Below are positions 1 through 64,000 of a DNA stretch of 64,000 nt, one piece after another. Where the stretch lies: IMG/VR virus record IMGVR_UViG_3300045199_000074. The stretch is one strand, 5' to 3'. Origin of the DNA: a virus. Positions within the stretch are counted from its first letter, which is position 1; each line of letters starts with the position of its first letter. The notes under the pieces are model-generated. The model did not search any database. It had not been told where the DNA came from and saw nothing but the letters and a program-made list of their open reading frames with translations. Position numbers and translations under genes: made by a program.

Positions 1-2
1 AT

Positions 3-440
3 GCGCAAGCTACTACTTTTTATGCTGACGAGACTGCTGTTCTTGACGGCGCTATTTACGCAGACAAGGTGATGAATAAATCTCTCAACCAAAATGTTCG
101 AATTAACACCAGGCTGTATAAATTGATTGATCCACTTTTCTCGTCTGAAGCGCAGGTTGATCTTCTTGTCGACGCAGCTGTTGAAGCAGCATTAACTGAA
201 GCTTCTCTGGTGGGGGAAGAGGATATAGAAATTAATGAGAATGATTTCTCAGAATTTAATTCTGTAGCAGATGAATCCGTTGACACAGCTGTCCGTGCCG
301 AAATTGATAGCGATTTTATGTCAGATGTAGAAGCTGAATTGGTATTATCATCTGCTAATCTGGATGCTGATCCAGTTGCGGTTTCGGCTCCTGTGTTAGT
401 GACACCAGAAAGATCTGGTCTGTTGCCTTCTTTATTTTAA
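3..440 (+). CDS. 3' part of a gene truncated by the window edge, acidic C-terminus, function unknown
   Basis: The frame of ORF 69..440 stays open back to position 3 (AQATTFYADETAVLDGAIYADKVMNK...). No family recognised. Confidence 0.6.
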   Translation, partial: AQATTFYADETAVLDGAIYADKVMNKSLNQNVRINTRLYKLIDPLFSSEAQVDLLVDAAVEAALTEASLVGEEDIEINENDFSEFNSVADESVDTAVRAEIDSDFMSDVEAELVLSSANLDADPVAVSAPVLVTPERSGLLPSLF

Positions 441-479
441 GATTTCGACGAAACACAATATTGCATAGAAGGAAATAAA

Positions 480-3227
480 ATGGAAATTGAACAAAATACC
501 GAAAGCACAGGCGTCCTCGATGTTACTATCGAGAATATGATGAATAGTTCCTATTTGAACTACGCGATGAGCGTCATTGTTAGTCGTGCAGTTCCTGACG
601 TTCGTGATGGTATGAAGCCTGTTCATCGTCGTATCGTACACGCTATGAATGAGGGTGGTTATCACGCCAATCGTTCGTATAATAAATCTGCCAAGATTGT
701 CGGCGATGTCATGGGTAACTATCACCCGCATGGTGATGCTGCAATTTATGAAACAATGGTTCGACTTGCTCAGCCTTGGTCGCAACGTCACCCATTGATC
801 GATGGTCAAGGTAACTTCGGTTCTCGCGACGGTGATGGTGCCGCAGCTATGCGTTATACAGAATCTCGTATGACGCGTTTGGCCCATTTTGCTGTAGCTG
901 ATATCGACAAGGATACCGTTGATTGGCAACCAAATTATGATGGCCGTCAACAGGAGCCAAGGGTTCTTCCTGTCCGCTTCCCTAACCTTCTGGTGAATGG
1001 CCAGGAAGGCATTGCGGTTGCAATGGCGACCAAAATCCCGCCGCACAACCTCGGTGAGACGCTCGATGCATGCCTTATGGTTCTGGACAACCCAAATGCT
1101 ACGCTTGATGAGGTTATGACCGTTTTGCCAGGCCCTGATTTCCCAACTGCTGGTACTATTCAGGGTAGCGGTGGCATCCGTGAAGCATATCGTACTGGTC
1201 GCGGATCAATTCGTATTGCTGGGAAGGCTGAAATCGTTGAACTTAAAAACGGCAAGACTCAAATTATAGTAACTGAGCTTCCTTTTGGATACAGCTCGAA
1301 GTCTTTCCAGGAACGTGTAGCTGAACTCGCTAATAAGAAAGAAATTGAAGGTATCACCGAAATTCGTGATGAGGCCGACCGCGTTTCTCCTCTACGGGTT
1401 GTTATTGATCTTCGTCGAGACGTTGATCCTAATATTATTCTCAACACTCTTAAGAAAAAGACGAGTCTGGTTTCATCGTTTGCTTATAATGCGACTGTTC
1501 TAAACAGTCGTGGCAAGCCTCTTGAAATGCCGCTTATGGATATTCTAAACGAATTTGTAGAATTCCGTCGCGTTGTTGTTAGGCGTCGTACTGAGTTTGA
1601 GCTCAATCAAGCTCGTGATGCACTTCATAAACAGCTCGGTTTGTATGCTGCCGTTTCGAAAATTGATGAAATTGTTACGACAATTAAGACATCATCTGAT
1701 GTAGAAACAGCACGTTCTCGTTTGATGGCAATGGAATTTCCAACTTCTGGAGATTTTGCTCAGCTCCTCCTTGAAGCTGATCCTGATGATCCTGTTGGCG
1801 ATATTTTTACGCTATCGGTCATTCAGGCTGACACTATTCTTGAAATGCGCCTGTCTCGATTGACGGGTATTGCACGCGATGAAGTTGCAACCAAGGTGCG
1901 TGAATTTTCTAATCAGATTCGCGGTTACATCCTCATTCTCAATGATATTTCTGTAATGAATGATGTTATTCGCAATGAATTCGAGGAAGTGCGTACAAAG
2001 TTCTCGTCAGACCGCGTTACGGCAATCAGCCCTCATGATGCCGAAGATATTGATGATGAAGACCTTATCGAACGTCGCGACATCGTTATCACTATCAGCA
2101 GGTCTGGATACGTAAAGACAACTGAATTGTCATCTTATCGCGAGCAGAAGCGTGGCGGTAAAGGTCGCAACGGTATGGAAACCAAGGACGACGATTTCGT
2201 CCAGTCAACCATTATCTGCACGACCAAAACACCACTTGTTTTCTTCACAAGTCGTGGGATCGCTCATTCTTTGAAGGCTTACAAGCTGCCTGAAGGAGCA
2301 CCTTCTGCTAAGGGACGGCCATTGGTCAATTTTGTTCCTCTTCGTGACGGTGAAACAATCTCTGCCGTAATTGCTATGCCAGAAGAAGAGGTTGCACTGG
2401 AAAACAAGAGCCTTGTGTTCGTTACAGATTTTGGAACGATCCGTCGAAATGATGCGAAGGCATTCTGGGGAATTAACAAGGCCGGAAAGATCGCTATCAA
2501 ACTTGAAGATGAACATGGCAATCCTGAAGGTCGCTTGGTCGAGGTTCTTCTCTGTTCTAACGAAGACGATGTTATTGTTGTAACTCGTGACAAGGAGTGT
2601 GTCCGTTTCCCGGTTGATGATGTTCGTGAGGTAAAGAGCCGTAACGGTATCGGGGTTAAAGCTATTACTCTTGCTAACGGTAATGAAGTGATTGCAGCGT
2701 CAATCCTGAAGCATGTTCCAGTTTCAGCTGATGAACGGAAGGCCTATTTGGCTGGTGGACGTACTACAGTTGATGTGATCGACACTGGAGAAAGCTACAC
2801 CGTTGAACTTTCGGACGAGCGCATGGCTGAAATGCGTGACAACGAAGAGTTCCTTCTAACGATCTCTGAAAAGGGCTTTGGTAAACGTTCTTCGGCATAT
2901 GGTTATCGAACAACAGCGCGAGGAGCAAAGGGAATAGCCGCTGCGGTAGTTTCTGCAGCAACTGGTCCGCTTGTTGCTTGTTTCCCAGTTGTTGATGAAG
3001 ATGGCTTGGTTCTCATCACTGATGGTGGGCAGGCGATCAGAACCCGAGTTAAGGACGTTAGGAAAACTCTTCGAACTGCTCGTGGTGTGAAAATGTTCCA
3101 GCTTCCAAATGGTCAACGAATCGTAAGTGTTGCCAAGGTTGGTGCAGACGATATTGATGACGCTGAAATCGTGACGCCACTTACAGATTTAGATGGTGAA
3201 GGCGAAGTTGCAGAAAATGTTGAATAA
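480..3227 (+). CDS. gyrA: DNA gyrase subunit A
   Basis: RAVPDVRDGMKPVHRR, YHPHGD, AAAMRYTE (catalytic Tyr), GyrA-box QKRGGKG, C-terminal beta-pinwheel repeats with an alphaproteobacterial-type insertion; AAGGA RBS. Confidence 0.96.
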   Translation: MEIEQNTESTGVLDVTIENMMNSSYLNYAMSVIVSRAVPDVRDGMKPVHRRIVHAMNEGGYHANRSYNKSAKIVGDVMGNYHPHGDAAIYETMVRLAQPWSQRHPLIDGQGNFGSRDGDGAAAMRYTESRMTRLAHFAVADIDKDTVDWQPNYDGRQQEPRVLPVRFPNLLVNGQEGIAVAMATKIPPHNLGETLDACLMVLDNPNATLDEVMTVLPGPDFPTAGTIQGSGGIREAYRTGRGSIRIAGKAEIVELKNGKTQIIVTELPFGYSSKSFQERVAELANKKEIEGITEIRDEADRVSPLRVVIDLRRDVDPNIILNTLKKKTSLVSSFAYNATVLNSRGKPLEMPLMDILNEFVEFRRVVVRRRTEFELNQARDALHKQLGLYAAVSKIDEIVTTIKTSSDVETARSRLMAMEFPTSGDFAQLLLEADPDDPVGDIFTLSVIQADTILEMRLSRLTGIARDEVATKVREFSNQIRGYILILNDISVMNDVIRNEFEEVRTKFSSDRVTAISPHDAEDIDDEDLIERRDIVITISRSGYVKTTELSSYREQKRGGKGRNGMETKDDDFVQSTIICTTKTPLVFFTSRGIAHSLKAYKLPEGAPSAKGRPLVNFVPLRDGETISAVIAMPEEEVALENKSLVFVTDFGTIRRNDAKAFWGINKAGKIAIKLEDEHGNPEGRLVEVLLCSNEDDVIVVTRDKECVRFPVDDVREVKSRNGIGVKAITLANGNEVIAASILKHVPVSADERKAYLAGGRTTVDVIDTGESYTVELSDERMAEMRDNEEFLLTISEKGFGKRSSAYGYRTTARGAKGIAAAVVSAATGPLVACFPVVDEDGLVLITDGGQAIRTRVKDVRKTLRTARGVKMFQLPNGQRIVSVAKVGADDIDDAEIVTPLTDLDGEGEVAENVE

Positions 3228-3237
3228 ATAAATGATT

Positions 3238-3271
3238 TTTTGGGTGACGAATTAAAAAACGTCACCCAAAA
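3238..3271 (+). terminator. Intrinsic terminator after gyrA
   Basis: ttttgggtgacg / cgtcacccaaaa inverted repeat just after the stop codon. Confidence 0.7.
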
Positions 3272-3313
3272 TAATATTAGGTAATTTCTTTAAATCAGGA
3301 GCGATTAATTAAA

Positions 3314-4549
3314 ATGACCGATCTACGCAATTTGATTATTGGTAAAGGCAGTGAAGCGGCGCTTGCCGTTGACAAGGCAAAAGCAAACGTTGAAGAGGCT
3401 CGCGCTGGCATCGAAGAGGCTAAGCAGCGTTTAGAAGAAGCAAAGTCGCATCTCTCTGATATGAACACTGCTTTTGATAATGTCTTAAGCGAAATGGAAG
3501 CTGCAGGCCTGTCAAAGGGTAAGGCTCGCAGGGCTATCGAAGAAATTAACCAGACGCTCGTTGCTATTGGGGTAATCGCTGGCGAGGATGTGGCTACCGT
3601 AGCGATACCGACTGCGGAGAAACCATCTCGTCGCAAGCGTAAGGAAAAAACTGACGAGACCGAAGAAGATACGAAGTCGACATCTGATGACGCTGAGGCG
3701 TCTGCAGAGACGGCGATGGCAGATACAAGGTTGGAAGTCGTTGAGCAGCCAGTTGTTGTTGAAGTTTCAGATCAGCCATCTGGTGCCGATCTTGAGGTGG
3801 AAGTCGATGAAATCAATGAACTCATCGTTGAATCCACTGTGGATTTTGATGCCAGCCGTGTTGAATTAGTACGATCCATTCTAAAATACGCATTATCTGT
3901 CGCTTATAATGTTGCTTCGAATGAAGGGGCCCAGGTTGATCTGGATTATTTCCGTACCTTTTTGACGGATATCGCTCGTGATCCTGAGCAGGATACGTTT
4001 AAGGGTGATGTGTATAAAGCCTTTGTTAATGTGATTACAGCAGTAGAAAATCAGGAAAGCGAGATAAGTTTTGTTCTCCCACCTGCTGAAGTGGAAACCA
4101 ACAATAATTCTGAAGATTATATTTTTGTTGAGTCGATATTTGGAGGTTCATCTACGGAAATTGTCGAATCTGCAGAAGAAACCGTGGTTGAACCCGTTGA
4201 AGATGAAGTCGGCATCGATGACCTGGAAAAATATTCGGGCGATGATGATGAAATGGTTGATGATTACGAAGACTATCAGATGGACGACGAGTCACATGTT
4301 TCTGATGACGCAACTTTCCCAATTTCAGGAGACAATGAAGTTTCATCGGATGCGGTTTCTGTCATTGATAACATTGACAATATGAATTTCCTTGAAGAGG
4401 TTCAGCCATCTGTGGATATCCAAAAAGACAAATCAGTGGAAAATAAAACCCCTGAAGCTTCTATTAAAAAAGAGGAATCTGAAAAGCCGTCTGAAGAAGC
4501 TCAAAAAGCACGGAAGCCATTCGCTCCACCGCCATTTTTAAAGAGATAA
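3314..4549 (+). CDS. Hypothetical protein, N-terminal coiled coil and very acidic C-terminal half
   Basis: 411-aa ORF with coding-like composition, followed by a terminator. Confidence 0.8.
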   Translation: MTDLRNLIIGKGSEAALAVDKAKANVEEARAGIEEAKQRLEEAKSHLSDMNTAFDNVLSEMEAAGLSKGKARRAIEEINQTLVAIGVIAGEDVATVAIPTAEKPSRRKRKEKTDETEEDTKSTSDDAEASAETAMADTRLEVVEQPVVVEVSDQPSGADLEVEVDEINELIVESTVDFDASRVELVRSILKYALSVAYNVASNEGAQVDLDYFRTFLTDIARDPEQDTFKGDVYKAFVNVITAVENQESEISFVLPPAEVETNNNSEDYIFVESIFGGSSTEIVESAEETVVEPVEDEVGIDDLEKYSGDDDEMVDDYEDYQMDDESHVSDDATFPISGDNEVSSDAVSVIDNIDNMNFLEEVQPSVDIQKDKSVENKTPEASIKKEESEKPSEEAQKARKPFAPPPFLKR

Positions 4550-4568
4550 TATCTTGATATAATGAATA

Positions 4569-4603
4569 AAAGGGCGTTGGATGTAAGAAATCCAGCGCCC
4601 TTT
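4569..4603 (+). terminator. Intrinsic terminator
   Basis: aaagggcgttggat / atccagcgcccttt stem followed by T-rich sequence. Confidence 0.75.
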
Positions 4604-4961
4604 CTGTTTTGCCATATCCCGTGTTTTTTATAAGGAGCTCAATTAGCTGAGCGTCTATGAATTGAACATTATTTGTTTTAATTCCCGTCATGGCGTCGCT
4701 ATTTAAATGACGGTAGCATTTTAAAGTGGGAACGCAACCGTCTTTCCAGTACGCTGATCAATTGGAAAACGGTAAAGACAACAGGAAGGTTGCATAAGAG
4801 TAGGATATCTTCATCGATATCGATATCGATTTTGCAAGGATTACTAACGCTGAAGACCTGAACATCAAAGAAGACGTTTTGTCCGCAGCGCCTGAATATT
4901 AATGCACGTAGATGGTCGTATAAGGTTGGAGCTTTAATTTAATAAATAATATGAATCCTTG

Positions 4962-5564
4962 TTACTTGATGAAATTCTCTCCATTCCAATAATAAACCTT
5001 ACTTACTCCTGTTTCCTCTGCGACACCTGCAACAAATGAAGTCTTTTCTCCCTCACCATGCTTGAAAACAATATCATGTGCATGGAACTCTAACTGTTTA
5101 TACCAAGTGTGACCAATGAGACTGTAAATCTGAAACAGGCATCCGTCTTCGTTGCAGTCTCCTGGCATCCTAGAGGCGATGATAAGATCATTAAATCCAC
5201 GACGTGTTATATATGCTTGAGCTATTTCAATGCCATAACCCATTGGATTTGGCTTGTTGTAGCGATCTTTATAATCTGGTGCTGCCAGCTCGTTATAGAC
5301 CTTATCTAACAACGGACCATTATTAATCCATGTCGGATTTTCATAGCCGTACTTCAGAAAAGTATCGGTTTGGGTGTCAAATTCTATATCGCTTGCACTG
5401 ATATCTCCATCAACGTCAGCAATTCCATCTAAGTCACTATCAACCTTTGAACTGACTTCTTCTTGGTTTGCCGAAGGCAGTTGCAGTTCTTCAGCGAAAA
5501 CTGGCTGCATAAAAAATTGAAATGTTGTTATATATAGTATTGTTGAGATGCGCTTTAGAAACAT
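4962..5564 (-). CDS. Secreted protein with C-x4-C motif (DCNEDGC)
   Basis: Signal peptide (VFA-EE); overlaps the stop of the upstream gene. Confidence 0.75.
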   Translation of the reverse strand: MFLKRISTILYITTFQFFMQPVFAEELQLPSANQEEVSSKVDSDLDGIADVDGDISASDIEFDTQTDTFLKYGYENPTWINNGPLLDKVYNELAAPDYKDRYNKPNPMGYGIEIAQAYITRRGFNDLIIASRMPGDCNEDGCLFQIYSLIGHTWYKQLEFHAHDIVFKHGEGEKTSFVAGVAEETGVSKVYYWNGENFIK

Positions 5565-7030
5565 CCTCTATATAGCCCCCATTCTACGTGGAAATGCACA
5601 TATGTTCCTGCATATTCTTTATATGTAGGAGACAAGACCTGTCTAAATGTCGAACAAGCAAATGCTTTAGCCTGAGTAACAATTGCACCTTCAGCAGTCG
5701 CTGGCTTATGTATTGCACCGAAACTAATTCTTCTTCCGCCAACAATTAATCCTGGTACGTCTACTGCTCTTCCATAGGCGTGTTCAGACATTTTATTTTT
5801 TACGCCCTTTGCAGTCCGCATTTGGCGGCAGGATAGAGACTGTACATCCGTATATCCTGTTACGCCTAATCCTTTTAGCTGTTGACCCCAGTTTTCCATG
5901 GCCACCGCCATGTCACAGGTCATAGTTACCCAACGACCAAATGGAACGGCCGCACCATTTACGGACACTGCATTTTCCACTAAGCAACTTTGGCCACCTG
6001 AGCTGTAATTATATTGACCCAAAACACGGGGATTAACGCCCATTCCCTTGAGTTTTTCAACACAAGCCGGGTCTGACATAGGACCCGTATTTGAATTCTC
6101 AACGCCATCCTGATCCGCAACAAAATCACTGCCGTATGAACAGGCTAGCACGTATGACCAGCTTCCGGTTCCAGGGCCAAAAGTCTGATTTTCGCACTGT
6201 TCTTTATTGGGGCCTTTGTTTGCCTTTTCTGACATTGCCTCAGCGCTTGCGCATTCTGATCTCGTCATCAGATATGGTCGGTAAGTATTGCAAAATCCTT
6301 GCATATTTGACGGCATATTGCTACACGTGATGCCTTCAATCATTGGCATTACGACATCACATGTTTTCTTGCTCATATCTTTTTCAACTGGATTACATCC
6401 AGCAGTGGCGCACATGAATTTTTCGACACATGTTCCGTTCGCGTCGTTTGTTCCAGTGCTTTTGCCAGGAATACACCTATTTCCATTTTCGATGTATTTT
6501 CTAACTTTGTCAGCACCGAGCTGAGCGCCAGCGAGCAAGGATGTTTGATCAATAGTTTTCCCGCATCCACCCATTGTTTGTCCAACCGCATTATTGGCGC
6601 TCCCAAGGTAGCTAATATTTAATTTATTAATTTCGGCGTATATTTTCTCTTGAGCGTCAGTATTATTTAAAAAGTCTTGATTGCTGGAGATTCCGAATTT
6701 ATCTCTAGCTTTTTGTGTCCACTGAAATTTATTATCTTTGTAATTCCCGTCTTTGGCGGCATAGCCTAGATCTTGTAATTTTCCTTCGCCAATCTGATAT
6801 TTTCCAAGAAATCCAGCATAGTTGACTGCTTGATAACCTCCAGAACCAGCACTTTCGATTTTAGCAATTGCTTCCAATGCACCATCATTACCACAGCTAC
6901 TGTTTCCAACTTCCGTTACAGTTTCTTTGCCGCTTGCAGTAGCGGCAAACCCTTCATTGGGATAGGAACCACCTAATAAAAGAGTAAATATAGATGCTAT
7001 TATTACAAAATTATTATTGCACTTTAACAT
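5555..7030 (-). CDS. Secreted lysozyme-like/transglycosylase domain fused to an Extensin-like C-terminal (M15 peptidase-like) domain
   Basis: N-terminal AIAKIES..G.Y.AVN..GFLGKYQI lysozyme-fold motif; C-terminal C..ENAV, MTCDMA, SCR, SEHAYGRAVD, ACSTFRQVLSP, HFHVE. Confidence 0.8.
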   Translation of the reverse strand: MLKCNNNFVIIASIFTLLLGGSYPNEGFAATASGKETVTEVGNSSCGNDGALEAIAKIESAGSGGYQAVNYAGFLGKYQIGEGKLQDLGYAAKDGNYKDNKFQWTQKARDKFGISSNQDFLNNTDAQEKIYAEINKLNISYLGSANNAVGQTMGGCGKTIDQTSLLAGAQLGADKVRKYIENGNRCIPGKSTGTNDANGTCVEKFMCATAGCNPVEKDMSKKTCDVVMPMIEGITCSNMPSNMQGFCNTYRPYLMTRSECASAEAMSEKANKGPNKEQCENQTFGPGTGSWSYVLACSYGSDFVADQDGVENSNTGPMSDPACVEKLKGMGVNPRVLGQYNYSSGGQSCLVENAVSVNGAAVPFGRWVTMTCDMAVAMENWGQQLKGLGVTGYTDVQSLSCRQMRTAKGVKNKMSEHAYGRAVDVPGLIVGGRRISFGAIHKPATAEGAIVTQAKAFACSTFRQVLSPTYKEYAGTYVHFHVEWGLYRGCF

Positions 7031-7039
7031 TTATCCCCC

Positions 7040-7447
7040 TTATTTTTGTATCGGTGTTAGCGTGTCGCAAGCAATGAAAAATTTGCCGTCTTCAGTTATT
7101 TTGTGAAAGTCTGTATTGCTGCACGCATCTACGTTCATTAGCAAACTGTCATCTTTATAAATTCTGACTGGACACGTATTAACACCGCAATGCCCCATGC
7201 TAGATAGCATCGTTATGGTTAAGTCTGTTCCGTTTACGTTTACATCAGCTACCGACACCGAAGGAACAAGCTCTCCAAACTGTTTGACGTCTGGAAGTTC
7301 ATCCCCCCAATATTTGTCAGCCTCTTTTGAATCTATCGGGTAATCTTTGTACTGAAGAGTTATTTCAGACGAGAATGAAAGCGTCGGAGACATTGATGCC
7401 ATCGATGCAGCGATGGTGTATGCTACTAATTTCAACTTGAAATTCAT
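7040..7447 (-). CDS. Small secreted protein with CGVNTC motif
   Basis: Signal peptide; 9 bp upstream of the lysozyme-fusion gene with a GGGG RBS between them. Confidence 0.75.
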   Translation of the reverse strand: MNFKLKLVAYTIAASMASMSPTLSFSSEITLQYKDYPIDSKEADKYWGDELPDVKQFGELVPSVSVADVNVNGTDLTITMLSSMGHCGVNTCPVRIYKDDSLLMNVDACSNTDFHKITEDGKFFIACDTLTPIQK

Positions 7448-7577
7448 GTCGCCGATCCTTTTAAGTGGATGTAAGTCATTGATGATGTAATCATTCTACT
7501 TAAGCTTGCTCAAGTCAAGGTTATTTGGGGTTGAACCTCTCTCGTAACGTGAATATCATATCTGATAATAACGCCAT

Positions 7578-8381
7578 ATGGTTCTAGCAATGCGTAACAT
7601 TAAATTTTTTCAATCTTGCTTGGCAACAGTCGCTTTGATTGCCGTGGCTGGTTGTTCTCCTGTCACGAAAAAGTTGAACACCGCATCATCTCACGTGAAA
7701 ACCTTTAACGGCACTTATAAGGCTCCCAAATCTGTTTCTGTACAGAATGATATCAAAGGCATCCTTGTAGCAGGTGGATTGAATACAGGTAATCCATCCG
7801 CTCCTACTCGTTCCACTAAAGTCGCCGAAATAATGAATTCAACGAAGCCAAGTCAGGCTGTTACGCAGCTAGTTGCAAAACTAGAAGGGTCTTCAAATCC
7901 AAATCCTTTGCCGAATGTTGAGGATAGTAAGCGACTGGAACAAAGGGTTGAGCCTACAACTCTTATTGCAAGCATCCAGGAAAATCAGAATTCTCAATCT
8001 AAGTCGAAAGCCTCTCGTGTAAAAAGAGAGGTATCACCTGCAAAATCTGATGATTCAGTCATGCTCGCACTGAATACAGTCGCCCCTACTCCAGTCACGA
8101 GACCGGACAACTCTATGAATGTCGCTTTTGATGTCGCTCCTTCAAAGCCAACCGCTCAGATACCTTCGATGACAATTACGGCTCAACGAGATGAGACAAC
8201 CACCCGCTATCCGGATATAGGCATTGAAGTTGCATATGCAGAGCCAATAGAAGCTCCTAAACGCAAAACCACCCCGAAGCGTTCACGACCAGCGCGCGCT
8301 GTTTCTAGTCCAGTGGTAAAAGCTCCTGAGCCTGTTGTTCAACAGGCGAGCTTGCAGGTTGCTAAGCCTCGTAGGTTTTAA
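7578..8381 (-). CDS. Putative lipoprotein, Pro/Ser/Thr-rich
   Basis: Lipobox VAGC after a hydrophobic stretch. Confidence 0.75.
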
Positions 8382-8590
8382 GGGCTAATTCTTAAATTGA
8401 CGAGATAGGGTTTTAAGCCCGATCTCCAAGACGTTCCTTCACCTTGTACAATATGCACATTGTTAATCGTCCATCTTAGGTGTAGCTTTAAAGGTTTTTT
8501 CCAACGCCATAAAGTATTTATTGGAATGCAAATTTTTTGAATGAAGTCCAAGTCTACTTTCAACTTTGATTGATGAAAAACTGTATGATA

Positions 8591-9547
8591 TTACTTATTC
8601 TGGCTCTCTAAGGCGAGATAAGTAACATAAGAACCAATTACTTTTTGCACGTATTCACGTGTTTCTTTGAAAGGAATACTTTCAGCCCAATCGACAGGGT
8701 CAACAATTCCACCACGGGGGTCACCGAACCGCCCGATCCATTCATCCGGGCGAGCAGGTCCTGCATTGTAAGCGGCGGCGGCCAGCATTGCATTATTGTA
8801 TTTATTCATCTGGTCAGCCAAATACCGTGAACCAACCACAATGTTATAATCGGCGTTGTTTCTCATCATGTTCGTGTCGATGTTGACGCCAGCTTTCTTG
8901 CCGACGCCTTTGGCAGTTCCATCAAGCACCTGCATCATCCCTCTGGCAGCCTTGTTACTAAGGGCATTTTGATTGAATCTTGATTCTTCACGAATAATGG
9001 CGTGGACGAATTCTTTCCTTACTCGGGTATCATACCAATAGAGCTTCCTGATTGGATAGGACGAAGCCAAATGCTTCACTTGATCGTATCCTATTTTAAA
9101 TTTAATTTCGGAAGCTGATAATTGACCGTAAAAAGTGTTTGGATATGCCACCGCCGCTTTAAATAAGCGATTTGCTTCTTCTGTTCTGCCACTTTTTTTC
9201 AGAGCTCTTCCTAGCCAATAGCCTGCCTTCGCTCGCGCGGCTGAATTTTTTTCATTGCCCTTAACTGATGATGTCGCCATGGCCATTTTAGAAAAATGAG
9301 TAATCGCAACATCAGGTCTATTTAAGTTTCTTAGTGCTATCCATCCCGCAACAAACTCTTTGTCGAATAGGTTTTCACCAGTTGCTTGGGTTCTGGTTAC
9401 GACTGAATAGGCTTGATCGGCCTTGCCTTGTTCAATTAATCGCATAGAGGAATCGCGAACACTATACCAGCTTTGAGCGCTTGCAATTGATGACGATACA
9501 ATAAGAAACAAAACTGTCAGATACAGGCTGATAAACCGTGGCAGCAT
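8591..9547 (-). CDS. Soluble lytic transglycosylase (SLT domain)
   Basis: AIIREESRFN, ARGMMQV, AAYNAGP, ESIPFKETREYVQKV; signal peptide. Confidence 0.92.
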   Translation of the reverse strand: MLPRFISLYLTVLFLIVSSSIASAQSWYSVRDSSMRLIEQGKADQAYSVVTRTQATGENLFDKEFVAGWIALRNLNRPDVAITHFSKMAMATSSVKGNEKNSAARAKAGYWLGRALKKSGRTEEANRLFKAAVAYPNTFYGQLSASEIKFKIGYDQVKHLASSYPIRKLYWYDTRVRKEFVHAIIREESRFNQNALSNKAARGMMQVLDGTAKGVGKKAGVNIDTNMMRNNADYNIVVGSRYLADQMNKYNNAMLAAAAYNAGPARPDEWIGRFGDPRGGIVDPVDWAESIPFKETREYVQKVIGSYVTYLALESQNK

Positions 9548-9612
9548 CGGTGGTAACGTTCTCTTCGTGATTAATTAGTTAATATTGAATGGAAAAAGTT
9601 CGGAGTTCAAGG

Positions 9613-9894
9613 TTAAGTCACCTCAGCATCTTCAATAACTCTAGTGATTATTCCGGTGGCCATGTGAACACATATAAATGTCGCTGCACTTACAACTGCT
9701 TCTGAAGGAAACGACATGAATGGCTTTTCTGGTGAGTTCGCATTAAAAAAATGAATTCCTTTTTCAAAATCAATTATGCAATCTCTTACGATTATGCAGT
9801 CTTCTTCTTTTACGACATCTATATTCGCGGCTATTTCATTAAGCCCAATTAGTGTGAGTCTCATAAATTCCATAATTACAGGAGTCTGCGACAT
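9613..9894 (-). CDS. Hypothetical protein
   Basis: 93-aa ORF overlapping the upstream gene end; GGAG RBS. Confidence 0.6.
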   Translation of the reverse strand: MSQTPVIMEFMRLTLIGLNEIAANIDVVKEEDCIIVRDCIIDFEKGIHFFNANSPEKPFMSFPSEAVVSAATFICVHMATGIITRVIEDAEVT

Positions 9895-10850
9895 GTGAAT
9901 TTCCTATTTCTTGCGCCATTATCGACTTCAATGACATTAGTCTCTAGGAGCCTATCTAATACGATCTTTGCTCCACGAGGTGTGATATCGAGGCGTTCTG
10001 CAAATAGCTTTGCAGTGAATATCGGGAATTCAAATATATATTCGACAGCCGCCTCAATGCTTGATGACGTTCTTGTAGGTGGACACAGAGCTAACAAGGC
10101 TGTTCGTTCTGCATATACGTCTTTGAGTTTTTGTCGTTCTTTTGTGAATCCTGTTCTCATTACGTCCGCCACTTCAACAACCCACTGGTCACTAAACTGA
10201 GATGCATCACGAAAGTTATCGAGATTTGATTTTACAGCATCAGCAAATCCATATGTAGGCCAGTTACATTTAAAGCCTTTCGCCATTATCCACGGCGCGA
10301 GCAAAAGAGCCATTTTTCTTGACGTTCCAAGGAAGCGTCCTGAAGTCCATATAATTCTTATTGTCTCGATAGCTGTCCATGCGTCCAGATTTTCTGTAAG
10401 GAGATTAAATTGTTCAACGACCCACATAGAGTCTTCTTCAATGCTCCACTTTATGTCCGGTCTCATCAGTCTTCCTGTTGAGAGGTCTGAAGTCATGAAG
10501 AGTTCAATTATATCTGATGTAGTTGGTCCGTCGTTTGTCCAATTTTCAACAAGCTGCAAAGCTGAGTAAGCGTCAGCAGTGACACGTGACCCCCTTTCGA
10601 TATTCGTTGCTTCGGGATCACTGATTACGCGGCACATAGATTCCATTCTGGCAACGGCCCCGTCAACGGATGCAATACCCATTGCTTCTCGGCGTCTTGC
10701 ACCAGGGGAGTAGATCGCCGATTTAGTAGATAAATGGCTTCGAGCTTCATCAAGGCGTGTTATCGCCATCGCTGCTTCTATAAAAGCCAGACGTTCATCA
10801 ATTGTTGTCATTTCTTTTTCTGTTTCATCCATCTTGGAATTGTTATTCAA
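9876..10850 (-). CDS. Fic-like helical protein with C-terminal winged HTH (DUF1612/HTH_13-like)
   Basis: C-terminal FPIFTAKLFAERLDITPRGAKIVLDRL...NGARNRKF wHTH; no canonical HPFxDGNGR motif. Confidence 0.55.
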   Translation of the reverse strand: MNNNSKMDETEKEMTTIDERLAFIEAAMAITRLDEARSHLSTKSAIYSPGARRREAMGIASVDGAVARMESMCRVISDPEATNIERGSRVTADAYSALQLVENWTNDGPTTSDIIELFMTSDLSTGRLMRPDIKWSIEEDSMWVVEQFNLLTENLDAWTAIETIRIIWTSGRFLGTSRKMALLLAPWIMAKGFKCNWPTYGFADAVKSNLDNFRDASQFSDQWVVEVADVMRTGFTKERQKLKDVYAERTALLALCPPTRTSSSIEAAVEYIFEFPIFTAKLFAERLDITPRGAKIVLDRLLETNVIEVDNGARNRKFTCRRLL

Positions 10851-11399
10851 ACACGCGGCCTCGTCTAGTGTGCCGCTTGAAACTTGTTCTTTTTTATTAA
10901 TTCCAATTAATGCGTTGGTTTGCTACATGACCCATATCTTTGTAAACATAATTAAGTTGTCCAACCTCCTTATGATGAATTTAAAATGGATTAACTACAA
11001 CTCTCTCTTATGGATTTATGTTATAGGCAACGTAAATAATGAAGCACATGCTGCTTGGTCATCGAACCTTAATATAAGACACCTTATTCCTGACTTCCGA
11101 TAACCTTCCTTATCGGAAGTTGGTAAGTCATTATGATAAATATGGTTTTCCGCCTAGAAATGCAGTTAAATCTCAGTGAAGCAGCGCTCGATTCGACCTC
11201 TCGTTTCATGATTTGCATGACAGAGTTGTGAACTTAAGTGTATTTAAATTCATTAAATTAATGTTGGCGCAGGCAGGGTATTAATTTGTCAACCATTTTG
11301 CATGAATGAAATGGTTGCCACCGCTGAGCGAGCGAATTATCATTTAAATGTGCATGCGAATTTCAGTTTGCACGACGTCAAATTAACAATGAGGAACTA

Positions 11400-11705
11400 A
11401 TGAGCAGTTTGGACGAACGACGTAATTCTTTTGAGAATAAATTTGCCCACGATGAGAGTCTGCGTTTCCGTATCACGGCACGCCGTAACAAGTTGTTGGG
11501 GCTGTGGGCATCTGATAGGTTGGGTAAGTCAGGTGAAGCCGCTGCCGCGTATGCTAGTGAAGTGGTTGCGGCTGACATTGAAGCTCCTGGCGGAGCAGGC
11601 GTTCTTCGTAAGGTCGTTGCCGATCTCGGTGTCACAGAGGACGATGTGCGTGCTCAGATGGAAAATCTGCTTAAAGTTGCAGAAGATCAGATTACTTCTG
11701 AATAA
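11400..11705 (+). CDS. F1Fo-ATPase inhibitor subunit zeta (DUF1476 family)
   Basis: LDERRNSFENKFAHDESLRFRITARRNKLLGLWA...AAAYASEVVAAD...VLRKVVADL matches the alphaproteobacterial zeta signature; GAGG RBS. Confidence 0.9.
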   Translation: MSSLDERRNSFENKFAHDESLRFRITARRNKLLGLWASDRLGKSGEAAAAYASEVVAADIEAPGGAGVLRKVVADLGVTEDDVRAQMENLLKVAEDQITSE

Positions 11706-11729
11706 AAAATGGGCCGTGCGGCCCATTTT
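11706..11729 (+). terminator. Intrinsic (probably bidirectional) terminator
   Basis: aaaatgggcc-gtgc-ggcccatttt between convergent genes. Confidence 0.8.
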
Positions 11730-11763
11730 AATCGGTTCTGATGGGAAATATGACTTCTGGATG

Positions 11764-12375
11764 TTATGGCCTCAGGCTATTATCTGCGGTGATTGTCTCT
11801 CTGAGGCGGAGAGATACTTTCTCGCCTAGGAATGCCTGAAGTTCAGACGAAGTGTCGATGTGGTCGATGACGTATTGAATGGTGTCGACCTTTTCTTCGA
11901 CTTTGATGTGGTCCAAAGCCATGAAGCGTTTGTTCCCGCTGAATATCGTCATTGCGCCCTGGAATGGTGCTATGGCTATTTGATTTTCGCAGACAACTCT
12001 CTCGACCTCGTTGGCGAAATCACCGTCTAGGTGGCTACCTGTCCATGTTAGGTCCATATCGACAGATCTCGTGCCTGCAGTACGCGTCGTTTGGGGAGCG
12101 TCACCATCTGTGACTTGGAGGAGCGTTCCACTGTAATATCCCGTGGCAACGGCATCTCCCTGCTTCAAAGCCGTGTCGATGAAACGAATGACGTCCTCGT
12201 TGTCACGGTAATTCTCGGAAGTCGCCATTAACGCAAAGGCTTCACCTATTCCGACATTCGGATGAAGGAGTGCGTAGTTGTGAAAGCGGCCGGAACCATC
12301 CCACACCTTGAACTTGCCATCTAGATTTTCTGGAAGTTCGGTATTCTCGCAGTCGTCGAAAATGTTAAATTTCAT
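11764..12375 (-). CDS. Hypothetical protein
   Basis: 203-aa ORF with GAGG RBS. Confidence 0.75.
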   Translation of the reverse strand: MKFNIFDDCENTELPENLDGKFKVWDGSGRFHNYALLHPNVGIGEAFALMATSENYRDNEDVIRFIDTALKQGDAVATGYYSGTLLQVTDGDAPQTTRTAGTRSVDMDLTWTGSHLDGDFANEVERVVCENQIAIAPFQGAMTIFSGNKRFMALDHIKVEEKVDTIQYVIDHIDTSSELQAFLGEKVSLRLRETITADNSLRP

Positions 12376-12429
12376 GGCAATATCCTCTTTTTTGTTGCTG
12401 ATTTAGATACCGAACTTCATTGATTTTGA

Positions 12430-13011
12430 TCAGATATTCATCTGCTTAGGAATGTCAATTCCTAAATCTTCGAGCGTCCTACCAATAAATTCCTTGCCTT
12501 CGTGCTTCTGGTAAGAACTGTAATTGTAGTTCGTGAACGGTAGTAATACTCCTGCTTCCTGCAATTCCATACAGAACTTGAAATCGCATGCTTCAGCGTA
12601 AAGACGTTTATCAGGCATAATTGAAGTCACAGGAAGTGAAACGTCGCTGAGCTGTTTTATTACCTCATTTTGATGATTATAAACTACTAAATGAATTTGA
12701 TTGTCATCTTGGTAAACGTGGTGCGTGTTTCTATCTGAATTATATCCATAGAGCAAAGTCTTGGAACCATTATCGATGGCTTCAACGAACTTTGGGCCAC
12801 CATCGTGAAATCTGTTCGAAGTGTTCTGTTCTGCAATTTTCAGATTGCTGAATTCATCTGGGGACATGTTTGCATTCCTCGCCTTTATTTCATTATTCAG
12901 CACTATATTGCATGTAACAATCTGAAAATACTTTTCGGCGTTTTGGCGCTTGCTTGTTTTGAATTTATAATGTTCGCACAAATATTTATTCGGACATCCT
13001 CGTATGCCCAA
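12430..13011 (-). CDS. Hypothetical protein (true start may be the internal MSPDEF)
   Basis: ORF with GAGG upstream of the internal ATG. Confidence 0.65.
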   Translation of the reverse strand: MGIRGCPNKYLCEHYKFKTSKRQNAEKYFQIVTCNIVLNNEIKARNANMSPDEFSNLKIAEQNTSNRFHDGGPKFVEAIDNGSKTLLYGYNSDRNTHHVYQDDNQIHLVVYNHQNEVIKQLSDVSLPVTSIMPDKRLYAEACDFKFCMELQEAGVLLPFTNYNYSSYQKHEGKEFIGRTLEDLGIDIPKQMNI

Positions 13012-14065
13012 TTATGGTTCTACACGAAAAGAAATTACGACGACGCAACCTGAACAAGCGCGTTCGTTGGGTTTTGTGTTGGATCATGGAACCCGAGAAC
13101 GTCTTCGCCGCGTCATTGATGACGGTACTCCACCTAATACGCGTCGTGCTTATGAATCTGATCTTCGCTATTTTTGGTCATGGTGTTCCGCCATCGGTTG
13201 GACAGATGAACCTGTCTATCCTGTTCCTCCTGAGGTCGTCGCACGTTTTGTCGTAGATCACCTTGAAGGTCTTGATGAAGATGTCGATCAAGATATGATT
13301 GATCGAGGTGTCAAGACGAAGCCAGGTAAGCATGCCATGAATACGATTGATCGTCGTGTTTCCGCTTTATCTGCGCTTCACAAGACAAAGGGTTTGCCCA
13401 GTCCGATCATGGACCCGATTGTGTCTCAAGTTCTTTCTAAAGCACGCAAGGCAGCAGCTCGGCGCGGCGAACGGCCAAACAAGAAGAAGGCTGTCATCAA
13501 GAAGACGCTTGATCTCATGCTGGAGACCTGTGAACCAGGAAGTATACTGGATTTGCGAGACGCCGCGTTGTTGCTCTTTGGGTGGTCAAGTGGTGGCCGC
13601 CGTCGTTCCGAGATCGTCGGAGCGGAGATGCTCAACCTTGAAGAGGTCGGCGACTCCTACATCTATCATCTGGGGATTACTAAGACGGAGCAGGAAGGCG
13701 ATGGCGGCACCGTGCCGATTACGGGTCGAGCTGCTGTAGCTCTTCGTGCTTGGTTAAAGGCGGGCAACATTACCAAAGGGCCGATTTTTCGTTCCGTTAG
13801 CCGTTATGGCTACGTTTCAAAGAAACCATTATCGGATCGCGCAGTCGCTTTGATCGTGAAATCTCGCATTAAGGCTGCCGATCTCAATCCAGAAATTTAC
13901 GCTGGCCATAGTCTGCGATCAGGCTTCTTGACTGAAGTTGGTTTGCAAGGAAAAAGTCTGCTAGAGGCAATGGCATTGTCACGACACAAAACGGTTCAGG
14001 TTGCCGCTGGTTATCACCAGTCAGGTGCTGCACTTCATAATGAGACGGCTTCGCTTGCGGGATAA
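13004..14065 (+). CDS. Tyrosine recombinase / site-specific integrase
   Basis: N-terminal SAM-like domain (NTRRAYESDLRYF); catalytic R (RRRSEIV), H-x-x-R (GHSLRSG), H (SRHKT) and Y (AGY). Confidence 0.92.
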   Translation: MPNYGSTRKEITTTQPEQARSLGFVLDHGTRERLRRVIDDGTPPNTRRAYESDLRYFWSWCSAIGWTDEPVYPVPPEVVARFVVDHLEGLDEDVDQDMIDRGVKTKPGKHAMNTIDRRVSALSALHKTKGLPSPIMDPIVSQVLSKARKAAARRGERPNKKKAVIKKTLDLMLETCEPGSILDLRDAALLLFGWSSGGRRRSEIVGAEMLNLEEVGDSYIYHLGITKTEQEGDGGTVPITGRAAVALRAWLKAGNITKGPIFRSVSRYGYVSKKPLSDRAVALIVKSRIKAADLNPEIYAGHSLRSGFLTEVGLQGKSLLEAMALSRHKTVQVAAGYHQSGAALHNETASLAG

Positions 14066-14083
14066 CTAGCGATAGGAGGAGAG

Positions 14084-14464
14084 ATGAAAATTTTTGTGCC
14101 TTTTGATCGTCGTACTGGCGATGTCTACCTCAATGCCATCGGCTCCACAGAGGACGAGGCTATAAAGCCGTTTATTGATGGTTGTTTTGAAAGCATCCGG
14201 CATGATGAGTTAGATTATATTGATTGTGTTGAAGCCGAACTCATCATCGGACGTGATATTCCTTCTGACCTGTTCCCCGTCTCCCTTCCCTTTTTGAAGG
14301 AGACAGGGAAGCCTGAATTGAGCGCCATCGGGTCAAATGTAGATGAGGCCAGAGTGAATCTGAGCTATGCAGGTCTCGATGAAGAGGATTATCTCTTTGA
14401 AGCCGCAGGGATTCGAATGCCGTCGTTCCAAATCGAGCACCAGCCCTCGCCTATCAAGGCCTAA
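14084..14464 (+). CDS. Hypothetical protein
   Basis: AGGAGGAG RBS; 126 aa. Confidence 0.75.
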   Translation: MKIFVPFDRRTGDVYLNAIGSTEDEAIKPFIDGCFESIRHDELDYIDCVEAELIIGRDIPSDLFPVSLPFLKETGKPELSAIGSNVDEARVNLSYAGLDEEDYLFEAAGIRMPSFQIEHQPSPIKA

Positions 14465-14801
14465 AGACGCTCGACGTTATCTCTTGCAGAATCTCTCTAG
14501 AGGCGTTGTCGGCTTGCTGTGATTGGCTACGGGTAACCGGATGTGTGGATGGGAACACTAATCCGCGTTCAGCACGCTTCTTCAGGTATTCCACAAACTC
14601 TTCATTTTGATATTGGGATACCAGGCCGAGACGCTGCAGTTCCCGTTCAAGCTTTTCATATTCGGCCTGATCGTAAGCCGAAATCGAGTCGGCGAGTTTG
14701 AAATCACGGAAGCGATCCATCTTTTCATTGATGTCGAGCGCCATCTCCGACATTAGGCCGACAGGTTCATCACCAAACCCCCAAGTGCATCGGCGGAACA
14801 A
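14454..14801 (-). CDS. Hypothetical protein (start probably the internal MSEMAL)
   Basis: ORF coupled to the upstream gene. Confidence 0.55.
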   Translation of the reverse strand: MFRRCTWGFGDEPVGLMSEMALDINEKMDRFRDFKLADSISAYDQAEYEKLERELQRLGLVSQYQNEEFVEYLKKRAERGLVFPSTHPVTRSQSQQADNASREILQEITSSVFRP

Positions 14802-15328
14802 TGCACTAGTTGCGTTCCGCGCATATGGTCCCTAAATCCAGCCGTTCCCCATTCTGGTTTCACTTCGATTCCAATGCGCCCTTCGATGACCTGAACCAAT
14901 CCGTTGGATTGGAATTGGAAGACATTGTCTTCATCGATTTCATCGTCAGGAGCAAATGCGGTCAATCCAGTGAAGGCCATCACGGCTAGACCTGGTTGCG
15001 AAGGTTCAACATTAGTGCGACGGAAATATTGTTGTAGTGATCCACGCGTCGCAGGCGACTTCCAGATCGGTTGCGTTACTAGATTCGCAATCCCATTTGA
15101 TCTGAAGTCATCTTTTCGCCCCCAAAGGTCAACGACTTCCATCGGCCGCGAGGCAGGCGCAATCACCTCAGGATTTGCTGAATTCTTCTCAAAACCTGTT
15201 ATTGAGATCACAATCTTTTCATCTGGCAACTCGACATCCGATGGGAACTCTGCAAACCCAACGGTAATAACGGTTTTGAATCCGTTCTGAACATGTCCTG
15301 TATCACGATAAACAAGCTGGGTTTTCAT
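14753..15328 (-). CDS. Hypothetical protein
   Basis: 191-aa ORF. Confidence 0.7.
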   Translation of the reverse strand: MKTQLVYRDTGHVQNGFKTVITVGFAEFPSDVELPDEKIVISITGFEKNSANPEVIAPASRPMEVVDLWGRKDDFRSNGIANLVTQPIWKSPATRGSLQQYFRRTNVEPSQPGLAVMAFTGLTAFAPDDEIDEDNVFQFQSNGLVQVIEGRIGIEVKPEWGTAGFRDHMRGTQLVHCSADALGGLVMNLSA

Positions 15329-15401
15329 TTCGATATTCCGCTATTGTTGCTTTAGCATTGATGTGATGGATGCAAGTCGCCACATGATAGTTGCATGCGG
15401 A

Positions 15402-15965
15402 TTATTTTGATTGCCCCGAAACCTCCAAAAGCAATGCCAGATATTTTTCATGACTGCCGTAATACAGATTGATCATCGCATCGAAGAATTTGATGACTTC
15501 TTCGTGCGAAGTCAGGATTTTCTTAGGAAGATGGTAAGTCCATTCTCCATCGTAGTCGAACTCAATCCTTGTTCCCTTGGCCTTATTTAATAAAAGGTAC
15601 GCGAGAACTGTGCGAGTTTTGTCGACGCAACTCGCATGGCCCTCAAATTTCGTGAAAAGCTTTTCCAAGTGTTGATACAAGAAGTCGTACTGCTTAATCA
15701 GGAATGCAATTTCATAATTGTCTCCGAAAACATGCTCGACGATGCCTTCAAGGATGTCGTCGGATTTCATTACGATTGCTTTGTGAAATTTCTCGAAGCG
15801 ATTGTTTCGAAGGTCATCAATTGACGATACAATATATGGGTTTTCCATTATGATCGAAGCCATCTCTGCGCGGTCCTGCACACCCGACACCCTAATCTGT
15901 TCAAAAATCGCAGAAATTTGTTCAAAAACTGCAGATAACTCCGGCTTTAAATTAGTATCTGACAT
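15402..15965 (-). CDS. Hypothetical protein
   Basis: GGAG RBS; 187 aa. Confidence 0.75.
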   Translation of the reverse strand: MSDTNLKPELSAVFEQISAIFEQIRVSGVQDRAEMASIIMENPYIVSSIDDLRNNRFEKFHKAIVMKSDDILEGIVEHVFGDNYEIAFLIKQYDFLYQHLEKLFTKFEGHASCVDKTRTVLAYLLLNKAKGTRIEFDYDGEWTYHLPKKILTSHEEVIKFFDAMINLYYGSHEKYLALLLEVSGQSK

Positions 15966-16065
15966 GATTATTACCTTCTCCTATTTAAACAGATTCAGGT
16001 TTTTATTATCTAACGTCAACCATAAATTATTGACATTTATAGATATAATCTGCTACCTCCTGCGC

Positions 16066-16326
16066 ATGAAAAATCCATTCCGAACGATTTTTATTGACCC
16101 GGACTATCGACGCTCCCCAAAAACTAGCGTTTTTTGTTGCGTCTGTCAGAAAGACATTAAAGGTGCGCCTAAGTTCTATGCCAGGGTCGTAGATGGTTGC
16201 AATTTCGTGCACCCTGAAGATGAGGCCCTCGTCCCTGCAGGTTATGCCGAAGACTACGGAACACTACCAGTAGGCTCCGATTGCGCGAAGAGGATTGGAT
16301 TGGAATGGGTTAAGAAGGCGACGTGA
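16066..16326 (+). CDS. Small zinc-finger-like protein
   Basis: CxxC (FCCVCQK), VHP and GSDC motifs; start taken at MKNPF. Confidence 0.65.
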   Translation: MKNPFRTIFIDPDYRRSPKTSVFCCVCQKDIKGAPKFYARVVDGCNFVHPEDEALVPAGYAEDYGTLPVGSDCAKRIGLEWVKKAT

Positions 16327-16360
16327 TTGTTATGTTGATATTTTGTTCTTATTTATATAT

Positions 16361-16720
16361 CTACAGCTTCAAACTCGGTACTTCTTCATAAAATCCATCT
16401 GTAATTGCGAAATATTCTGGGAATCCTCTGTCGCCTTTACGCAAGTGCAGTGTCACTTCCTTGCCCACGGGGAAATTCGCGGCGTCTTCGGCCCGCATGT
16501 GCTGCATGACCCAGAAACCTGTGCCTTTGGGTTCTGTTGAGAACTCAACCCGTGACAATCTGTTGCCTTTGTTCGTTACAGCATCAGCATAAGAAAATGA
16601 TCGTCCGTCGAGATCGTTGTCGGACTCCACGTAGTTTGCGCAGACATACATGTGAGTACGTGAGATGTCCTCGCCTTCATGAAGTTCAGGACTATCATCA
16701 GATAAGTATAACTTAGGCAT
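16361..16720 (-). CDS. Hypothetical protein
   Basis: AAGGAAG RBS; 119 aa. Confidence 0.7.
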   Translation of the reverse strand: MPKLYLSDDSPELHEGEDISRTHMYVCANYVESDNDLDGRSFSYADAVTNKGNRLSRVEFSTEPKGTGFWVMQHMRAEDAANFPVGKEVTLHLRKGDRGFPEYFAITDGFYEEVPSLKL

Positions 16721-16741
16721 CTTTCTTCCTTAAATTGTTTT

Positions 16742-17401
16742 TCACATAGTGAGCGTGGGTGTTTCACCTTTTACCCAATGTTGTCCCGTTGAAAGTAACT
16801 TACGTATTTCATGAGTATCGTCGTCGTCGGAGAATGAAATAACCATCACTGGTACGTCTGTTTTCATGCGAATTTCGGCTTCATTATCGCCTGTCCCGAA
16901 ATCCATTCTTGCAAGAATGGTCCCTTTCCAATCTACGTCATTTCGATTCACTGTGGCTTCCAAACGAATTTCGTTAGGCTTTTTCTCGTCAAGCCAGAAT
17001 CCACCGTCCACGTATGGATCATCACTAAAGTAAATACCCGTGGTGACTTCTCCTGTTTTCAGGTCGTCTATCCAATCATCGTCCACGCGCATGATGCGAT
17101 ATAGTTTTAGCTGCTCGCCTTTCGGTAGATTGTCGATAACTTCGGAATATCTTTGTTCAAGCCATTTCCAAATTACCGCACGCATTTCTGGATTTTTGGC
17201 AGCTTCTGTCACATCAACATTTTTCAGGTGGTCGGGACAGGTTGGCAACCAAGTCGCACCATCCTGAATATACTCTATAAGCTCCCCAATATCCGAACCA
17301 TGCTCAGGATCGAAGCTACCGTTTTCCATACCTTTGTTGAACCATTCTTCGGTAATTAGTTCTTCGAATGAAGGGATATTGGACATGTTTATCTCCCACA
17401 T
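16742..17401 (-). CDS. Hypothetical protein, possible R-S-E type ADP-ribosyltransferase fold
   Basis: LKLYR...GIYFS...NEAEIR motif order. Confidence 0.45.
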   Translation of the reverse strand: MWEINMSNIPSFEELITEEWFNKGMENGSFDPEHGSDIGELIEYIQDGATWLPTCPDHLKNVDVTEAAKNPEMRAVIWKWLEQRYSEVIDNLPKGEQLKLYRIMRVDDDWIDDLKTGEVTTGIYFSDDPYVDGGFWLDEKKPNEIRLEATVNRNDVDWKGTILARMDFGTGDNEAEIRMKTDVPVMVISFSDDDDTHEIRKLLSTGQHWVKGETPTLTM

Positions 17402-19728
17402 CCGAACTGTGCTTCGTTCGCGTCATCGGCGTCATAGTTGTATCCTTCGACGTGATCTTGCAGACGCTCGGTGTCGACCTCGTACGTGCCGTCGCTATTA
17501 CGTGTGATCGCATCGGCTGCAGCCTCAGGGTCATTCGCCGTAGCGAGAGACATTAAGCGTTCGGCTGGGCGCGGCCCCGGTTCATGATCCATTTTTTGGA
17601 CAATAGACCTTCCACTTTCATAGGCTGAAAGAACGGCCTTTACAGACTCTTTCATGCGCTTGTTTGCTTCGCTGAAGTCGTAGTTGATCATCAGATCGGT
17701 CAAAATGCCTGCATAGGATTCGTTGTGATGACTTTCCAGAACGTGAGCAACCTCATGCATGGCAAGAGCCTGCATGTGTTGACGATCTTTGGCGTCAGTC
17801 ACCGAATAGCGAAGAACACCGTCTTCCTTGATAGGATTGAGAAGAAACTTGTATTCATTGTCCTTCAACGAACACATAGCTTCAATCGACACTGACCTGT
17901 ATCGGTCACCTTGATACTGTTCCTCTGGAACTGAATATATCCAACCAGTTGTCCAACTAAAGCTATCTGTAGAAGGTCGTGTCGTCATCAATGTCTCAAC
18001 AGCAACCGAACATGCCGCAGTCCATGCTGAGAGGAGTGCGCGAGGCACTCTACCTTTTCCCGTCGCAGTGTCCCATTTTCTTGGGTCATTCCTGCGTATG
18101 GCAGCACGTGTTTTCTCATTAGTTGAAACGACGCTGACATAAACATCGTTCATGTCCTTTAATCGCTTCTCGTTCTCCATCCTGGCCTGCTCAAGAGCAA
18201 TCTCAGCACGGTTTCCAAGTGTTTGAATGATCCACTCTTTCAGAGGGGGTGAGGCATACTTCAGAAACAATTCAGAATTCGTTTCGCCTTCATACATTCT
18301 CTTTTCAACAGTCTCTATGAACTGTTCAACATCATTCTTTAGCGGGAAATCGTATGACCAGCGCATTTTAGAAATGATGCTCTCACCCCATTTTGTCTTT
18401 TTGACCAATTCTTCAATGGCATCCTGAGAGACACCTCTTTGTTTTAGGTCTTCAAGAGTGTGAACAGCAGTCGTCTTTACGCGCGTAGAAATCTCTACAG
18501 CCACATTTTCTTCCTCAAACGTAATATCTTCAGAAGTGAGTTTTGACAGACTTGGCACAGACGCGACGAGCATACCTTTGTCGCCCTCGATTTTATAATT
18601 GTCTTTGCTTGCTTTGTCGGCCAACGCTGAGGTGTTATCGATGTTCAGTTCTGAAATGAATGTATTGACCGCTTCATTGAACCCTTCCTTCATACCGTCT
18701 CGGTTTGAGGTAAGTGCTAGTCTCGACAACTTTCGGTCTATCTCTATGATGACCTGTACGGCTGGATTGAGCGATATGGTATACATTGAAGCGCCATCAA
18801 CACGTATGATCGCTTTACCCTTATGGCTAGCCTTGTCGCTATCGCTGATATGTACAGTAGCGAACTCAGTCATTTGGCCGTCCACTTCGGCAACGAGTGT
18901 CCGTTTTACCTGACCTCTTCTAGCCTGAATTTTGCTTTCAGATTCATAATACTCTTCGGGAGTTGTTCCGTTGATAGTGACGGTCGGCTTGATCTGGCTT
19001 TCTGATAGGTAAGTTTTGAGACGCTCATTCATTGTCTCGATAGTGGGTCTGTTCCTGTATCCGCCTGTTGATTGATCCAGATCCACTTCGACACGACAAC
19101 CATTGAAACCTCCAAGAGCTTTCGCTTCTTGTACCATTTGTAAATCACGAAAAAGTCCACCACGACTTACTTCGTAGTTAATTTGGCTTTGAACGTCTCC
19201 GAATGGTTCGGACAAACCTTCGAGAGCCTTGATCAGTTCTGTTTCCGCTTCATCAAGGCTGTAGTTGACATAGTCAGGGCCATTACCCATTACGAAGCGA
19301 TCTTTTGTCAGGATCGAATATCTGTCTTGAGAGAAACAAGTCATTAATCTTGCGCGACCATAGCCGCCGACGCTGGACCCATCATTCTTGGTCGTTTGCC
19401 CAATGGCAAAATAGACTCTGTTGAGGACGTCCTCAGACATTCCGCATCCGTCATCAGTAAATACAACGCGGGTTATCTGTTTGGTTGCATCTCCAATCTT
19501 ATCAAATTCGCCCCTACCGCTTTCCGAACTTAAATCAATGCCGATGTTTTTTGAGCCAGCGTCGACCGAGTTTTGGAAGAACTCCCTCCAGAACGAGAGC
19601 GTCCAGAGTGAGTAGAACGAGTCACGTTCTTTTATGAAAAATTCTTTTGGCGTCGTGACGCGGCTGATTTCCATTCCGTTCTCCATAGCCCTTAAGTCAC
19701 AATCAATTACCGGGCTGTCAAGCTTCAT
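17389..19728 (-). CDS. GHKL (HSP90/MORC-like) ATPase with a C-terminal HExxH zincin motif
   Basis: WREFFQNSVDA, DDGCGM, GGYGRAR Bergerat-fold motifs; MHEVAH near the C-terminus. Confidence 0.8.
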   Translation of the reverse strand: MKLDSPVIDCDLRAMENGMEISRVTTPKEFFIKERDSFYSLWTLSFWREFFQNSVDAGSKNIGIDLSSESGRGEFDKIGDATKQITRVVFTDDGCGMSEDVLNRVYFAIGQTTKNDGSSVGGYGRARLMTCFSQDRYSILTKDRFVMGNGPDYVNYSLDEAETELIKALEGLSEPFGDVQSQINYEVSRGGLFRDLQMVQEAKALGGFNGCRVEVDLDQSTGGYRNRPTIETMNERLKTYLSESQIKPTVTINGTTPEEYYESESKIQARRGQVKRTLVAEVDGQMTEFATVHISDSDKASHKGKAIIRVDGASMYTISLNPAVQVIIEIDRKLSRLALTSNRDGMKEGFNEAVNTFISELNIDNTSALADKASKDNYKIEGDKGMLVASVPSLSKLTSEDITFEEENVAVEISTRVKTTAVHTLEDLKQRGVSQDAIEELVKKTKWGESIISKMRWSYDFPLKNDVEQFIETVEKRMYEGETNSELFLKYASPPLKEWIIQTLGNRAEIALEQARMENEKRLKDMNDVYVSVVSTNEKTRAAIRRNDPRKWDTATGKGRVPRALLSAWTAACSVAVETLMTTRPSTDSFSWTTGWIYSVPEEQYQGDRYRSVSIEAMCSLKDNEYKFLLNPIKEDGVLRYSVTDAKDRQHMQALAMHEVAHVLESHHNESYAGILTDLMINYDFSEANKRMKESVKAVLSAYESGRSIVQKMDHEPGPRPAERLMSLATANDPEAAADAITRNSDGTYEVDTERLQDHVEGYNYDADDANEAQFGCGR

Positions 19729-19800
19729 TCATCCTTCAACTATTTTCCAGATGACTGAAAGGAACAACGTCTCATCACTCTATCAGATTGGCTCTATGTT

Positions 19801-20460
19801 GTGATTGGCGATGATTTTCTATCATACTACCTCATTGTCATGAAGGAATGTAAAATGAAGAATGCTCTGCTGCATGTTGGGGTGTCAATCTTAGTGCCAG
19901 AACACGTGGATGCGAAAAATCCTGATGCAGTCGCCAAACTCATAGAAGCGATTGATGTTAAGCCAGATAGCGAAACTGACCCTGTTGGATGGGTCAAAGA
20001 ATCTATCGCTTTTGGTTATGAAATTATCGGAATATCCGGTGGCGGCAGTTTCAAGCCATCAGGTTTTCTTTCGTTTGATCGCATGCTTCAGAAAGACGTT
20101 GAGGATGGCAAATTGATTGCCAAATGCTCGTATTCGTTGAAACATGTTTTCGTTCGTTCAGACTGCAGAGGCGCTGGTCATGGACGGGCGCTAAGAAATG
20201 CCTTCCTTAACGTTATAGATTTCGACCTTTCAGTAATTCACTTCCGGGGGTTGGCAGAAGGAATTCGGTTCTCGGTAGAGGCAGAATGTATTTCTGAATT
20301 CGGTGCTGACTTTACACGTAAACTCGTTGTTGAATGTGAGAAAATTGCAGAGAGACGCTCCACGCGTCCTGTTGACGGTGAAGTCATGTCCGTGTGTTTC
20401 AGAGATTTTGTTGACTACGGAGATTGGGATTTTGGGCCTGCTGCGGTTGCTCTAGTTTGA
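19801..20460 (+). CDS. GNAT-like protein (start probably around 19840-19855)
   Basis: HVFVRSDCRGAGHGRAL acetyl-CoA motif A. Confidence 0.5.
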   Translation: MIGDDFLSYYLIVMKECKMKNALLHVGVSILVPEHVDAKNPDAVAKLIEAIDVKPDSETDPVGWVKESIAFGYEIIGISGGGSFKPSGFLSFDRMLQKDVEDGKLIAKCSYSLKHVFVRSDCRGAGHGRALRNAFLNVIDFDLSVIHFRGLAEGIRFSVEAECISEFGADFTRKLVVECEKIAERRSTRPVDGEVMSVCFRDFVDYGDWDFGPAAVALV

Positions 20461-20499
20461 TGTGGTTTTGCTTCATCTAATTATTAATGCAAAACCACA
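20461..20499. terminator. Hairpin between convergent genes
   Basis: tgtggttttgc / gcaaaaccaca inverted repeat. Confidence 0.65.
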
Positions 20500-20510
20500 A
20501 TAGCATGAGC

Positions 20511-21317
20511 TTACATCGCGATTTTTTCGGTTTCTTCTTCGTTCTCATAAAGTTCAGGGCATCTGATTGAACCGCCGATTTCAGATATTTCGAAGTTATG
20601 AAATTCTGGTTCTACACCGAGAACTGGATCTAGACGGTACATCCAATTATTCATTTTTGCTTCATCTCCGAATTTTATGAAGCCCATCTGATCTTCCCAG
20701 TAGCGGAATTTAGCCAAATGACGCCGAAATGATAATTTTTGCAGGTCCTCTTTAGCACCCTCATCACCTTTTAAAGCGTTGACTACATCATGAGGGAACG
20801 GGTTTGTGATAACCACAAAGGCAGTTTTCAGGATGTGATCGTCGATGAATTTATTTAACAATGGGGCGCATTTTTTAAGAGAACCAGGCGTACTGCTAAG
20901 ATGCTCAAAAACGGCGAAGTTAACGTTGTTGTCAAGTTCTGATGAATCCCATCCCGATAGATATGCCATTCCGATTTCACACGTATGATTACCTGGTGCG
21001 TCCATATCCCAGAAGAAATTATCGTCCCTTTGAGGGCTGACAGATTTGAACTCTAAAAAATCCGCTGCTAAAATTTTTTGTCCATTCTGGAAAACAGCGC
21101 AATCAATTCGGCGCTTTTGAAGTTTTTTTGTTTCGTAATCAAGATTGGTGAACGAACCGTATTTCCAATGGAGTGACAGGGTGCCATTTAAGGAAGTAAT
21201 TGGCTTTGTTTGTGTTTCACTCGCGAGATTGCTAGAAAAAATACCTTCTCGTAATCTGTTTGTTTCTTTAGCTATTTTAATTCTGTTGCTGAGCGATTTT
21301 GCGAGAGTTGGATCCAT
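20511..21317 (-). CDS. Hypothetical protein
   Basis: GGAG RBS; 268 aa. Confidence 0.75.
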   Translation of the reverse strand: MDPTLAKSLSNRIKIAKETNRLREGIFSSNLASETQTKPITSLNGTLSLHWKYGSFTNLDYETKKLQKRRIDCAVFQNGQKILAADFLEFKSVSPQRDDNFFWDMDAPGNHTCEIGMAYLSGWDSSELDNNVNFAVFEHLSSTPGSLKKCAPLLNKFIDDHILKTAFVVITNPFPHDVVNALKGDEGAKEDLQKLSFRRHLAKFRYWEDQMGFIKFGDEAKMNNWMYRLDPVLGVEPEFHNFEISEIGGSIRCPELYENEEETEKIAM

Positions 21318-21533
21318 TTTTTCTCCTTTAGTTTTATAAAGAATTATTCGAGCAAAAGCATTTGTCTACGGTTTTATGAGTATTACTCGGACTAGTTTCT
21401 GACACGTTGAGTCATCCGCCTTAGCTAATGCGATTCACGGCGGACTATCCTGACGATTAAGAGTGCGCGGACCATCATCAAAAAACATTTCGCTGATTAT
21501 AACGGAAATCTTTTCCGTTGCGAATGGGAGGGT

Positions 21534-22541
21534 TCACAACGAAAATACACCCAACGCATCTTTTACCTCTGAGAGCGTTTGTGCCGCTACATCACGTGCC
21601 TCCTTTGAACCCTGACGAATAATGTCTTTGAAGTCGATATCATTGACTGCGCGCTGGTCGCGAATGGGCATCATGATCCGTTCAAGGGATGTAATTAGTT
21701 CCTTCTTGATCGTGACGTCACCCAATCCACCCGCCCGATATCGTTTCTTCAGGTCTTCTACTTTCTCCTGGTCCATTTCGAAGGCGTCAAGGTACGAGAA
21801 CACTACGTTGCCCTCGACTTGGCCAGGATCACTGACGAGGAGATGATTGGGGTCGGTATACATCGCCATGACCTTGTCTTTTACCTCCTTCTGGCTGTCA
21901 TGCAGAAAGATGGCGTTACCAAGTGACTTGCTCGCTTTCGCTTTACCGTCAATTCCTGGAAGGCGAGTGACCTTGGACAGAAGGCTTTTCGGTGTCGGGA
22001 GAATTTCCCTGTTGCCTGCCCGGTTGATCTTCCTGGCAACTTCCTGAGCTAGCTCGATCATAGGTAGTTGATCATCTCCAACAGGGATGCAAGTGGCCTT
22101 GAATGCTGTAATGTCGGCGGCTTGCGATACTGGATAGCACAAGAAACCAGAAGGAATATCACGCTCAAAGTCTCGCATTTTAAGTTCATCGCGGATGGTC
22201 GGGTTTCGTTCCAGACGGGACACCGTAATGAAGTTCATATAGAGCATTGTCAACTCCGCGAGTTCTGGCACGGCTGATTGCAGGAATATGGTTGTCCTGC
22301 TGGGATCGAGGCCGATTGCAAGATAGTCCGAGACCACCTGCGGAATGGCGTCCCTGATCTTGGCCGTATTCTCGGCATTGTCAGTGTAGGCCTGCATATC
22401 GGCAATCATAACGAAGCTACGATATCCTTCATCCTGAAGACGAAGTCGTTGCTGCAACGATCCTGCGTAATGGCCGAGATGAAGAGGTCCAGTCGGACGG
22501 TCGCCAGTGAGTGCGATTGGGGCGATATTAATTGTAGACAT
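21534..22541 (-). CDS. trpS: Tryptophanyl-tRNA synthetase (TrpRS II-like)
   Basis: TGDRPTGPLHLGHY (HIGH), ADMQAYTD, YPVSQAADI, VPVG.DQ-type IPVGDDQLP, KASKSLGN (KMSKS variant). Confidence 0.96.
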   Translation of the reverse strand: MSTINIAPIALTGDRPTGPLHLGHYAGSLQQRLRLQDEGYRSFVMIADMQAYTDNAENTAKIRDAIPQVVSDYLAIGLDPSRTTIFLQSAVPELAELTMLYMNFITVSRLERNPTIRDELKMRDFERDIPSGFLCYPVSQAADITAFKATCIPVGDDQLPMIELAQEVARKINRAGNREILPTPKSLLSKVTRLPGIDGKAKASKSLGNAIFLHDSQKEVKDKVMAMYTDPNHLLVSDPGQVEGNVVFSYLDAFEMDQEKVEDLKKRYRAGGLGDVTIKKELITSLERIMMPIRDQRAVNDIDFKDIIRQGSKEARDVAAQTLSEVKDALGVFSL

Positions 22542-22669
22542 TGGATTATCCTTTTTAATTGTTTAGGATCGTCCGATGTGAAGAAATCCGAATTCGGATA
22601 CCATTCCTTACGGAACGATCCTATTCGTCGACATGTTTAAAGATTAAATGTGCATACGTTTAGGGTCGC

Positions 22670-22738
22670 TCAATTGACTGAGCGCCACCAATTCATCGTT
22701 GCAGTCGAAGCTGCTCTGGTTTTTTCTAATTTGCACAT
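22670..22738 (-). promoter_or_regulatory. Trp leader peptide ORF upstream of trpS (MCKLEKTRAASTATMNWWRSVN*)
   Basis: Tandem TGG TGG codons; alternative ATG at 22696; hairpin cgctca/tgagcg over the stop; structured spacer to trpS. Confidence 0.7.
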
Positions 22739-22778
22739 AAATCACTTATGCCTATTTAATCAGGAAAATGCAAGTGCA

Positions 22779-23243
22779 TTATTCTAGTAAATTATGCCCG
22801 CTGTTTTGAATTTTTTCCGCAATCTCACTTCCTGTCACTGTGAGTGCGTAGGTTGTAATTGATCTAGGGCCTGAAACTCGATCACGTTCTTCCCTTTTCA
22901 CTCGAATTTTATTGATGAGGCCATCCGCGTATAACGACGACAAGTGTGGATAAATCGTTCCTTCTTTTAATCCAGTAGTCTCAGCAATTTTATTCGATGA
23001 CATTGGCTTATGATGAGACAGAAGGGTCAATAATAGCCTGCGTTGTGCTTTTGGCCGCTCAATTGTTTTCGATCCCGCTGCATCTGGCCTGGGTACTCCC
23101 CTCCTTGATGGGCCAGAAACAAAATCAAAACCATGTTTGTTTGCCATGGATTGCAATGAGGCAATTGCCGCAGTGATCTCACTAATGTCGCTCATCGAGA
23201 GCAGATCGAAATCAATTCGCCCTTTGAAATATATCGAAGCCAT
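22779..23243 (-). CDS. Winged-helix DNA-binding protein
   Basis: MSSNKIAETTGLKEGTIYPHLSSLYADGLI...YALT.TG wHTH. Confidence 0.75.
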   Translation of the reverse strand: MASIYFKGRIDFDLLSMSDISEITAAIASLQSMANKHGFDFVSGPSRRGVPRPDAAGSKTIERPKAQRRLLLTLLSHHKPMSSNKIAETTGLKEGTIYPHLSSLYADGLINKIRVKREERDRVSGPRSITTYALTVTGSEIAEKIQNSGHNLLE

Positions 23244-23349
23244 AACCGCTCTCCTTTGCAGGAAGGGCTAAATTATTCAGATGCTGGCGTCAATACAATT
23301 CTTATATAACCTATTGATTCTACTAGATTCTTCGACTCTTTTACTGATT

Positions 23350-23643
23350 TCACCTAAGTCCGAGAAAGAACGATGCATCTGAATAATCTGGTCTTGATGA
23401 CTCCCATTCCCGCCTTAATGCTATCTTTCCATCGGCTTCATGGTCACGGCACACAGCAGCTTTCTTACGACCAGATCCGCTAACAGCAGGAGCAATTTCA
23501 ACTATGCGATCAATTCCATCTACTCGGCAGCATGGGCATCTCATCCGTCCGTGTTTTCGGAGGAAACCATCCCCGACCGGAGTAAACAGCACCTCTTCTG
23601 GGTCTGCAATCGATAAAATTCCGGGCATATCAACCATCTTCAT
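23350..23643 (-). CDS. Hypothetical protein with Cys/His motifs
   Basis: RCPCCR...VCRDH. Confidence 0.55.
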   Translation of the reverse strand: MKMVDMPGILSIADPEEVLFTPVGDGFLRKHGRMRCPCCRVDGIDRIVEIAPAVSGSGRKKAAVCRDHEADGKIALRREWESSRPDYSDASFFLGLR

Positions 23644-23731
23644 TTTCCTATAATGGATTATTTATAGAATAGTTGATAATTCTGGCTTATTACAAATCTT
23701 GCCCGTGAATTTATAGGCAATTAGCGCATGC

Positions 23732-24148
23732 ATGCCAAAGAATTATGGGCTTTGCGGATTTTCGGGTTGGAGGGACCAAAGGTACACACCTTTCATAATC
23801 CTGATTTATCGGTTGCTAGACAAGGGTACATCGTTTATTAAAAACGGACTATCCGGTTGTTTGAAGTTTTTGAACATGGGCCGTCCGCTTGCACAGTTTC
23901 GTGGTTCTTGGGTTTCTCGCGAGGATAAAAAGCTTATGAATTGGTCGAAGCCACTTCTCATTGAAGCCCTCCGAAACATGCCGAGCATTTGCCCTCCGCG
24001 CGTGACCCGGCAGTCGAAGGATTACCTGCGTGGGATCGTAGAGCATGCTCTCTGGGGAAACGATTTCAACAGATCGAATGATGACCCTGTCCGCCTCGCC
24101 ATGCAGCGGGCTATGAAAGATGCTCGTGACGAGTTAGCCCGCCGATAA
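23732..24148 (+). CDS. Hypothetical protein (start uncertain)
   Basis: 138-aa ORF in a locally higher-GC patch. Confidence 0.4.
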   Translation: MPKNYGLCGFSGWRDQRYTPFIILIYRLLDKGTSFIKNGLSGCLKFLNMGRPLAQFRGSWVSREDKKLMNWSKPLLIEALRNMPSICPPRVTRQSKDYLRGIVEHALWGNDFNRSNDDPVRLAMQRAMKDARDELARR

Positions 24149-24196
24149 ATCCCCAACCGTTAACGCCTGTGTCGTATAGGTGCCCTCAACTGATGG

Positions 24197-24412
24197 GTGA
24201 GCATGGCTGATATTCTGGGTATTAAGGGTTTGCTCGTGGACATCGATAAGACTGTCGAGGCGGACATCAACATAACCATTCGATTTAAGCGGAAGTCGAA
24301 TGGGATGACGGCTTGTCCTCGTTGCCGAAACACCTTCATCCGACCAAATGGCTCGCGTCTGGTGACATATCGCGTCTGGGCTCGCGCAGTCGACGCCATA
24401 ATTCTTGGCTAA
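24197..24412 (+). pseudogene. ISL3-like transposase N-terminal zinc-finger remnant
   Basis: ILGIKGL...ACPRC...NGSRLVTYR resembles an ISL3 N-terminus; truncated at 71 aa. Confidence 0.5.
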
Positions 24413-24607
24413 ATGGTACTTTGTTATTTTCCCTATCCAAGGCATTGTTTCTAAATAAGGAAATTTTGTCCTCTGCACTATTAAACTCTTCAGAAGAAGG
24501 AGTAGTGTTTTTGCTCTGACCAAGAAATGTCTTGTTCTGCAACGTCTCCCATCTTTTCTATCAGTAAAGATATCGTATCTGCCAGAATATATCGCTGCCA
24601 CAGTTCT

Positions 24608-24862
24608 TTACTCATCAATCTGGAGTCTGATTTCGGTTGATGAACTTACAGATGTTTCATTCATAATGACGAACATTGCAAATGTACACTTAATAGCTTG
24701 CCTTAATACTGATGGCAGGAGTTCCCCTAAATGAAAGTGTTGCCCCTTATACTGTAAAAAAAGATGGCCACCCTGAATAAGAGCGGCCTCTGGTATTTCT
24801 TGTCCGACATCACAAACGACTGTAAGACGTCCGCCTTCTGTTACAACAACATCACATGCCAC
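24608..24862 (-). CDS. Hypothetical protein
   Basis: GGGG RBS, GTG start, directly downstream of rpsU. Confidence 0.65.
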   Translation of the reverse strand: MACDVVVTEGGRLTVVCDVGQEIPEAALIQGGHLFLQYKGQHFHLGELLPSVLRQAIKCTFAMFVIMNETSVSSSTEIRLQIDE

Positions 24863-24876
24863 GTCGGTACCCCTAT

Positions 24877-25083
24877 TTAGCGGCGAAGGTCCGCTTCATC
24901 CTGCTTGCGACGTTCACGCTGATATCGTCTGACCGCCTCGTTCTTTTCGCGACGTCTCTTTTCCGAAGGTGATTCATAGTACTCACGCTTCCGCAGTTCA
25001 CGGAAAATTCCTTCTGTCTGCATCTTACGCTTAAGAACTCTGATTGCCTTTTCGATCTGATTGTCGCGAACCTTAACTTCCAC
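24877..25083 (-). CDS. rpsU: 30S ribosomal protein bS21
   Basis: [45 protein letters not shown] signature. Confidence 0.93.
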
Positions 25084-25300
25084 TTTATATACCTTTTAAA
25101 ATTAACGGATTTTGGATGATACGTATAATTTACTCATCGGCGCAATAGATCGTCGTATCAAAACCCTGAAATTTTTATTTATCTTCAGGGTATTAATTAA
25201 ATTAGACGATATAAGGAAGCCACCTGCCAAAACAGTTGACATCTTATATCGTCTAAAACAGAATTAATCATAATAATGTATAGTTTTTAAGCCGTTCAAT

Positions 25301-26446
25301 TTGATGAGAGCTGATTTGACAGAAATTATGATGCCAATTGATGGCCGTTCGAATAAAACCAATCGTCGTGATGCGGGTCGTTCACTGGTGGCTTGGCTCT
25401 CTATTTTCAACTATCCGAAAACTTCAATTCCCAAATTGAAATCCTTATTCTGCAATGCATTGGATAACATTGAGTTTGATGCTGATCCTGATCTTTCATC
25501 ACTTTTTCGAAATCAGGAATTCATGGCGCTGCTTCATGCAGAAAATGATCGTATTACATATGCCCAACGTCTCATCTCTGTGCTAAAGGATATTGCAGAA
25601 GATTCTTTGGAGTTGCGATTGCAGGAACAGACATTTTCTTTCACTGAAATTAATCCTGGTCTTGGCGCGTTTGGTCTTGCTTCAATCAACATTGGCGGAG
25701 TCCCTCACGGCTCTAATCTGGTGTCGCCTATGGCACGCCCGACTTTCAGAGAAAATCGTGGTTCCGACAGCTTGGTTGAGACCAATAGCTTTGTTGATTT
25801 GTGTTTGGTGAACTTACCTTTTTCGGTCTTCTTGAACGGTGGTAAAACAGACCCTGCTTTGACACGTATTGTCGATGCTGCCTCAAACTTTCGTAATCGG
25901 TCCAAATGCACGATCTTCCGTGTTGATTGGACAATTGGGCAAAGATTGGGTTTAAATCCATCATCATATACTGACCTAATCGCAAATTACTTTCGCGATT
26001 TCGAGGTACATTCTATGGTCATGGATGTTGAATGGTTCGTTCCGATGGAGGGGTATGAGCTTTTTATCGCTGTCTCTCAATCATTCAATTCTCCTGTTCG
26101 TCCGGTTGTCGCTGAAATCATTCCGAAGCTTGCATCGTCTTTTGTTGAAAAGACTAAAACAACCGAAACTGTATTCGTAAAAAACTCCATCAATTCTCGC
26201 AAATTTCCAAGGCAACATGCTTCTCGCATTGATTGTGACTACTGGCATGATCCTTCAGCTGCCCTTGTTAAAACGGATCATGGCCATAGAATGTTGACGG
26301 TGAATGAAGTCAAAAAACTATTGGGGATCGATCCTGAATTTAAGGTTCCTACTCATGATGAGACATCATATCATCTTCTTGGGGATTCTGTTGTCGTGCC
26401 TGTTGCAGAGCGCGCAATTCTTGGCGTTCTTCGTGCTTTGAGATAG
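25301..26446 (+). CDS. Degenerate C5-cytosine methyltransferase-like protein (catalytic PC replaced by PF)
   Basis: Motif I-like NPGLGAFGL; motif IV-like VDLCLVNLPFSVF; motif IX/X-like RMLTVNEVKKLLG...LLGDSVVVPVA. Confidence 0.6.
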   Translation: MMRADLTEIMMPIDGRSNKTNRRDAGRSLVAWLSIFNYPKTSIPKLKSLFCNALDNIEFDADPDLSSLFRNQEFMALLHAENDRITYAQRLISVLKDIAEDSLELRLQEQTFSFTEINPGLGAFGLASINIGGVPHGSNLVSPMARPTFRENRGSDSLVETNSFVDLCLVNLPFSVFLNGGKTDPALTRIVDAASNFRNRSKCTIFRVDWTIGQRLGLNPSSYTDLIANYFRDFEVHSMVMDVEWFVPMEGYELFIAVSQSFNSPVRPVVAEIIPKLASSFVEKTKTTETVFVKNSINSRKFPRQHASRIDCDYWHDPSAALVKTDHGHRMLTVNEVKKLLGIDPEFKVPTHDETSYHLLGDSVVVPVAERAILGVLRALR

Positions 26447-26448
26447 GT

Positions 26449-27570
26449 TTGGCAATGCATTCTATAATAAGTTTCTTCACTGGCGCTGGGTTTCTTGATC
26501 TCGGGTTCGAGCATGCCGGGTTTCGTGTCGATATGGTCAACGAGTATGCTTCTGAATTTTTGGATGGCTATATGCATTCAAGAGAACATCTCGGTTCGCC
26601 GCGTCCGCGTTATGGTCATCACCTGGGTAGTATTGAAGAATTTATTTCAGGTGATCACCTTTCTGTTCTCGAAGCCGTGGTTAAAGATATTCGCCGAACT
26701 GGAAGAAAAGTTGGCTTTGTCGGTGGCCCGCCCTGCCCTGATTTTTCGATTGGCGGTAAGAACGCTGGATCGGAAGGAGATCATGGTCGCCTAACATCGA
26801 TTTATTTTGACCTCATCTGCAAGATCAAGCCTGACTTCTTTGTTTTCGAAAACGTTGAGGGACTCTGGCGAACCAAGGTTCATAGGCAGTTTTACGACGA
26901 GCAAAAAGCGATTGTTTCCGAATTCGGGTTCACCTTATATGATCGCTTGACCAGCGCGGTTGCATATGGTGTCGGTCAGGATCGAAAGCGAATTTTTTTG
27001 ATCGGCGTTCTCAATGGAAGTGAAAATCTTAAATTTCCGTTTGAAGCTTCAATGTCGCATTCTGAAGATGTGTTGGATTTGAATTGGCCAACAACCAAGG
27101 AATTTTGTCATGGGGATTTTGTTGATTTTCCTGACGGCAGAAACCTTCCACGTGATCTCACAGTGCAACACTGGTTTGATCGAAACGATGTAGAAAACCA
27201 TCCTAATGGTGATATGTGGTTCAACCCACAATCGGATAAGTTTCACACTGTTGCGGAAGGCGATGTTAAGAAAAAGTCTTTTAAAAGGTTACATCGTTGG
27301 CGATATAGTCCAACGGCAGCTTACGGGAATAATGAGGTTCATCTTCATCCCAACGAACCACGTCGTATCTCAGTTGCTGAAGCCCTAGCAATTCAATCTC
27401 TTCCTGCCGATTATCAGCTTCCGGAAGATATGACGCTTAGCGCCTGTTTCAAGACGATTGGTAACGGAGTTCCATATCTTGCAGCGCTAGGGCTGGCGAA
27501 AAGTCTGGACATACATTTGCGTGCTGAAGATGCGTCCATCGATAGCCAGCATCTGTTAGCGGCCGAGTGA
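26449..27570 (+). CDS. DNA (cytosine-5)-methyltransferase
   Basis: SFFTGAGFLDLG (I), GGPPCPDFS (IV), FENVEG (VI), QDRKRIF (VIII), RRISVAE (IX), IGNGVP (X). Confidence 0.95.
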   Translation: MAMHSIISFFTGAGFLDLGFEHAGFRVDMVNEYASEFLDGYMHSREHLGSPRPRYGHHLGSIEEFISGDHLSVLEAVVKDIRRTGRKVGFVGGPPCPDFSIGGKNAGSEGDHGRLTSIYFDLICKIKPDFFVFENVEGLWRTKVHRQFYDEQKAIVSEFGFTLYDRLTSAVAYGVGQDRKRIFLIGVLNGSENLKFPFEASMSHSEDVLDLNWPTTKEFCHGDFVDFPDGRNLPRDLTVQHWFDRNDVENHPNGDMWFNPQSDKFHTVAEGDVKKKSFKRLHRWRYSPTAAYGNNEVHLHPNEPRRISVAEALAIQSLPADYQLPEDMTLSACFKTIGNGVPYLAALGLAKSLDIHLRAEDASIDSQHLLAAE

Positions 27571-27576
27571 GATTTT

Positions 27577-28113
27577 TCAGGTATCTGCCTTACTTTTTCT
27601 GAATGAAGCCAAGTGTACCAAGTTGTCTGCCTTTGTTATGAATGGCTTCATTGGTGGACCTGGTATTTGCTTGGCAATATGAGCCAGTTCACCCATCCAG
27701 AACAACACATCCTCTTGATTGCTTGTAACGCTTAATGTCGATTGAACTGATGTCATGGCGCGATTGAATGCACTGGATCTTCGAATGAGATCGAGTGTCG
27801 TTGAATATGACGTCGCTGAGCTTGCATGGAGAGCATCATGGAGTGCAAATCTCCTGATCTCTGTATCAATCGCCATGGCACGTATCATTTCCCATGTATT
27901 GGCATCTACGCCAATCTGTTGCCATGCAGCGAGCTTGTTGCTCCTTGAAATTGCTTTGCCAGTCCACGCGAATGATATCGCCAGATCGAGGCTGTTAATG
28001 CTGATGTCTTCTACAATTTGTTTGGTCACAGCAATACGGCGAAACTCCAGTGCTGCTTCGCACGGGTGGCCATCTTCAGTTAATTCAAGGTTGGTTATCT
28101 TTGAATGAAACAT
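27577..28113 (-). CDS. Hypothetical protein
   Basis: 178-aa ORF. Confidence 0.65.
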   Translation of the reverse strand: MFHSKITNLELTEDGHPCEAALEFRRIAVTKQIVEDISINSLDLAISFAWTGKAISRSNKLAAWQQIGVDANTWEMIRAMAIDTEIRRFALHDALHASSATSYSTTLDLIRRSSAFNRAMTSVQSTLSVTSNQEDVLFWMGELAHIAKQIPGPPMKPFITKADNLVHLASFRKSKADT

Positions 28114-28198
28114 GTATTTCTCATGAATTTACAAAATACATGTTCACTGCCAATGGCATGCTTATCAAGCGCCGGTGAAAAGACCAGCGGGTTCTGTT

Positions 28199-28828
28199 CT
28201 AATTACGTTCTCTAATATTTTTGTAAGGGATGCGGAATATATGCTTCGGCATCGGAGTGTTTATTTTTATATTATGAACAACTACCGTTGTGTCTCGTCC
28301 GGATTCGTCCAGAAGTGTCCACTGCCTTAATTCTCCGGAATTCCCATCCAAGAGGATTTCTATCGTGGAATTCCCGAATGATTTCTGATCCGCCATTTTA
28401 ATGGATATCAGTCCATCTCTCTCTACGTAATATTTTATTATCCCACTGTTCTTTTCAATCTTATCTCCGAGCAACAGGTTCAGAGGCGTTTTTGATAGCG
28501 GATACAGGTTCCATGTTTTTAGGCGTTTGTTTTCAACCGCAACAGATTTTCCATCAGCAATAATATTCAGCCCGCTATTCTGTCGGTAGTCAAAACGAGC
28601 CATTCCAGGGCGTAGGAATGAAAATGTTCCTTCTGACGGATTTCCTTTGGAATCAAACTGAACAAAATCACCCGACATTGAACGGATGTTGATAAATCTA
28701 TCTAAAACTTCTGCAACAGCAGTTGATTCTGAGAAAGCTGCGGATGGCATTGCCGCCGTTAAAACTGACGATGCTATCATCGATAAAATAATTCGACGGT
28801 TTAATACCATTAAATCGCTTTGCCCCAC
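28199..28828 (-). CDS. lolA: Outer-membrane lipoprotein carrier protein LolA-like
   Basis: MSGDFVQF...GTFSFLRPGMARFDY...IIADGKSV...YPLSKTPLNLLL...LRQWTLLD, alphaproteobacterial LolA pattern. Confidence 0.85.
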   Translation of the reverse strand: MGQSDLMVLNRRIILSMIASSVLTAAMPSAAFSESTAVAEVLDRFINIRSMSGDFVQFDSKGNPSEGTFSFLRPGMARFDYRQNSGLNIIADGKSVAVENKRLKTWNLYPLSKTPLNLLLGDKIEKNSGIIKYYVERDGLISIKMADQKSFGNSTIEILLDGNSGELRQWTLLDESGRDTTVVVHNIKINTPMPKHIFRIPYKNIRERN

Positions 28829-29412
28829 TGTCTTACGCGGCCAGTATCCATGTGCGTAAACGTGCTATAAACACCAAGTCCGCCGATATTTAGTGATTTT
28901 ACATACCGAGAAACAACTGGTACAGGCACTCCTGGTATGGAAAAATCAACGGCCCTTGCATATAGGTGCTGGCTGTTTACAGCAGGAGATTCTGAAGTTG
29001 CTCTACCTTTGTTTCTGGAAATCGAATTCGATCTCAACATTTGGTTCGTTGCATTGCTTCTGAAACCAGAGTTGATGGATATCGGCGAAGAAACATTGAA
29101 TTTACGTTGAATTACGTATAAAGCTGCGTAAATCTTTCTGTCGCAATTAACGACTTGTTTCTGTCGCCAGTCGCGCATCATCCAATCGCATACCAGGAGC
29201 CCTGATTTATTCCACTGAGATCCAGAAAATAGTTCAACAGAATAGGTTTCTCCTGTATGAGGATTAAATAATCGTAGAGGAACCATTGGCTCAGCCATTG
29301 CTGAATCTGGTAACATTAATGATGAAAGCGGACATATCGCGGCCGTTGCGCCAAGTGTGGCTGCCATTTTTATGAATGAACGCTTGGTCAGGTCTATTTC
29401 TTCGTGTTTCAA
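28810..29412 (-). CDS. YcbK/DUF882 peptidase M15 family protein, Tat-exported
   Basis: TKRSFIK Tat signal; FNPHTGE, DWR, SGFRS, SQHLYARAVD, FTHMDTGRVRQW. Confidence 0.88.
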   Translation of the reverse strand: MKHEEIDLTKRSFIKMAATLGATAAICPLSSLMLPDSAMAEPMVPLRLFNPHTGETYSVELFSGSQWNKSGLLVCDWMMRDWRQKQVVNCDRKIYAALYVIQRKFNVSSPISINSGFRSNATNQMLRSNSISRNKGRATSESPAVNSQHLYARAVDFSIPGVPVPVVSRYVKSLNIGGLGVYSTFTHMDTGRVRQWGKAI

Positions 29413-29478
29413 AACGTCGAATTTCCTAGAAATGGTTGCAGTGTTTAATTCAAGGTAGCATGATGGATGAGAAAATAA

Positions 29479-30084
29479 ATGGTTTCAAGGACGCAGCCCG
29501 TGCAAAATAATATTTTTGAGGTAGACCATCCTTATATTCCTCCAGCTAAATTCCGTTCATTGCTCGGAAAAATAGTCTGGAACACATTTGCATGCGATGA
29601 ATTGTCTGGTTGGAAAAATGGCGAAATAATTCGCCCTTTGCCAGACGACAGTGATGTGCCTTTGCTTTATGATTTTCCTACAACACATCAATCGATTTTA
29701 CCTGGTGATTGGGTTATCTCACTGATTTCGGCGATTGATCAGGCATTGCCTCCGGTTGAGCTTTTACTCGATTGTCTTGAAATCGATAGTCTCACAATTC
29801 GTCCTTATGCCCCAGCGTTCCGAATACCTGCATCACCGTCTACTGAGGCTTCCGCTCATTGTCTGATTGTGTCTCGTATTTTGATAGCTTGTCGTGAAGA
29901 ATTAATCCCGCCCTCGTTCATGACAATGGAACATATTGTCAATTGTCTCGAAACTGTTAGTAATCTCGCTGTTATGTTGGGCGGGGAAGAAGCTTTTCTG
30001 CAAGCAATGGCATTGATACAAGACATAGATACTTTTGCTATTACCAATCAAGAAATATTTGAGGATTTAGTTGATGTGCAATAA
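29479..30084 (+). CDS. Hypothetical protein
   Basis: 201-aa ORF overlapping the next start. Confidence 0.65.
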   Translation: MVSRTQPVQNNIFEVDHPYIPPAKFRSLLGKIVWNTFACDELSGWKNGEIIRPLPDDSDVPLLYDFPTTHQSILPGDWVISLISAIDQALPPVELLLDCLEIDSLTIRPYAPAFRIPASPSTEASAHCLIVSRILIACREELIPPSFMTMEHIVNCLETVSNLAVMLGGEEAFLQAMALIQDIDTFAITNQEIFEDLVDVQ

Positions 30085-31111
30085 ATACAGACGTTCCTTT
30101 TTAATTGGCGCTGCTGCATGCTTACTAACTTCGACCTCACTTGCGCAAGATGCTGAAAACTCACCTTTGATTATTAGAGAGCATATTCCAGGTGTCGACC
30201 CGAGATATGCCAGGTATGCAACTCAAGGTCCATTCGTTTTTTCGGCTTCACCAACGACGGTGAAAGGTCGTGGATTTGATTACATGGTCTTCTTTCCACG
30301 TAACCATCCAAATCCCCGTTTGATTGTTTTTAGTCATGGGGCTGTGGCTGAGCCGCTTGCTTACCGTGATCTTCTTTGGCACTGGGCTAGCCATGGTTTT
30401 GTCGTTGTCGCCCCGCTTCATCGTGATTCAATTATTGAAAATGGTCCGTCATTGAGGAAAACGTCGGTAAACAGCTATTCTGAATGGAACATCTCAGCAT
30501 TGCTGGAAGATCCTGTTGCATGGCAAGAGAGAGCAGAAGCGTGTGTTAGTGTTCTTGATGACGTAAAACTTGTCGAAGATGCTATCGGTCAAACTGTTAA
30601 TGTTGAACGTCCTATTATTGTGGGTCACGGCTACGGTGCTTATGTAGCCCAGATGTTGCTTGGTGCTTCCGTGAGAGATGGTGATAATAAGCGCCGTACT
30701 TTTACTGAACCTCGTTTTTTTGCGGGCATACTGATGTCACCGCAGGGTCCAGGAGTTATGGGTTTAGATGAAAATTCCTGGGCAGATATAAATGCACCCT
30801 TGCTCTATTTGTTAGCAGAGCGGGAGGATGATTTTACAGGGCAGCCTTATACCGAGAAGGCGAAATCCTACAAATTATCCAAACCTGGATATAAGCATAT
30901 TGGGTTGCTCAAAAACGGTAGTGCTAATTCATTTTCTGGACAGGTCGCCAGATCCAATCCTACTGAGAAAAAATTATTCGAAGTCTTAAAGGCATTCTCG
31001 ACTGCTTTTCTGCTCGCATATGGTGATTACGAGAAACAGGCATTCCAGGATATGACGACTAATTTCTTTGAAAGGATGTCACTTGGTGTTGTCGATGAGG
31101 GCAGGAGATGA
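30071..31111 (+). CDS. Exported alpha/beta-hydrolase-fold protein with Gly at the nucleophile position
   Basis: IVFSHG...WASHGFVVVAPLH; nucleophile elbow GHGYG instead of GHSxG. Confidence 0.8.
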   Translation: MMCNKYRRSFLIGAAACLLTSTSLAQDAENSPLIIREHIPGVDPRYARYATQGPFVFSASPTTVKGRGFDYMVFFPRNHPNPRLIVFSHGAVAEPLAYRDLLWHWASHGFVVVAPLHRDSIIENGPSLRKTSVNSYSEWNISALLEDPVAWQERAEACVSVLDDVKLVEDAIGQTVNVERPIIVGHGYGAYVAQMLLGASVRDGDNKRRTFTEPRFFAGILMSPQGPGVMGLDENSWADINAPLLYLLAEREDDFTGQPYTEKAKSYKLSKPGYKHIGLLKNGSANSFSGQVARSNPTEKKLFEVLKAFSTAFLLAYGDYEKQAFQDMTTNFFERMSLGVVDEGRR

Positions 31112-31148
31112 CAGTGATGATCGGATTTCGAAACTCTAAACCTGAAAG

Positions 31149-31223
31149 TGGATGCCGGGGCGCGACTCGAACGCGCATTATGTAACTTCAAAGGCTCATG
31201 TCCTACCATTAGACGACCCGGCA
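31149..31223 (-). tRNA. tRNA-Gln(TTG), atypical (U discriminator, bulged anticodon stem)
   Basis: U1-A72 acceptor tgccggg/cccggca, loop ctTTGaa, T-loop ttcgagt, encoded CCA. Confidence 0.7.
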
Positions 31224-31258
31224 AGGTTTTAGTCGTCTAATGGTGATTAGACAACTGC

Positions 31259-31498
31259 TTATGCGACGTTTTGTTGTTGTCGCGCAGCTGTGATTAATTC
31301 GTTGTGTTTTCTAATATAGCGCATAAGCATCATGCCTTTTTCTTCTGCCTCAAACGTGGCGTCGCCCATATCAGAAAACGGCACAGGGAATTCAAAGCCA
31401 AGAGCAGTTTTATACCAAAGATTATCTGCTCGCGCGCAAACTAATTTGCACGGGCCTGCAGTAATGTGTTCTTTGATATTGATTGGCATATTGCTCAT
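31259..31498 (-). CDS. Conserved phage-type hypothetical protein inside the tRNA operon
   Basis: NLWYKTALGFEFPVPFSDMGDATFEAEEK...MRYIRKH; GAGG RBS. Confidence 0.75.
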   Translation of the reverse strand: MSNMPINIKEHITAGPCKLVCARADNLWYKTALGFEFPVPFSDMGDATFEAEEKGMMLMRYIRKHNELITAARQQQNVA

Positions 31499-31523
31499 TT
31501 GGTTGGTCCTCTATGTTTATTTC

Positions 31524-31611
31524 TGGCGGAACCGAGAAGATTCGAACTTCTGAGACCTTTCGGCCTGCTCGCTTTCCAAGCGAGTGCATTAGACCACTCT
31601 GCCACGGTTCC
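31524..31611 (-). tRNA. tRNA-Ser(GGA)
   Basis: Class II cloverleaf, ctcgc-ttGGAaa-gcgag, CCA. Confidence 0.95.
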
Positions 31612-31637
31612 GTATTCATTGCATTTTTTTTAAAACA

Positions 31638-31712
31638 TGGCTGGGACGGGAGGATTCGAACCTCCGAATGTCGGTACCAAAAACCGATGCCTTACCGCTT
31701 GGCGACGTCCCA
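31638..31712 (-). tRNA. tRNA-Gln(TTG)
   Basis: tgggacg/cgtccca acceptor, loop ttTTGgt, CCA. Confidence 0.95.
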
Positions 31713-31729
31713 GTATATTTTTTAAATTC

Positions 31730-31803
31730 TGGCTGGGCATCCTGGATTCGAACCAAGACTAACGGATTCAGAGTCCGCTGTTCTACCTTTAAACTAATCC
31801 CCA
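31730..31803 (-). tRNA. tRNA-Gln(CTG)
   Basis: gcgga-ctCTGaa-tccgt, T-loop ttcgaat, CCA. Confidence 0.93.
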
Positions 31804-31809
31804 GTATTC

Positions 31810-31899
31810 TGGCGGAAAGAGAGAGATTTGAACTCTCGAAGCCTTTCGGCTTGCTCGCTTTCGAGGCGAGTGCATTCAACCTGGCTCTGCCATCTTTCC
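31810..31899 (-). tRNA. tRNA-Ser(CGA)
   Basis: ctcgc-ctCGAaa-gcgag, long variable arm, CCA. Confidence 0.93.
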
Positions 31900-31934
31900 A
31901 ATTATTTGGCTATTATAGCCATTATCTCCTATAA

Positions 31935-32138
31935 TTATTGCAGCGCTTTAAATACTGCTTCTTGCACTACGTGACGACTTACTGCACCGTTAAGCTTCTT
32001 CATCGTCTGACCGACGAACCATCCGCGTAAGGCAGATCGTTCTTTTGCTTGCTGAGCCTTGTTATTATGGGTTTTTACTAGGGCCATGACAGTTGCTTCT
32101 ACGACATCAGCCGGAGCATTTAATTCATGTACTGTCAT
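31935..32138 (-). CDS. Stand-alone GatB/YqeY C-terminal (tail) domain-like protein
   Basis: GGGAGA RBS; LRGWFVGQTMKKLNGAVSRHVVQEAV resembles the GatB tail G(F/W)FVGQVMK motif. Confidence 0.65.
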   Translation of the reverse strand: MTVHELNAPADVVEATVMALVKTHNNKAQQAKERSALRGWFVGQTMKKLNGAVSRHVVQEAVFKALQ

Positions 32139-32173
32139 GGCCCATCTCCCATAAATAAACAAACTCAATATAT

Positions 32174-32263
32174 TGGCGGAAAGGGTGGGATTCGAACCCA
32201 CGGTACGGTTTCCCGCACGCTGGTTTTCAAGACCAGAGCCATCAACCACTCGGCCACCTTTCC
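32174..32263 (-). tRNA. tRNA-Ser(TGA)
   Basis: ctggt-ctTGAaa-accag, long variable arm, CCA. Confidence 0.95.
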
Positions 32264-32305
32264 GTATTATTTTTGAACTCCCTACGGATAGGAAATTCGA
32301 ATTCG

Positions 32306-32397
32306 TGGCGGAAACAGGGAGATTCGAACTCCCGAGGGCATTTTACCTCCCTGACGGTTTAGCAAACCGCTGCTTTAAGCCTCTCAGCCATGTTTCC
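32306..32397 (-). tRNA. tRNA-Ser(GCT)
   Basis: gcggt-ttGCTaa-accgt, long variable arm, CCA. Confidence 0.95.
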
Positions 32398-32403
32398 ACA
32401 CAT

Positions 32404-32430
32404 AAAAAACCCGCCTTTTAGGCGGGTTCT
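32404..32430 (-). terminator. Attenuator terminator upstream of the Ser/Gln tRNA operon
   Basis: agaacccgcc-taaaa-ggcgggtttttt ending 6 nt before tRNA-Ser(GCT). Confidence 0.9.
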
Positions 32431-32455
32431 GAAACCTTTTGATCTGATATGGAGG

Positions 32456-32548
32456 TCAGATATTTAGGTCAGTCACCGCGCACATCAACGCATTCGAGCT
32501 TGATGAACTCGATTGTCTTGATTGCTGTTGGGATGACTGAATAAACAT
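32456..32548 (-). CDS. Ser/Gln leader peptide MFIQSSQQQSRQSSSSSSNALMCAVTDLNI*
   Basis: GGAGA RBS 6 nt upstream; 14 of codons 4-18 are Ser (9) or Gln (5). Confidence 0.85.
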   Translation of the reverse strand: MFIQSSQQQSRQSSSSSSNALMCAVTDLNI

Positions 32549-32572
32549 TTTTAATCTCCGTGATCTTCATTT

Positions 32573-32601
32573 AAGATGAAGTATGTATTTACCAATGTCA
32601 A
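32573..32601 (-). promoter_or_regulatory. Sigma70-like promoter of the Ser/Gln operon
   Basis: TTGACA-N17-CATCTT. Confidence 0.6.
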
Positions 32602-32619
32602 CGGGTATTTTTATATTTT

Positions 32620-33492
32620 TTACATTTTTATTTCCGGACTGTTGGCGTCGATCTCAACATCGCTGGATGCAGTATTATTTATGAGATGTGGTTTCGTTAG
32701 AATTGCTGCATTAAAAATGGCTAATCCTCCGACTGATCGATCATAAACGCCATCGATTCCTCTCTTTCGGGCCTGCAGATCGAAATCGTCTCTACCGATG
32801 ATAGACACTAGCCCGCTTTCTATCCATTTTTGATTGTCCTTATGATTTCTCAAGTCGAGTATCAAGGCCCCTTCTTTGATTGTGGTGACGATAACGGCTC
32901 CACCATTTTCGTCATCTGAAAATTCCGCATAGTTTGAGATTGCCAGTTCCACATCGTCAGCCACATAAAATGCGCGTCCAAAATAGCCTGTTCCAATAGA
33001 TGGTTTGATACCGTAATTCAGGATGTCTTCCGCATTTTCATTCGATGTCCCGTGATAAACTTCCCTACACGACCATCCAATTGCTCCTGAAGGAACTCCG
33101 TCATTCGGGCTGAGGGAGGCCAGCAAGATTGCTTGTTTGACGACATCAACATCGTCCCAAGTGAGATTTCCGCCGATGGAAGGTCCGCTGTCACTTGTAA
33201 GTTTTGGGAACTTATCCAATACATGTGGTAATAGCTGCATTGTGTGTGGATCAACGTAAGTGCCATGCGGCCCGTCTATTTTTACCTCGACGGTTTCGTA
33301 ATCCTCCAATGTATCCAGTTTTCGTTTTGGGCTACATTGATATCCGTACTTGTCGGCCTGGATCGATAATGACCATCCGTGATCCCACTTAATGGATGGG
33401 AATAAACGGCCGTCTTCTTCGGTTCTTTTAGTCATAAGCTCAAACTCGTAGTTTTCATGCTTCAAAATATGGAATAGTAATGAAACAATCAA
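32620..33492 (-). CDS. Two-domain hypothetical protein with a C-terminal PARP/ART-like (H-Y) domain
   Basis: VYHGTS...GYFGRAFYVADD...A..Y motif. Confidence 0.55.
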   Translation of the reverse strand: MIVSLLFHILKHENYEFELMTKRTEEDGRLFPSIKWDHGWSLSIQADKYGYQCSPKRKLDTLEDYETVEVKIDGPHGTYVDPHTMQLLPHVLDKFPKLTSDSGPSIGGNLTWDDVDVVKQAILLASLSPNDGVPSGAIGWSCREVYHGTSNENAEDILNYGIKPSIGTGYFGRAFYVADDVELAISNYAEFSDDENGGAVIVTTIKEGALILDLRNHKDNQKWIESGLVSIIGRDDFDLQARKRGIDGVYDRSVGGLAIFNAAILTKPHLINNTASSDVEIDANSPEIKM

Positions 33493-33525
33493 TCAGCATT
33501 AGTTGGTTCGATTTGGTCAGTTCGA

Positions 33526-33861
33526 ATGCGACCACAGAAAGAGAGTTTTATAAAAATGACGACTGGAAGATCTAAACTTGCTGCCGAAATTAAAGATTTC
33601 ATTGAAAAGCACGCAAACATTTCACCAAATTACGACCCTGAACACGATGATCCAGAAGATAGATTTACTGGACCTGATGCGTCTTTGATGAACCAGGCTG
33701 CCTTGGCATTAGAAGAAGACCTTGAATTCACTTATGTGCATTCTGACTGGGGGTCCGGTTGCTACTCTCCATATGGTGATAAGCAGGCGCGTGCTTGGCA
33801 CGATGACCTTAAACAGCGCGCCAATGACCTTCGGCTATCTCCTAAGCCTTCACTGCGCTAA
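33526..33861 (+). CDS. Hypothetical protein
   Basis: 111-aa ORF. Confidence 0.65.
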   Translation: MRPQKESFIKMTTGRSKLAAEIKDFIEKHANISPNYDPEHDDPEDRFTGPDASLMNQAALALEEDLEFTYVHSDWGSGCYSPYGDKQARAWHDDLKQRANDLRLSPKPSLR

Positions 33862-34785
33862 CTTATTTGCGGTATCCAGCACATAGGACGCCGCAGTATT
33901 AAAATTGGAGAACGTTTTGAAGGCTGTGTAATCCTTAGGAGGGACACCGAGCTTAGGAGACGAGTCCCCTCCATTTTGAGGGCCGTAGAGCCACAACCAG
34001 AGATTGGCATCGGTAATCGAACCTTGAGGATTGGTTCGTCCGCCACCATTACCACCAGCGCCCATCGAACAATTCTGTCCGTCAGGTATGCGTGCATCAC
34101 GTTGTATTCGCTCTATATCGATTGAGCTATTCTGCTTTATGATTGGATAGCATCCATATTCTCTTCTCAGTCTGTCTGATGTTTCTTCTTTCCAAAGGTC
34201 CATTAGAATGCGCTCTCCGGTGCCAGCGGCCCAATATGCGGATGCCTTTCCTGTCATTGAGGCTATTTGTCTGGAAGACGAGCGCACGCGACCTGGCAGG
34301 AATTTGTAATCACCGCCCATGAGTGAAAGTCCAAGAGTAGCAAATGCTACAGCTCTATTCTCTTCCTGATCTGATAATGCAGTGTCAAGACAATGAGCAG
34401 CATGATATAGAAGAAGCCAGCTTGCAGTTTCGGCGCTCGACGGCAAGTCATAAATAGTCGGCAATGGGGAGCCATAAGAATCTGCAATGAAATTTGGATC
34501 TATATTTGAGATGGGAGGCAGCAGCGCGCATACGCGTCGCGTTCCTTTTCCGTCGAAATCATATTCGATAATATGCGACATACCCATTAATTCAGTGTTA
34601 GACGTCATAAAGCGAACATGTTCACTGCACCAATTTTGTTTTGTTTTTTCACATAAAATTGCGGCGGTTCTAGCCCAGAATTCTGCTGGATCGTCACGAC
34701 GTTCGAGAATGGCAATCTGAACACCTGATACACTTTCCAATGCTGTAATAAAAGCGAAGGCGGCTGTTGGTAAATCTATTGCCAT
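33850..34785 (-). CDS. Hypothetical protein with a degenerate zincin-like motif (YHAAHC)
   Basis: GGAG RBS; 311 aa. Confidence 0.7.
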   Translation of the reverse strand: MAIDLPTAAFAFITALESVSGVQIAILERRDDPAEFWARTAAILCEKTKQNWCSEHVRFMTSNTELMGMSHIIEYDFDGKGTRRVCALLPPISNIDPNFIADSYGSPLPTIYDLPSSAETASWLLLYHAAHCLDTALSDQEENRAVAFATLGLSLMGGDYKFLPGRVRSSSRQIASMTGKASAYWAAGTGERILMDLWKEETSDRLRREYGCYPIIKQNSSIDIERIQRDARIPDGQNCSMGAGGNGGGRTNPQGSITDANLWLWLYGPQNGGDSSPKLGVPPKDYTAFKTFSNFNTAASYVLDTANKLAQ

Positions 34786-34923
34786 CGAAAAACTCCAATA
34801 TTTTGTCTAATGATAGTGGCGTTATATGCTCGAAACCAACACTTTTATTGCCGAATGAGGGAAAGGCTTTTTTGTTACGTGATTTTATTTTTAAAAATAA
34901 TAATAAAAAAGTGAAAAATCGTA

Positions 34924-34952
34924 TTGACAGTTTCTTCGACCTAATGCATTTA
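34924..34952 (+). promoter_or_regulatory. Sigma70-like promoter of the Leu/Pro/His/Tyr operon
   Basis: TTGACA-N17-CATTTA. Confidence 0.6.
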
Positions 34953-34996
34953 TGGATAACACGACGAATTCACGTCGCCAATTTGAGGATAGTGAA

Positions 34997-35164
34997 ATGA
35001 CAACATCGGCACATACAGTACAGGGAAAGGTTGCGGCAGTTTCTGCTCGCGTCGCCCTGTCTCGTGCCTTGTCGGCACTACCTCATCTCCCACATTTGTT
35101 ACCACTCCCGTATTTGGGATGTGGTCAGCGGGCTGTATTGGCGACTGAAGGATACGCAAATTAA
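34997..35164 (+). CDS. Leu/Pro/His/Tyr leader peptide (55 aa; control run LPHLPHLLPLPYL at 35078-35116)
   Basis: GAGGA RBS 7 nt upstream of the ATG at 34997; 13 consecutive Leu/Pro/His/Tyr codons. Confidence 0.85.
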   Translation: MTTSAHTVQGKVAAVSARVALSRALSALPHLPHLLPLPYLGCGQRAVLATEGYAN

Positions 35165-35183
35165 GTAATCCTTCAATCCAACC

Positions 35184-35230
35184 AAGAAGAAACCCTCGCT
35201 GGCCACAAGCTACCGAGGGTTTCTTCTTTT
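35184..35230 (+). terminator. Attenuator terminator upstream of tRNA cluster 2
   Basis: Perfect 15-bp stem aagaagaaaccctcg / cgagggtttcttctt followed by tt. Confidence 0.9.
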
Positions 35231-35370
35231 GTGCGTCTGTATTTCCTCGTTAGAGGGTTCTGTTTATAACAGAATGATCTTTGAAATTGTGAGCAAGAAC
35301 AGTGCAAGCTGGCTTTGGATGTTGTGGCCGTCACCGCGATATTCTTTGGTGAGCTAGTTTGCGAAGAATT

Positions 35371-35454
35371 GGAGGGTTGCCCGAGAGGCCGAACGGGACG
35401 GACTGTAAATCCGTTGAGAAATCCGCGTTGGTTCGAATCCAACACCCTTCACCA
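35371..35454 (+). tRNA. tRNA-Tyr(GTA)
   Basis: acgga-ctGTAaa-tccgt, CCA. Confidence 0.95.
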
Positions 35455-35461
35455 ATTAAAT

Positions 35462-35544
35462 GTGGCAGTGGCGGAATAGGTAGACGCGGTGGATTCAAAA
35501 TCCATTGGGAAACCGTGAGAGTTCGAGTCTCTCCTGCCGCACCA
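35462..35544 (+). tRNA. tRNA-Leu(CAA)
   Basis: gtgga-ttCAAaa-tccat, CCA. Confidence 0.95.
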
Positions 35545-35622
35545 AAATGAATGTATCCGTCTGGGTTTAGAGTATTTAAATATTCAACCCAGACGGAGAA
35601 GAGAAAATGTAATCCGATCTTT

Positions 35623-35699
35623 CGGAGTGTAGCGCAGTCTGGTAGCGCACCTGCCTTGGGAGCAGGGGGTCGCAGGTTCGAATCCTGCCGTTCCGACCA
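35623..35699 (+). tRNA. tRNA-Pro(TGG)
   Basis: cctgc-ctTGGga-gcagg, C1 start, CCA. Confidence 0.95.
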
Positions 35700-35729
35700 T
35701 CGGATTACATTTTCTCTTCGGAGAAATAT

Positions 35730-35812
35730 GCGGTTATGGCGAAATTGGTAGACGCACCAGATTTAGGTTCTGGCGGGAAACCGTGGGGGTTCGAGTCCCT
35801 CTAACCGTACCA
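35730..35812 (+). tRNA. tRNA-Leu(TAG)
   Basis: ccaga-ttTAGgt-tctgg, CCA. Confidence 0.95.
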
Positions 35813-35828
35813 TCTTTTAATACTAATT

Positions 35829-36049
35829 GGGGATGCTCGCCTGGATTCGGTGTGGGCAGTTGCAAAAAACGTAGAACGCGACCGGGGTAAAACCCGGTCT
35901 TCGAAATATCTCAAGCACACGAGTTGTGGATGCACCGAAATAGCCAGAGAGGGCCGAGTAGGGAAGCGCGTTTCTCAAGCATTGAGGTAGCCTGTGGTAA
36001 TGCTCAGGTCCGAAGACAATCGCCGGTTCGAACCCGGTCATCTCCACCA
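35829..36049 (+). ncRNA. Short one-piece tmRNA-like RNA (221 nt)
   Basis: GGGGATG/CATCTCC acceptor with G3-U70, A discriminator and CCA; ctGGATTCG near the 5' end; T arm ccgg-ttcgaac-ccgg; long irregular helix 2. Confidence 0.7.
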
Positions 36050-36054
36050 TTTTC

Positions 36055-36146
36055 GGGGGACGCCAATAAGGATGGGCGGTTCTGTCACTCGGTTGTAACC
36101 CGAGTCCCTATGCGGCAAGCAGTTCAAATCTAGCCGTCCCCCACCA
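36055..36146 (+). ncRNA. Non-canonical tRNA-like RNA A (8-bp acceptor, GTA loop)
   Basis: gggggacg/cgtccccc + ACCA; actcgg-ttGTAac-ccgagt; T-loop ttcaaat. Confidence 0.65.
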
Positions 36147-36154
36147 TTTCGCAC

Positions 36155-36244
36155 GGGGAGTGCGTTAAGAAGGGTATGACAACCCTGGCAGGCCGTACAC
36201 CTGTCCCCTAGTGGCTACGGTAAAAATCCGTCCACTCCCCACCA
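36155..36244 (+). ncRNA. Non-canonical tRNA-like RNA B (8-bp acceptor, GTA loop, degenerate T-loop)
   Basis: ggggagtg/cactcccc + ACCA; gcagg-ccGTAca-cctgt; acgg-taaaaat-ccgt. Confidence 0.65.
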
Positions 36245-36310
36245 AATTTAAACTAACGGGCCGAGACCTGCTGCCTTAAGTGGCGCTGCTCGGCCCGTGA
36301 ACGAAGAATT

Positions 36311-36387
36311 CGGAGTATAGCGCAGCCTGGTAGCGCGATGGTTTTGGGAACCATAGGTCGCAGGTTCGAAGCCTGCTACTCCGACCA
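36311..36387 (+). tRNA. tRNA-Pro(TGG), second copy
   Basis: atggt-ttTGGga-accat, CCA. Confidence 0.93.
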
Positions 36388-36394
36388 ACTAAAT

Positions 36395-36498
36395 GGCAGG
36401 GCCCTGACGTATCCTAGGTAACATTCGTCGGAGTCGGCGTACTAATCAAAGATTACGGATTGATCATCCGCTGAGATCAAGTGCCTGTCCTGCCACCA
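36395..36498 (+). ncRNA. Unknown structured RNA with an 8-bp terminal stem and 3' ACCA
   Basis: ggcagggc/gtcctgcc + ACCA; internal hairpins; no T-loop or D-loop consensus. Confidence 0.5.
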
Positions 36499-36541
36499 GT
36501 TTCGGGCTATTCCTTAGAAAGATTAGCTAGTCATTAAACGT

Positions 36542-36616
36542 GCCGTAGTAGCTCAATGGTTAGAGCGCTGGATTGTGGCTCCAGAGACGGTGGTTCGACT
36601 CCACCCTTCGGTTCCA
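36542..36616 (+). tRNA. tRNA-His(GTG)
   Basis: ctgga-ttGTGgc-tccag, CCA; no encoded G-1; U at the discriminator. Confidence 0.9.
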
Positions 36617-36657
36617 ATACATATGAGTATCCGCTATAGATAAATCAGCGGAAATGT

Positions 36658-36741
36658 GCGGCTGTGGTGGAATGGCAGACACGCAGCGTTGAGGTCGCTG
36701 TGGGGTAACCCGTGGAAGTTCGAATCTTCTCAGCCGCACCA
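36658..36741 (+). tRNA. tRNA-Leu(GAG)
   Basis: cagcg-ttGAGgt-cgctg, CCA. Confidence 0.95.
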
Positions 36742-36784
36742 AGAAACAACAAAACACTATATATCATGTTCCTATTATTAGTTT

Positions 36785-36868
36785 GTGGGCTTGGCGAAAT
36801 TGGTAGACGCGCCGGACTTAAAATGCGGTTCTTAATGAGTACGAGTTCGATCCTCGTAGCCCACACCA
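36785..36868 (+). tRNA. tRNA-Leu(TAA)
   Basis: Loop ctTAAaa, class II, CCA; one anticodon-stem mismatch. Confidence 0.9.
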
Positions 36869-36885
36869 CTATTAACCCTTCAAAT

Positions 36886-36980
36886 GCGGCCGTGGCGGAA
36901 TTTAGTATACGCGCTGGGTTCAGGTCCCAGTGGAGAGCTTGCAACTCTCTGTGCAGGTGCAAGTCCTGCCGTCCGCACCA
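36886..36980 (+). tRNA. tRNA-Leu(CAG), atypical T-loop (tgcaagt)
   Basis: ctggg-ttCAGgt-cccag, long variable arm, CCA. Confidence 0.88.
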
Positions 36981-37020
36981 GATTTTAAACTGTTCTTGTT
37001 TTCATAATTTCATGCTGATG

Positions 37021-37110
37021 TAAAGGCCGCCTTGGTTTGTCCCCCTATGCCTTGGTATGGGCATTTCGTTGCGTTTGATTTGTCTCATCCTTAAAACCGA
37101 GAGAATCTAG
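37021..37110. repeat. Diverged repeat, copy 1 (copy 2 at 56880-56958)
   Basis: Shared gccgcct..tttgtccc..gccttg.tat.ggcatt.cgttgcgtttgattt.tct and gagaatcta. Confidence 0.8.
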
Positions 37111-37143
37111 GCGAGAAACCAAGGTGAACTTTCACATTTTCAA

Positions 37144-37458
37144 ATGATTTTATATTTCTCAACCACGGGCAATCGCGGCATTTTAAAACATTTAACTGAA
37201 CGAGTTATCAAAAGGGAAACATTGAGCGTCGAGCAACTTCGCCAATTGAAGGACATCGAGATACAATTAACAGAATGGATCGAGATTGAGAAAGAATATG
37301 GTCATGGAGCTTCATTGAATTTGCTAAACACGGAAGAAATTGAAAAGCTGGTCTCTATTGAGGGGGAAAAACCGTATTTTAAAGATTATATAAAAAATGC
37401 TGAACGCTACAGGGCTATTATGGGTGATAGCTGGCTTTGGCTTGCAAATGGTAAGTAA
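37144..37458 (+). CDS. Hypothetical protein
   Basis: 104-aa ORF. Confidence 0.6.
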   Translation: MILYFSTTGNRGILKHLTERVIKRETLSVEQLRQLKDIEIQLTEWIEIEKEYGHGASLNLLNTEEIEKLVSIEGEKPYFKDYIKNAERYRAIMGDSWLWLANGK

Positions 37459-37525
37459 ATGTAATTTTATTGATTTTGGCAGCATTATAGCTTAATTTTG
37501 ATGTTATAAATAAACTGTCATTAGT

Positions 37526-37723
37526 ATGATATCAGCACTTTTAAACGAGACTATTGATCCTGCTACGGCACAACTTCTTGACGTTATATCGCAAGATATG
37601 GATAAAAATCCTGATACTTCGGCGATTGTCATCCCAAAATCCTTGATTGAACGAGCTGTAATTTTAACGACTGGCATAGCTGTTGATCTCGATGATGAGA
37701 TCATAGGAGACGTTTCAATTTGA
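37526..37723 (+). CDS. PrlF/SohA antitoxin C-terminal-domain-like small protein
   Basis: DPATAQLLDVISQDM...GIAVDLDDEIIGDVSI resembles the PrlF toxin-binding tail; no AbrB domain. Confidence 0.55.
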   Translation: MISALLNETIDPATAQLLDVISQDMDKNPDTSAIVIPKSLIERAVILTTGIAVDLDDEIIGDVSI

Positions 37724-37783
37724 TAATTGCAGGTAATGAAAGCATATTATTTTTCTGACAACAAATTCAACTCGGAGCCATTT

Positions 37784-38071
37784 ATGTCTGATATTAGCAA
37801 ATCTCTCTATGAACGTCTGATTGATGCAGGCTGTGAAACCGAAAGCTGGCAGAGCGATCTGTATGTTCGTAATACAGAAACTGCGTCACAAATTATTCAC
37901 GCCTTTGAAGCCGAAGGTGGTATCAGCAACAAGCGTAATTTCACAAGTGACCGCGACGGTCAGAGTTGGATTGAACTTCCTTTCAGCTTTAAACCATATT
38001 GGGACGCAAAAAGCCGTGAGGAATTAGCGTCAGATATCGCGGAAGATACCCCTACTACACCAAGAATGTAA
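37784..38071 (+). CDS. Hypothetical protein (phage/plasmid-type)
   Basis: GGAG RBS before MSDISK; SDLYV...DG..WIELPF..P.W. Confidence 0.75.
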   Translation: MSDISKSLYERLIDAGCETESWQSDLYVRNTETASQIIHAFEAEGGISNKRNFTSDRDGQSWIELPFSFKPYWDAKSREELASDIAEDTPTTPRM

Positions 38072-38082
38072 TGGTTCTTATG

Positions 38083-38128
38083 AACGTCAAAAGGTCGCCA
38101 AGACAAAAATTGGCGACCTTTTGACGTT
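38083..38128. terminator. Bidirectional terminator
   Basis: Perfect stem aacgtcaaaaggtcgcca / tggcgaccttttgacgtt between convergent genes. Confidence 0.85.
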
Positions 38129-38143
38129 GAACAATTGGTTGTC

Positions 38144-39430
38144 TTATTTGGCCAGTCGTTTTACCAGCGGAGCAATGGTCAGTCCCTGCACGATGATCGA
38201 GAAAACAACGACCACATAGGTTACCGTCAGAATCGTGCTTTTGTACTCATTCTCAGGCAGAGACAGCGCCAAAGCTACAGAAATACCTCCGCGCACTCCG
38301 CCCCACGTCATAATCCTCGCAGCGCCGTCAGAGAATTTGTGGCCTGCGGCCCGAAGAGCCGTCACTGGAGTGATTACCGAAACAAACCGAGCGAACAGGA
38401 CGAGAGGGATACAAAGGAGAGACACAACGATGTGACTTTCTTCGAACCGCAGAACGAGAACCTCAAGACCAATAAGAAGAAAGAGAACCGAGTTCAGAAT
38501 TTCGTCCACCATGGACCAAAACGGGAACAAATGAGTTTTGGTTGCTTCTGACATCGCATTGTTTGCGCCCCAGTTGCCCATGATCAGGCCAGGGATGACC
38601 ACAGCAATAGGTCCTGAAAAGTGGAGCTTTACTGCAAGACCGTAGGTGCCAAGTACAATGGCAAGCGTAATCAATGTCTCAAGTGCTGCGTCATCAACCT
38701 TTTTGATGAACCAAAGACCGCCTACACCAATTGCGATACCCAAGAAAATTGCGCCGAAGACTTCGATACTAAATACTTTAAAGACTTCAAGGTAATTCAT
38801 TGTACCAGCTGGATCGACAAGCTGATGATTGGCCGTGGGCATTACGCCCGATGATGCTAAGGCTACGGTCAGAAGCACTGTAAATGCGACAACGCCAACA
38901 CCGTCGTTAAACAGGCTTTCTCCAGCAATTTTTGCTTCAAGACTTTCAGGAACCTTGACTGTCTTCAAAACCGAAAGAACTGCCACCGGATCTGTTGGCG
39001 AGATCAAAGCGCCAAACACGAGTGCCCAAGTGAATGGGATGCCGAAACCAGCCATATGCGACAGCGCCCAAAGACCACCGCCAACAACAACGGTTGAGAT
39101 AAGGACGCCTACAGATGCCATAAGAATAATTGGAAGCCGCTGACTCTTGAGGGAACGAACATCTACGTGCAACGCTGCCGCGAACAGGAGAAAAGCCAAC
39201 ATTCCGTTCATAACGGTGTCGAAAAAGTCGATGTTGGAGATCAGATGATTGAGGTCATCTGTCAACGTGAAACCTGGGATAAAATAGGATGCTGTCAACA
39301 GGCACAAAGAGCTAAAAAGCCCCATTAGCAGAAGGCCAATGGCGTGTGGCAGACCTAGAAAAACGTGATTAACCCATCCTAATACGGCAGAGATAACCAC
39401 AAGCATTCCTGCAATTTCAATAATTGTCAT
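38144..39430 (-). CDS. CPA1-family Na+/H+ antiporter (NhaP/YjcE-like)
   Basis: About 12 TM segments; FGALISPTDPVAV, GESLFNDGVG, WGGVRGGISVALALSLP. Confidence 0.93.
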   Translation of the reverse strand: MTIIEIAGMLVVISAVLGWVNHVFLGLPHAIGLLLMGLFSSLCLLTASYFIPGFTLTDDLNHLISNIDFFDTVMNGMLAFLLFAAALHVDVRSLKSQRLPIILMASVGVLISTVVVGGGLWALSHMAGFGIPFTWALVFGALISPTDPVAVLSVLKTVKVPESLEAKIAGESLFNDGVGVVAFTVLLTVALASSGVMPTANHQLVDPAGTMNYLEVFKVFSIEVFGAIFLGIAIGVGGLWFIKKVDDAALETLITLAIVLGTYGLAVKLHFSGPIAVVIPGLIMGNWGANNAMSEATKTHLFPFWSMVDEILNSVLFLLIGLEVLVLRFEESHIVVSLLCIPLVLFARFVSVITPVTALRAAGHKFSDGAARIMTWGGVRGGISVALALSLPENEYKSTILTVTYVVVVFSIIVQGLTIAPLVKRLAK

Positions 39431-39488
39431 CTAATTTCCTTTTATCTATGGGGAGCTTTTAAATTTCCAAAGGAATAATGTCAATTAT

Positions 39489-40448
39489 TTATTGAGGCGA
39501 ATTCTTATTATTTTGATTAAACATTCTTTTTGTAATTATATTTCTTACGGCTTCGCCAAATGCTGTTTCCGGTGTTTGTTTCTTAGAGGAGAGGACCATT
39601 TCTGTCCATTTTGAAACGGTCACCATATCCTCAACTCGCATGGATGTGTTCTGTAATTCGAATCTATTGACAAAATCTACCCATTTTCGAGATTGCGGTC
39701 CCAAATATGCTAACGGGATGCGCTTATTGTTGTGATAAATTCTCAATGAAGGCGCTATATCGCTATTTTTTTCCTTGGCCGCTTCTTGTTCTTTATCGAT
39801 GGTTCTTCTGAGGTCTTCGGCAATTTTCATAGCTGCATTGCTATCAAGGCGATTGGTTTCGAGTATTTTTTTTGCAACGACCACGCATTCATTGATAAAT
39901 CCACTTATTATGGCGGCCTCTTCCGGTGTCGCTTCTTGAAAATCCTTGCCAAAAATTTCAGCGGAGTTATTCGTATTCCAAACCTTATCTCTTTTCCAAT
40001 CGAGGATTCCCTGGCAATTAGGAATTTCCGACCATTTCCAGATAGGTGAATATGCCTGTTGAATAGCACGATTAATATCATTAATTGGCAGTATAATTTG
40101 ACCTGCCATATTTAACTGGTTGTGCCATCGCGATGGCACAACTTTCTGGCTGTTTGCTGGTCCTTTTGGCAATCCATCACAAGATATAATGTTATTGCTC
40201 AGGTTGACTAAGTCATCACGGCTCCAGCTTATTGCTGGTTTTCCTAAAACGTCCGGCGCGAATGAACGAAGCTTGCTTAAAATGTAATCTGGATCAGAAT
40301 TCGCAATTATGGTGCAAATATCGTCGTTCTTTGCTGCAAGCGCATGGCTTGATGAAATTAGCATTGCCGCTAGTATGAATTTGGCTTTTGCTCTCATCTG
40401 ACGCATCCTATTTTTATAAGATTTTATAGAATTGCGTGATCGGCGCAA
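39489..40448 (-). CDS. Secreted hypothetical protein
   Basis: Signal peptide MRAKAKFILAAMLISSSHALA. Confidence 0.7.
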   Translation of the reverse strand: MRRSRNSIKSYKNRMRQMRAKAKFILAAMLISSSHALAAKNDDICTIIANSDPDYILSKLRSFAPDVLGKPAISWSRDDLVNLSNNIISCDGLPKGPANSQKVVPSRWHNQLNMAGQIILPINDINRAIQQAYSPIWKWSEIPNCQGILDWKRDKVWNTNNSAEIFGKDFQEATPEEAAIISGFINECVVVAKKILETNRLDSNAAMKIAEDLRRTIDKEQEAAKEKNSDIAPSLRIYHNNKRIPLAYLGPQSRKWVDFVNRFELQNTSMRVEDMVTVSKWTEMVLSSKKQTPETAFGEAVRNIITKRMFNQNNKNSPQ

Positions 40449-41296
40449 TGTCTGGAGTGAAAATGCAAAACCATGCTCTTAAAGTCGTTGATGCTGTTCG
40501 GGCGATGAAGCTAGTCCATCGGAATGGGAAAACCATTTCTGAGCTTGATCTGAAGCCTTTGGCAATGGCTCTGGAAGGCGTTCGTAAAGCAATTGAAGAA
40601 TTTGATACAAACACAGGCTACACAGCGGGAGAGTTTCAAATGAAGCATCGCCCTGAATTCGCGGTTCCGTTGCAAATGGCCGATGATGGCTATATCGACG
40701 ATATCCGTGAACACAGCCCGTCTCTGGAAATGAAGCTGGAAATTCAAGCTGAATTGGAAGAAAAGGTTGAAGATGCCCTTGAAGAAAAAACAATCGAAGA
40801 TATTAAAAAGTCCATCAATTTAGAGCCTGAGGACGCCATTGAAATTTCCGAGCCTATTGTCGCTGCGGCAGTACTTTCTCATATGATGGCGAAACCTGGT
40901 ATGAATAAAGCTCGCCGCAAGAAACTGTCTCAGGTCGGGAACGGTGTTTTCTATGACGGCGACCAATACATCAATGAGCTTCGTCTGGCTGTTAATTCGA
41001 TCAACGATAAACTTACCTATGCTGTTAGGAAAGTAGGCTGGAATCCACGTCTTCGCCGTTTAGCTGAAGCATTGCGAAACACTCAGGAGAATTTCTCGCT
41101 CGAAATGAAGGGTGGTCAGAGTTTTGTAAGAATCCCATCTGATCGATGGGCTGTGCTGTCTAAAGCGATTGCTGAAAGCGCTCTTAACCAGGATTTGTCC
41201 GTGTACCTTCCCAAAAGAGTGCCCAAAAATTCTATGGATCAAAGATTCAATACAAAAAATGCACCAAGGCCTCCATTATCAATGTTCGACGATTAA
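40436..41296 (+). CDS. Hypothetical protein
   Basis: 286-aa ORF. Confidence 0.75.
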   Translation: MIGAMSGVKMQNHALKVVDAVRAMKLVHRNGKTISELDLKPLAMALEGVRKAIEEFDTNTGYTAGEFQMKHRPEFAVPLQMADDGYIDDIREHSPSLEMKLEIQAELEEKVEDALEEKTIEDIKKSINLEPEDAIEISEPIVAAAVLSHMMAKPGMNKARRKKLSQVGNGVFYDGDQYINELRLAVNSINDKLTYAVRKVGWNPRLRRLAEALRNTQENFSLEMKGGQSFVRIPSDRWAVLSKAIAESALNQDLSVYLPKRVPKNSMDQRFNTKNAPRPPLSMFDD

Positions 41297-41312
41297 TCGG
41301 TGCAATACCATT

Positions 41313-41984
41313 CTAGAAGAATGCTATACACCCCTGCCCTCTTTTTGAGGCCTCTTTGCAGACCTGATCAGCAAGTTCGTCCGGAACTTTCAGAATGGAC
41401 ATGACTGTTATGTTGTCGACATTATCAAATGTTGGCGTCATTTTTTTTAAAATAGAGCCGTCTTTTTGCATGATTTTCCAATGGCCTAAAACGTCTACCA
41501 TCGGTAGATTTTTATAAACACCCAGTGTTAGATTAACAAATCCGCTTTCTCCTTTTTCATTCGCATTATTATTTGTAAATCTGCCATCGCTACCGCTGAT
41601 TATTGATTTCGTATTTTCTTCATCTGAAAATAGTCTGGCTATATTTTCTGGATACCTTTCGCCAGTTTTACCATTTGTAATCGCAGCTAAAGCTGTAAGA
41701 AGCTCATCATCGTATTCTATGGCATTAGCTTCTTCAGGTGTTGATGTTAATCTGGAACTGCTTTTTTCCAGAAAAATGCACATAGCTTTCGGGAATTTAT
41801 CTGCGATTAGTTTTCTCTGATCGTATGTTTCTGTCTCAGAAACCTCATTTTTTTGGTAAACAATTCTACCGTTTTGTGTGCATGACACTTTAATGTGCTT
41901 TTCCTCGCCTGCATTTACAGGATGAACAGGCAAAGAAAAGCTAAATATTGTACCGATCATAACGGATAGAATGATATTCCTCAC
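41313..41984 (-). CDS. Secreted hypothetical protein
   Basis: Signal peptide; Cys pairs at both ends. Confidence 0.7.
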   Translation of the reverse strand: MRNIILSVMIGTIFSFSLPVHPVNAGEEKHIKVSCTQNGRIVYQKNEVSETETYDQRKLIADKFPKAMCIFLEKSSSRLTSTPEEANAIEYDDELLTALAAITNGKTGERYPENIARLFSDEENTKSIISGSDGRFTNNNANEKGESGFVNLTLGVYKNLPMVDVLGHWKIMQKDGSILKKMTPTFDNVDNITVMSILKVPDELADQVCKEASKRGQGCIAFF

Positions 41985-41996
41985 TATAGATACCCG

Positions 41997-44267
41997 CTAA
42001 TTTATGAATTCAAGAACAGGTTTTTTGTCTACTATATTTAGTGCTAGTTGCTGCCCTCTCTTGGGCAATGCGTCGAGTATTGTGTCTTCGATTAATTTCT
42101 TAAACGCTATTTCAACTGCCTTCGCGGTTCCGACATCTTCCTTTGCGACGCGTGCCAGTTCGTGAGAGACATCACCTTCAATTGTTATCTTTACATCTTT
42201 TTTGCTCAGCCGCTTAACCAATTCAGATATGAGCTTGCTGGCAACTGTTTCGAGCGCAACTTCAGGCATTGGTTTAAACTCTACAGCTACATCTGCAGCG
42301 TCTAACAGTGAACTTGGAACACCATCGGGACGTTCATTGTATTCCTCATTCTTATTAGCTCCAAATCCGATTGTTTTTCGCACGTTTTCATAAGCAATGG
42401 ACATGATGACCGTTGTACCTGTAAAGGAAACGTTATTCCCCATTGAATCTGTGATAATGCCGTTCTCTATTGCCTGAAGAATGATGCTTGTAACATTTGG
42501 GTGTGCAAGATCCATTCTGTCTAGAAAAATTACACTTGATGGATTTCGTCTAACCGCCTCTGTTAACTGCCCTCCTTCCCCATAACCAATATATCCTGGA
42601 GGAGCTCCGATAAGGCGCGAAGTCGAGTGTGACTCCACAAATTCAGACATATCGATACGGATCATCTTGGTGTTCAAGATATTTGCCACCTGCCGTGCTG
42701 CGTATCGTTTGCCAGATGATTCAGGACCATACAGTAGGATTGCGGTTTTAGCTCGATCTTCCCGATTTAAGCCAGAATTCGAACGAGCCAGCGCTCTTGC
42801 AATGTGAGAGCATGCTTCTGTTTGTCCTAGAATGCTTTTATTCAAATCTTCAAGAACGGTTGCGCCGAAATTTTCCGTAACGGCAAGTTTGATGCCCGAC
42901 ATCCTCTGTACAACTTTATAGAAGTCTGCATCTTCAACGGTATTACGGCCTGAAGCTGCAGCGGACGCTCCTGCTTCATCAATGACGTCGATAGCCTTAT
43001 CGGGCAGTTGCTTATCAACAATGAAAGATTTCGACAGCTCTACGGCAAGTCTTGACGCATTCTCACAATACGTCAGGTTGTGAAATTTTGCATAAGTAGG
43101 GATGACCTTATCTATGATCATGATGGCGTGATCAACATCTGGTTCAGCAATAGAAATAGGTTGGAACCGACGAGCCATTGCTGGATTTCGACCAAAATAC
43201 TTCAAGTACTCACCATGGGTTGTCGCGCCAATTACTCGGATACGACCGCTCGACAATGCTGGCTTAAGCAGTTCTGCTGCATCAGAGGCTCCAAGTGTAC
43301 CTCCGACAAGGGCGTGAATTTCGTCAACGAACAAAATCAGATTAGAATTTGCTTCCAGAGTTTCAACGAGATTGGTTATACGCTGTTCAAAATCACCACG
43401 CTGTCTGGTCCCTGCGATAAATCTGGCAATATCTAATGCGATAATTTCAGCACTTCTGAGTAGATACGGAACCTCTCCTTCAATAATTCTTACAGCAAGA
43501 GCTTCAACGACAGCGGTCTTTCCCACGCCTGGTTCACCAAGCAGAATTGGATTATTCTTCTTTCTGCGTGAAATGACCTCGGTCATTCTGTCAATTTCTT
43601 GATCTCGACCAAAGACAGGATCAATCATTTTCTTATGAGCCAAGCTGGTTAGATTGGTGCAGAATTCAACTTCCTTGAAGATGCGACTATCTTCCATTTT
43701 TGCGATATTCGAAGGTTTGACTTCTACGTTATACGAAGGTGGAAAAGCCCCTTCATAATTTTGTCCGGGTTGTGAATTGTTGGCCAATCCAGTGGGGCCG
43801 AATACGAAGCTCATACGTGCGCAATTACGGATCGTTTCCATATTCTGTGTAAGGCATAGTTCAATAGCAGAAACCGCATAATATTCACGAGCTGGTGTTG
43901 GGGGAACATTCCAAATCTCATTCAACAGGTCGAGATTGGTGACCTCTTGCCTGGGTTTTCTTATGAATGCTTGAGAAACAGCTTTAAAAAGGTTCTGCGA
44001 GAGAGAAATTCCCTCTTTGCCAACTTCTTCAGGGTAACTTCTCGCATCGAGATGTTTTTCGATATAAAAACGTAAAGTTGTTAAGTCTATGCCTTTTTCT
44101 TGCATTGCAAGAGCAACGATCTTGTCATCAAGCATTGCATTCAATACTAATACGAGATCAATTTGAGCCGCACCACGCCATTCAGCTTCAGTTTTAGCTC
44201 TTTCAAATGCGCTTTTTAGTTCGGGAGTGAACTGAGAAACGTCTTTATAGACTTCAGGACTATCCAT
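41997..44267 (-). CDS. ClpA/ClpB-like Hsp100 ATPase with degenerate NBD2
   Basis: Clp-N domain; GRDQE, GEPGVGKT, LFVDEIH, GATT; NBD2 GPESSGKR and FLDRMD; SRLIGAPPGYIGY. Confidence 0.9.
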   Translation of the reverse strand: MDSPEVYKDVSQFTPELKSAFERAKTEAEWRGAAQIDLVLVLNAMLDDKIVALAMQEKGIDLTTLRFYIEKHLDARSYPEEVGKEGISLSQNLFKAVSQAFIRKPRQEVTNLDLLNEIWNVPPTPAREYYAVSAIELCLTQNMETIRNCARMSFVFGPTGLANNSQPGQNYEGAFPPSYNVEVKPSNIAKMEDSRIFKEVEFCTNLTSLAHKKMIDPVFGRDQEIDRMTEVISRRKKNNPILLGEPGVGKTAVVEALAVRIIEGEVPYLLRSAEIIALDIARFIAGTRQRGDFEQRITNLVETLEANSNLILFVDEIHALVGGTLGASDAAELLKPALSSGRIRVIGATTHGEYLKYFGRNPAMARRFQPISIAEPDVDHAIMIIDKVIPTYAKFHNLTYCENASRLAVELSKSFIVDKQLPDKAIDVIDEAGASAAASGRNTVEDADFYKVVQRMSGIKLAVTENFGATVLEDLNKSILGQTEACSHIARALARSNSGLNREDRAKTAILLYGPESSGKRYAARQVANILNTKMIRIDMSEFVESHSTSRLIGAPPGYIGYGEGGQLTEAVRRNPSSVIFLDRMDLAHPNVTSIILQAIENGIITDSMGNNVSFTGTTVIMSIAYENVRKTIGFGANKNEEYNERPDGVPSSLLDAADVAVEFKPMPEVALETVASKLISELVKRLSKKDVKITIEGDVSHELARVAKEDVGTAKAVEIAFKKLIEDTILDALPKRGQQLALNIVDKKPVLEFIN

Positions 44268-44337
44268 TAAAATACCCTTTTATACAGACACTAAAAGGGT
44301 ATTTTTGATTTATTCATTGGTCAACATTTTTTTACGA

Positions 44338-44637
44338 TTAATCATCGCTCTTTGACAGATCATTGACGGTTGTCGGCTGTTTTGAATTTAATCCAAAATC
44401 TGCCATCTTTTTATCTTTTTCAGTAGTCTCGGCGGCTATTGCTGCATCTCGCTCCTTTGCTCGATTTTCAACAATATTTTTAAACCCCTCATGTCCGAAT
44501 TCCTGAACTATTTTCAAGAGGCTTTCACCAGGTCTGTCGCTTGTTATATCTTCGCGGCCAAGTTCGTGTATTTCCTTTGGATCAAGTAATCCAGCAAAGG
44601 CTTCATCTATCATCATATTGTTCACTGCTTTTCCCAT
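44338..44637 (-). CDS. Hypothetical protein
   Basis: 99-aa ORF overlapping the upstream stop. Confidence 0.6.
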   Translation of the reverse strand: MGKAVNNMMIDEAFAGLLDPKEIHELGREDITSDRPGESLLKIVQEFGHEGFKNIVENRAKERDAAIAAETTEKDKKMADFGLNSKQPTTVNDLSKSDD

Positions 44638-45815
44638 TCTTTTAATTCCTTTTCTTTTATGGCGGTGTTGGTAATTTGTTTAAAACGATTAATCGCTGAG
44701 CCAAATCCGTCTTGAAGACTTATGTTTGTGACAATGGCTATGTGTTTTGCACGAAGCAAGCGCTCATCGAAGTTTTTTTCAATTTCCACTAAAATCACTT
44801 GATTGGTGGACTTTAGAATATCGAGACTCGAACTTTTTACATCGTCTACAAACCCATATTGGACGCCGTTCTGCGAAAAAGTCACATGTTTATCGCTGAC
44901 TTGAACAAACACGCGACTATCTGGATCAAGGCCTACATAGGGCACCGCAACAAAAATCTTGCTATCTGAAGCAACAATTACGTCTGCATGATCAATTTCT
45001 GCTGCCTGAACTGGTTGTCGTTCTTTAGCCTCAATTCTTTCATTAATATCTTTTGCCACCGATTGTTTTCTGGCTGCAGCGACATCCTGCCTGATTTTCT
45101 TCGCTCCGTAGTTTCGGGTCCTGTTTGATTTAAGGAAACTGTTTTTGTTGATTTCCTGATCTATAGACCGAAAGACCGTTTCTTTCAGTTTTTGTCCGGA
45201 AAAGCGCTTTGTAAGCCCTGTTGGATCAGCGTCCTTTAGTGCTTCAATGGTTGTTGCAATTCGTTGCTCATTTGAAGGAAGGTATCGCCAAATGGCTCCC
45301 CAACCGATGTCCGGCAGTGGTTTGTCAACGAGTATAAGTTGGAAATCTCCCCCGAATTTACGTGCGTTGGCTTTAGTCCAGTATTTTTCTCGCATTTTCC
45401 AAATATGTTCTGGAATACCGTTCAAATTAGACGAAGCTGACCAACCCCATTTGACGACTGATTTATTCGATTCCCATGTCTTCAGATACTCATCATTTCC
45501 ATGATTGAAAGTTGCCAATATTGCATCGTGAACGAAATGAAATTTTATTGATAAATTTATGTCAGGCGCGATAATTCCGTTTGAACTTCTTCCTAGCAAT
45601 TTTCTAACGTCAGAGCATGCTTTAGCAAAAACGTCGTCTGGTAGATCGTTTATCCCCATTCTATCGTTATCAAGGTACTCAACAGCTCTCTTTGCAACCA
45701 TCGTTCCATACATCTTTCCAAGTTGGCGTAAAGACGTGGCTCGATAGTCGTCAAGCCATGCTGACAACTCGATAATGCTGCTGAGTTTTAGTCTGTAGCC
45801 TTTGGCTGATGTCAT
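44622..45815 (-). CDS. Hypothetical protein
   Basis: GGAG RBS; 397 aa. Confidence 0.75.
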   Translation of the reverse strand: MTSAKGYRLKLSSIIELSAWLDDYRATSLRQLGKMYGTMVAKRAVEYLDNDRMGINDLPDDVFAKACSDVRKLLGRSSNGIIAPDINLSIKFHFVHDAILATFNHGNDEYLKTWESNKSVVKWGWSASSNLNGIPEHIWKMREKYWTKANARKFGGDFQLILVDKPLPDIGWGAIWRYLPSNEQRIATTIEALKDADPTGLTKRFSGQKLKETVFRSIDQEINKNSFLKSNRTRNYGAKKIRQDVAAARKQSVAKDINERIEAKERQPVQAAEIDHADVIVASDSKIFVAVPYVGLDPDSRVFVQVSDKHVTFSQNGVQYGFVDDVKSSSLDILKSTNQVILVEIEKNFDERLLRAKHIAIVTNISLQDGFGSAINRFKQITNTAIKEKELKEWEKQ

Positions 45816-45848
45816 TTCAGAATTTAACTCCTCACTACCAGTAAAGCC

Positions 45849-46583
45849 TTGGACTATGTATCAACGCAAGCAACGATTGCACTAGCGCTAAATGCTTGGC
45901 ACAATTATGCAATAGCCTCTGGAAAATCGAGTATGCATCGAGCTTCTTCACCTTCAAACTTTTCTTCTCATTTACAAATTGCTCGGCAAATAGTTGCCGG
46001 TGCCATTGATAGTGACAACATTGCAGACATATTATCTTCCTTTGATCAATTTGGGGATAACGATGCATCGCACGAAAATTTAACGGCTGCACGAAATCTT
46101 TTAAAGCTACATTCACCTATTGTTTCTGATATGCATTATGATGAGATGGCTCAGACTGCTCTTCCGACACGTTTTTCGATGACAGTTGATGTATCTTCGA
46201 CTTCTTGTGTAGCCGTTTTTAATTTGCATGAGAAAATTCAATCAATCAGACAGGACATATCATTAGCACTTGATACTGATAATCTTTGGGGCTGTAGCAT
46301 TTCCAATCAAGTGAGGAACAGGCTTCAGATAGCAAAGGACCGACCTAATTTAGCGGATCATCTATACAGATCGGCTACGGACCATTTCGTTTCTGATATC
46401 TTAAATTTGCTTGATGATATTCCAGGGATGATGACTGTAGGGCGATACGGTCGTATATGGACATCTAGTTTTTCTGAAGATGATGAGGCCGAGGTAATTA
46501 CCTGGATTTCGGCGGCTGGATTAACTCAATTTGTTAATTTGTTTATTTTTCTTCCTTCTGAGAGATGTATGCACCATGAATAA
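45849..46583 (+). CDS. Hypothetical protein
   Basis: 244-aa ORF. Confidence 0.7.
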   Translation: MDYVSTQATIALALNAWHNYAIASGKSSMHRASSPSNFSSHLQIARQIVAGAIDSDNIADILSSFDQFGDNDASHENLTAARNLLKLHSPIVSDMHYDEMAQTALPTRFSMTVDVSSTSCVAVFNLHEKIQSIRQDISLALDTDNLWGCSISNQVRNRLQIAKDRPNLADHLYRSATDHFVSDILNLLDDIPGMMTVGRYGRIWTSSFSEDDEAEVITWISAAGLTQFVNLFIFLPSERCMHHE

Positions 46584-47379
46584 AACCCGTGTTGCCGTTG
46601 TATTGTCACCTGAACAAATGAAATCCATTACAGGCTTTGAAGGAGTTTATGGAGCTTGTTTAATTGATGATGAATTAGCACAATCTTTCATCTTTATGAG
46701 CAAGGATGAATTGATGTCTGCGATTGAGGAATATGACGTCTGCCCAAGCGGCTATAGTGATCGAGTAGGACTACTTGAAGTTGATACAGAGCTTGAAGCG
46801 ATTGCTCAAATTGCGGATTTTGCTCTAACAAAGTTACCCCAATTATCCGATATCAATAGTATCAATAAGCAGGTGATCGATTATATTGATTATGGCCCTC
46901 GCTATTATAGAGGAATTCGACTTCGTCAAACTCCTTTTGGTATAGATATGATGGTTGGTGTTGAACTCGCAGCAAATCTCGGCTTAAAGGAAGGAGATAA
47001 GGTGTCTCTCAAGGCCTCTCCTTGCTCTCTATTCTTTGCAATCCAAAAGTCTGATGTTGGACCAGAATTGACCAGACCTATGGACGAGCCTGAACATTTT
47101 GTGATTGACAGAGTTTTTTCAAACATTCCCTTATTTGTTGAGTTAAACGAGACGGATTGGCATTTGGTACCATATCATCTCGTCAATGACTGTATTCTTA
47201 TTTCCACAAAGCTTGATAAAGCGCCAGCTCAAGATATTGGGAAGCGACCTTCTTCCGATTATAGTGGTAATGATGCGCCTTTTGATGGGTCTGTTGTTTC
47301 TAAATTGAATATTCGTTTCAACCTCTTTGCGATCTTCGTTGTGATAAGTATCATTTTGGCATTTTTCCGTATTTTTTAA
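46576..47379 (+). CDS. Hypothetical protein with a C-terminal membrane anchor
   Basis: C-terminal FNLFAIFVVISIILAFFRIF. Confidence 0.7.
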   Translation: MNKTRVAVVLSPEQMKSITGFEGVYGACLIDDELAQSFIFMSKDELMSAIEEYDVCPSGYSDRVGLLEVDTELEAIAQIADFALTKLPQLSDINSINKQVIDYIDYGPRYYRGIRLRQTPFGIDMMVGVELAANLGLKEGDKVSLKASPCSLFFAIQKSDVGPELTRPMDEPEHFVIDRVFSNIPLFVELNETDWHLVPYHLVNDCILISTKLDKAPAQDIGKRPSSDYSGNDAPFDGSVVSKLNIRFNLFAIFVVISIILAFFRIF

Positions 47380-47448
47380 TCCTTTTTGTGTCTTGCCTTT
47401 ATTCTTAATAGTCTGAAGGAGACGTCATTAATAAATAGAGTGAATTGT

Positions 47449-50400
47449 ATGTCCAAATGGTTTGATCTATCCCCATACGATATGAAACTGCAGCTTGCTG
47501 TTTTGCCTACGACACAGGTCTTACTTCTGGAGAATGTTCCTGATCAGTATGTTGATGCGGTGCGTCGTCTTGGGTTTCAAAAAAGGCCTAATGGAAACAA
47601 TTGGATTAAGCCAAATGCTACTCAGCTAAATCCCAATGAATTTAAACGCGAATTTCCAAAACTTTTAATTCGCGAACATGACAAATCTGAGTACCTAATA
47701 CGTGTTGAACCGCCAAAACGCAATGACGGTACTGATGCAAAATCATCTATGCTGCATGATACTGAAGCGAATTCATTTGTTCTTCTTGGATACAATAGAC
47801 AAGGACAGCGTATTGTAGAGGAATTTGGTGAACGCATTTTCATTGATGCTAGGGGCAACCGAATTAAAGAAAGTAGCCAAGCGATAAGTAATCCAGGCAT
47901 GTTTCTTCGGGCAAATGACGACGTGTCATTCACAATGTGCGCTGAATCTTTTTTAGAAACTGCCTTGAAAACGCATGGCTCCGACCAGTTTATCAGTATC
48001 GAGAAATTCATGACGACTATCGGAGTGATGCCTTCTCGGAAGAGCCATTTCATTAGTGCTATAAATGAGGCCGCCATACGACTTGTTGGTCGTAAAGGCA
48101 TAAAAACTCTTCAAGACCGTTTGTCTGTTTCTATCGGCATTACGCGTGCTCTTGAAAAATACGATCTTGGTCAGAAAGTAAAATTTGATCAGGTTGTTAT
48201 GGGTAGACGACTTTTGGGTCTGGATAGAGACTTGCTTGGTCATTCCATCTACGTGACTGGCGGTCGCTCGGATTTATTTGACCAGTTTAAACCTAAAGCA
48301 GTCCGCAACGCAGAAACTATATCCGATGCTGATTTTGTTCTGTCAATTGCAGACGATGAACAATCTGCATTTATTGATTTGCAGGAACGTAAGCCAGGTT
48401 CAATGACGGTCACCTTCGTTCCTACTGCTGATCTGGAATCCGCATCAAATGTTCTTGTAAATTTTGCAAAGCATGGGCCAATTGAATCAGCTGCATTGGT
48501 TGATCTCGGTCAGTCCAGCAAATTTTTGGCCGTTACGTCATTAATTGGAGACCCTGCTCAGGTTCCCGAAATCAGTGTTATTAATGATGAAGTGTCTTTT
48601 TGGTCATGGGCTTCACTAACTGTTTCTGATCGCGCTCGTGCGATGGAGAATGTTCGATCAGGGCTTTCGACTGCAGCAAATCTGACATCTGCTTCAATGG
48701 CTCAAAATTCCCATCAAGTCCCGTATAAGTCGGCCTCGAAAACTAGCGAACCAATTACCATGGTTCCTAAGGAATTAGATGAGGCTACTCGCTCGGCCTT
48801 AAACCGTCTCGTTGAAAGTTTTGAAGACGTTGATAGTCGCGTAGCTATTGAATGCGGTATTCCTCGTGAGGAATTAGGCGAGCGCCTTTCACCGGAACAG
48901 GTTGATGGTGTTGGGTTGGCCATTCATGCGGAAGAAAGGGGGCGTGCCTTTCTTTTTGCTGACAACACTGGCGTTGGAAAAGGTCGCGCTCTGATGGCGC
49001 TGGTCAAGCGTGCTGTTTTGCAGGGGCGTAAAGTTCTCGTCTTGACTGAAAAAGCTATGAATTTGTCCGACTTGATGCGCGATCTTAAGCACATAAACGC
49101 TCTTGGTGACGTAATGCCAGTCGTTATGAACCAAGATGCCACTCTTATCGATGAATCATCAGGAAAGCCCTTTGATCTTGGTGACCGTTCTATTCTGGAG
49201 AAGGCAATAGAGGAAAAGACATGGCCGGATAGTATTCCTGTGGTTTTTGCAACCTATAGCCAATTCAACCAGTCTCCAGACATTTCTCCTCGATCAGCTT
49301 GGCTTAGGGAGGTTGTTGACGCTGATACTCTTGTTGTCGGCGATGAAATTCACGTAGCTGCGAGTGGTAGTTCGAACACATCAGAAAATATAGCACATGC
49401 AATCGAAGCATCGGGGCCACCGGTTCTTGCGTCGGCTACTTTTGCTGGCGATGCAAGGGCGATGGCGTTCTTTGAGAGATTGTTTCCTTACGGAATGAGT
49501 GGAGCTGAAATTGCTGCAATGATGCGAAAAGGCGGTGAGCAGTTTATGGAGGTTGTCTCAGCGATGCTCGTTACGGATGGTGTCATGATCCGACGCGAGA
49601 AGGATATGTCCAAACTTGCAATCAGCCAGCATCTCGACAGCGAACGAGTTGAGAGAAATAGAGAGCATATGGATGCTTTAGCATCCGTTATCGGAGAGAT
49701 GGCGGTTCTCTCTGGTGAAATGGATCGTGTCGTAAATGCACGTAATAATGACAGTGGTGGCATTCTAAAGGGCATACAACTTAAAAGAATGGGATTTGGA
49801 TCACCGCTTTACACAATGACTCGTCTGTTTTCAGCTGCTCTTCTTGCCGAGTATGCCGCTGAAAGAGCTGTCACTGCACTTCAAAACGGAGAAAAGCCAA
49901 TTGTCCTGGTAGAAAATACCATACAGGGTATCCTTAAGGATGCTGAGATCGATGGCGGCGATGCTCCTGATTTCAAAGACGTTATGAGGCGTATTCTCGC
50001 GCAACTTACCAAGATGTCTTTTACAAATGATGATGGCGATACGAACCGTGTAGATGCTGCAGAAGGCAATGAAAACATGCAGGTTACGCTTCTCCGTATC
50101 AATCAGATGATAGACCAGCTTCCGGACTTACCAGCTTCTGCAATTGACGTCGTGAAGAGTAAAATTCGTGACGCTGGATACTCGTGTGGAGAAATTACGG
50201 GCCGCGTTTTGGAAGTAATTGATGGCAAAGTTGTCTCCCGTAAGGATAGGAACATTACCAAAACAAAAAATGCATTCAACGCGGGTGAGATTGATGCTCT
50301 TATTATTAATTCTGCAGGTAGCACGGGCATAGATCTTCATGCGTCACGACGGTTCAAGGATCAGCGCCGACGCGTGATGATCGAGCTGCAGGGGCCAGCG

Positions 50401-52095
50401 TATGTTTTGAAGCAAATTCAGGCATATGGCCGTGTTAGTCGATACGACGAAGTTGTGCCTTCTCGCGTTGAAGTTTTATCGACTGGTTTGCCTGTCGAAG
50501 TCCGTCTTTCTGCAATGAGAAATCAAAAGCTGCGTCGTCTTTCGGCAAACGTAACTTCAAATCGCGACAGCATTTTCCTTACCAAGAATATCCCTGATCT
50601 TATCAATTCCGTTGGTGATCAGGTTGTGTCTAAATATGCTGAAATGCGACCTGATTTGGTAAAAAAACTTTGTCTTTCCTACGCTGAAGATGACGGTACT
50701 GTAAAGGTGCCTGGAAAGAGCGATGAAGTACAAAGTGAAAGCAGTCAGGATAATGACCGTTCCGCTAACGAGTTTATGGCACGTTTAGCTCTCCTTCCTA
50801 CTGACTACCAAGAAAAGGTTCTATCGGAATTAACTGCAGAATATGAATTACATATTGCAGAACTTGAAGCGCGTGGAGAAAATCCTCTTCGTCCGAAAGA
50901 ATTGGAAGGCATGGTTCATATTCGTGACGCACGTCTTTTTGAAGGGAATGAAAATTCTGCATCGATTACTGCTTTCGATGGTCCTATGCACATTCGGGAT
51001 GTCGTTATCGAAAGAGTAGCTGAATCTATTCGTTCTGAAGCTCTTATGGCAGCTGTTGAAGCTGGAACAGAGATCTATGGTAAAGTTGAGCAGGCAGCGA
51101 TCAACATTACTGAAAACCCTGAGGTTTATCTCGAAATCTATATGCCTAAGAACATCAGAACCGTTCAGGAAGCGTTGGATAAAAATAATCAGAAGCTAAT
51201 GCAAATCAAGCGTGATATGGAGATCACGGCTGAAGCATTGCGAACACTCATCCCTGGACGAGAAATTGAGCTTACACATGGCCTTGATTCTGAAAAAATA
51301 AAGGCGATTGTAACATCGGTTTCAGCACCATATGCCGGATATCATCATCTTCGCAGTCAGTATAGGGTTTCAATCGCTATACCAGGAAACACGCACATAA
51401 ATTCAGTTCGATTGAGTACACTTTTACAAGATATGCAGGTTGCAACCTTCGAGAAGAACGGCAGTGTTAAGTTTAATGTATTTGATGGATTAACAGGGGC
51501 TGATTACGAAAAAATTCTCGAAAATTTCGAAAGTGCATCTGCAAAAAAACTAACTCCTGCACGTATTCTTTCGACAAACATTTTCCGTGCTGTCCGTTTG
51601 GCAGCCAAGTATAATCTTGGTCAGATGATCTCTTATGTGGATTCCGAAGGTAATCGTCATCGAGGAGTCATGGTGAAAAAGAACTTCGAATCTCATTTGG
51701 AAAAATTGCCTGTGAGACTTGATGGTATGGATCAGGCTTACAATGCGCTGGTCGATAAACGCGTGGAAGTGACAAATTCAGCAACTACAGCTAGAAATTC
51801 AATTAAAATATCTCCATTTGGGAATGAAACCTGGAACCTTTCGATACCTTCTCCCCGGAATAACCGATCTGGGCGTAAGTGGCCTTCTGAAGAATTCAAG
51901 GAATTGTTCGAACGTGGCGAAATTACTGAAAATATTAATTCTATGATCGCGATCAATAGCACAAATGAGTTGCGAGATGCATTGGAAATTTTGGTAAATA
52001 GTGGCCTCAATACGTTCTATGTTGATAGTAAATACCGCAAGGATTTTGTTGAGGAAAATATGTATCAGGAAAGCACTGTGGAGATGATAGCATGA
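47449..52095 (+). CDS. Strawberry-notch-like SF2 helicase/ATPase
   Basis: LSPEQVDGV, FADNTGVGKGR (Walker A), GDEIH, SATFA, GEITGR, INSAGSTGIDLHA, QAYGRVSR. Confidence 0.88.
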   Translation: MSKWFDLSPYDMKLQLAVLPTTQVLLLENVPDQYVDAVRRLGFQKRPNGNNWIKPNATQLNPNEFKREFPKLLIREHDKSEYLIRVEPPKRNDGTDAKSSMLHDTEANSFVLLGYNRQGQRIVEEFGERIFIDARGNRIKESSQAISNPGMFLRANDDVSFTMCAESFLETALKTHGSDQFISIEKFMTTIGVMPSRKSHFISAINEAAIRLVGRKGIKTLQDRLSVSIGITRALEKYDLGQKVKFDQVVMGRRLLGLDRDLLGHSIYVTGGRSDLFDQFKPKAVRNAETISDADFVLSIADDEQSAFIDLQERKPGSMTVTFVPTADLESASNVLVNFAKHGPIESAALVDLGQSSKFLAVTSLIGDPAQVPEISVINDEVSFWSWASLTVSDRARAMENVRSGLSTAANLTSASMAQNSHQVPYKSASKTSEPITMVPKELDEATRSALNRLVESFEDVDSRVAIECGIPREELGERLSPEQVDGVGLAIHAEERGRAFLFADNTGVGKGRALMALVKRAVLQGRKVLVLTEKAMNLSDLMRDLKHINALGDVMPVVMNQDATLIDESSGKPFDLGDRSILEKAIEEKTWPDSIPVVFATYSQFNQSPDISPRSAWLREVVDADTLVVGDEIHVAASGSSNTSENIAHAIEASGPPVLASATFAGDARAMAFFERLFPYGMSGAEIAAMMRKGGEQFMEVVSAMLVTDGVMIRREKDMSKLAISQHLDSERVERNREHMDALASVIGEMAVLSGEMDRVVNARNNDSGGILKGIQLKRMGFGSPLYTMTRLFSAALLAEYAAERAVTALQNGEKPIVLVENTIQGILKDAEIDGGDAPDFKDVMRRILAQLTKMSFTNDDGDTNRVDAAEGNENMQVTLLRINQMIDQLPDLPASAIDVVKSKIRDAGYSCGEITGRVLEVIDGKVVSRKDRNITKTKNAFNAGEIDALIINSAGSTGIDLHASRRFKDQRRRVMIELQGPAYVLKQIQAYGRVSRYDEVVPSRVEVLSTGLPVEVRLSAMRNQKLRRLSANVTSNRDSIFLTKNIPDLINSVGDQVVSKYAEMRPDLVKKLCLSYAEDDGTVKVPGKSDEVQSESSQDNDRSANEFMARLALLPTDYQEKVLSELTAEYELHIAELEARGENPLRPKELEGMVHIRDARLFEGNENSASITAFDGPMHIRDVVIERVAESIRSEALMAAVEAGTEIYGKVEQAAINITENPEVYLEIYMPKNIRTVQEALDKNNQKLMQIKRDMEITAEALRTLIPGREIELTHGLDSEKIKAIVTSVSAPYAGYHHLRSQYRVSIAIPGNTHINSVRLSTLLQDMQVATFEKNGSVKFNVFDGLTGADYEKILENFESASAKKLTPARILSTNIFRAVRLAAKYNLGQMISYVDSEGNRHRGVMVKKNFESHLEKLPVRLDGMDQAYNALVDKRVEVTNSATTARNSIKISPFGNETWNLSIPSPRNNRSGRKWPSEEFKELFERGEITENINSMIAINSTNELRDALEILVNSGLNTFYVDSKYRKDFVEENMYQESTVEMIA

Positions 52096-53858
52096 CAACA
52101 TTGGAAACTCTGGGGCTTCAGGTGACTCCAATATCTTCGACGGAAGGGAAAGGATATGCGCTATCTTATCGAGACAATGTTCAGATGTCGTTGTGTGTTA
52201 TTGTAGGAAACGGCGATGGAAAGATTTCATACTCGTCCATTAGAACCTTCGATACCTTTAGCCGAGATGATGCTATAGCGCTTCTCACCGATAATCCTAC
52301 AGATACTCGCGCTCATGCACCCTGGGCCTTTGCAATGATTGGTGGCGACCGTATGGAAGATTTGATGGATCAATTAAATTTGCCATATGCGGACAGAGAC
52401 AATGTCCGAAACGAACTTATAGAATTGATTGGCATTGAGAAATCTCGTGTGGATGGCTTTGACATTCGAGCTGTTGAGGCTATTTCCAAAAGCTATCAGC
52501 AGACCAAATCGTCATACGAATTTTATTCTGGCGACAATGATCGGTCACATATCCGGAGACAAGCTGCAGCCAGTTATCCCCTGTTGGCTGATTTATTATC
52601 GTCGAATCTAAACGCAAAAATGGCGGTTGATCTTAAAAAGCCCATTGCAGACACCGTGGTGAACTTGCTTTCCAAGATTGTTGATACTTCTATCACAAAG
52701 CCAATTCTCAAGCGCCTTGCTTCAGCTGACGCGTTGCCTAATGGGGTGAAGCTTTCTTCGGTCGTGCGCTTAATGTCACTGGTGCCTCCTGATTGGATTC
52801 CTTCTACAGGTTCAGAATGGAATTCTTTCTGTCATGTTGCCGGAGGTGTTTTTGAAGATATTGCAGCAACTGATCAATCGGTTGGGCCGATGGTTAAGTC
52901 CGCACAAGGTAAATGGGTAGAGTTTAGCCAGCGTGTGATTAAAAAGGCCTGTATAGAAGAGGTAAATCTTGACGATGACTTTCGTCTTGTCATGCGTAGC
53001 ACGTCGGATATGTTAGAAGATTTCAAGAATTTTGTAGTTCTTCCTTTATCTTCATATGGAGGTGATAGTGATAGTGTTATGGTAACACCCGAAATGGCAA
53101 TTACTTCGCGTATGTCAGCGTTTGAGATGCTTTTGGCAGGTAAATCTCTCACCGATATAGCTGATCAGCAGCGTCGCTTTCATCTCGGACGAAACGGCAT
53201 TTTGAGCGGTACTGCGCAAGTCGAACTAGAAAACAGGGAAGCATTACGGCGTTCGATTGATACAGATACCTGGCCTGGATTAAGTGACCCTGTCCAAGCC
53301 CCAAATGGCCTTTGGCTTATTCCACTTCGTAGTACGAATGAACTGAAAGATGAAGGCGCTGCAATGGGGCATTGTGTAGGTGGCTACACTCAGGTTGCTC
53401 AATCTTGTCAATCATTTATCGTATCCGTTCGATCTCTTGATGAAAACAATGCCGTCACAAAACGTCATTCAACAATAGAATTCAATTCACTTAGTCCTTC
53501 AAATGACGTGCTTAGTGTTAAACAGAACATGGCTTACGGAAATACCAACCCCAGCCCAATAGCAAAAGACGCTACTGCCTGGTATATGTCCGCAGTCCTT
53601 TCTGGACAGGTTAAATTGAACCGAAAACTTATCAGTGCTTTTCTTGATGAAATCCCGGTTCCTGATGACGCCGTAGAGAGACTTTGTGGTTATGACTGGA
53701 AAGACCGTGGCATATTAAACGAAGCCGTCATGCCATGGTTTCCATTCGTTAATAAGAAATATCAGAAAATGAATCTGGACGGCTTATTGGACTGCGAGGA
53801 AGTCGCAACAATTTCAGAAATGATTTCTCCAGATCCATTGGCATTTCAATTCCGATGA
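52092..53858 (+). CDS. PcfJ-domain protein
   Basis: C-terminal LIPLRSTNELKDEGAAMGHCVGGY...IVSVRS...STIEF; ATGA overlap with the helicase gene. Confidence 0.75.
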   Translation: MTTLETLGLQVTPISSTEGKGYALSYRDNVQMSLCVIVGNGDGKISYSSIRTFDTFSRDDAIALLTDNPTDTRAHAPWAFAMIGGDRMEDLMDQLNLPYADRDNVRNELIELIGIEKSRVDGFDIRAVEAISKSYQQTKSSYEFYSGDNDRSHIRRQAAASYPLLADLLSSNLNAKMAVDLKKPIADTVVNLLSKIVDTSITKPILKRLASADALPNGVKLSSVVRLMSLVPPDWIPSTGSEWNSFCHVAGGVFEDIAATDQSVGPMVKSAQGKWVEFSQRVIKKACIEEVNLDDDFRLVMRSTSDMLEDFKNFVVLPLSSYGGDSDSVMVTPEMAITSRMSAFEMLLAGKSLTDIADQQRRFHLGRNGILSGTAQVELENREALRRSIDTDTWPGLSDPVQAPNGLWLIPLRSTNELKDEGAAMGHCVGGYTQVAQSCQSFIVSVRSLDENNAVTKRHSTIEFNSLSPSNDVLSVKQNMAYGNTNPSPIAKDATAWYMSAVLSGQVKLNRKLISAFLDEIPVPDDAVERLCGYDWKDRGILNEAVMPWFPFVNKKYQKMNLDGLLDCEEVATISEMISPDPLAFQFR

Positions 53859-53880
53859 ATTATACGCATTAGAAGATAAT

Positions 53881-54657
53881 TTATCGATACCAAATAGGCT
53901 TAAATCTATTTGAACGTGGCGTTATCAGATTCGATTTTTCATGACTTATTTTGTCTAGAACCCTTCGGAAAATGCCTTTATTTAACGGGCGTGATAATTT
54001 TTGTTTGGTCGCGCCATCAACCATTTCACCATGTAAACCTCCCTTGGTTTTTTCAAGAAGCATCACTGCGAGCAGAAATGGGATTTCGGCAGTAGCATCG
54101 CGATAGCTGCGTTCTTTTGCGAATGGGTCGCTGTCCGTTAAAATATTAATTTCGTCCCCAAAACCTGACGGCATAGTAACATTTATGTATTTCATAATAC
54201 GGCTCAGGCTTTCGGCATTGGTCGGCTTTTTGCGGGTTCTCGCAATTTTGGCCGCTACTGCCAACGTTTCAGTATCAAACAGCGAAACTGCAAACGCATG
54301 TCGAGCATTTATGCCATCTTCTGTCCATCCAGTCACAACGAGCATCAGATGCTCGTCAAATTCATGGGGAACGACAAGGCAACCTGTTTTCACATTTTCA
54401 TTGCCTCCGTGTCCCGACCTGGTTTCAAGACCCCACTCATACCATACTGGCGATGTGGGGCGCTCGATGAAATGAAGACCACATTCTATGGCATATGGAT
54501 CGTCATTAAGAAGACGTCTAATGGTAGTCGCTGCCTCGATTTCTATTATATTTTTTTTTGCATCGTTTATAAGGCCTGCGATTTGCATATGTTCATCAGA
54601 ACCAAAATTTTTCATGCTGCTTTTATATAGCATCTCGGCTAGCGAATTATTCGACAA
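53881..54657 (-). CDS. Hypothetical protein
   Basis: 258-aa ORF coupled to the upstream gene. Confidence 0.7.
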   Translation of the reverse strand: MSNNSLAEMLYKSSMKNFGSDEHMQIAGLINDAKKNIIEIEAATTIRRLLNDDPYAIECGLHFIERPTSPVWYEWGLETRSGHGGNENVKTGCLVVPHEFDEHLMLVVTGWTEDGINARHAFAVSLFDTETLAVAAKIARTRKKPTNAESLSRIMKYINVTMPSGFGDEINILTDSDPFAKERSYRDATAEIPFLLAVMLLEKTKGGLHGEMVDGATKQKLSRPLNKGIFRRVLDKISHEKSNLITPRSNRFKPIWYR

Positions 54658-54659
54658 TA

Positions 54660-54878
54660 TTAATACCTTTTTACGCGACGAGGCAGTTCATCTAGTTCCT
54701 GGCATATTACACATCGAGTGCAATTAGGCATAGCGTTGCGTCGTTTTTCTGGAATCTCATTACCACATTCGATGCAATAAATATCTTCAGGTTCAAATTT
54801 CAATTCACGTTTAATAGTTAGAATACCCTTTTGAATACGTGCAAATTCAATGTCACTCGCGCGATCTGCATCATCCAT
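54660..54878 (-). CDS. TraR/DksA C4-type zinc-finger protein
   Basis: MDDADRA (DxxDxA) and CIECG..IP..RR.AMP.C.RCV.CQ; GGAG RBS. Confidence 0.9.
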   Translation of the reverse strand: MDDADRASDIEFARIQKGILTIKRELKFEPEDIYCIECGNEIPEKRRNAMPNCTRCVICQELDELPRRVKRY

Positions 54879-55161
54879 ATTTATTCTCCAAAATCCTATC
54901 TTAATTTGTTTAATTCCAACGCTTGGATGGGCTGGAACTTATGTCTTAAATAAAGGTTGGTCAATTAAAAAATACATATTAATTGTGAATTTGAAAAATT
55001 GTCGCACTCAGAGAATAATTATCTGGCATTAATTCAGGTATTTATATATGCGATTTATTAATTAAATGCCCGTATTTATGTCTTTGCAACGGTGACAACC
55101 AAAATTGACAACGTTTGCTATGCGCTTCACAATAAATAATAAGCTATTAAATAGGTGATTT

Positions 55162-55410
55162 ATGCGCGCGGTCATAATTGCATTTTCGTTGTCTTCTATT
55201 GTCCTTAGTGGGTGTGGATTTTCAAACCACAAGCAAAATCATTTAGGATTGGTTGTAGCCCCTCATGGTGTCAGTGTAGACAGTGCAAAGTCATCCAATC
55301 CCGCACCTATCGCATTAACGTCAGGTACGTCATGGAAGCGATCTTGGTCTAAAAAGCAGGCAGAAACAAAAAGTATCGATAAAGATGCTCCATATAATTC
55401 CTTGGACTGA
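55162..55410 (+). CDS. Small putative lipoprotein
   Basis: Lipobox LSGC; AGGTG RBS. Confidence 0.7.
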   Translation: MRAVIIAFSLSSIVLSGCGFSNHKQNHLGLVVAPHGVSVDSAKSSNPAPIALTSGTSWKRSWSKKQAETKSIDKDAPYNSLD

Positions 55411-55491
55411 AATTATGTAGACTTCAATGGTGGATGACTTATGCAGCCACTTCCTTCATGGTGGGCTAACCCATTCCTTGGAATATGATTT

Positions 55492-56106
55492 ATGGCTGAG
55501 ATGTCTACCGATTTTATTTTCACTGCACCATTTCGCTTCAACTGGGCGGCCGTTAAGGACCTGAACAAAATTATTGTTCACCCCGACCCATCAGAAGACG
55601 ACTTGTTCAACGCTAACTTTTCTCCAGATCATCTGGAGGCACTTGGATATAACATTCCAGAAGATGATCACAGTGCCTACCTTTTTTCCGTCTCCGCTTT
55701 TAAAGAAGCAGTGAAATACTCCGAATGGAAACACATCTTCGAACCGGAACTCCCTGTATTCTGGCCGTGTGTTCCGATGAAGGATAATCAAGCAACGGCT
55801 AATGCAATCTATGAAGCCGGATTAAATTGTGTTTTGATATCTGGAAACATCGATGACGTAACGAGCATATCTGGTTTTGCATTAACAGCCGGTGGAACCG
55901 ATCTTTCTGATCATCTTGCTGCAGCATATTTGTGTAGTGGAAATATACCTCCGGTAACTGTTACACAGAGAGCTATGGCTCTTAACAGGCCGATAAAAAT
56001 GGAAGATGAACTAAAAATAGCGGCTGATACGACTGGTAAATTTCTGAATTTAACAGTCGACCGTTTAAATGAAGCTTTACGTGTCAATAAAGGTCCTCGT
56101 CTTTAA
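55492..56106 (+). CDS. Hypothetical protein
   Basis: 204-aa ORF. Confidence 0.7.
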   Translation: MAEMSTDFIFTAPFRFNWAAVKDLNKIIVHPDPSEDDLFNANFSPDHLEALGYNIPEDDHSAYLFSVSAFKEAVKYSEWKHIFEPELPVFWPCVPMKDNQATANAIYEAGLNCVLISGNIDDVTSISGFALTAGGTDLSDHLAAAYLCSGNIPPVTVTQRAMALNRPIKMEDELKIAADTTGKFLNLTVDRLNEALRVNKGPRL

Positions 56107-56111
56107 TCGGG

Positions 56112-56139
56112 TTGACTATTTCTTTTAAAACTATATAAA
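56112..56139 (+). promoter_or_regulatory. Sigma70-like promoter upstream of Arg/Phe leader 1
   Basis: TTGACT-N16-TATAAA. Confidence 0.55.
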
Positions 56140-56163
56140 TTTGTGTCTGTAAAAGGGAATAAT

Positions 56164-56250
56164 ATGTCTGTTTATTTGATCAATCGTCGGCGATTTAGTG
56201 TTGTTGGACATCCGGTGGGATGGCTTCCAAAGCGCTTGCGCATGACATGA
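56164..56250 (+). CDS. Arg/Phe leader peptide 1 MSVYLINRRRFSVVGHPVGWLPKRLRMT*
   Basis: AAGGGA RBS; CGT CGG CGA TTT run and later CGC x2; followed by a terminator. Confidence 0.7.
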   Translation: MSVYLINRRRFSVVGHPVGWLPKRLRMT

Positions 56251-56273
56251 TCTAGACAGATCACTGTTTAAGC

Positions 56274-56319
56274 AAAGGCTGGGGCTTCTGCCGGAAGGTG
56301 TGAGGCCTCAGCCTTTTTT
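56274..56319 (+). terminator. Terminator after Arg/Phe leader 1
   Basis: 15-bp stem aaaggctggggcttc / gaggcctcagccttt followed by ttt. Confidence 0.85.
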
Positions 56320-56343
56320 ATTGTCTGAAACTTGGAGAATGAT

Positions 56344-56454
56344 ATGCGACGACGACGGCGATTAAAGGTTCGATTTATAACCCAACATGCTGACTTTATT
56401 AACTTGGGATACCGTTTCCTGAGGCGATATTTTACACCTGTTGTTTATTCCTAA
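56344..56454 (+). CDS. Arg/Phe-rich leader-like ORF 2 MRRRRRLKVRFITQHADFINLGYRFLRRYFTPVVYS*
   Basis: GGAG RBS 6 nt upstream; CGA CGA CGA CGG CGA; 9 Arg and 4 Phe in 36 aa. Confidence 0.7.
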   Translation: MRRRRRLKVRFITQHADFINLGYRFLRRYFTPVVYS

Positions 56455-56490
56455 CTTATTGAAATAATTCACGTTTTTGTATTTTTATAG

Positions 56491-56518
56491 TTGACGCCGT
56501 TATTTCTTTGTGTAATAT
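56491..56518 (+). promoter_or_regulatory. Possible internal promoter directly upstream of tRNA-Phe
   Basis: TTGACG-N16-TAATAT. Confidence 0.45.
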
Positions 56519-56551
56519 TTAAATCATCGAAAGAACGAAAGAGCTTTCTTA

Positions 56552-56627
56552 GCCATTGTAGCTCAGTTGGTAGAGCACCGCACTGAAGATGCGGGTGTCG
56601 GCGGTTCGAATCCGCCCGATGGCACCA
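56552..56627 (+). tRNA. tRNA-Phe(GAA)
   Basis: ccgca-ctGAAga-tgcgg, 76 nt, CCA. Confidence 0.96.
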
Positions 56628-56679
56628 GATCTTTCCTTTTGGTTTTTGGACGTTTCCAAGGCGTCCTTAAATTAAGATT

Positions 56680-56757
56680 GCGTTTGTAGCTCAGCCGGAA
56701 AAGAGCGTCGGTCTACGAAACCGAAGGTCACAGGTTCGAATCCTGTCAAACGCACCA
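56680..56757 (+). tRNA. tRNA-Arg(ACG)
   Basis: tcggt-ctACGaa-accga, CCA. Confidence 0.96.
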
Positions 56758-56760
56758 TTT

Positions 56761-56837
56761 GCGACTGTAGCTCAATGGACAGAGCATCTCGCTCCGAACG
56801 GGAAGGTAGGTGAGTTCGAATCTCCTCAGTCGCACCA
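56761..56837 (+). tRNA. tRNA-Arg(CCG)
   Basis: tctcg-ctCCGaa-cggga, CCA. Confidence 0.95.
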
Positions 56838-56842
56838 TCATC

Positions 56843-57025
56843 TCAGCTGGGCAGTGCTTCTTTTAAAAATCCGTGAGTATAAACGCCGCCTCGTTTGTCC
56901 CTCCGCGCCTTGATATCGGCATTCCGTTGCGTTTGATTTATCTTAATCAGAGAATCTACCAAGAATTCGAATGAAGCACAAAGCTCGTGTCCCTCCGATC
57001 GACTTTCACGGTTATGTGTTTTCAA
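56843..57025 (-). CDS. Small hypothetical protein containing repeat copy 2 (56880-56958)
   Basis: 60-aa ORF; a disrupted paralog lies at about 37000-37130. Confidence 0.45.
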   Translation of the reverse strand: MKTHNRESRSEGHELCASFEFLVDSLIKINQTQRNADIKARRDKRGGVYTHGFLKEALPS

Positions 57026-57172
57026 TGACTAAGTGCATCCGCACTTCTTATCAGCCTTGCAGGATTAGCGATGTTATCTTGATGACAACGTCTTGCTAGA
57101 TTTTCTACATATCGGAAACATAATGACAATGGGCAATCTAATCGCTATTTTGGGATATGAATCGGAAAGGTA

Positions 57173-58327
57173 TTGGGTGGGAGTATGTTTCGTATTATTA
57201 TTGCGGCAGTATTTGCGCTTTGCTCAGCGACCTTCTCATATGCGAAATCTGAACGTTCGAAAGATGGTCTGGAATATTTGGGCCTAAGCAGAGTCCCGGA
57301 GACGGGAGAAATCAAGGAAATCTTCCTAGAGTCCTCTGAACCCACCAGTGAAAAAAACGCATTTTTTATCACTTACCGGAATTATTCATCATCAACCGCA
57401 ATTCAAAACTTGTCGGCAGTTGTATATTGCGATGACAAAAACCCGAGGATTGTCACTGAACTTGCTTCAGGGACAATAAAGCCCGATTTAACTCAAAGTC
57501 AGGATGCTGATACACGGATGTATGATCGTGTATGCGGTAAATCCACTTACAAGCGGTGGCCTGCTCCTTCTCAGACTTTGCAGAATGGCCCCGTGCAACT
57601 ATGGGGCGTTGATAATAATGTTAGACGTGTAGCACTAGATTCAAAAAGCAACGTCACAAACCTATTCAAGATTGAAAACCTTGAAGCATTCAAAAATTAT
57701 CTATTCTTTTGTAATAACGATTACCCCTCAATGGTGCTAATAAATGAAAACAATCGAGTGATGGGTTACGAAGAAATTTCCCGGTTAGCCAATTCAAAGA
57801 ACGATGTTGAATTTAAACGAGGTAGGGTTATTTCAACAACTATCTCAAAGGTGTGTCCGAACGTCACTTCGTTAAGCGATTTCGTGTTGAGCAAGGACGA
57901 ATTCTTTAGCGTCATTCAAAAAGATCCCGATGGATCACAGCCGCCAGTGTCGTTTCCAAATGCACTGTATGGGAATTCCGATGGAACACCCCAAGGGACT
58001 GTTCGCTCGGTGTATGGGCAATATCTGCTCGCGAAGGTGACTTGCGAAAATGATGCAGAAGGTGAATATCGTCTAGATGAGTTGCGCGGTCGGATGACCG
58101 AATTTGACAAATGGGTCAATTCTCAGGGGCTTGATGGAGCCCGTCTCTGGAAGGAAGCCGCCGCCGCTTCTGAAAAGAACATTTTTCATCTGGGTGCCAG
58201 AATGAACAGCATGCTTCCCGATGAGTTGCAGGCAGCTAGCAACTGTAGAAGCGTCGTCAATTTGGCGATGTCCGCAGTGAACGACGTTTTGCGTGGATCA
58301 GGCGGGAGCGTGGAGAAGGATTTCTAA
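57173..58327 (+). CDS. Secreted multidomain hypothetical protein
   Basis: Signal peptide MFRIIIAAVFALCSATFSYA. Confidence 0.75.
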   Translation: MGGSMFRIIIAAVFALCSATFSYAKSERSKDGLEYLGLSRVPETGEIKEIFLESSEPTSEKNAFFITYRNYSSSTAIQNLSAVVYCDDKNPRIVTELASGTIKPDLTQSQDADTRMYDRVCGKSTYKRWPAPSQTLQNGPVQLWGVDNNVRRVALDSKSNVTNLFKIENLEAFKNYLFFCNNDYPSMVLINENNRVMGYEEISRLANSKNDVEFKRGRVISTTISKVCPNVTSLSDFVLSKDEFFSVIQKDPDGSQPPVSFPNALYGNSDGTPQGTVRSVYGQYLLAKVTCENDAEGEYRLDELRGRMTEFDKWVNSQGLDGARLWKEAAAASEKNIFHLGARMNSMLPDELQAASNCRSVVNLAMSAVNDVLRGSGGSVEKDF

Positions 58328-58360
58328 GCGCAATATCACGTCGGTCATCCGTGAAGCGGA

Positions 58361-59371
58361 TTGTGGGGGAACATGAACAGGCACATTATTTTTGTAATCG
58401 CAGGCGCTCTGCTCGCCAGCTCGTCGAGTATGAGCGTAGCAAAGGAATGGTGGCAGGATACTTTCATAAAAGAGGGCAGCGGAACCTGCGAGGCTAACGA
58501 TAGCATTCGAACTTTCACGGCCAAGGAACTCAATGGATGGGAAATGTTCTGTAGAATTACGAAGCAGCAGAAAATCAATAATATTGATGCCGTAATTCTT
58601 GATTATGAGTGCGGCGGCAATGACATGGACCCAGAGGTCACGACGCCGCGTGAACTGATCGTAAAAGAGCGAGATGGAATCCGCATTTACCCGTCGATTC
58701 CAGAAGGCGGGAAGTTTCAGGCCTGTAGCACCAGAAAAAACGGTGATGCCCAGACAACAGGTAATGACTCCGAAAACGCACCGGTAAAGAAGCGTGAAGA
58801 GCGTCTTGCGATCACCAACAATTGGTATCACCTAGAGGGTCAAGACCCTGAAGGGTTTAAAATTTTCCGGAAATATACTGTCGATACCAGTGCCAAAATC
58901 CCTAATCGCAATCTTCTAATGTTACGATGCTCTAAGACGAATGCCTCTTCATATCTGACAGTTTTCGTTCCGTATCGGTTCGATCTTCCCGCTTTATACG
59001 GTCAGCAGAAGATTGCAAAAAAGCGATTCATGTTCGTGGTTACCGATGCCAACGGCATATCACATACATTCAATATGTATGGCGAAGTGGACCAGAACCA
59101 GATTTATTTTGATTACAGTGAAGACGATCAGGGAAACTTCGACAAACTTCTAAACGCGAGCATCGCCATATTGTATCTGCAGGATCAGAACGTGCCTATG
59201 CAATGGGTCGAGTTGGGTGACACTAAAGCATGGCCGTCCATTGCAGACAGTAACGTGAAAATGGATTTTGATACGTGGACAAAGGATATCTTGGATAGGG
59301 TTGGCAAAACGACAGCTTTAACGAATGCTGAGTTTCAAAAAGCTTGTCCAGAAGTCAGTTTGTCCAATTAA
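58361..59371 (+). CDS. Secreted hypothetical protein
   Basis: Signal peptide after MNRH. Confidence 0.75.
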   Translation: MWGNMNRHIIFVIAGALLASSSSMSVAKEWWQDTFIKEGSGTCEANDSIRTFTAKELNGWEMFCRITKQQKINNIDAVILDYECGGNDMDPEVTTPRELIVKERDGIRIYPSIPEGGKFQACSTRKNGDAQTTGNDSENAPVKKREERLAITNNWYHLEGQDPEGFKIFRKYTVDTSAKIPNRNLLMLRCSKTNASSYLTVFVPYRFDLPALYGQQKIAKKRFMFVVTDANGISHTFNMYGEVDQNQIYFDYSEDDQGNFDKLLNASIAILYLQDQNVPMQWVELGDTKAWPSIADSNVKMDFDTWTKDILDRVGKTTALTNAEFQKACPEVSLSN

Positions 59372-60036
59372 TTCGGCTGAATTGCCGTCTCATCTCCCGG
59401 CCAACTACTTGAATTGATCTGACGGTCGACTCGATACATCTGGAGTTCGCCGTCCAGGTGCTGTTTCAGCAACTCCTTGGCATCGGGAACCGAGTTCGAG
59501 GGGTCGATCCAAGCTTCATAGACGTCGGGACGTAGGATGACTGGCATCCTAGTGTGGATAGATGAGATCGGCTTGACTGGTAGAGCGGTCAAAATGGTGC
59601 AAGAGCTGATGCCAAGAGGTTCATTCGTCGCCCAGAGCCCTGCAAACGAGAACGGTCTAGGCTCTGGCAGATGGATATGCCAAGGGTCGCGACCGCCATC
59701 TTTTGCATTCTTTGTCCATTCATAAAAGCCGTCTGCCGGGATCAGGCACCTTTTCGATTTGAAGGCTTCACGAAACATGGGTTTCTTGTCGGCTTCCTCG
59801 CTCTTGGCATTAAACGTCGAAAAATTCCCGAGCTCCTTGGCCCAAAACGGAACGAGGCCCCACCTGCCCTCTCTCAGTTTCATGCCGTCATCTGAATGTG
59901 TGACGAACAGGACATCCTGGGTTGGACAGATATTGTATCGAGGCTGGGTATTGCGTGCCTGATGAGCAGTCAGTGTCAGATTATAGAGACGATTAATCTC
60001 GGACCAGGGCAGGTAAAGAGTATATCGACCGCACAT
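59368..60036 (-). CDS. SOS response-associated peptidase (SRAP/YedK family)
   Basis: N-terminal MCGRY, RYNICPTQ, WGLVPFW, FNAKSE, RCLIPADGFYEW, IHTRMPVIL. Confidence 0.95.
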   Translation of the reverse strand: MCGRYTLYLPWSEINRLYNLTLTAHQARNTQPRYNICPTQDVLFVTHSDDGMKLREGRWGLVPFWAKELGNFSTFNAKSEEADKKPMFREAFKSKRCLIPADGFYEWTKNAKDGGRDPWHIHLPEPRPFSFAGLWATNEPLGISSCTILTALPVKPISSIHTRMPVILRPDVYEAWIDPSNSVPDAKELLKQHLDGELQMYRVDRQINSSSWPGDETAIQPN

Positions 60037-60141
60037 TAGTTTCGATCCCTTAATATCGAGTTCTGCAATCATACCGTGTCGGAAAGTGTTGAAAATATTG
60101 TTAGCTAAGATAAATTCCAACGCGGGTTTGGAGTTAGAATC

Positions 60142-60471
60142 ATGAAATTTGCTTCCGCAATCGGACTTATGCTGTTCGCGACTATAGCGACATCTGCACT
60201 GGCGCAATCTTTACCACGTTATGATCCCGCAATGTATTGCAAAGGCGTGTCGGACTTCAGCGGCGGATCATCCGTCGTTTACAAAGGATGTATTGAGCTG
60301 GAGCAGAACTCTTACAATGAGCTGAAACCCAAATGGGCTGCTCTCTCGTCAAAGACACGAAATCACTGTGAGGAAGTTGCTCGATACAGTGATGGCTCTT
60401 ATGTCATCCTGAAGGGCTGTGTCGACATGGAAGCTGATGCGGACGCATCCACACCAGAATTCAAGTTTTGA
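60142..60471 (+). CDS. Small secreted Cys-containing protein
   Basis: Signal peptide ending ALA-QS. Confidence 0.75.
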   Translation: MKFASAIGLMLFATIATSALAQSLPRYDPAMYCKGVSDFSGGSSVVYKGCIELEQNSYNELKPKWAALSSKTRNHCEEVARYSDGSYVILKGCVDMEADADASTPEFKF

Positions 60472-61091
60472 AAGAGCGCGATATGAAAATGATCAGTTTC
60501 GCCATTACGATATCGGCCGCAACGCTTGTTTCTGGATCAGCGCAAGCTGAGGAACATCTCTGGGTCAAAGTCGAAGCTGTCGAGCGCAAAACCTGTCCGA
60601 GCGTTAAGTGTGGAACAGTCGGAAACCTGTCCTTCCGTGAATCGGTGAAAGTCTTGGAAACACGAAATGGATGGGGCCGCGTAACCCATTTTTATGATGC
60701 CTCGTGCTCAGGCGGCAAATCCCAGTATGTGGATTCAGGGCGAGCGGTATGTGACAAATCCAATGGGATTGTTGGCGGCAAGTTTGCCGAATGGGTCAAA
60801 ATGGATGGCTTATCAAAAGACAGACCACCTAAGCCCGAAGCAGGTAGTTCAGCTATTGAACAGGCGTTGAAGGATTCCGACAGATACGAAGAACACAGGG
60901 ACCGTTTCATCACGGTAGCTGAAGAATTAATAGCCTCAGGCCAATGCACGCTGCAAGACTTTATTGATGAGGGTGGCTGGATGCGCTCGACACAAAAAAG
61001 CAGAGGTGTCGGTATTTACTTTACCTATTGCAACGGAGGCGCGAAACGAGTCTATCTCGACGTGAACACGGGTAAGGTTTCCACGAACTAA
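60468..61091 (+). CDS. Secreted protein with an SH3-like domain
   Basis: RKTCPSVKCGTVGNL...VKVLE..NGWGRV; signal peptide. Confidence 0.7.
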   Translation: MKERDMKMISFAITISAATLVSGSAQAEEHLWVKVEAVERKTCPSVKCGTVGNLSFRESVKVLETRNGWGRVTHFYDASCSGGKSQYVDSGRAVCDKSNGIVGGKFAEWVKMDGLSKDRPPKPEAGSSAIEQALKDSDRYEEHRDRFITVAEELIASGQCTLQDFIDEGGWMRSTQKSRGVGIYFTYCNGGAKRVYLDVNTGKVSTN

Positions 61092-61150
61092 TCGGCGTGT
61101 GCTGCTGAACGCGCTTTAGCAAATACAAGCTGGACTATTTTAGGTGGCAA

Positions 61151-61528
61151 ATGCTGAATAAAAAGCTGAAACTTTTAAGCCAATTAAAAACGGATATAAT
61201 CGAACTGCGAGAGCGCATTCAGAAACTTGAAGGCGAGATCGCGGTCGAGATGTGTCCGATTAAGATTGAGGATGCTATTACAATCAATGATGACGGCAAA
61301 ATCTATCGTGGTATCGTGAAAGAAGTAGGTACCCTCTATTCACCGTACGATCTAGTTAACCCAACAGTAGATAACGTGCCAACTTGGCGGGTTCGGGGAG
61401 TGCGAATAAATAAGGGAAGTGGGGAACCTGGCAAGCGAAACTTTGAACTGCTGGGAAATCGCGCAGAACTTTTAAACGGCGTCTGGGTTATTAAAGTCAA
61501 TTTGCCAGAATTTTTTTTCAATACATAA
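61151..61528 (+). CDS. Hypothetical protein
   Basis: AGGTGG RBS; 125 aa. Confidence 0.7.
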   Translation: MLNKKLKLLSQLKTDIIELRERIQKLEGEIAVEMCPIKIEDAITINDDGKIYRGIVKEVGTLYSPYDLVNPTVDNVPTWRVRGVRINKGSGEPGKRNFELLGNRAELLNGVWVIKVNLPEFFFNT

Positions 61529-61551
61529 ACTGAAGTTTTTAAATACAAAGC

Positions 61552-61573
61552 GTGCGGGAAATAAATCCCGCAC
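61552..61573. terminator. Hairpin between convergent genes
   Basis: gtgcggga / tcccgcac. Confidence 0.6.
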
Positions 61574-61575
61574 CT

Positions 61576-61932
61576 TTACCAAATACTGGTCAAATCGCCG
61601 CGACGATGAACGATTGAATAGGACTTGCAGCCCTTTCGATTAAAGAAGACGGCTCTGTCGTCTTTCCCCGTGTAAACAATGACATGGTCGGCTTTCAGAA
61701 GAGAGTCGTTATCTGTTTTGCATGACTTAGCACCGCACCACATTTTCGAGTATGCTTGAACAAATTCCAGCACATCGCGATTGTTGTCCCCTTCGTAATC
61801 CTCAACATAACCCAATTTCATCATGTTGTCGGAAACTTGGCTCATAGTTCGACAACTCGCGTTTGCATAGCTTGTGACGGCAATCATCGAAATTGCGGTC
61901 GAAATCACCAGTTTTTTCATATTGGCCCCCAA
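61576..61932 (-). CDS. Small secreted protein
   Basis: Signal peptide MKKLVISTAISMIAVTSYANA. Confidence 0.7.
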   Translation of the reverse strand: MGANMKKLVISTAISMIAVTSYANASCRTMSQVSDNMMKLGYVEDYEGDNNRDVLEFVQAYSKMWCGAKSCKTDNDSLLKADHVIVYTGKDDRAVFFNRKGCKSYSIVHRRGDLTSIW

Positions 61933-62087
61933 TTGCCATTGAACCTAATAACGCAATCATCACGCGTGGTCGGACATAACTTTGAATCTGAAATTTTTGC
62001 AATCCAAATTCTACTGGAACCGCTATGACACTTGACCGCACTAAATTACCTAATTACCTGTCAAAGACCGAAATTTGCTTAGGACAT

Positions 62088-63365
62088 TCAAACCGAGACG
62101 ACCGGGAGTTCAGATAGTCTAGTTGTATAACGGGGAGACCTCATTGTAGCCTTCTCTTCGAAATCACCTTTGAACCCTTCTGAACCAAGCAATAGCGTCT
62201 TTTTTCCCCAACGGTCATTCACCGCATCGAGCGCAGTCATCAACCGTGCATCCCTCGGGCGCTCGACCTCAAAAAGCATCGCAGGCGCTTTCTCGGCCGC
62301 GATCAGATCATCAATCATGACGCCCGCTTTCGTGTAAGCATATCCGTTACCTGACGGATCGCCTTTCCAGCCCTTACGCACACAAAGCAGCGCTGCTTGC
62401 ACGAGGTCGAACGTGTCATTGCTCATTGGTTTAAGGTGGACGGTTCTCGATACCGAGTGGCGCGGAGCGGTTGGTGAAAACAGGCTGGTGTGAAAGAAGA
62501 CGGTTACCTGCCCAGCGACGAGACCATGGTGTCTCAGTTTCTCGGCCGCACGAGTAGCATGAGCGGTCACCGCCTGCGCGACAGCGTCGAGAGACGTCAT
62601 GGGCGATCCAGACGATCTGGTGACAGCCATTCCCTTCCGTTGCGGTGCCACTTCTTCGAGTTCAAGGCAACTAACACCTTGCAGTTCGGCAACGAGACGT
62701 TCCAGAACAACAGTGCCGATCTTTCGTGCCTGTGGCATCGGCATATCGCGGAGTTGGGTAGCCGTACTGATCCGGATAGCTTTCAGTTTGGCCTCGGTTC
62801 GGCTTCCCACGCCCCAGACTTCTCCGACATCAATGCGATCCATGCACCAGGTTCGAACTTGTTCATCCATGAAATCGCAGACACCACCAAAAATCGGATT
62901 CTTCTTGGCGGCGAAGTTGGCCAGCTTTGCTAGCGTCTTCGTTGGCGCAATTCCGACACATGTTGGAATGCCTGTGACCTCGCGGACGGCCATACGCATC
63001 TCAGTTGACTGTCTGACAGGATCATTAAAGCCATCTAGGTCGACGAACGTTTCATCGACACTGTAATTCTCTATCACAGGCGAGAAACCGCCAATGGTTT
63101 CGACAACACGGCGGCTCATATCGCCATAAAGACTATAATTGGACGAAAGTGTGCGAATTCCGTGTTGCTTTACAAGATCGCGAATTTGGAACAGCGGGAC
63201 GCCCATCTTTATGCCAAGCGACTTCGCTTCTTCGGATCTTGCAACAGCGCATCCATCATTATTGGAAAGCACGATCACAGGGACGCCGACGAGCCGTTGA
63301 TCGAAAACGCGTTCACAACTTACGTAGAAATTATTGCAATCAATCAACGCTATACGTGAGGTCAT
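62088..63365 (-). CDS. umuC: Y-family DNA polymerase V subunit UmuC
   Basis: [50 protein letters not shown]. Confidence 0.96.
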
Positions 63366-63796
63366 TCAACTGCATACCTTCTGACGACACCCGCTACTAC
63401 ACCCCATATTTCGGTGCTTTCAGTGACTAGGATCGGGGTAAAGTCCCTGCCTTTCGATTTCGGATCGAGCCAGTATCGACCGTCTCTTTTTGCCAACTTC
63501 TTTACGGTCACGTTGCCATCTACGACTGCCAGTACGATTCTGCCGACACGCTTTTTCCCTGCTCTGTCAACGGCAATCAGATCTCCATCATGAATACCTT
63601 CGTCCATCAGGCTTTCACCAGAGACCCGCCACCAGAAGGTCGCTGACGGGTGACGGACGACCCATGCGATTGGATCGATCTCGTCCTCTTCGTGGTCGGC
63701 AGTCGGCGACGGAAAACCAGCTGGCACACGAATTGACGCCAACGGAAGCAATCGCTGCACGTAAGAAACCGAAACTGGCGACAAGGTAGTCATCAT
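63362..63796 (-). CDS. umuD: UmuD-like S24 peptidase
   Basis: VPAGFPSP (A-G cleavage site), VSGESL (catalytic Ser), GI..GD, TVKKL (catalytic Lys), WGVV; overlaps the umuC start. Confidence 0.92.
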
Positions 63797-64000
63797 TCGC
63801 CGCCTTTTGCCGCTGCGTAGGAGTTCTTTGAAGGCTTTTGGGGGTCGGCGACGTCTAACGAACTGCCTTTGATGGCTGCAAACCAAGCGATTTCTACGGC
63901 TCTGGCCGCCTCACGCGGAGATGGTTCAAACCCTGTCAGCGCTCCGATGCCTTCACGTCGGATTTGTTCTCCAGCGGCTGTCAGCGCCCACGACCATCCG

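What the first reader, a model, noticed from the sequence alone, without database searches (positions are those of the whole stretch)
56112..56837. Tandem Arg/Phe leaders before tRNA-Phe, Arg-ACG and Arg-CCG
Seen: leader 1 contains CGT CGG CGA TTT and CGC x2, so all four CGN codons plus Phe, followed by a 15-bp terminator. A possible antiterminator pairs cttcc/aagc (about 56224-56233) with gctt/ggaag (56284-56297). Beyond the terminator a second ORF with a GGAG RBS begins MRRRRR (CGA CGA CGA CGG CGA) and has 4 Phe, but no intrinsic terminator follows it. Inference: a two-tier sensor, with ORF 2 possibly acting through Rho-dependent termination or on the inosine-dependent decoding of CGA by Arg-ACG. 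Caveat: a TTGACG-N16-TAATAT promoter-like site at 56491 could bypass both leaders.
Basis: partly seen in the sequence, partly recalled or inferred. Interest (0 to 1): 0.78.

Follow-up and report, generated by a model that had tools for sequence, protein, structure and literature searches.

The report
Double-leader attenuator before megaplasmid tRNAs
A rhizobial megaplasmid puts two tiny "test" genes, written in the Arg and Phe codons that its spare tRNAs read, in front of those tRNA genes; the first is wired to a switchable transcription stop, so extra tRNA is probably made when ribosomes read these codons slowly, a control for which I found no published example on tRNA genes.

Summary
In 12 orthologous megaplasmid loci (GC 43-67%), leader 1 keeps an invariant CGA-TTT pair, and its protector and terminator stems covary. 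Folding predicts antitermination when a ribosome stalls at codons 8-11, and termination once it passes codons 14-16.

Two corrections. The two CGC codons lie outside the sensing window.

ORF2 is kept in 11 of 12 loci (ribosome-binding site, Arg run, in-frame CGA-TTT in 10), so it is very probably translated. No second intrinsic terminator or consistent Rho-site composition was found, so its mechanism stays inferred.

The "bypass" promoter P2 is also conserved (12/12), with an IHF-like box 39-40 bp before its -35. Related complete replicons sort tRNAs for all 20 amino acids into seven leader-gated operons; four carry P2, three carry ORF2. Host tRNA genes lack such leaders.

Best model: P2 gives basal tRNA, attenuator 1 adds a boost when decoding slows, and ORF2 is a second checkpoint. 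The scan noted codon-matched tRNA attenuators before, on phages, an archaeon and this window; its returned notes did not mention the ORF2/IHF/P2 tier.

The parts
56112..56139 (+). P1, sigma-70-type promoter (-35 TTGACT; best -10 TATAAA at 56134-56139); start site predicted near 56146
   Evidence: a TTGAC box at the matching place in most orthologues; not tested experimentally
56153..56158 (+). Ribosome-binding site of leader 1 (AAGGGA)
   Evidence: anti-SD duplex -5.5 kcal/mol
56164..56250 (+). Leader 1, 28 codons; control codons CGT CGG CGA TTT at 56185-56196 (codons 8-11)
   Evidence: CGA TTT invariant in 12/12 loci; stop codon in frame at a conserved distance
56204..56230 (+). Protector hairpin (segments 1:2)
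   Evidence: 93% of cells paired, 5 pairs with double changes, 0/500 shuffles reach the covariation score
56209..56297 (+). Antiterminator helix, 56209-56227 paired with 56281-56297 (segments 2:3), enclosing inner stems over the leader stop
   Evidence: 85% of cells paired against 38-60% when slid, but covariation not above shuffles
56274..56322 (+). Intrinsic terminator T1 (segments 3:4) with U-tract
   Evidence: -30 kcal/mol; 12 pairs with double changes, 0/500 shuffles
56334..56337 (+). Ribosome-binding site of ORF2 (GGAG)
   Evidence: anti-SD duplex -6.4 kcal/mol
56344..56454 (+). ORF2 (leader 2): Arg run at codons 2-6 and CGA TTT at codons 10-11; the rest and the stop position are not conserved
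   Evidence: in-frame CGA TTT in 10/12 loci (11 of 11 occurrences in frame); changes in the run stay Arg or Phe except in one degenerate locus
56397..56429 (+). Hairpin H2 after the ORF2 control codons (core 56403-56423)
   Evidence: folding z only -0.5 in the window; 81% paired with some covariation in AT-rich relatives; role inferred
56452..56464 (+). IHF-like box (one mismatch to TAAnnnnTTGATW), followed by a T-rich tract to 56490
   Evidence: 39-40 bp before the P2 -35 in 12/12 loci; consensus from PMC10950094; binding not tested
56491..56530 (+). P2 promoter: -35 TTGACG, 17-bp spacer, -10 AATATT (xATAxT type), predicted start at the C/A step 56525/56526
   Evidence: TTGAC invariant in 12/12 with conserved spacing and start motif
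56552..56627 (+). tRNA-Phe(GAA)
56680..56757 (+). tRNA-Arg(ACG)
56761..56837 (+). tRNA-Arg(CCG)
32398..32601 (-). Sister unit: promoter, Ser/Gln leader (32548-32456) and terminator in front of seven Ser/Gln tRNA genes; no P2
34924..35231 (+). Sister unit: promoter, Leu/Pro/His/Tyr leader (from about 34997) and terminator in front of nine tRNA genes; no P2 motif

Best explanation
This is the control region of a spare Phe/Arg(CGN) tRNA operon on a Rhizobiales megaplasmid. It is one of a set of seven codon-matched operons that together cover all 20 amino acids. Step 1 (conservation shown, activity inferred, about 0.85): P2 starts about 26 nt before tRNA-Phe and gives leader-independent, probably basal and IHF-modulated output. 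Step 2 (folding and covariation shown, function inferred, about 0.85): transcripts from P1 normally stop at T1. If a ribosome lingers on CGT CGG CGA TTT because active tRNA-Arg(ICG), tRNA-Arg(CCG) or tRNA-Phe is scarce, it covers segment 1, the 2:3 helix captures the terminator's 5' arm, and RNA polymerase reads through. Step 3 (translation well supported, about 0.8; mechanism inferred, about 0.35-0.4): read-through RNA exposes ORF2, whose first 11 codons test the same tRNAs again. A ribosome parked there, together with hairpin H2, leaves only about 20-30 unpaired nt behind a polymerase that pauses at the IHF-like box. That would shield it from factor-dependent (Rho-type) termination. A ribosome that runs through and leaves would let leaky read-through be terminated. 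The two leaders thus form an AND gate on a boost that adds to P2. The signal is most likely loss of functional tRNA (cleavage, 3' modification, under-modification or dilution), although uncharged tRNA would trigger it too.
For: Predicted sequestration of the terminator 5' arm is 0.69-0.97 with the ribosome at CGA or TTT and 0.06-0.36 at the stop codon, in 12/12 loci. In the window and four close relatives 0/150 shuffles reach this; the control is weaker in GC-rich loci. Terminator and protector covary. In 15/16 leaders the cognate operon scores best, and the SP-1A assignment is the best of 5040 permutations. The match reaches isoacceptor level: the operon with tRNA-Arg(UCU) uses AGA, this one uses CGN, and Bosea RAC05, whose Phe/Arg operon also has Arg(UCU), has AGA in both leader 1 and ORF2. 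ORF2 keeps its frame through indels. ORF2s of the Glu/Asp and the Asn/Val/Gly/Ala operons also match their own operons. In pRlX5 the IHF-box-plus-TTGAC pattern occurs exactly four times, all at tRNA operons, and the reversed control gives 0. The SP-1A chromosome has a full tRNA set without such leaders, and encodes IHF alpha and beta. Precedents: uORF shielding of Rho sites in tnaC and cruR (PMC12360218); IHF as a block to read-through transcription (PMC10950094).
Against: Covariation of the antiterminator is not above shuffles. In several loci the ribosome-free RNA also folds into the antiterminator, so the switch relies on coupling and kinetics. No consistent C-rich rut-like tract follows ORF2, and H2 is energetically unremarkable. 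ORF2 is degenerate in L167 and has lost its Phe codon in pRlX5; the Lys operon has P2 but no Lys-rich ORF2; ORF2 of the large operon opens with Asp codons that this operon does not serve. If P2 is strong, the leaders change output only modestly.
Confidence: 0.55

Rival explanations
1. Promoter relay. P2 is the main promoter and is held off by IHF or a plasmid-encoded IHF-like protein. Read-through from P1 mainly serves to dislodge that protein, so that most induced tRNA transcripts start at P2. ORF2 tunes how far the P1 polymerase gets.
For: The box sits 39-40 bp before the -35, with its T-tract over the UP-element region, at four operons only. Read-through transcription lowers IHF binding at datA (PMC10950094). 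Each of the four plasmids tested encodes two HU/IHF-family proteins.
Against: A stalled ribosome uncouples from RNA polymerase and should weaken, not help, passage through a roadblock (own knowledge), so cognate slow codons in ORF2 are hard to explain this way. IHF binding was not tested, and the plasmid proteins fall below the IHF cut-offs. Spacing differs in the Bosea Ala/Asn/Ile/Met operons.
Confidence: 0.2
2. Only leader 1 regulates transcription. ORF2 parks a ribosome that protects or processes the read-through precursor, or works with H2 as a weak pause or terminator, with no Rho involved.
For: No rut-like composition in 10/12 loci. Weak alternative hairpins followed by U-rich tracts appear in L007, L166 and L167.
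Against: No such second terminator is conserved across loci. Mature tRNA 5' ends are cut by RNase P whatever the leader (established knowledge), so protection may be unnecessary.
Confidence: 0.15
3. The CGA-rich leaders are specific sensors of inosine-34 formation (TadA activity) on tRNA-Arg(ACG).
For: CGA is invariant in leader 1 and dominant in ORF2. The plasmids tested lack tadA and would depend on the host enzyme. The tRNA keeps the CUACGAA loop.
Against: TTT and CGG are almost as conserved, and neither depends on inosine. CGA also occurs in both Lys-operon leaders. Other leaders favour wobble-read codons (TGT, CAT, TAT, GAT) even in GC-rich pRlX5. This fits a general choice of the most weakly decoded codon. 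More unedited tRNA would not cure a TadA shortage.
Confidence: 0.06
4. P2 makes essentially all tRNA transcripts, and the leaders are vestigial or chance.
For: P2 is conserved in 12/12 loci and lies directly before tRNA-Phe; host tRNA genes often have a TTGAC box at a similar distance.
Against: Control codons, covarying stems and a promoter-less ORF2 are conserved across loci whose alignment has 56% mean column identity. Three sister operons have only the leader route; in the Ser/Gln operon the terminator ends about 12 nt before the first tRNA.
Confidence: 0.04

Closest known systems
Leader-peptide transcription attenuators of amino-acid operons (trpL, hisL, pheL, and multivalent thrL and ilvGMEDA leaders)
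   Same: Short translated leader with clustered control codons; mutually exclusive 1:2, 2:3 and 3:4 pairings; intrinsic terminator; stall means ON. ilvGMEDA also combines an attenuator with IHF binding in its promoter-attenuator region (cited in PMC10950094).
   Different: The output is tRNA genes that read the control codons, not biosynthetic enzymes. The codon choice follows isoacceptors. A second leader and a second promoter lie downstream of the terminator. No Rfam leader family matches.
E. coli pheM-pheST attenuator (from own knowledge)
   Same: A Phe-codon leader controls a component of the translation machinery by sensing charged tRNA-Phe.
   Different: It controls the synthetase, has a single leader, and has no Arg input.
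uORF-controlled Rho attenuators: tnaC, speFL/orf34, cruR, mgtL (PMC12360218, PMC6386406)
   Same: A short ORF without an intrinsic terminator, where ribosome position decides premature termination; orf34 uses tandem Arg codons.
   Different: Those have mapped rut sites and mostly stall through the nascent peptide and a ligand. Here the peptide tail and stop position are not conserved, no rut-like tract is consistently present, and Rho dependence is untested.
tRNA arrays of phages and plasmids as back-up against tRNA-targeting defences (PMC10264068)
   Same: A mobile replicon carries tRNAs that duplicate the host set.
   Different: No attenuation or demand sensing appears in that paper's abstract, the only part I read. 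Here the tRNAs are split into seven separately gated operons.

Membership tests
Ribosome-mediated leader-peptide transcription attenuator (trp/his/thr type) | Short leader ORF with a ribosome-binding site downstream of a promoter | tested here: met
   sequence level only
Ribosome-mediated leader-peptide transcription attenuator (trp/his/thr type) | Clustered control codons matching the function of the downstream genes | tested here: met
   CGN and TTT before tRNA-Arg(ACG), Arg(CCG) and Phe; 15/16 leaders match their own operon best
Ribosome-mediated leader-peptide transcription attenuator (trp/his/thr type) | Intrinsic terminator between leader and regulated genes | tested here: met
Ribosome-mediated leader-peptide transcription attenuator (trp/his/thr type) | Antiterminator exclusive with protector and terminator, favoured by a stall at the control codons | tested here: met
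   12/12 loci in masked folding; shuffle control strong in 6 loci and weaker in GC-rich ones; covariation of this helix inconclusive
Ribosome-mediated leader-peptide transcription attenuator (trp/his/thr type) | Regulated genes are amino-acid biosynthesis or synthetase genes | tested here: not met
   the regulated genes are tRNA genes; hence a variant, not a member of a named family
Ribosome-mediated leader-peptide transcription attenuator (trp/his/thr type) | Demonstrated translation-dependent read-through in vivo | not testable with these tools
   only assembled contigs were available
Rfam leader-peptide families (Trp, His, Phe, Thr, Leu leaders and others) | Covariance-model match at the gathering threshold | tested here: not met
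   only tRNA matches reach threshold
uORF-controlled Rho-dependent attenuator (tnaC/speFL/cruR type), for ORF2 | Translated uORF with no intrinsic terminator after it | tested here: met
   translation inferred from frame and synonymous conservation
uORF-controlled Rho-dependent attenuator (tnaC/speFL/cruR type), for ORF2 | C-rich, G-poor unstructured rut site next to the uORF | tested here: inconclusive
   C/G 16/15 in the window; clear C>G only in pRlX5 (36/18) and Bosea RAC05 (36/22)
uORF-controlled Rho-dependent attenuator (tnaC/speFL/cruR type), for ORF2 | Bicyclomycin-sensitive premature termination | not testable with these tools
   needs experiment
IHF-bound promoter, for P2 | TAAnnnnTTGATW consensus with a flanking A/T tract at a fixed position | tested here: met
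   exact match in L006, L007 and L165, one mismatch in most others including the window, two in L167
IHF-bound promoter, for P2 | IHF binding and an effect on transcription | not testable with these tools
   the host relative encodes IHF alpha and beta; binding untested
T-box riboswitch | Stem I specifier loop and T-box bulge (Rfam match) | tested here: not met
   no Rfam match

The most novel reading that the evidence does not exclude
A family of alphaproteobacterial megaplasmids carries a complete, redundant tRNA set split into seven operons, each audited by ribosomes through codon-matched leaders. At three operons, including this one, two leaders act in series (an intrinsic attenuator, then a factor-dependent checkpoint at an IHF roadblock) on top of a basal promoter. 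The result is an isoacceptor-resolved circuit that restocks whichever tRNAs the cell has lost, for example to tRNA-targeting toxins or defence nucleases.
Probability: 0.35. Interest if true: 0.88.

Novelty: new variant of a known kind. Interest (0 to 1): 0.74.

Why it matters
tRNA genes are usually thought to be controlled at the promoter (ppGpp/DksA, Fis), not by feedback from decoding speed. A leader-peptide attenuator on tRNA genes is a direct homeostatic sensor of functional tRNA, and my searches of the held library found no paper describing one (most subscription journals are not covered). It bears on the long-open question of why mobile elements carry tRNA arrays: gating by slow decoding points to on-demand rescue rather than constant codon compensation. 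Unlike the uncultured phages where the scan mostly saw this design, here it sits on replicons of isolated strains (Rhizobium leguminosarum TP16 pRlX5, Mesorhizobium sp. SP-1A, Bosea sp. RAC05 and ANAM02), so it can be tested directly. The ORF2, IHF-like box and P2 tier is an added layer that none of the scan notes returned to me mentioned.

Tried and rejected
DNA BLAST of the region against plasmids and phages matched only tRNA bodies. A genome scan with the upstream 204-aa protein found nothing. The one metagenome pattern scan was too unspecific, and its 120 hits were not used. No whole genome is held for the window, and the identical 1.0-Mb contig could not be searched.

RNA runs from ant metatranscriptomes hold the stretch, but only as assembled contigs, some several kb long and DNA-like. 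They give no start sites, ends or levels.

Rfam at relaxed threshold gave no leader family. A second intrinsic terminator after ORF2 was not consistent across loci. A rut-like C>G skew was not general.

The idea that the CGA run is only a frame-independent (ACG)n RNA motif was rejected for this operon. Substitutions keep Arg in the ATG frame, and CGA TTT stays in frame through indels. A GAC-rich start is nevertheless shared by the other ORF2s and remains unexplained. Pairing of ORF2 with the P2 -35 region is not conserved.

No plasmid tadA was found. Methylorubrum AM1, Acidiphilium and Burkholderia M701 plasmids showed no clear leader-plus-terminator units before their tRNA genes. Arg codon frequencies for GC-rich loci include spurious ORFs and were not relied on. 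No structure or complex prediction was run, as no protein interaction is claimed.

Full report
WHAT IS IN THE SEQUENCE. The window has three tRNA clusters: Ser/Gln on the minus strand (32397-31149), Tyr/Leu/Pro/His (35371-36980) and Phe/Arg/Arg (56552-56837). In front of the last one lie, in order: a promoter-like site P1 (56112), a 28-codon ORF (56164-56250) with CGT CGG CGA TTT at codons 8-11, a strong hairpin with U-tract (T1, 56274-56322), a second ORF with GGAG (56344-56454) starting with five Arg codons, a modest hairpin H2, an AT-rich tract, and a second promoter-like site P2 (56491). ATG followed by four CGN codons occurs once in 64 kb, against 0.02 expected.

THE REPLICON. An identical stretch lies on a 1.0-Mb metagenome contig. 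The window encodes a gyrA, a ClpA/B-like ATPase, a strawberry-notch helicase, PcfJ, a TraR/DksA finger and a class-I (Trp/Tyr) tRNA synthetase. The closest genome is contig 2 (1.19 Mb) of Mesorhizobium sp. SP-1A, with GyrA 93% identical and a separate chromosomal gyrA on contig 1. More distant relatives are R. leguminosarum TP16 pRlX5 and two Bosea plasmids. I therefore read it as a Rhizobiales megaplasmid (inference). Public runs that hold it are largely ant metagenomes.

CONSERVATION. Twelve orthologous control regions were aligned (window, L002, L006, L007, L008, L009, L151, L164-L168; GC 43-67%; mean column identity 56%). CGA TTT in leader 1 is invariant. In the GC-rich loci TTT is only about 8-13% of Phe codons in long ORFs (rough). 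Identity peaks at the control codons, the protector, ORF2 codons 1-11, the IHF-like box and the P2 -35, and drops between them.

LEADER 1 IS A CLASSICAL ATTENUATOR IN SILICO. I folded transcripts cut just before the terminator's 3' arm, with a ribosome mask. The 5' arm is sequestered with probability 0.69-0.97 when the ribosome sits at CGA or TTT, and 0.06-0.36 at the stop codon, in all 12 loci. In the window the switch flips at codons 14-16 (13-nt mask), just past the Phe codon, so the two CGC codons at 24 and 26 cannot act as sensors. Shuffling the leader gives 0/150 as high in the window and four close relatives, 3/150 in L007 and 5-29/150 in GC-rich loci. The terminator shows 12 pairs with double changes and the protector 5, with 0/500 shuffles reaching their covariation scores. 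The antiterminator is 85% paired against 38-60% when slid, but its covariation is not above shuffles; both its arms are constrained by the other two stems. Related sequences can beat such shuffles without structure, so the slid controls matter, and they agree.

PART OF A REPLICON-WIDE SYSTEM. SP-1A contig 2 and pRlX5 each sort their tRNA genes into seven operons: Ser/Gln; Tyr/Leu/Pro/His; Phe/Arg(CGN); Trp/Thr/Cys/Arg(AGA); Lys (with Arg(CCU) in pRlX5); Glu/Asp; and a large Asn/Val/Gly/Ala/Met/Ile/Thr operon. Each has a leader and a terminator. The cognate operon scores best for 15 of 16 leaders, and the true SP-1A assignment is the best of 5040 permutations. The match reaches isoacceptor level: the operon with tRNA-Arg(UCU) uses AGA, this one uses CGN. 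As a control, the 46 chromosomal tRNA genes of SP-1A form a full set that includes Phe(GAA), Arg(ACG) and Arg(CCG), and none has a cognate leader plus terminator. The plasmid set is thus a gated spare.

ORF2. It has no promoter of its own and starts 25-43 nt after the start of the T1 U-tract, so it exists on RNA only after read-through. It is intact in 11/12 loci. CGA TTT is in frame in all 11 occurrences across 10 loci, despite indels, and changes in the run stay Arg or Phe except in degenerate L167. Bosea RAC05, whose operon has an extra tRNA-Arg(UCU), has AGA in both leaders. The Glu/Asp operons have Asp/Glu-rich ORF2s, and the large operons have ORF2s with a cognate patch after a few acidic codons. 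The tail and stop of ORF2 vary from 13 to 49 codons, so the peptide is not the product; the act of translation is. What it controls is not settled. No second intrinsic terminator is conserved, and a C>G skew is clear only in pRlX5 and Bosea. H2 is positionally conserved, with 81% pairing and some covariation in AT-rich relatives, but weak folding z-scores.

P2. The -35 TTGAC is invariant, followed after 17 bp by an xATAxT-type -10 and a conserved CAT start motif. A box matching the IHF consensus TAAnnnnTTGATW (PMC10950094) lies 39-40 bp before the -35 in 12/12 loci, followed by a T-tract. This box-plus-promoter pattern occurs four times in the 1.32 Mb of pRlX5, all at tRNA operons, and at the same four operons in SP-1A (4 of 7 genome hits); reversed controls give 0-2. 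The three other operons lack it. The host relative encodes IHF alpha and beta, and each plasmid tested encodes two divergent HU/IHF-family proteins.

MECHANISM. Shown by computation: codon matching, the leader-1 switch, conservation of the ORF2 frame, and conservation of P2 and the box. Inferred: P2 supplies basal tRNA; slow decoding at codons 8-11 opens T1; ORF2 repeats the test. With a ribosome parked at ORF2 codon 11 and polymerase held at the box, only about 22-32 nt stay unpaired in the 11 intact loci, less than Rho normally needs (own knowledge). A ribosome that finishes and leaves would free more. IHF can interrupt read-through transcription (PMC10950094), and stalled ribosomes shield rut sites in tnaC and cruR (PMC12360218), so an AND gate is coherent, but I give this step only about 0.35-0.4. 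On the signal: more tRNA does little against amino-acid starvation, and the leaders resolve isoacceptors and favour weakly decoded wobble codons, so loss of functional tRNA is the likelier target (inference). tRNAs are common targets of bacterial defence (PMC10264068 and PMC12409363, abstracts). An AbiEii-family gene lies right after this operon in five relatives; such nucleotidyltransferase toxins can modify tRNA ends (own knowledge). A specific inosine sensor is unlikely, although TadA loss should induce the unit.

COMPARISON AND NOVELTY. It works like the trp/thr/ilv leader attenuators and meets their structural criteria, but it regulates tRNA genes and matches no Rfam family. Five literature searches found no tRNA-gene attenuator of this kind. 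The scan's own notes report the same principle on many phages, on an Asgard archaeon and on the two sister units of this window; these are unchecked AI notes, not independent support. I had seen the sister units myself before reading those notes. None of the notes returned to me mentioned a second leader with an internal IHF-box promoter, or a megaplasmid in cultured hosts.

VERDICT. Real and conserved; a new variant of a known kind. Attenuation at leader 1 is very likely (about 0.85), ORF2 is very likely translated (about 0.8), P2 is very likely real (about 0.85), and the way ORF2 acts is open. Interest 0.74.

Noticed in passing
window 54660-54878 (-): A 72-aa TraR/DksA C4 zinc-finger gene (PF01258) is kept about 1-3 kb upstream of this tRNA operon in every close and mid-distance relative. 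TraR-like proteins act on stable-RNA promoters (own knowledge) and could influence P1 or P2.
   Followed up: no
L007:7667-8587, L164:17167-18078, L165, L166, L167; L001:20426 onward (beyond the window): An AbiEii-family (PF08843) gene, with an AbiEi-type partner annotated in two loci, lies directly after the Phe/Arg tRNA operon in five relatives and about 9 kb away in the window's own contig. It is a possible source of tRNA inactivation.
   Followed up: no
window 56588: tRNA-Phe(GAA) has G instead of the usual A at position 37; the same in L002 and L009, but A in L006. It may change modification or nuclease sensitivity.
   Followed up: no
window 37035-37085 and 56893-56943: A 51-nt, 84% identical repeat lies downstream of both plus-strand tRNA operons, while no intrinsic terminator is found after the Phe/Arg operon. 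It may be an end or processing signal.
   Followed up: partly
L143 (G001:C2 about 1063780) and L130, L150, L154: ORF2 of the large operon starts with acidic codons (GAC/GAG/GAT) although the operon has no Asp or Glu tRNA. In SP-1A a further ORF may start right at the P2 start site and holds a run of CGA codons.
   Followed up: partly
L008 (pRlX5 Tyr/Leu/Pro/His leader) and window 34997-35060: The long first half of this leader is rich in Ala, Val, Gly, Asn and Thr and resembles the leader of the large operon, which hints at a fused or duplicated leader.
   Followed up: no
window 32620-33492 (-): A gene with a marginal PARP/ADP-ribosyltransferase match (PF00644, 27.1 bits) lies directly upstream of the Ser/Gln leader promoter.
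   Followed up: no
   Followed up: partly
window 35830-36500: Several CCA-ending structured stretches between the Tyr/Leu/Pro/His tRNA genes are not called by ARAGORN or Rfam.
   Followed up: no
G001:C2:1113090 and 1181604; W01:1252563 and 1301785; W02; W04: Every megaplasmid tested encodes two HU/IHF-family proteins; those scanned (SP-1A, pRlX5) fall below the IHF and HU equivalog cut-offs.
   Followed up: partly
window 56630-56678: The spacer between tRNA-Phe and tRNA-Arg(ACG) is an imperfect inverted repeat whose sequence differs but whose hairpin form recurs in L002, L006 and L009 (read by eye).
   Followed up: no
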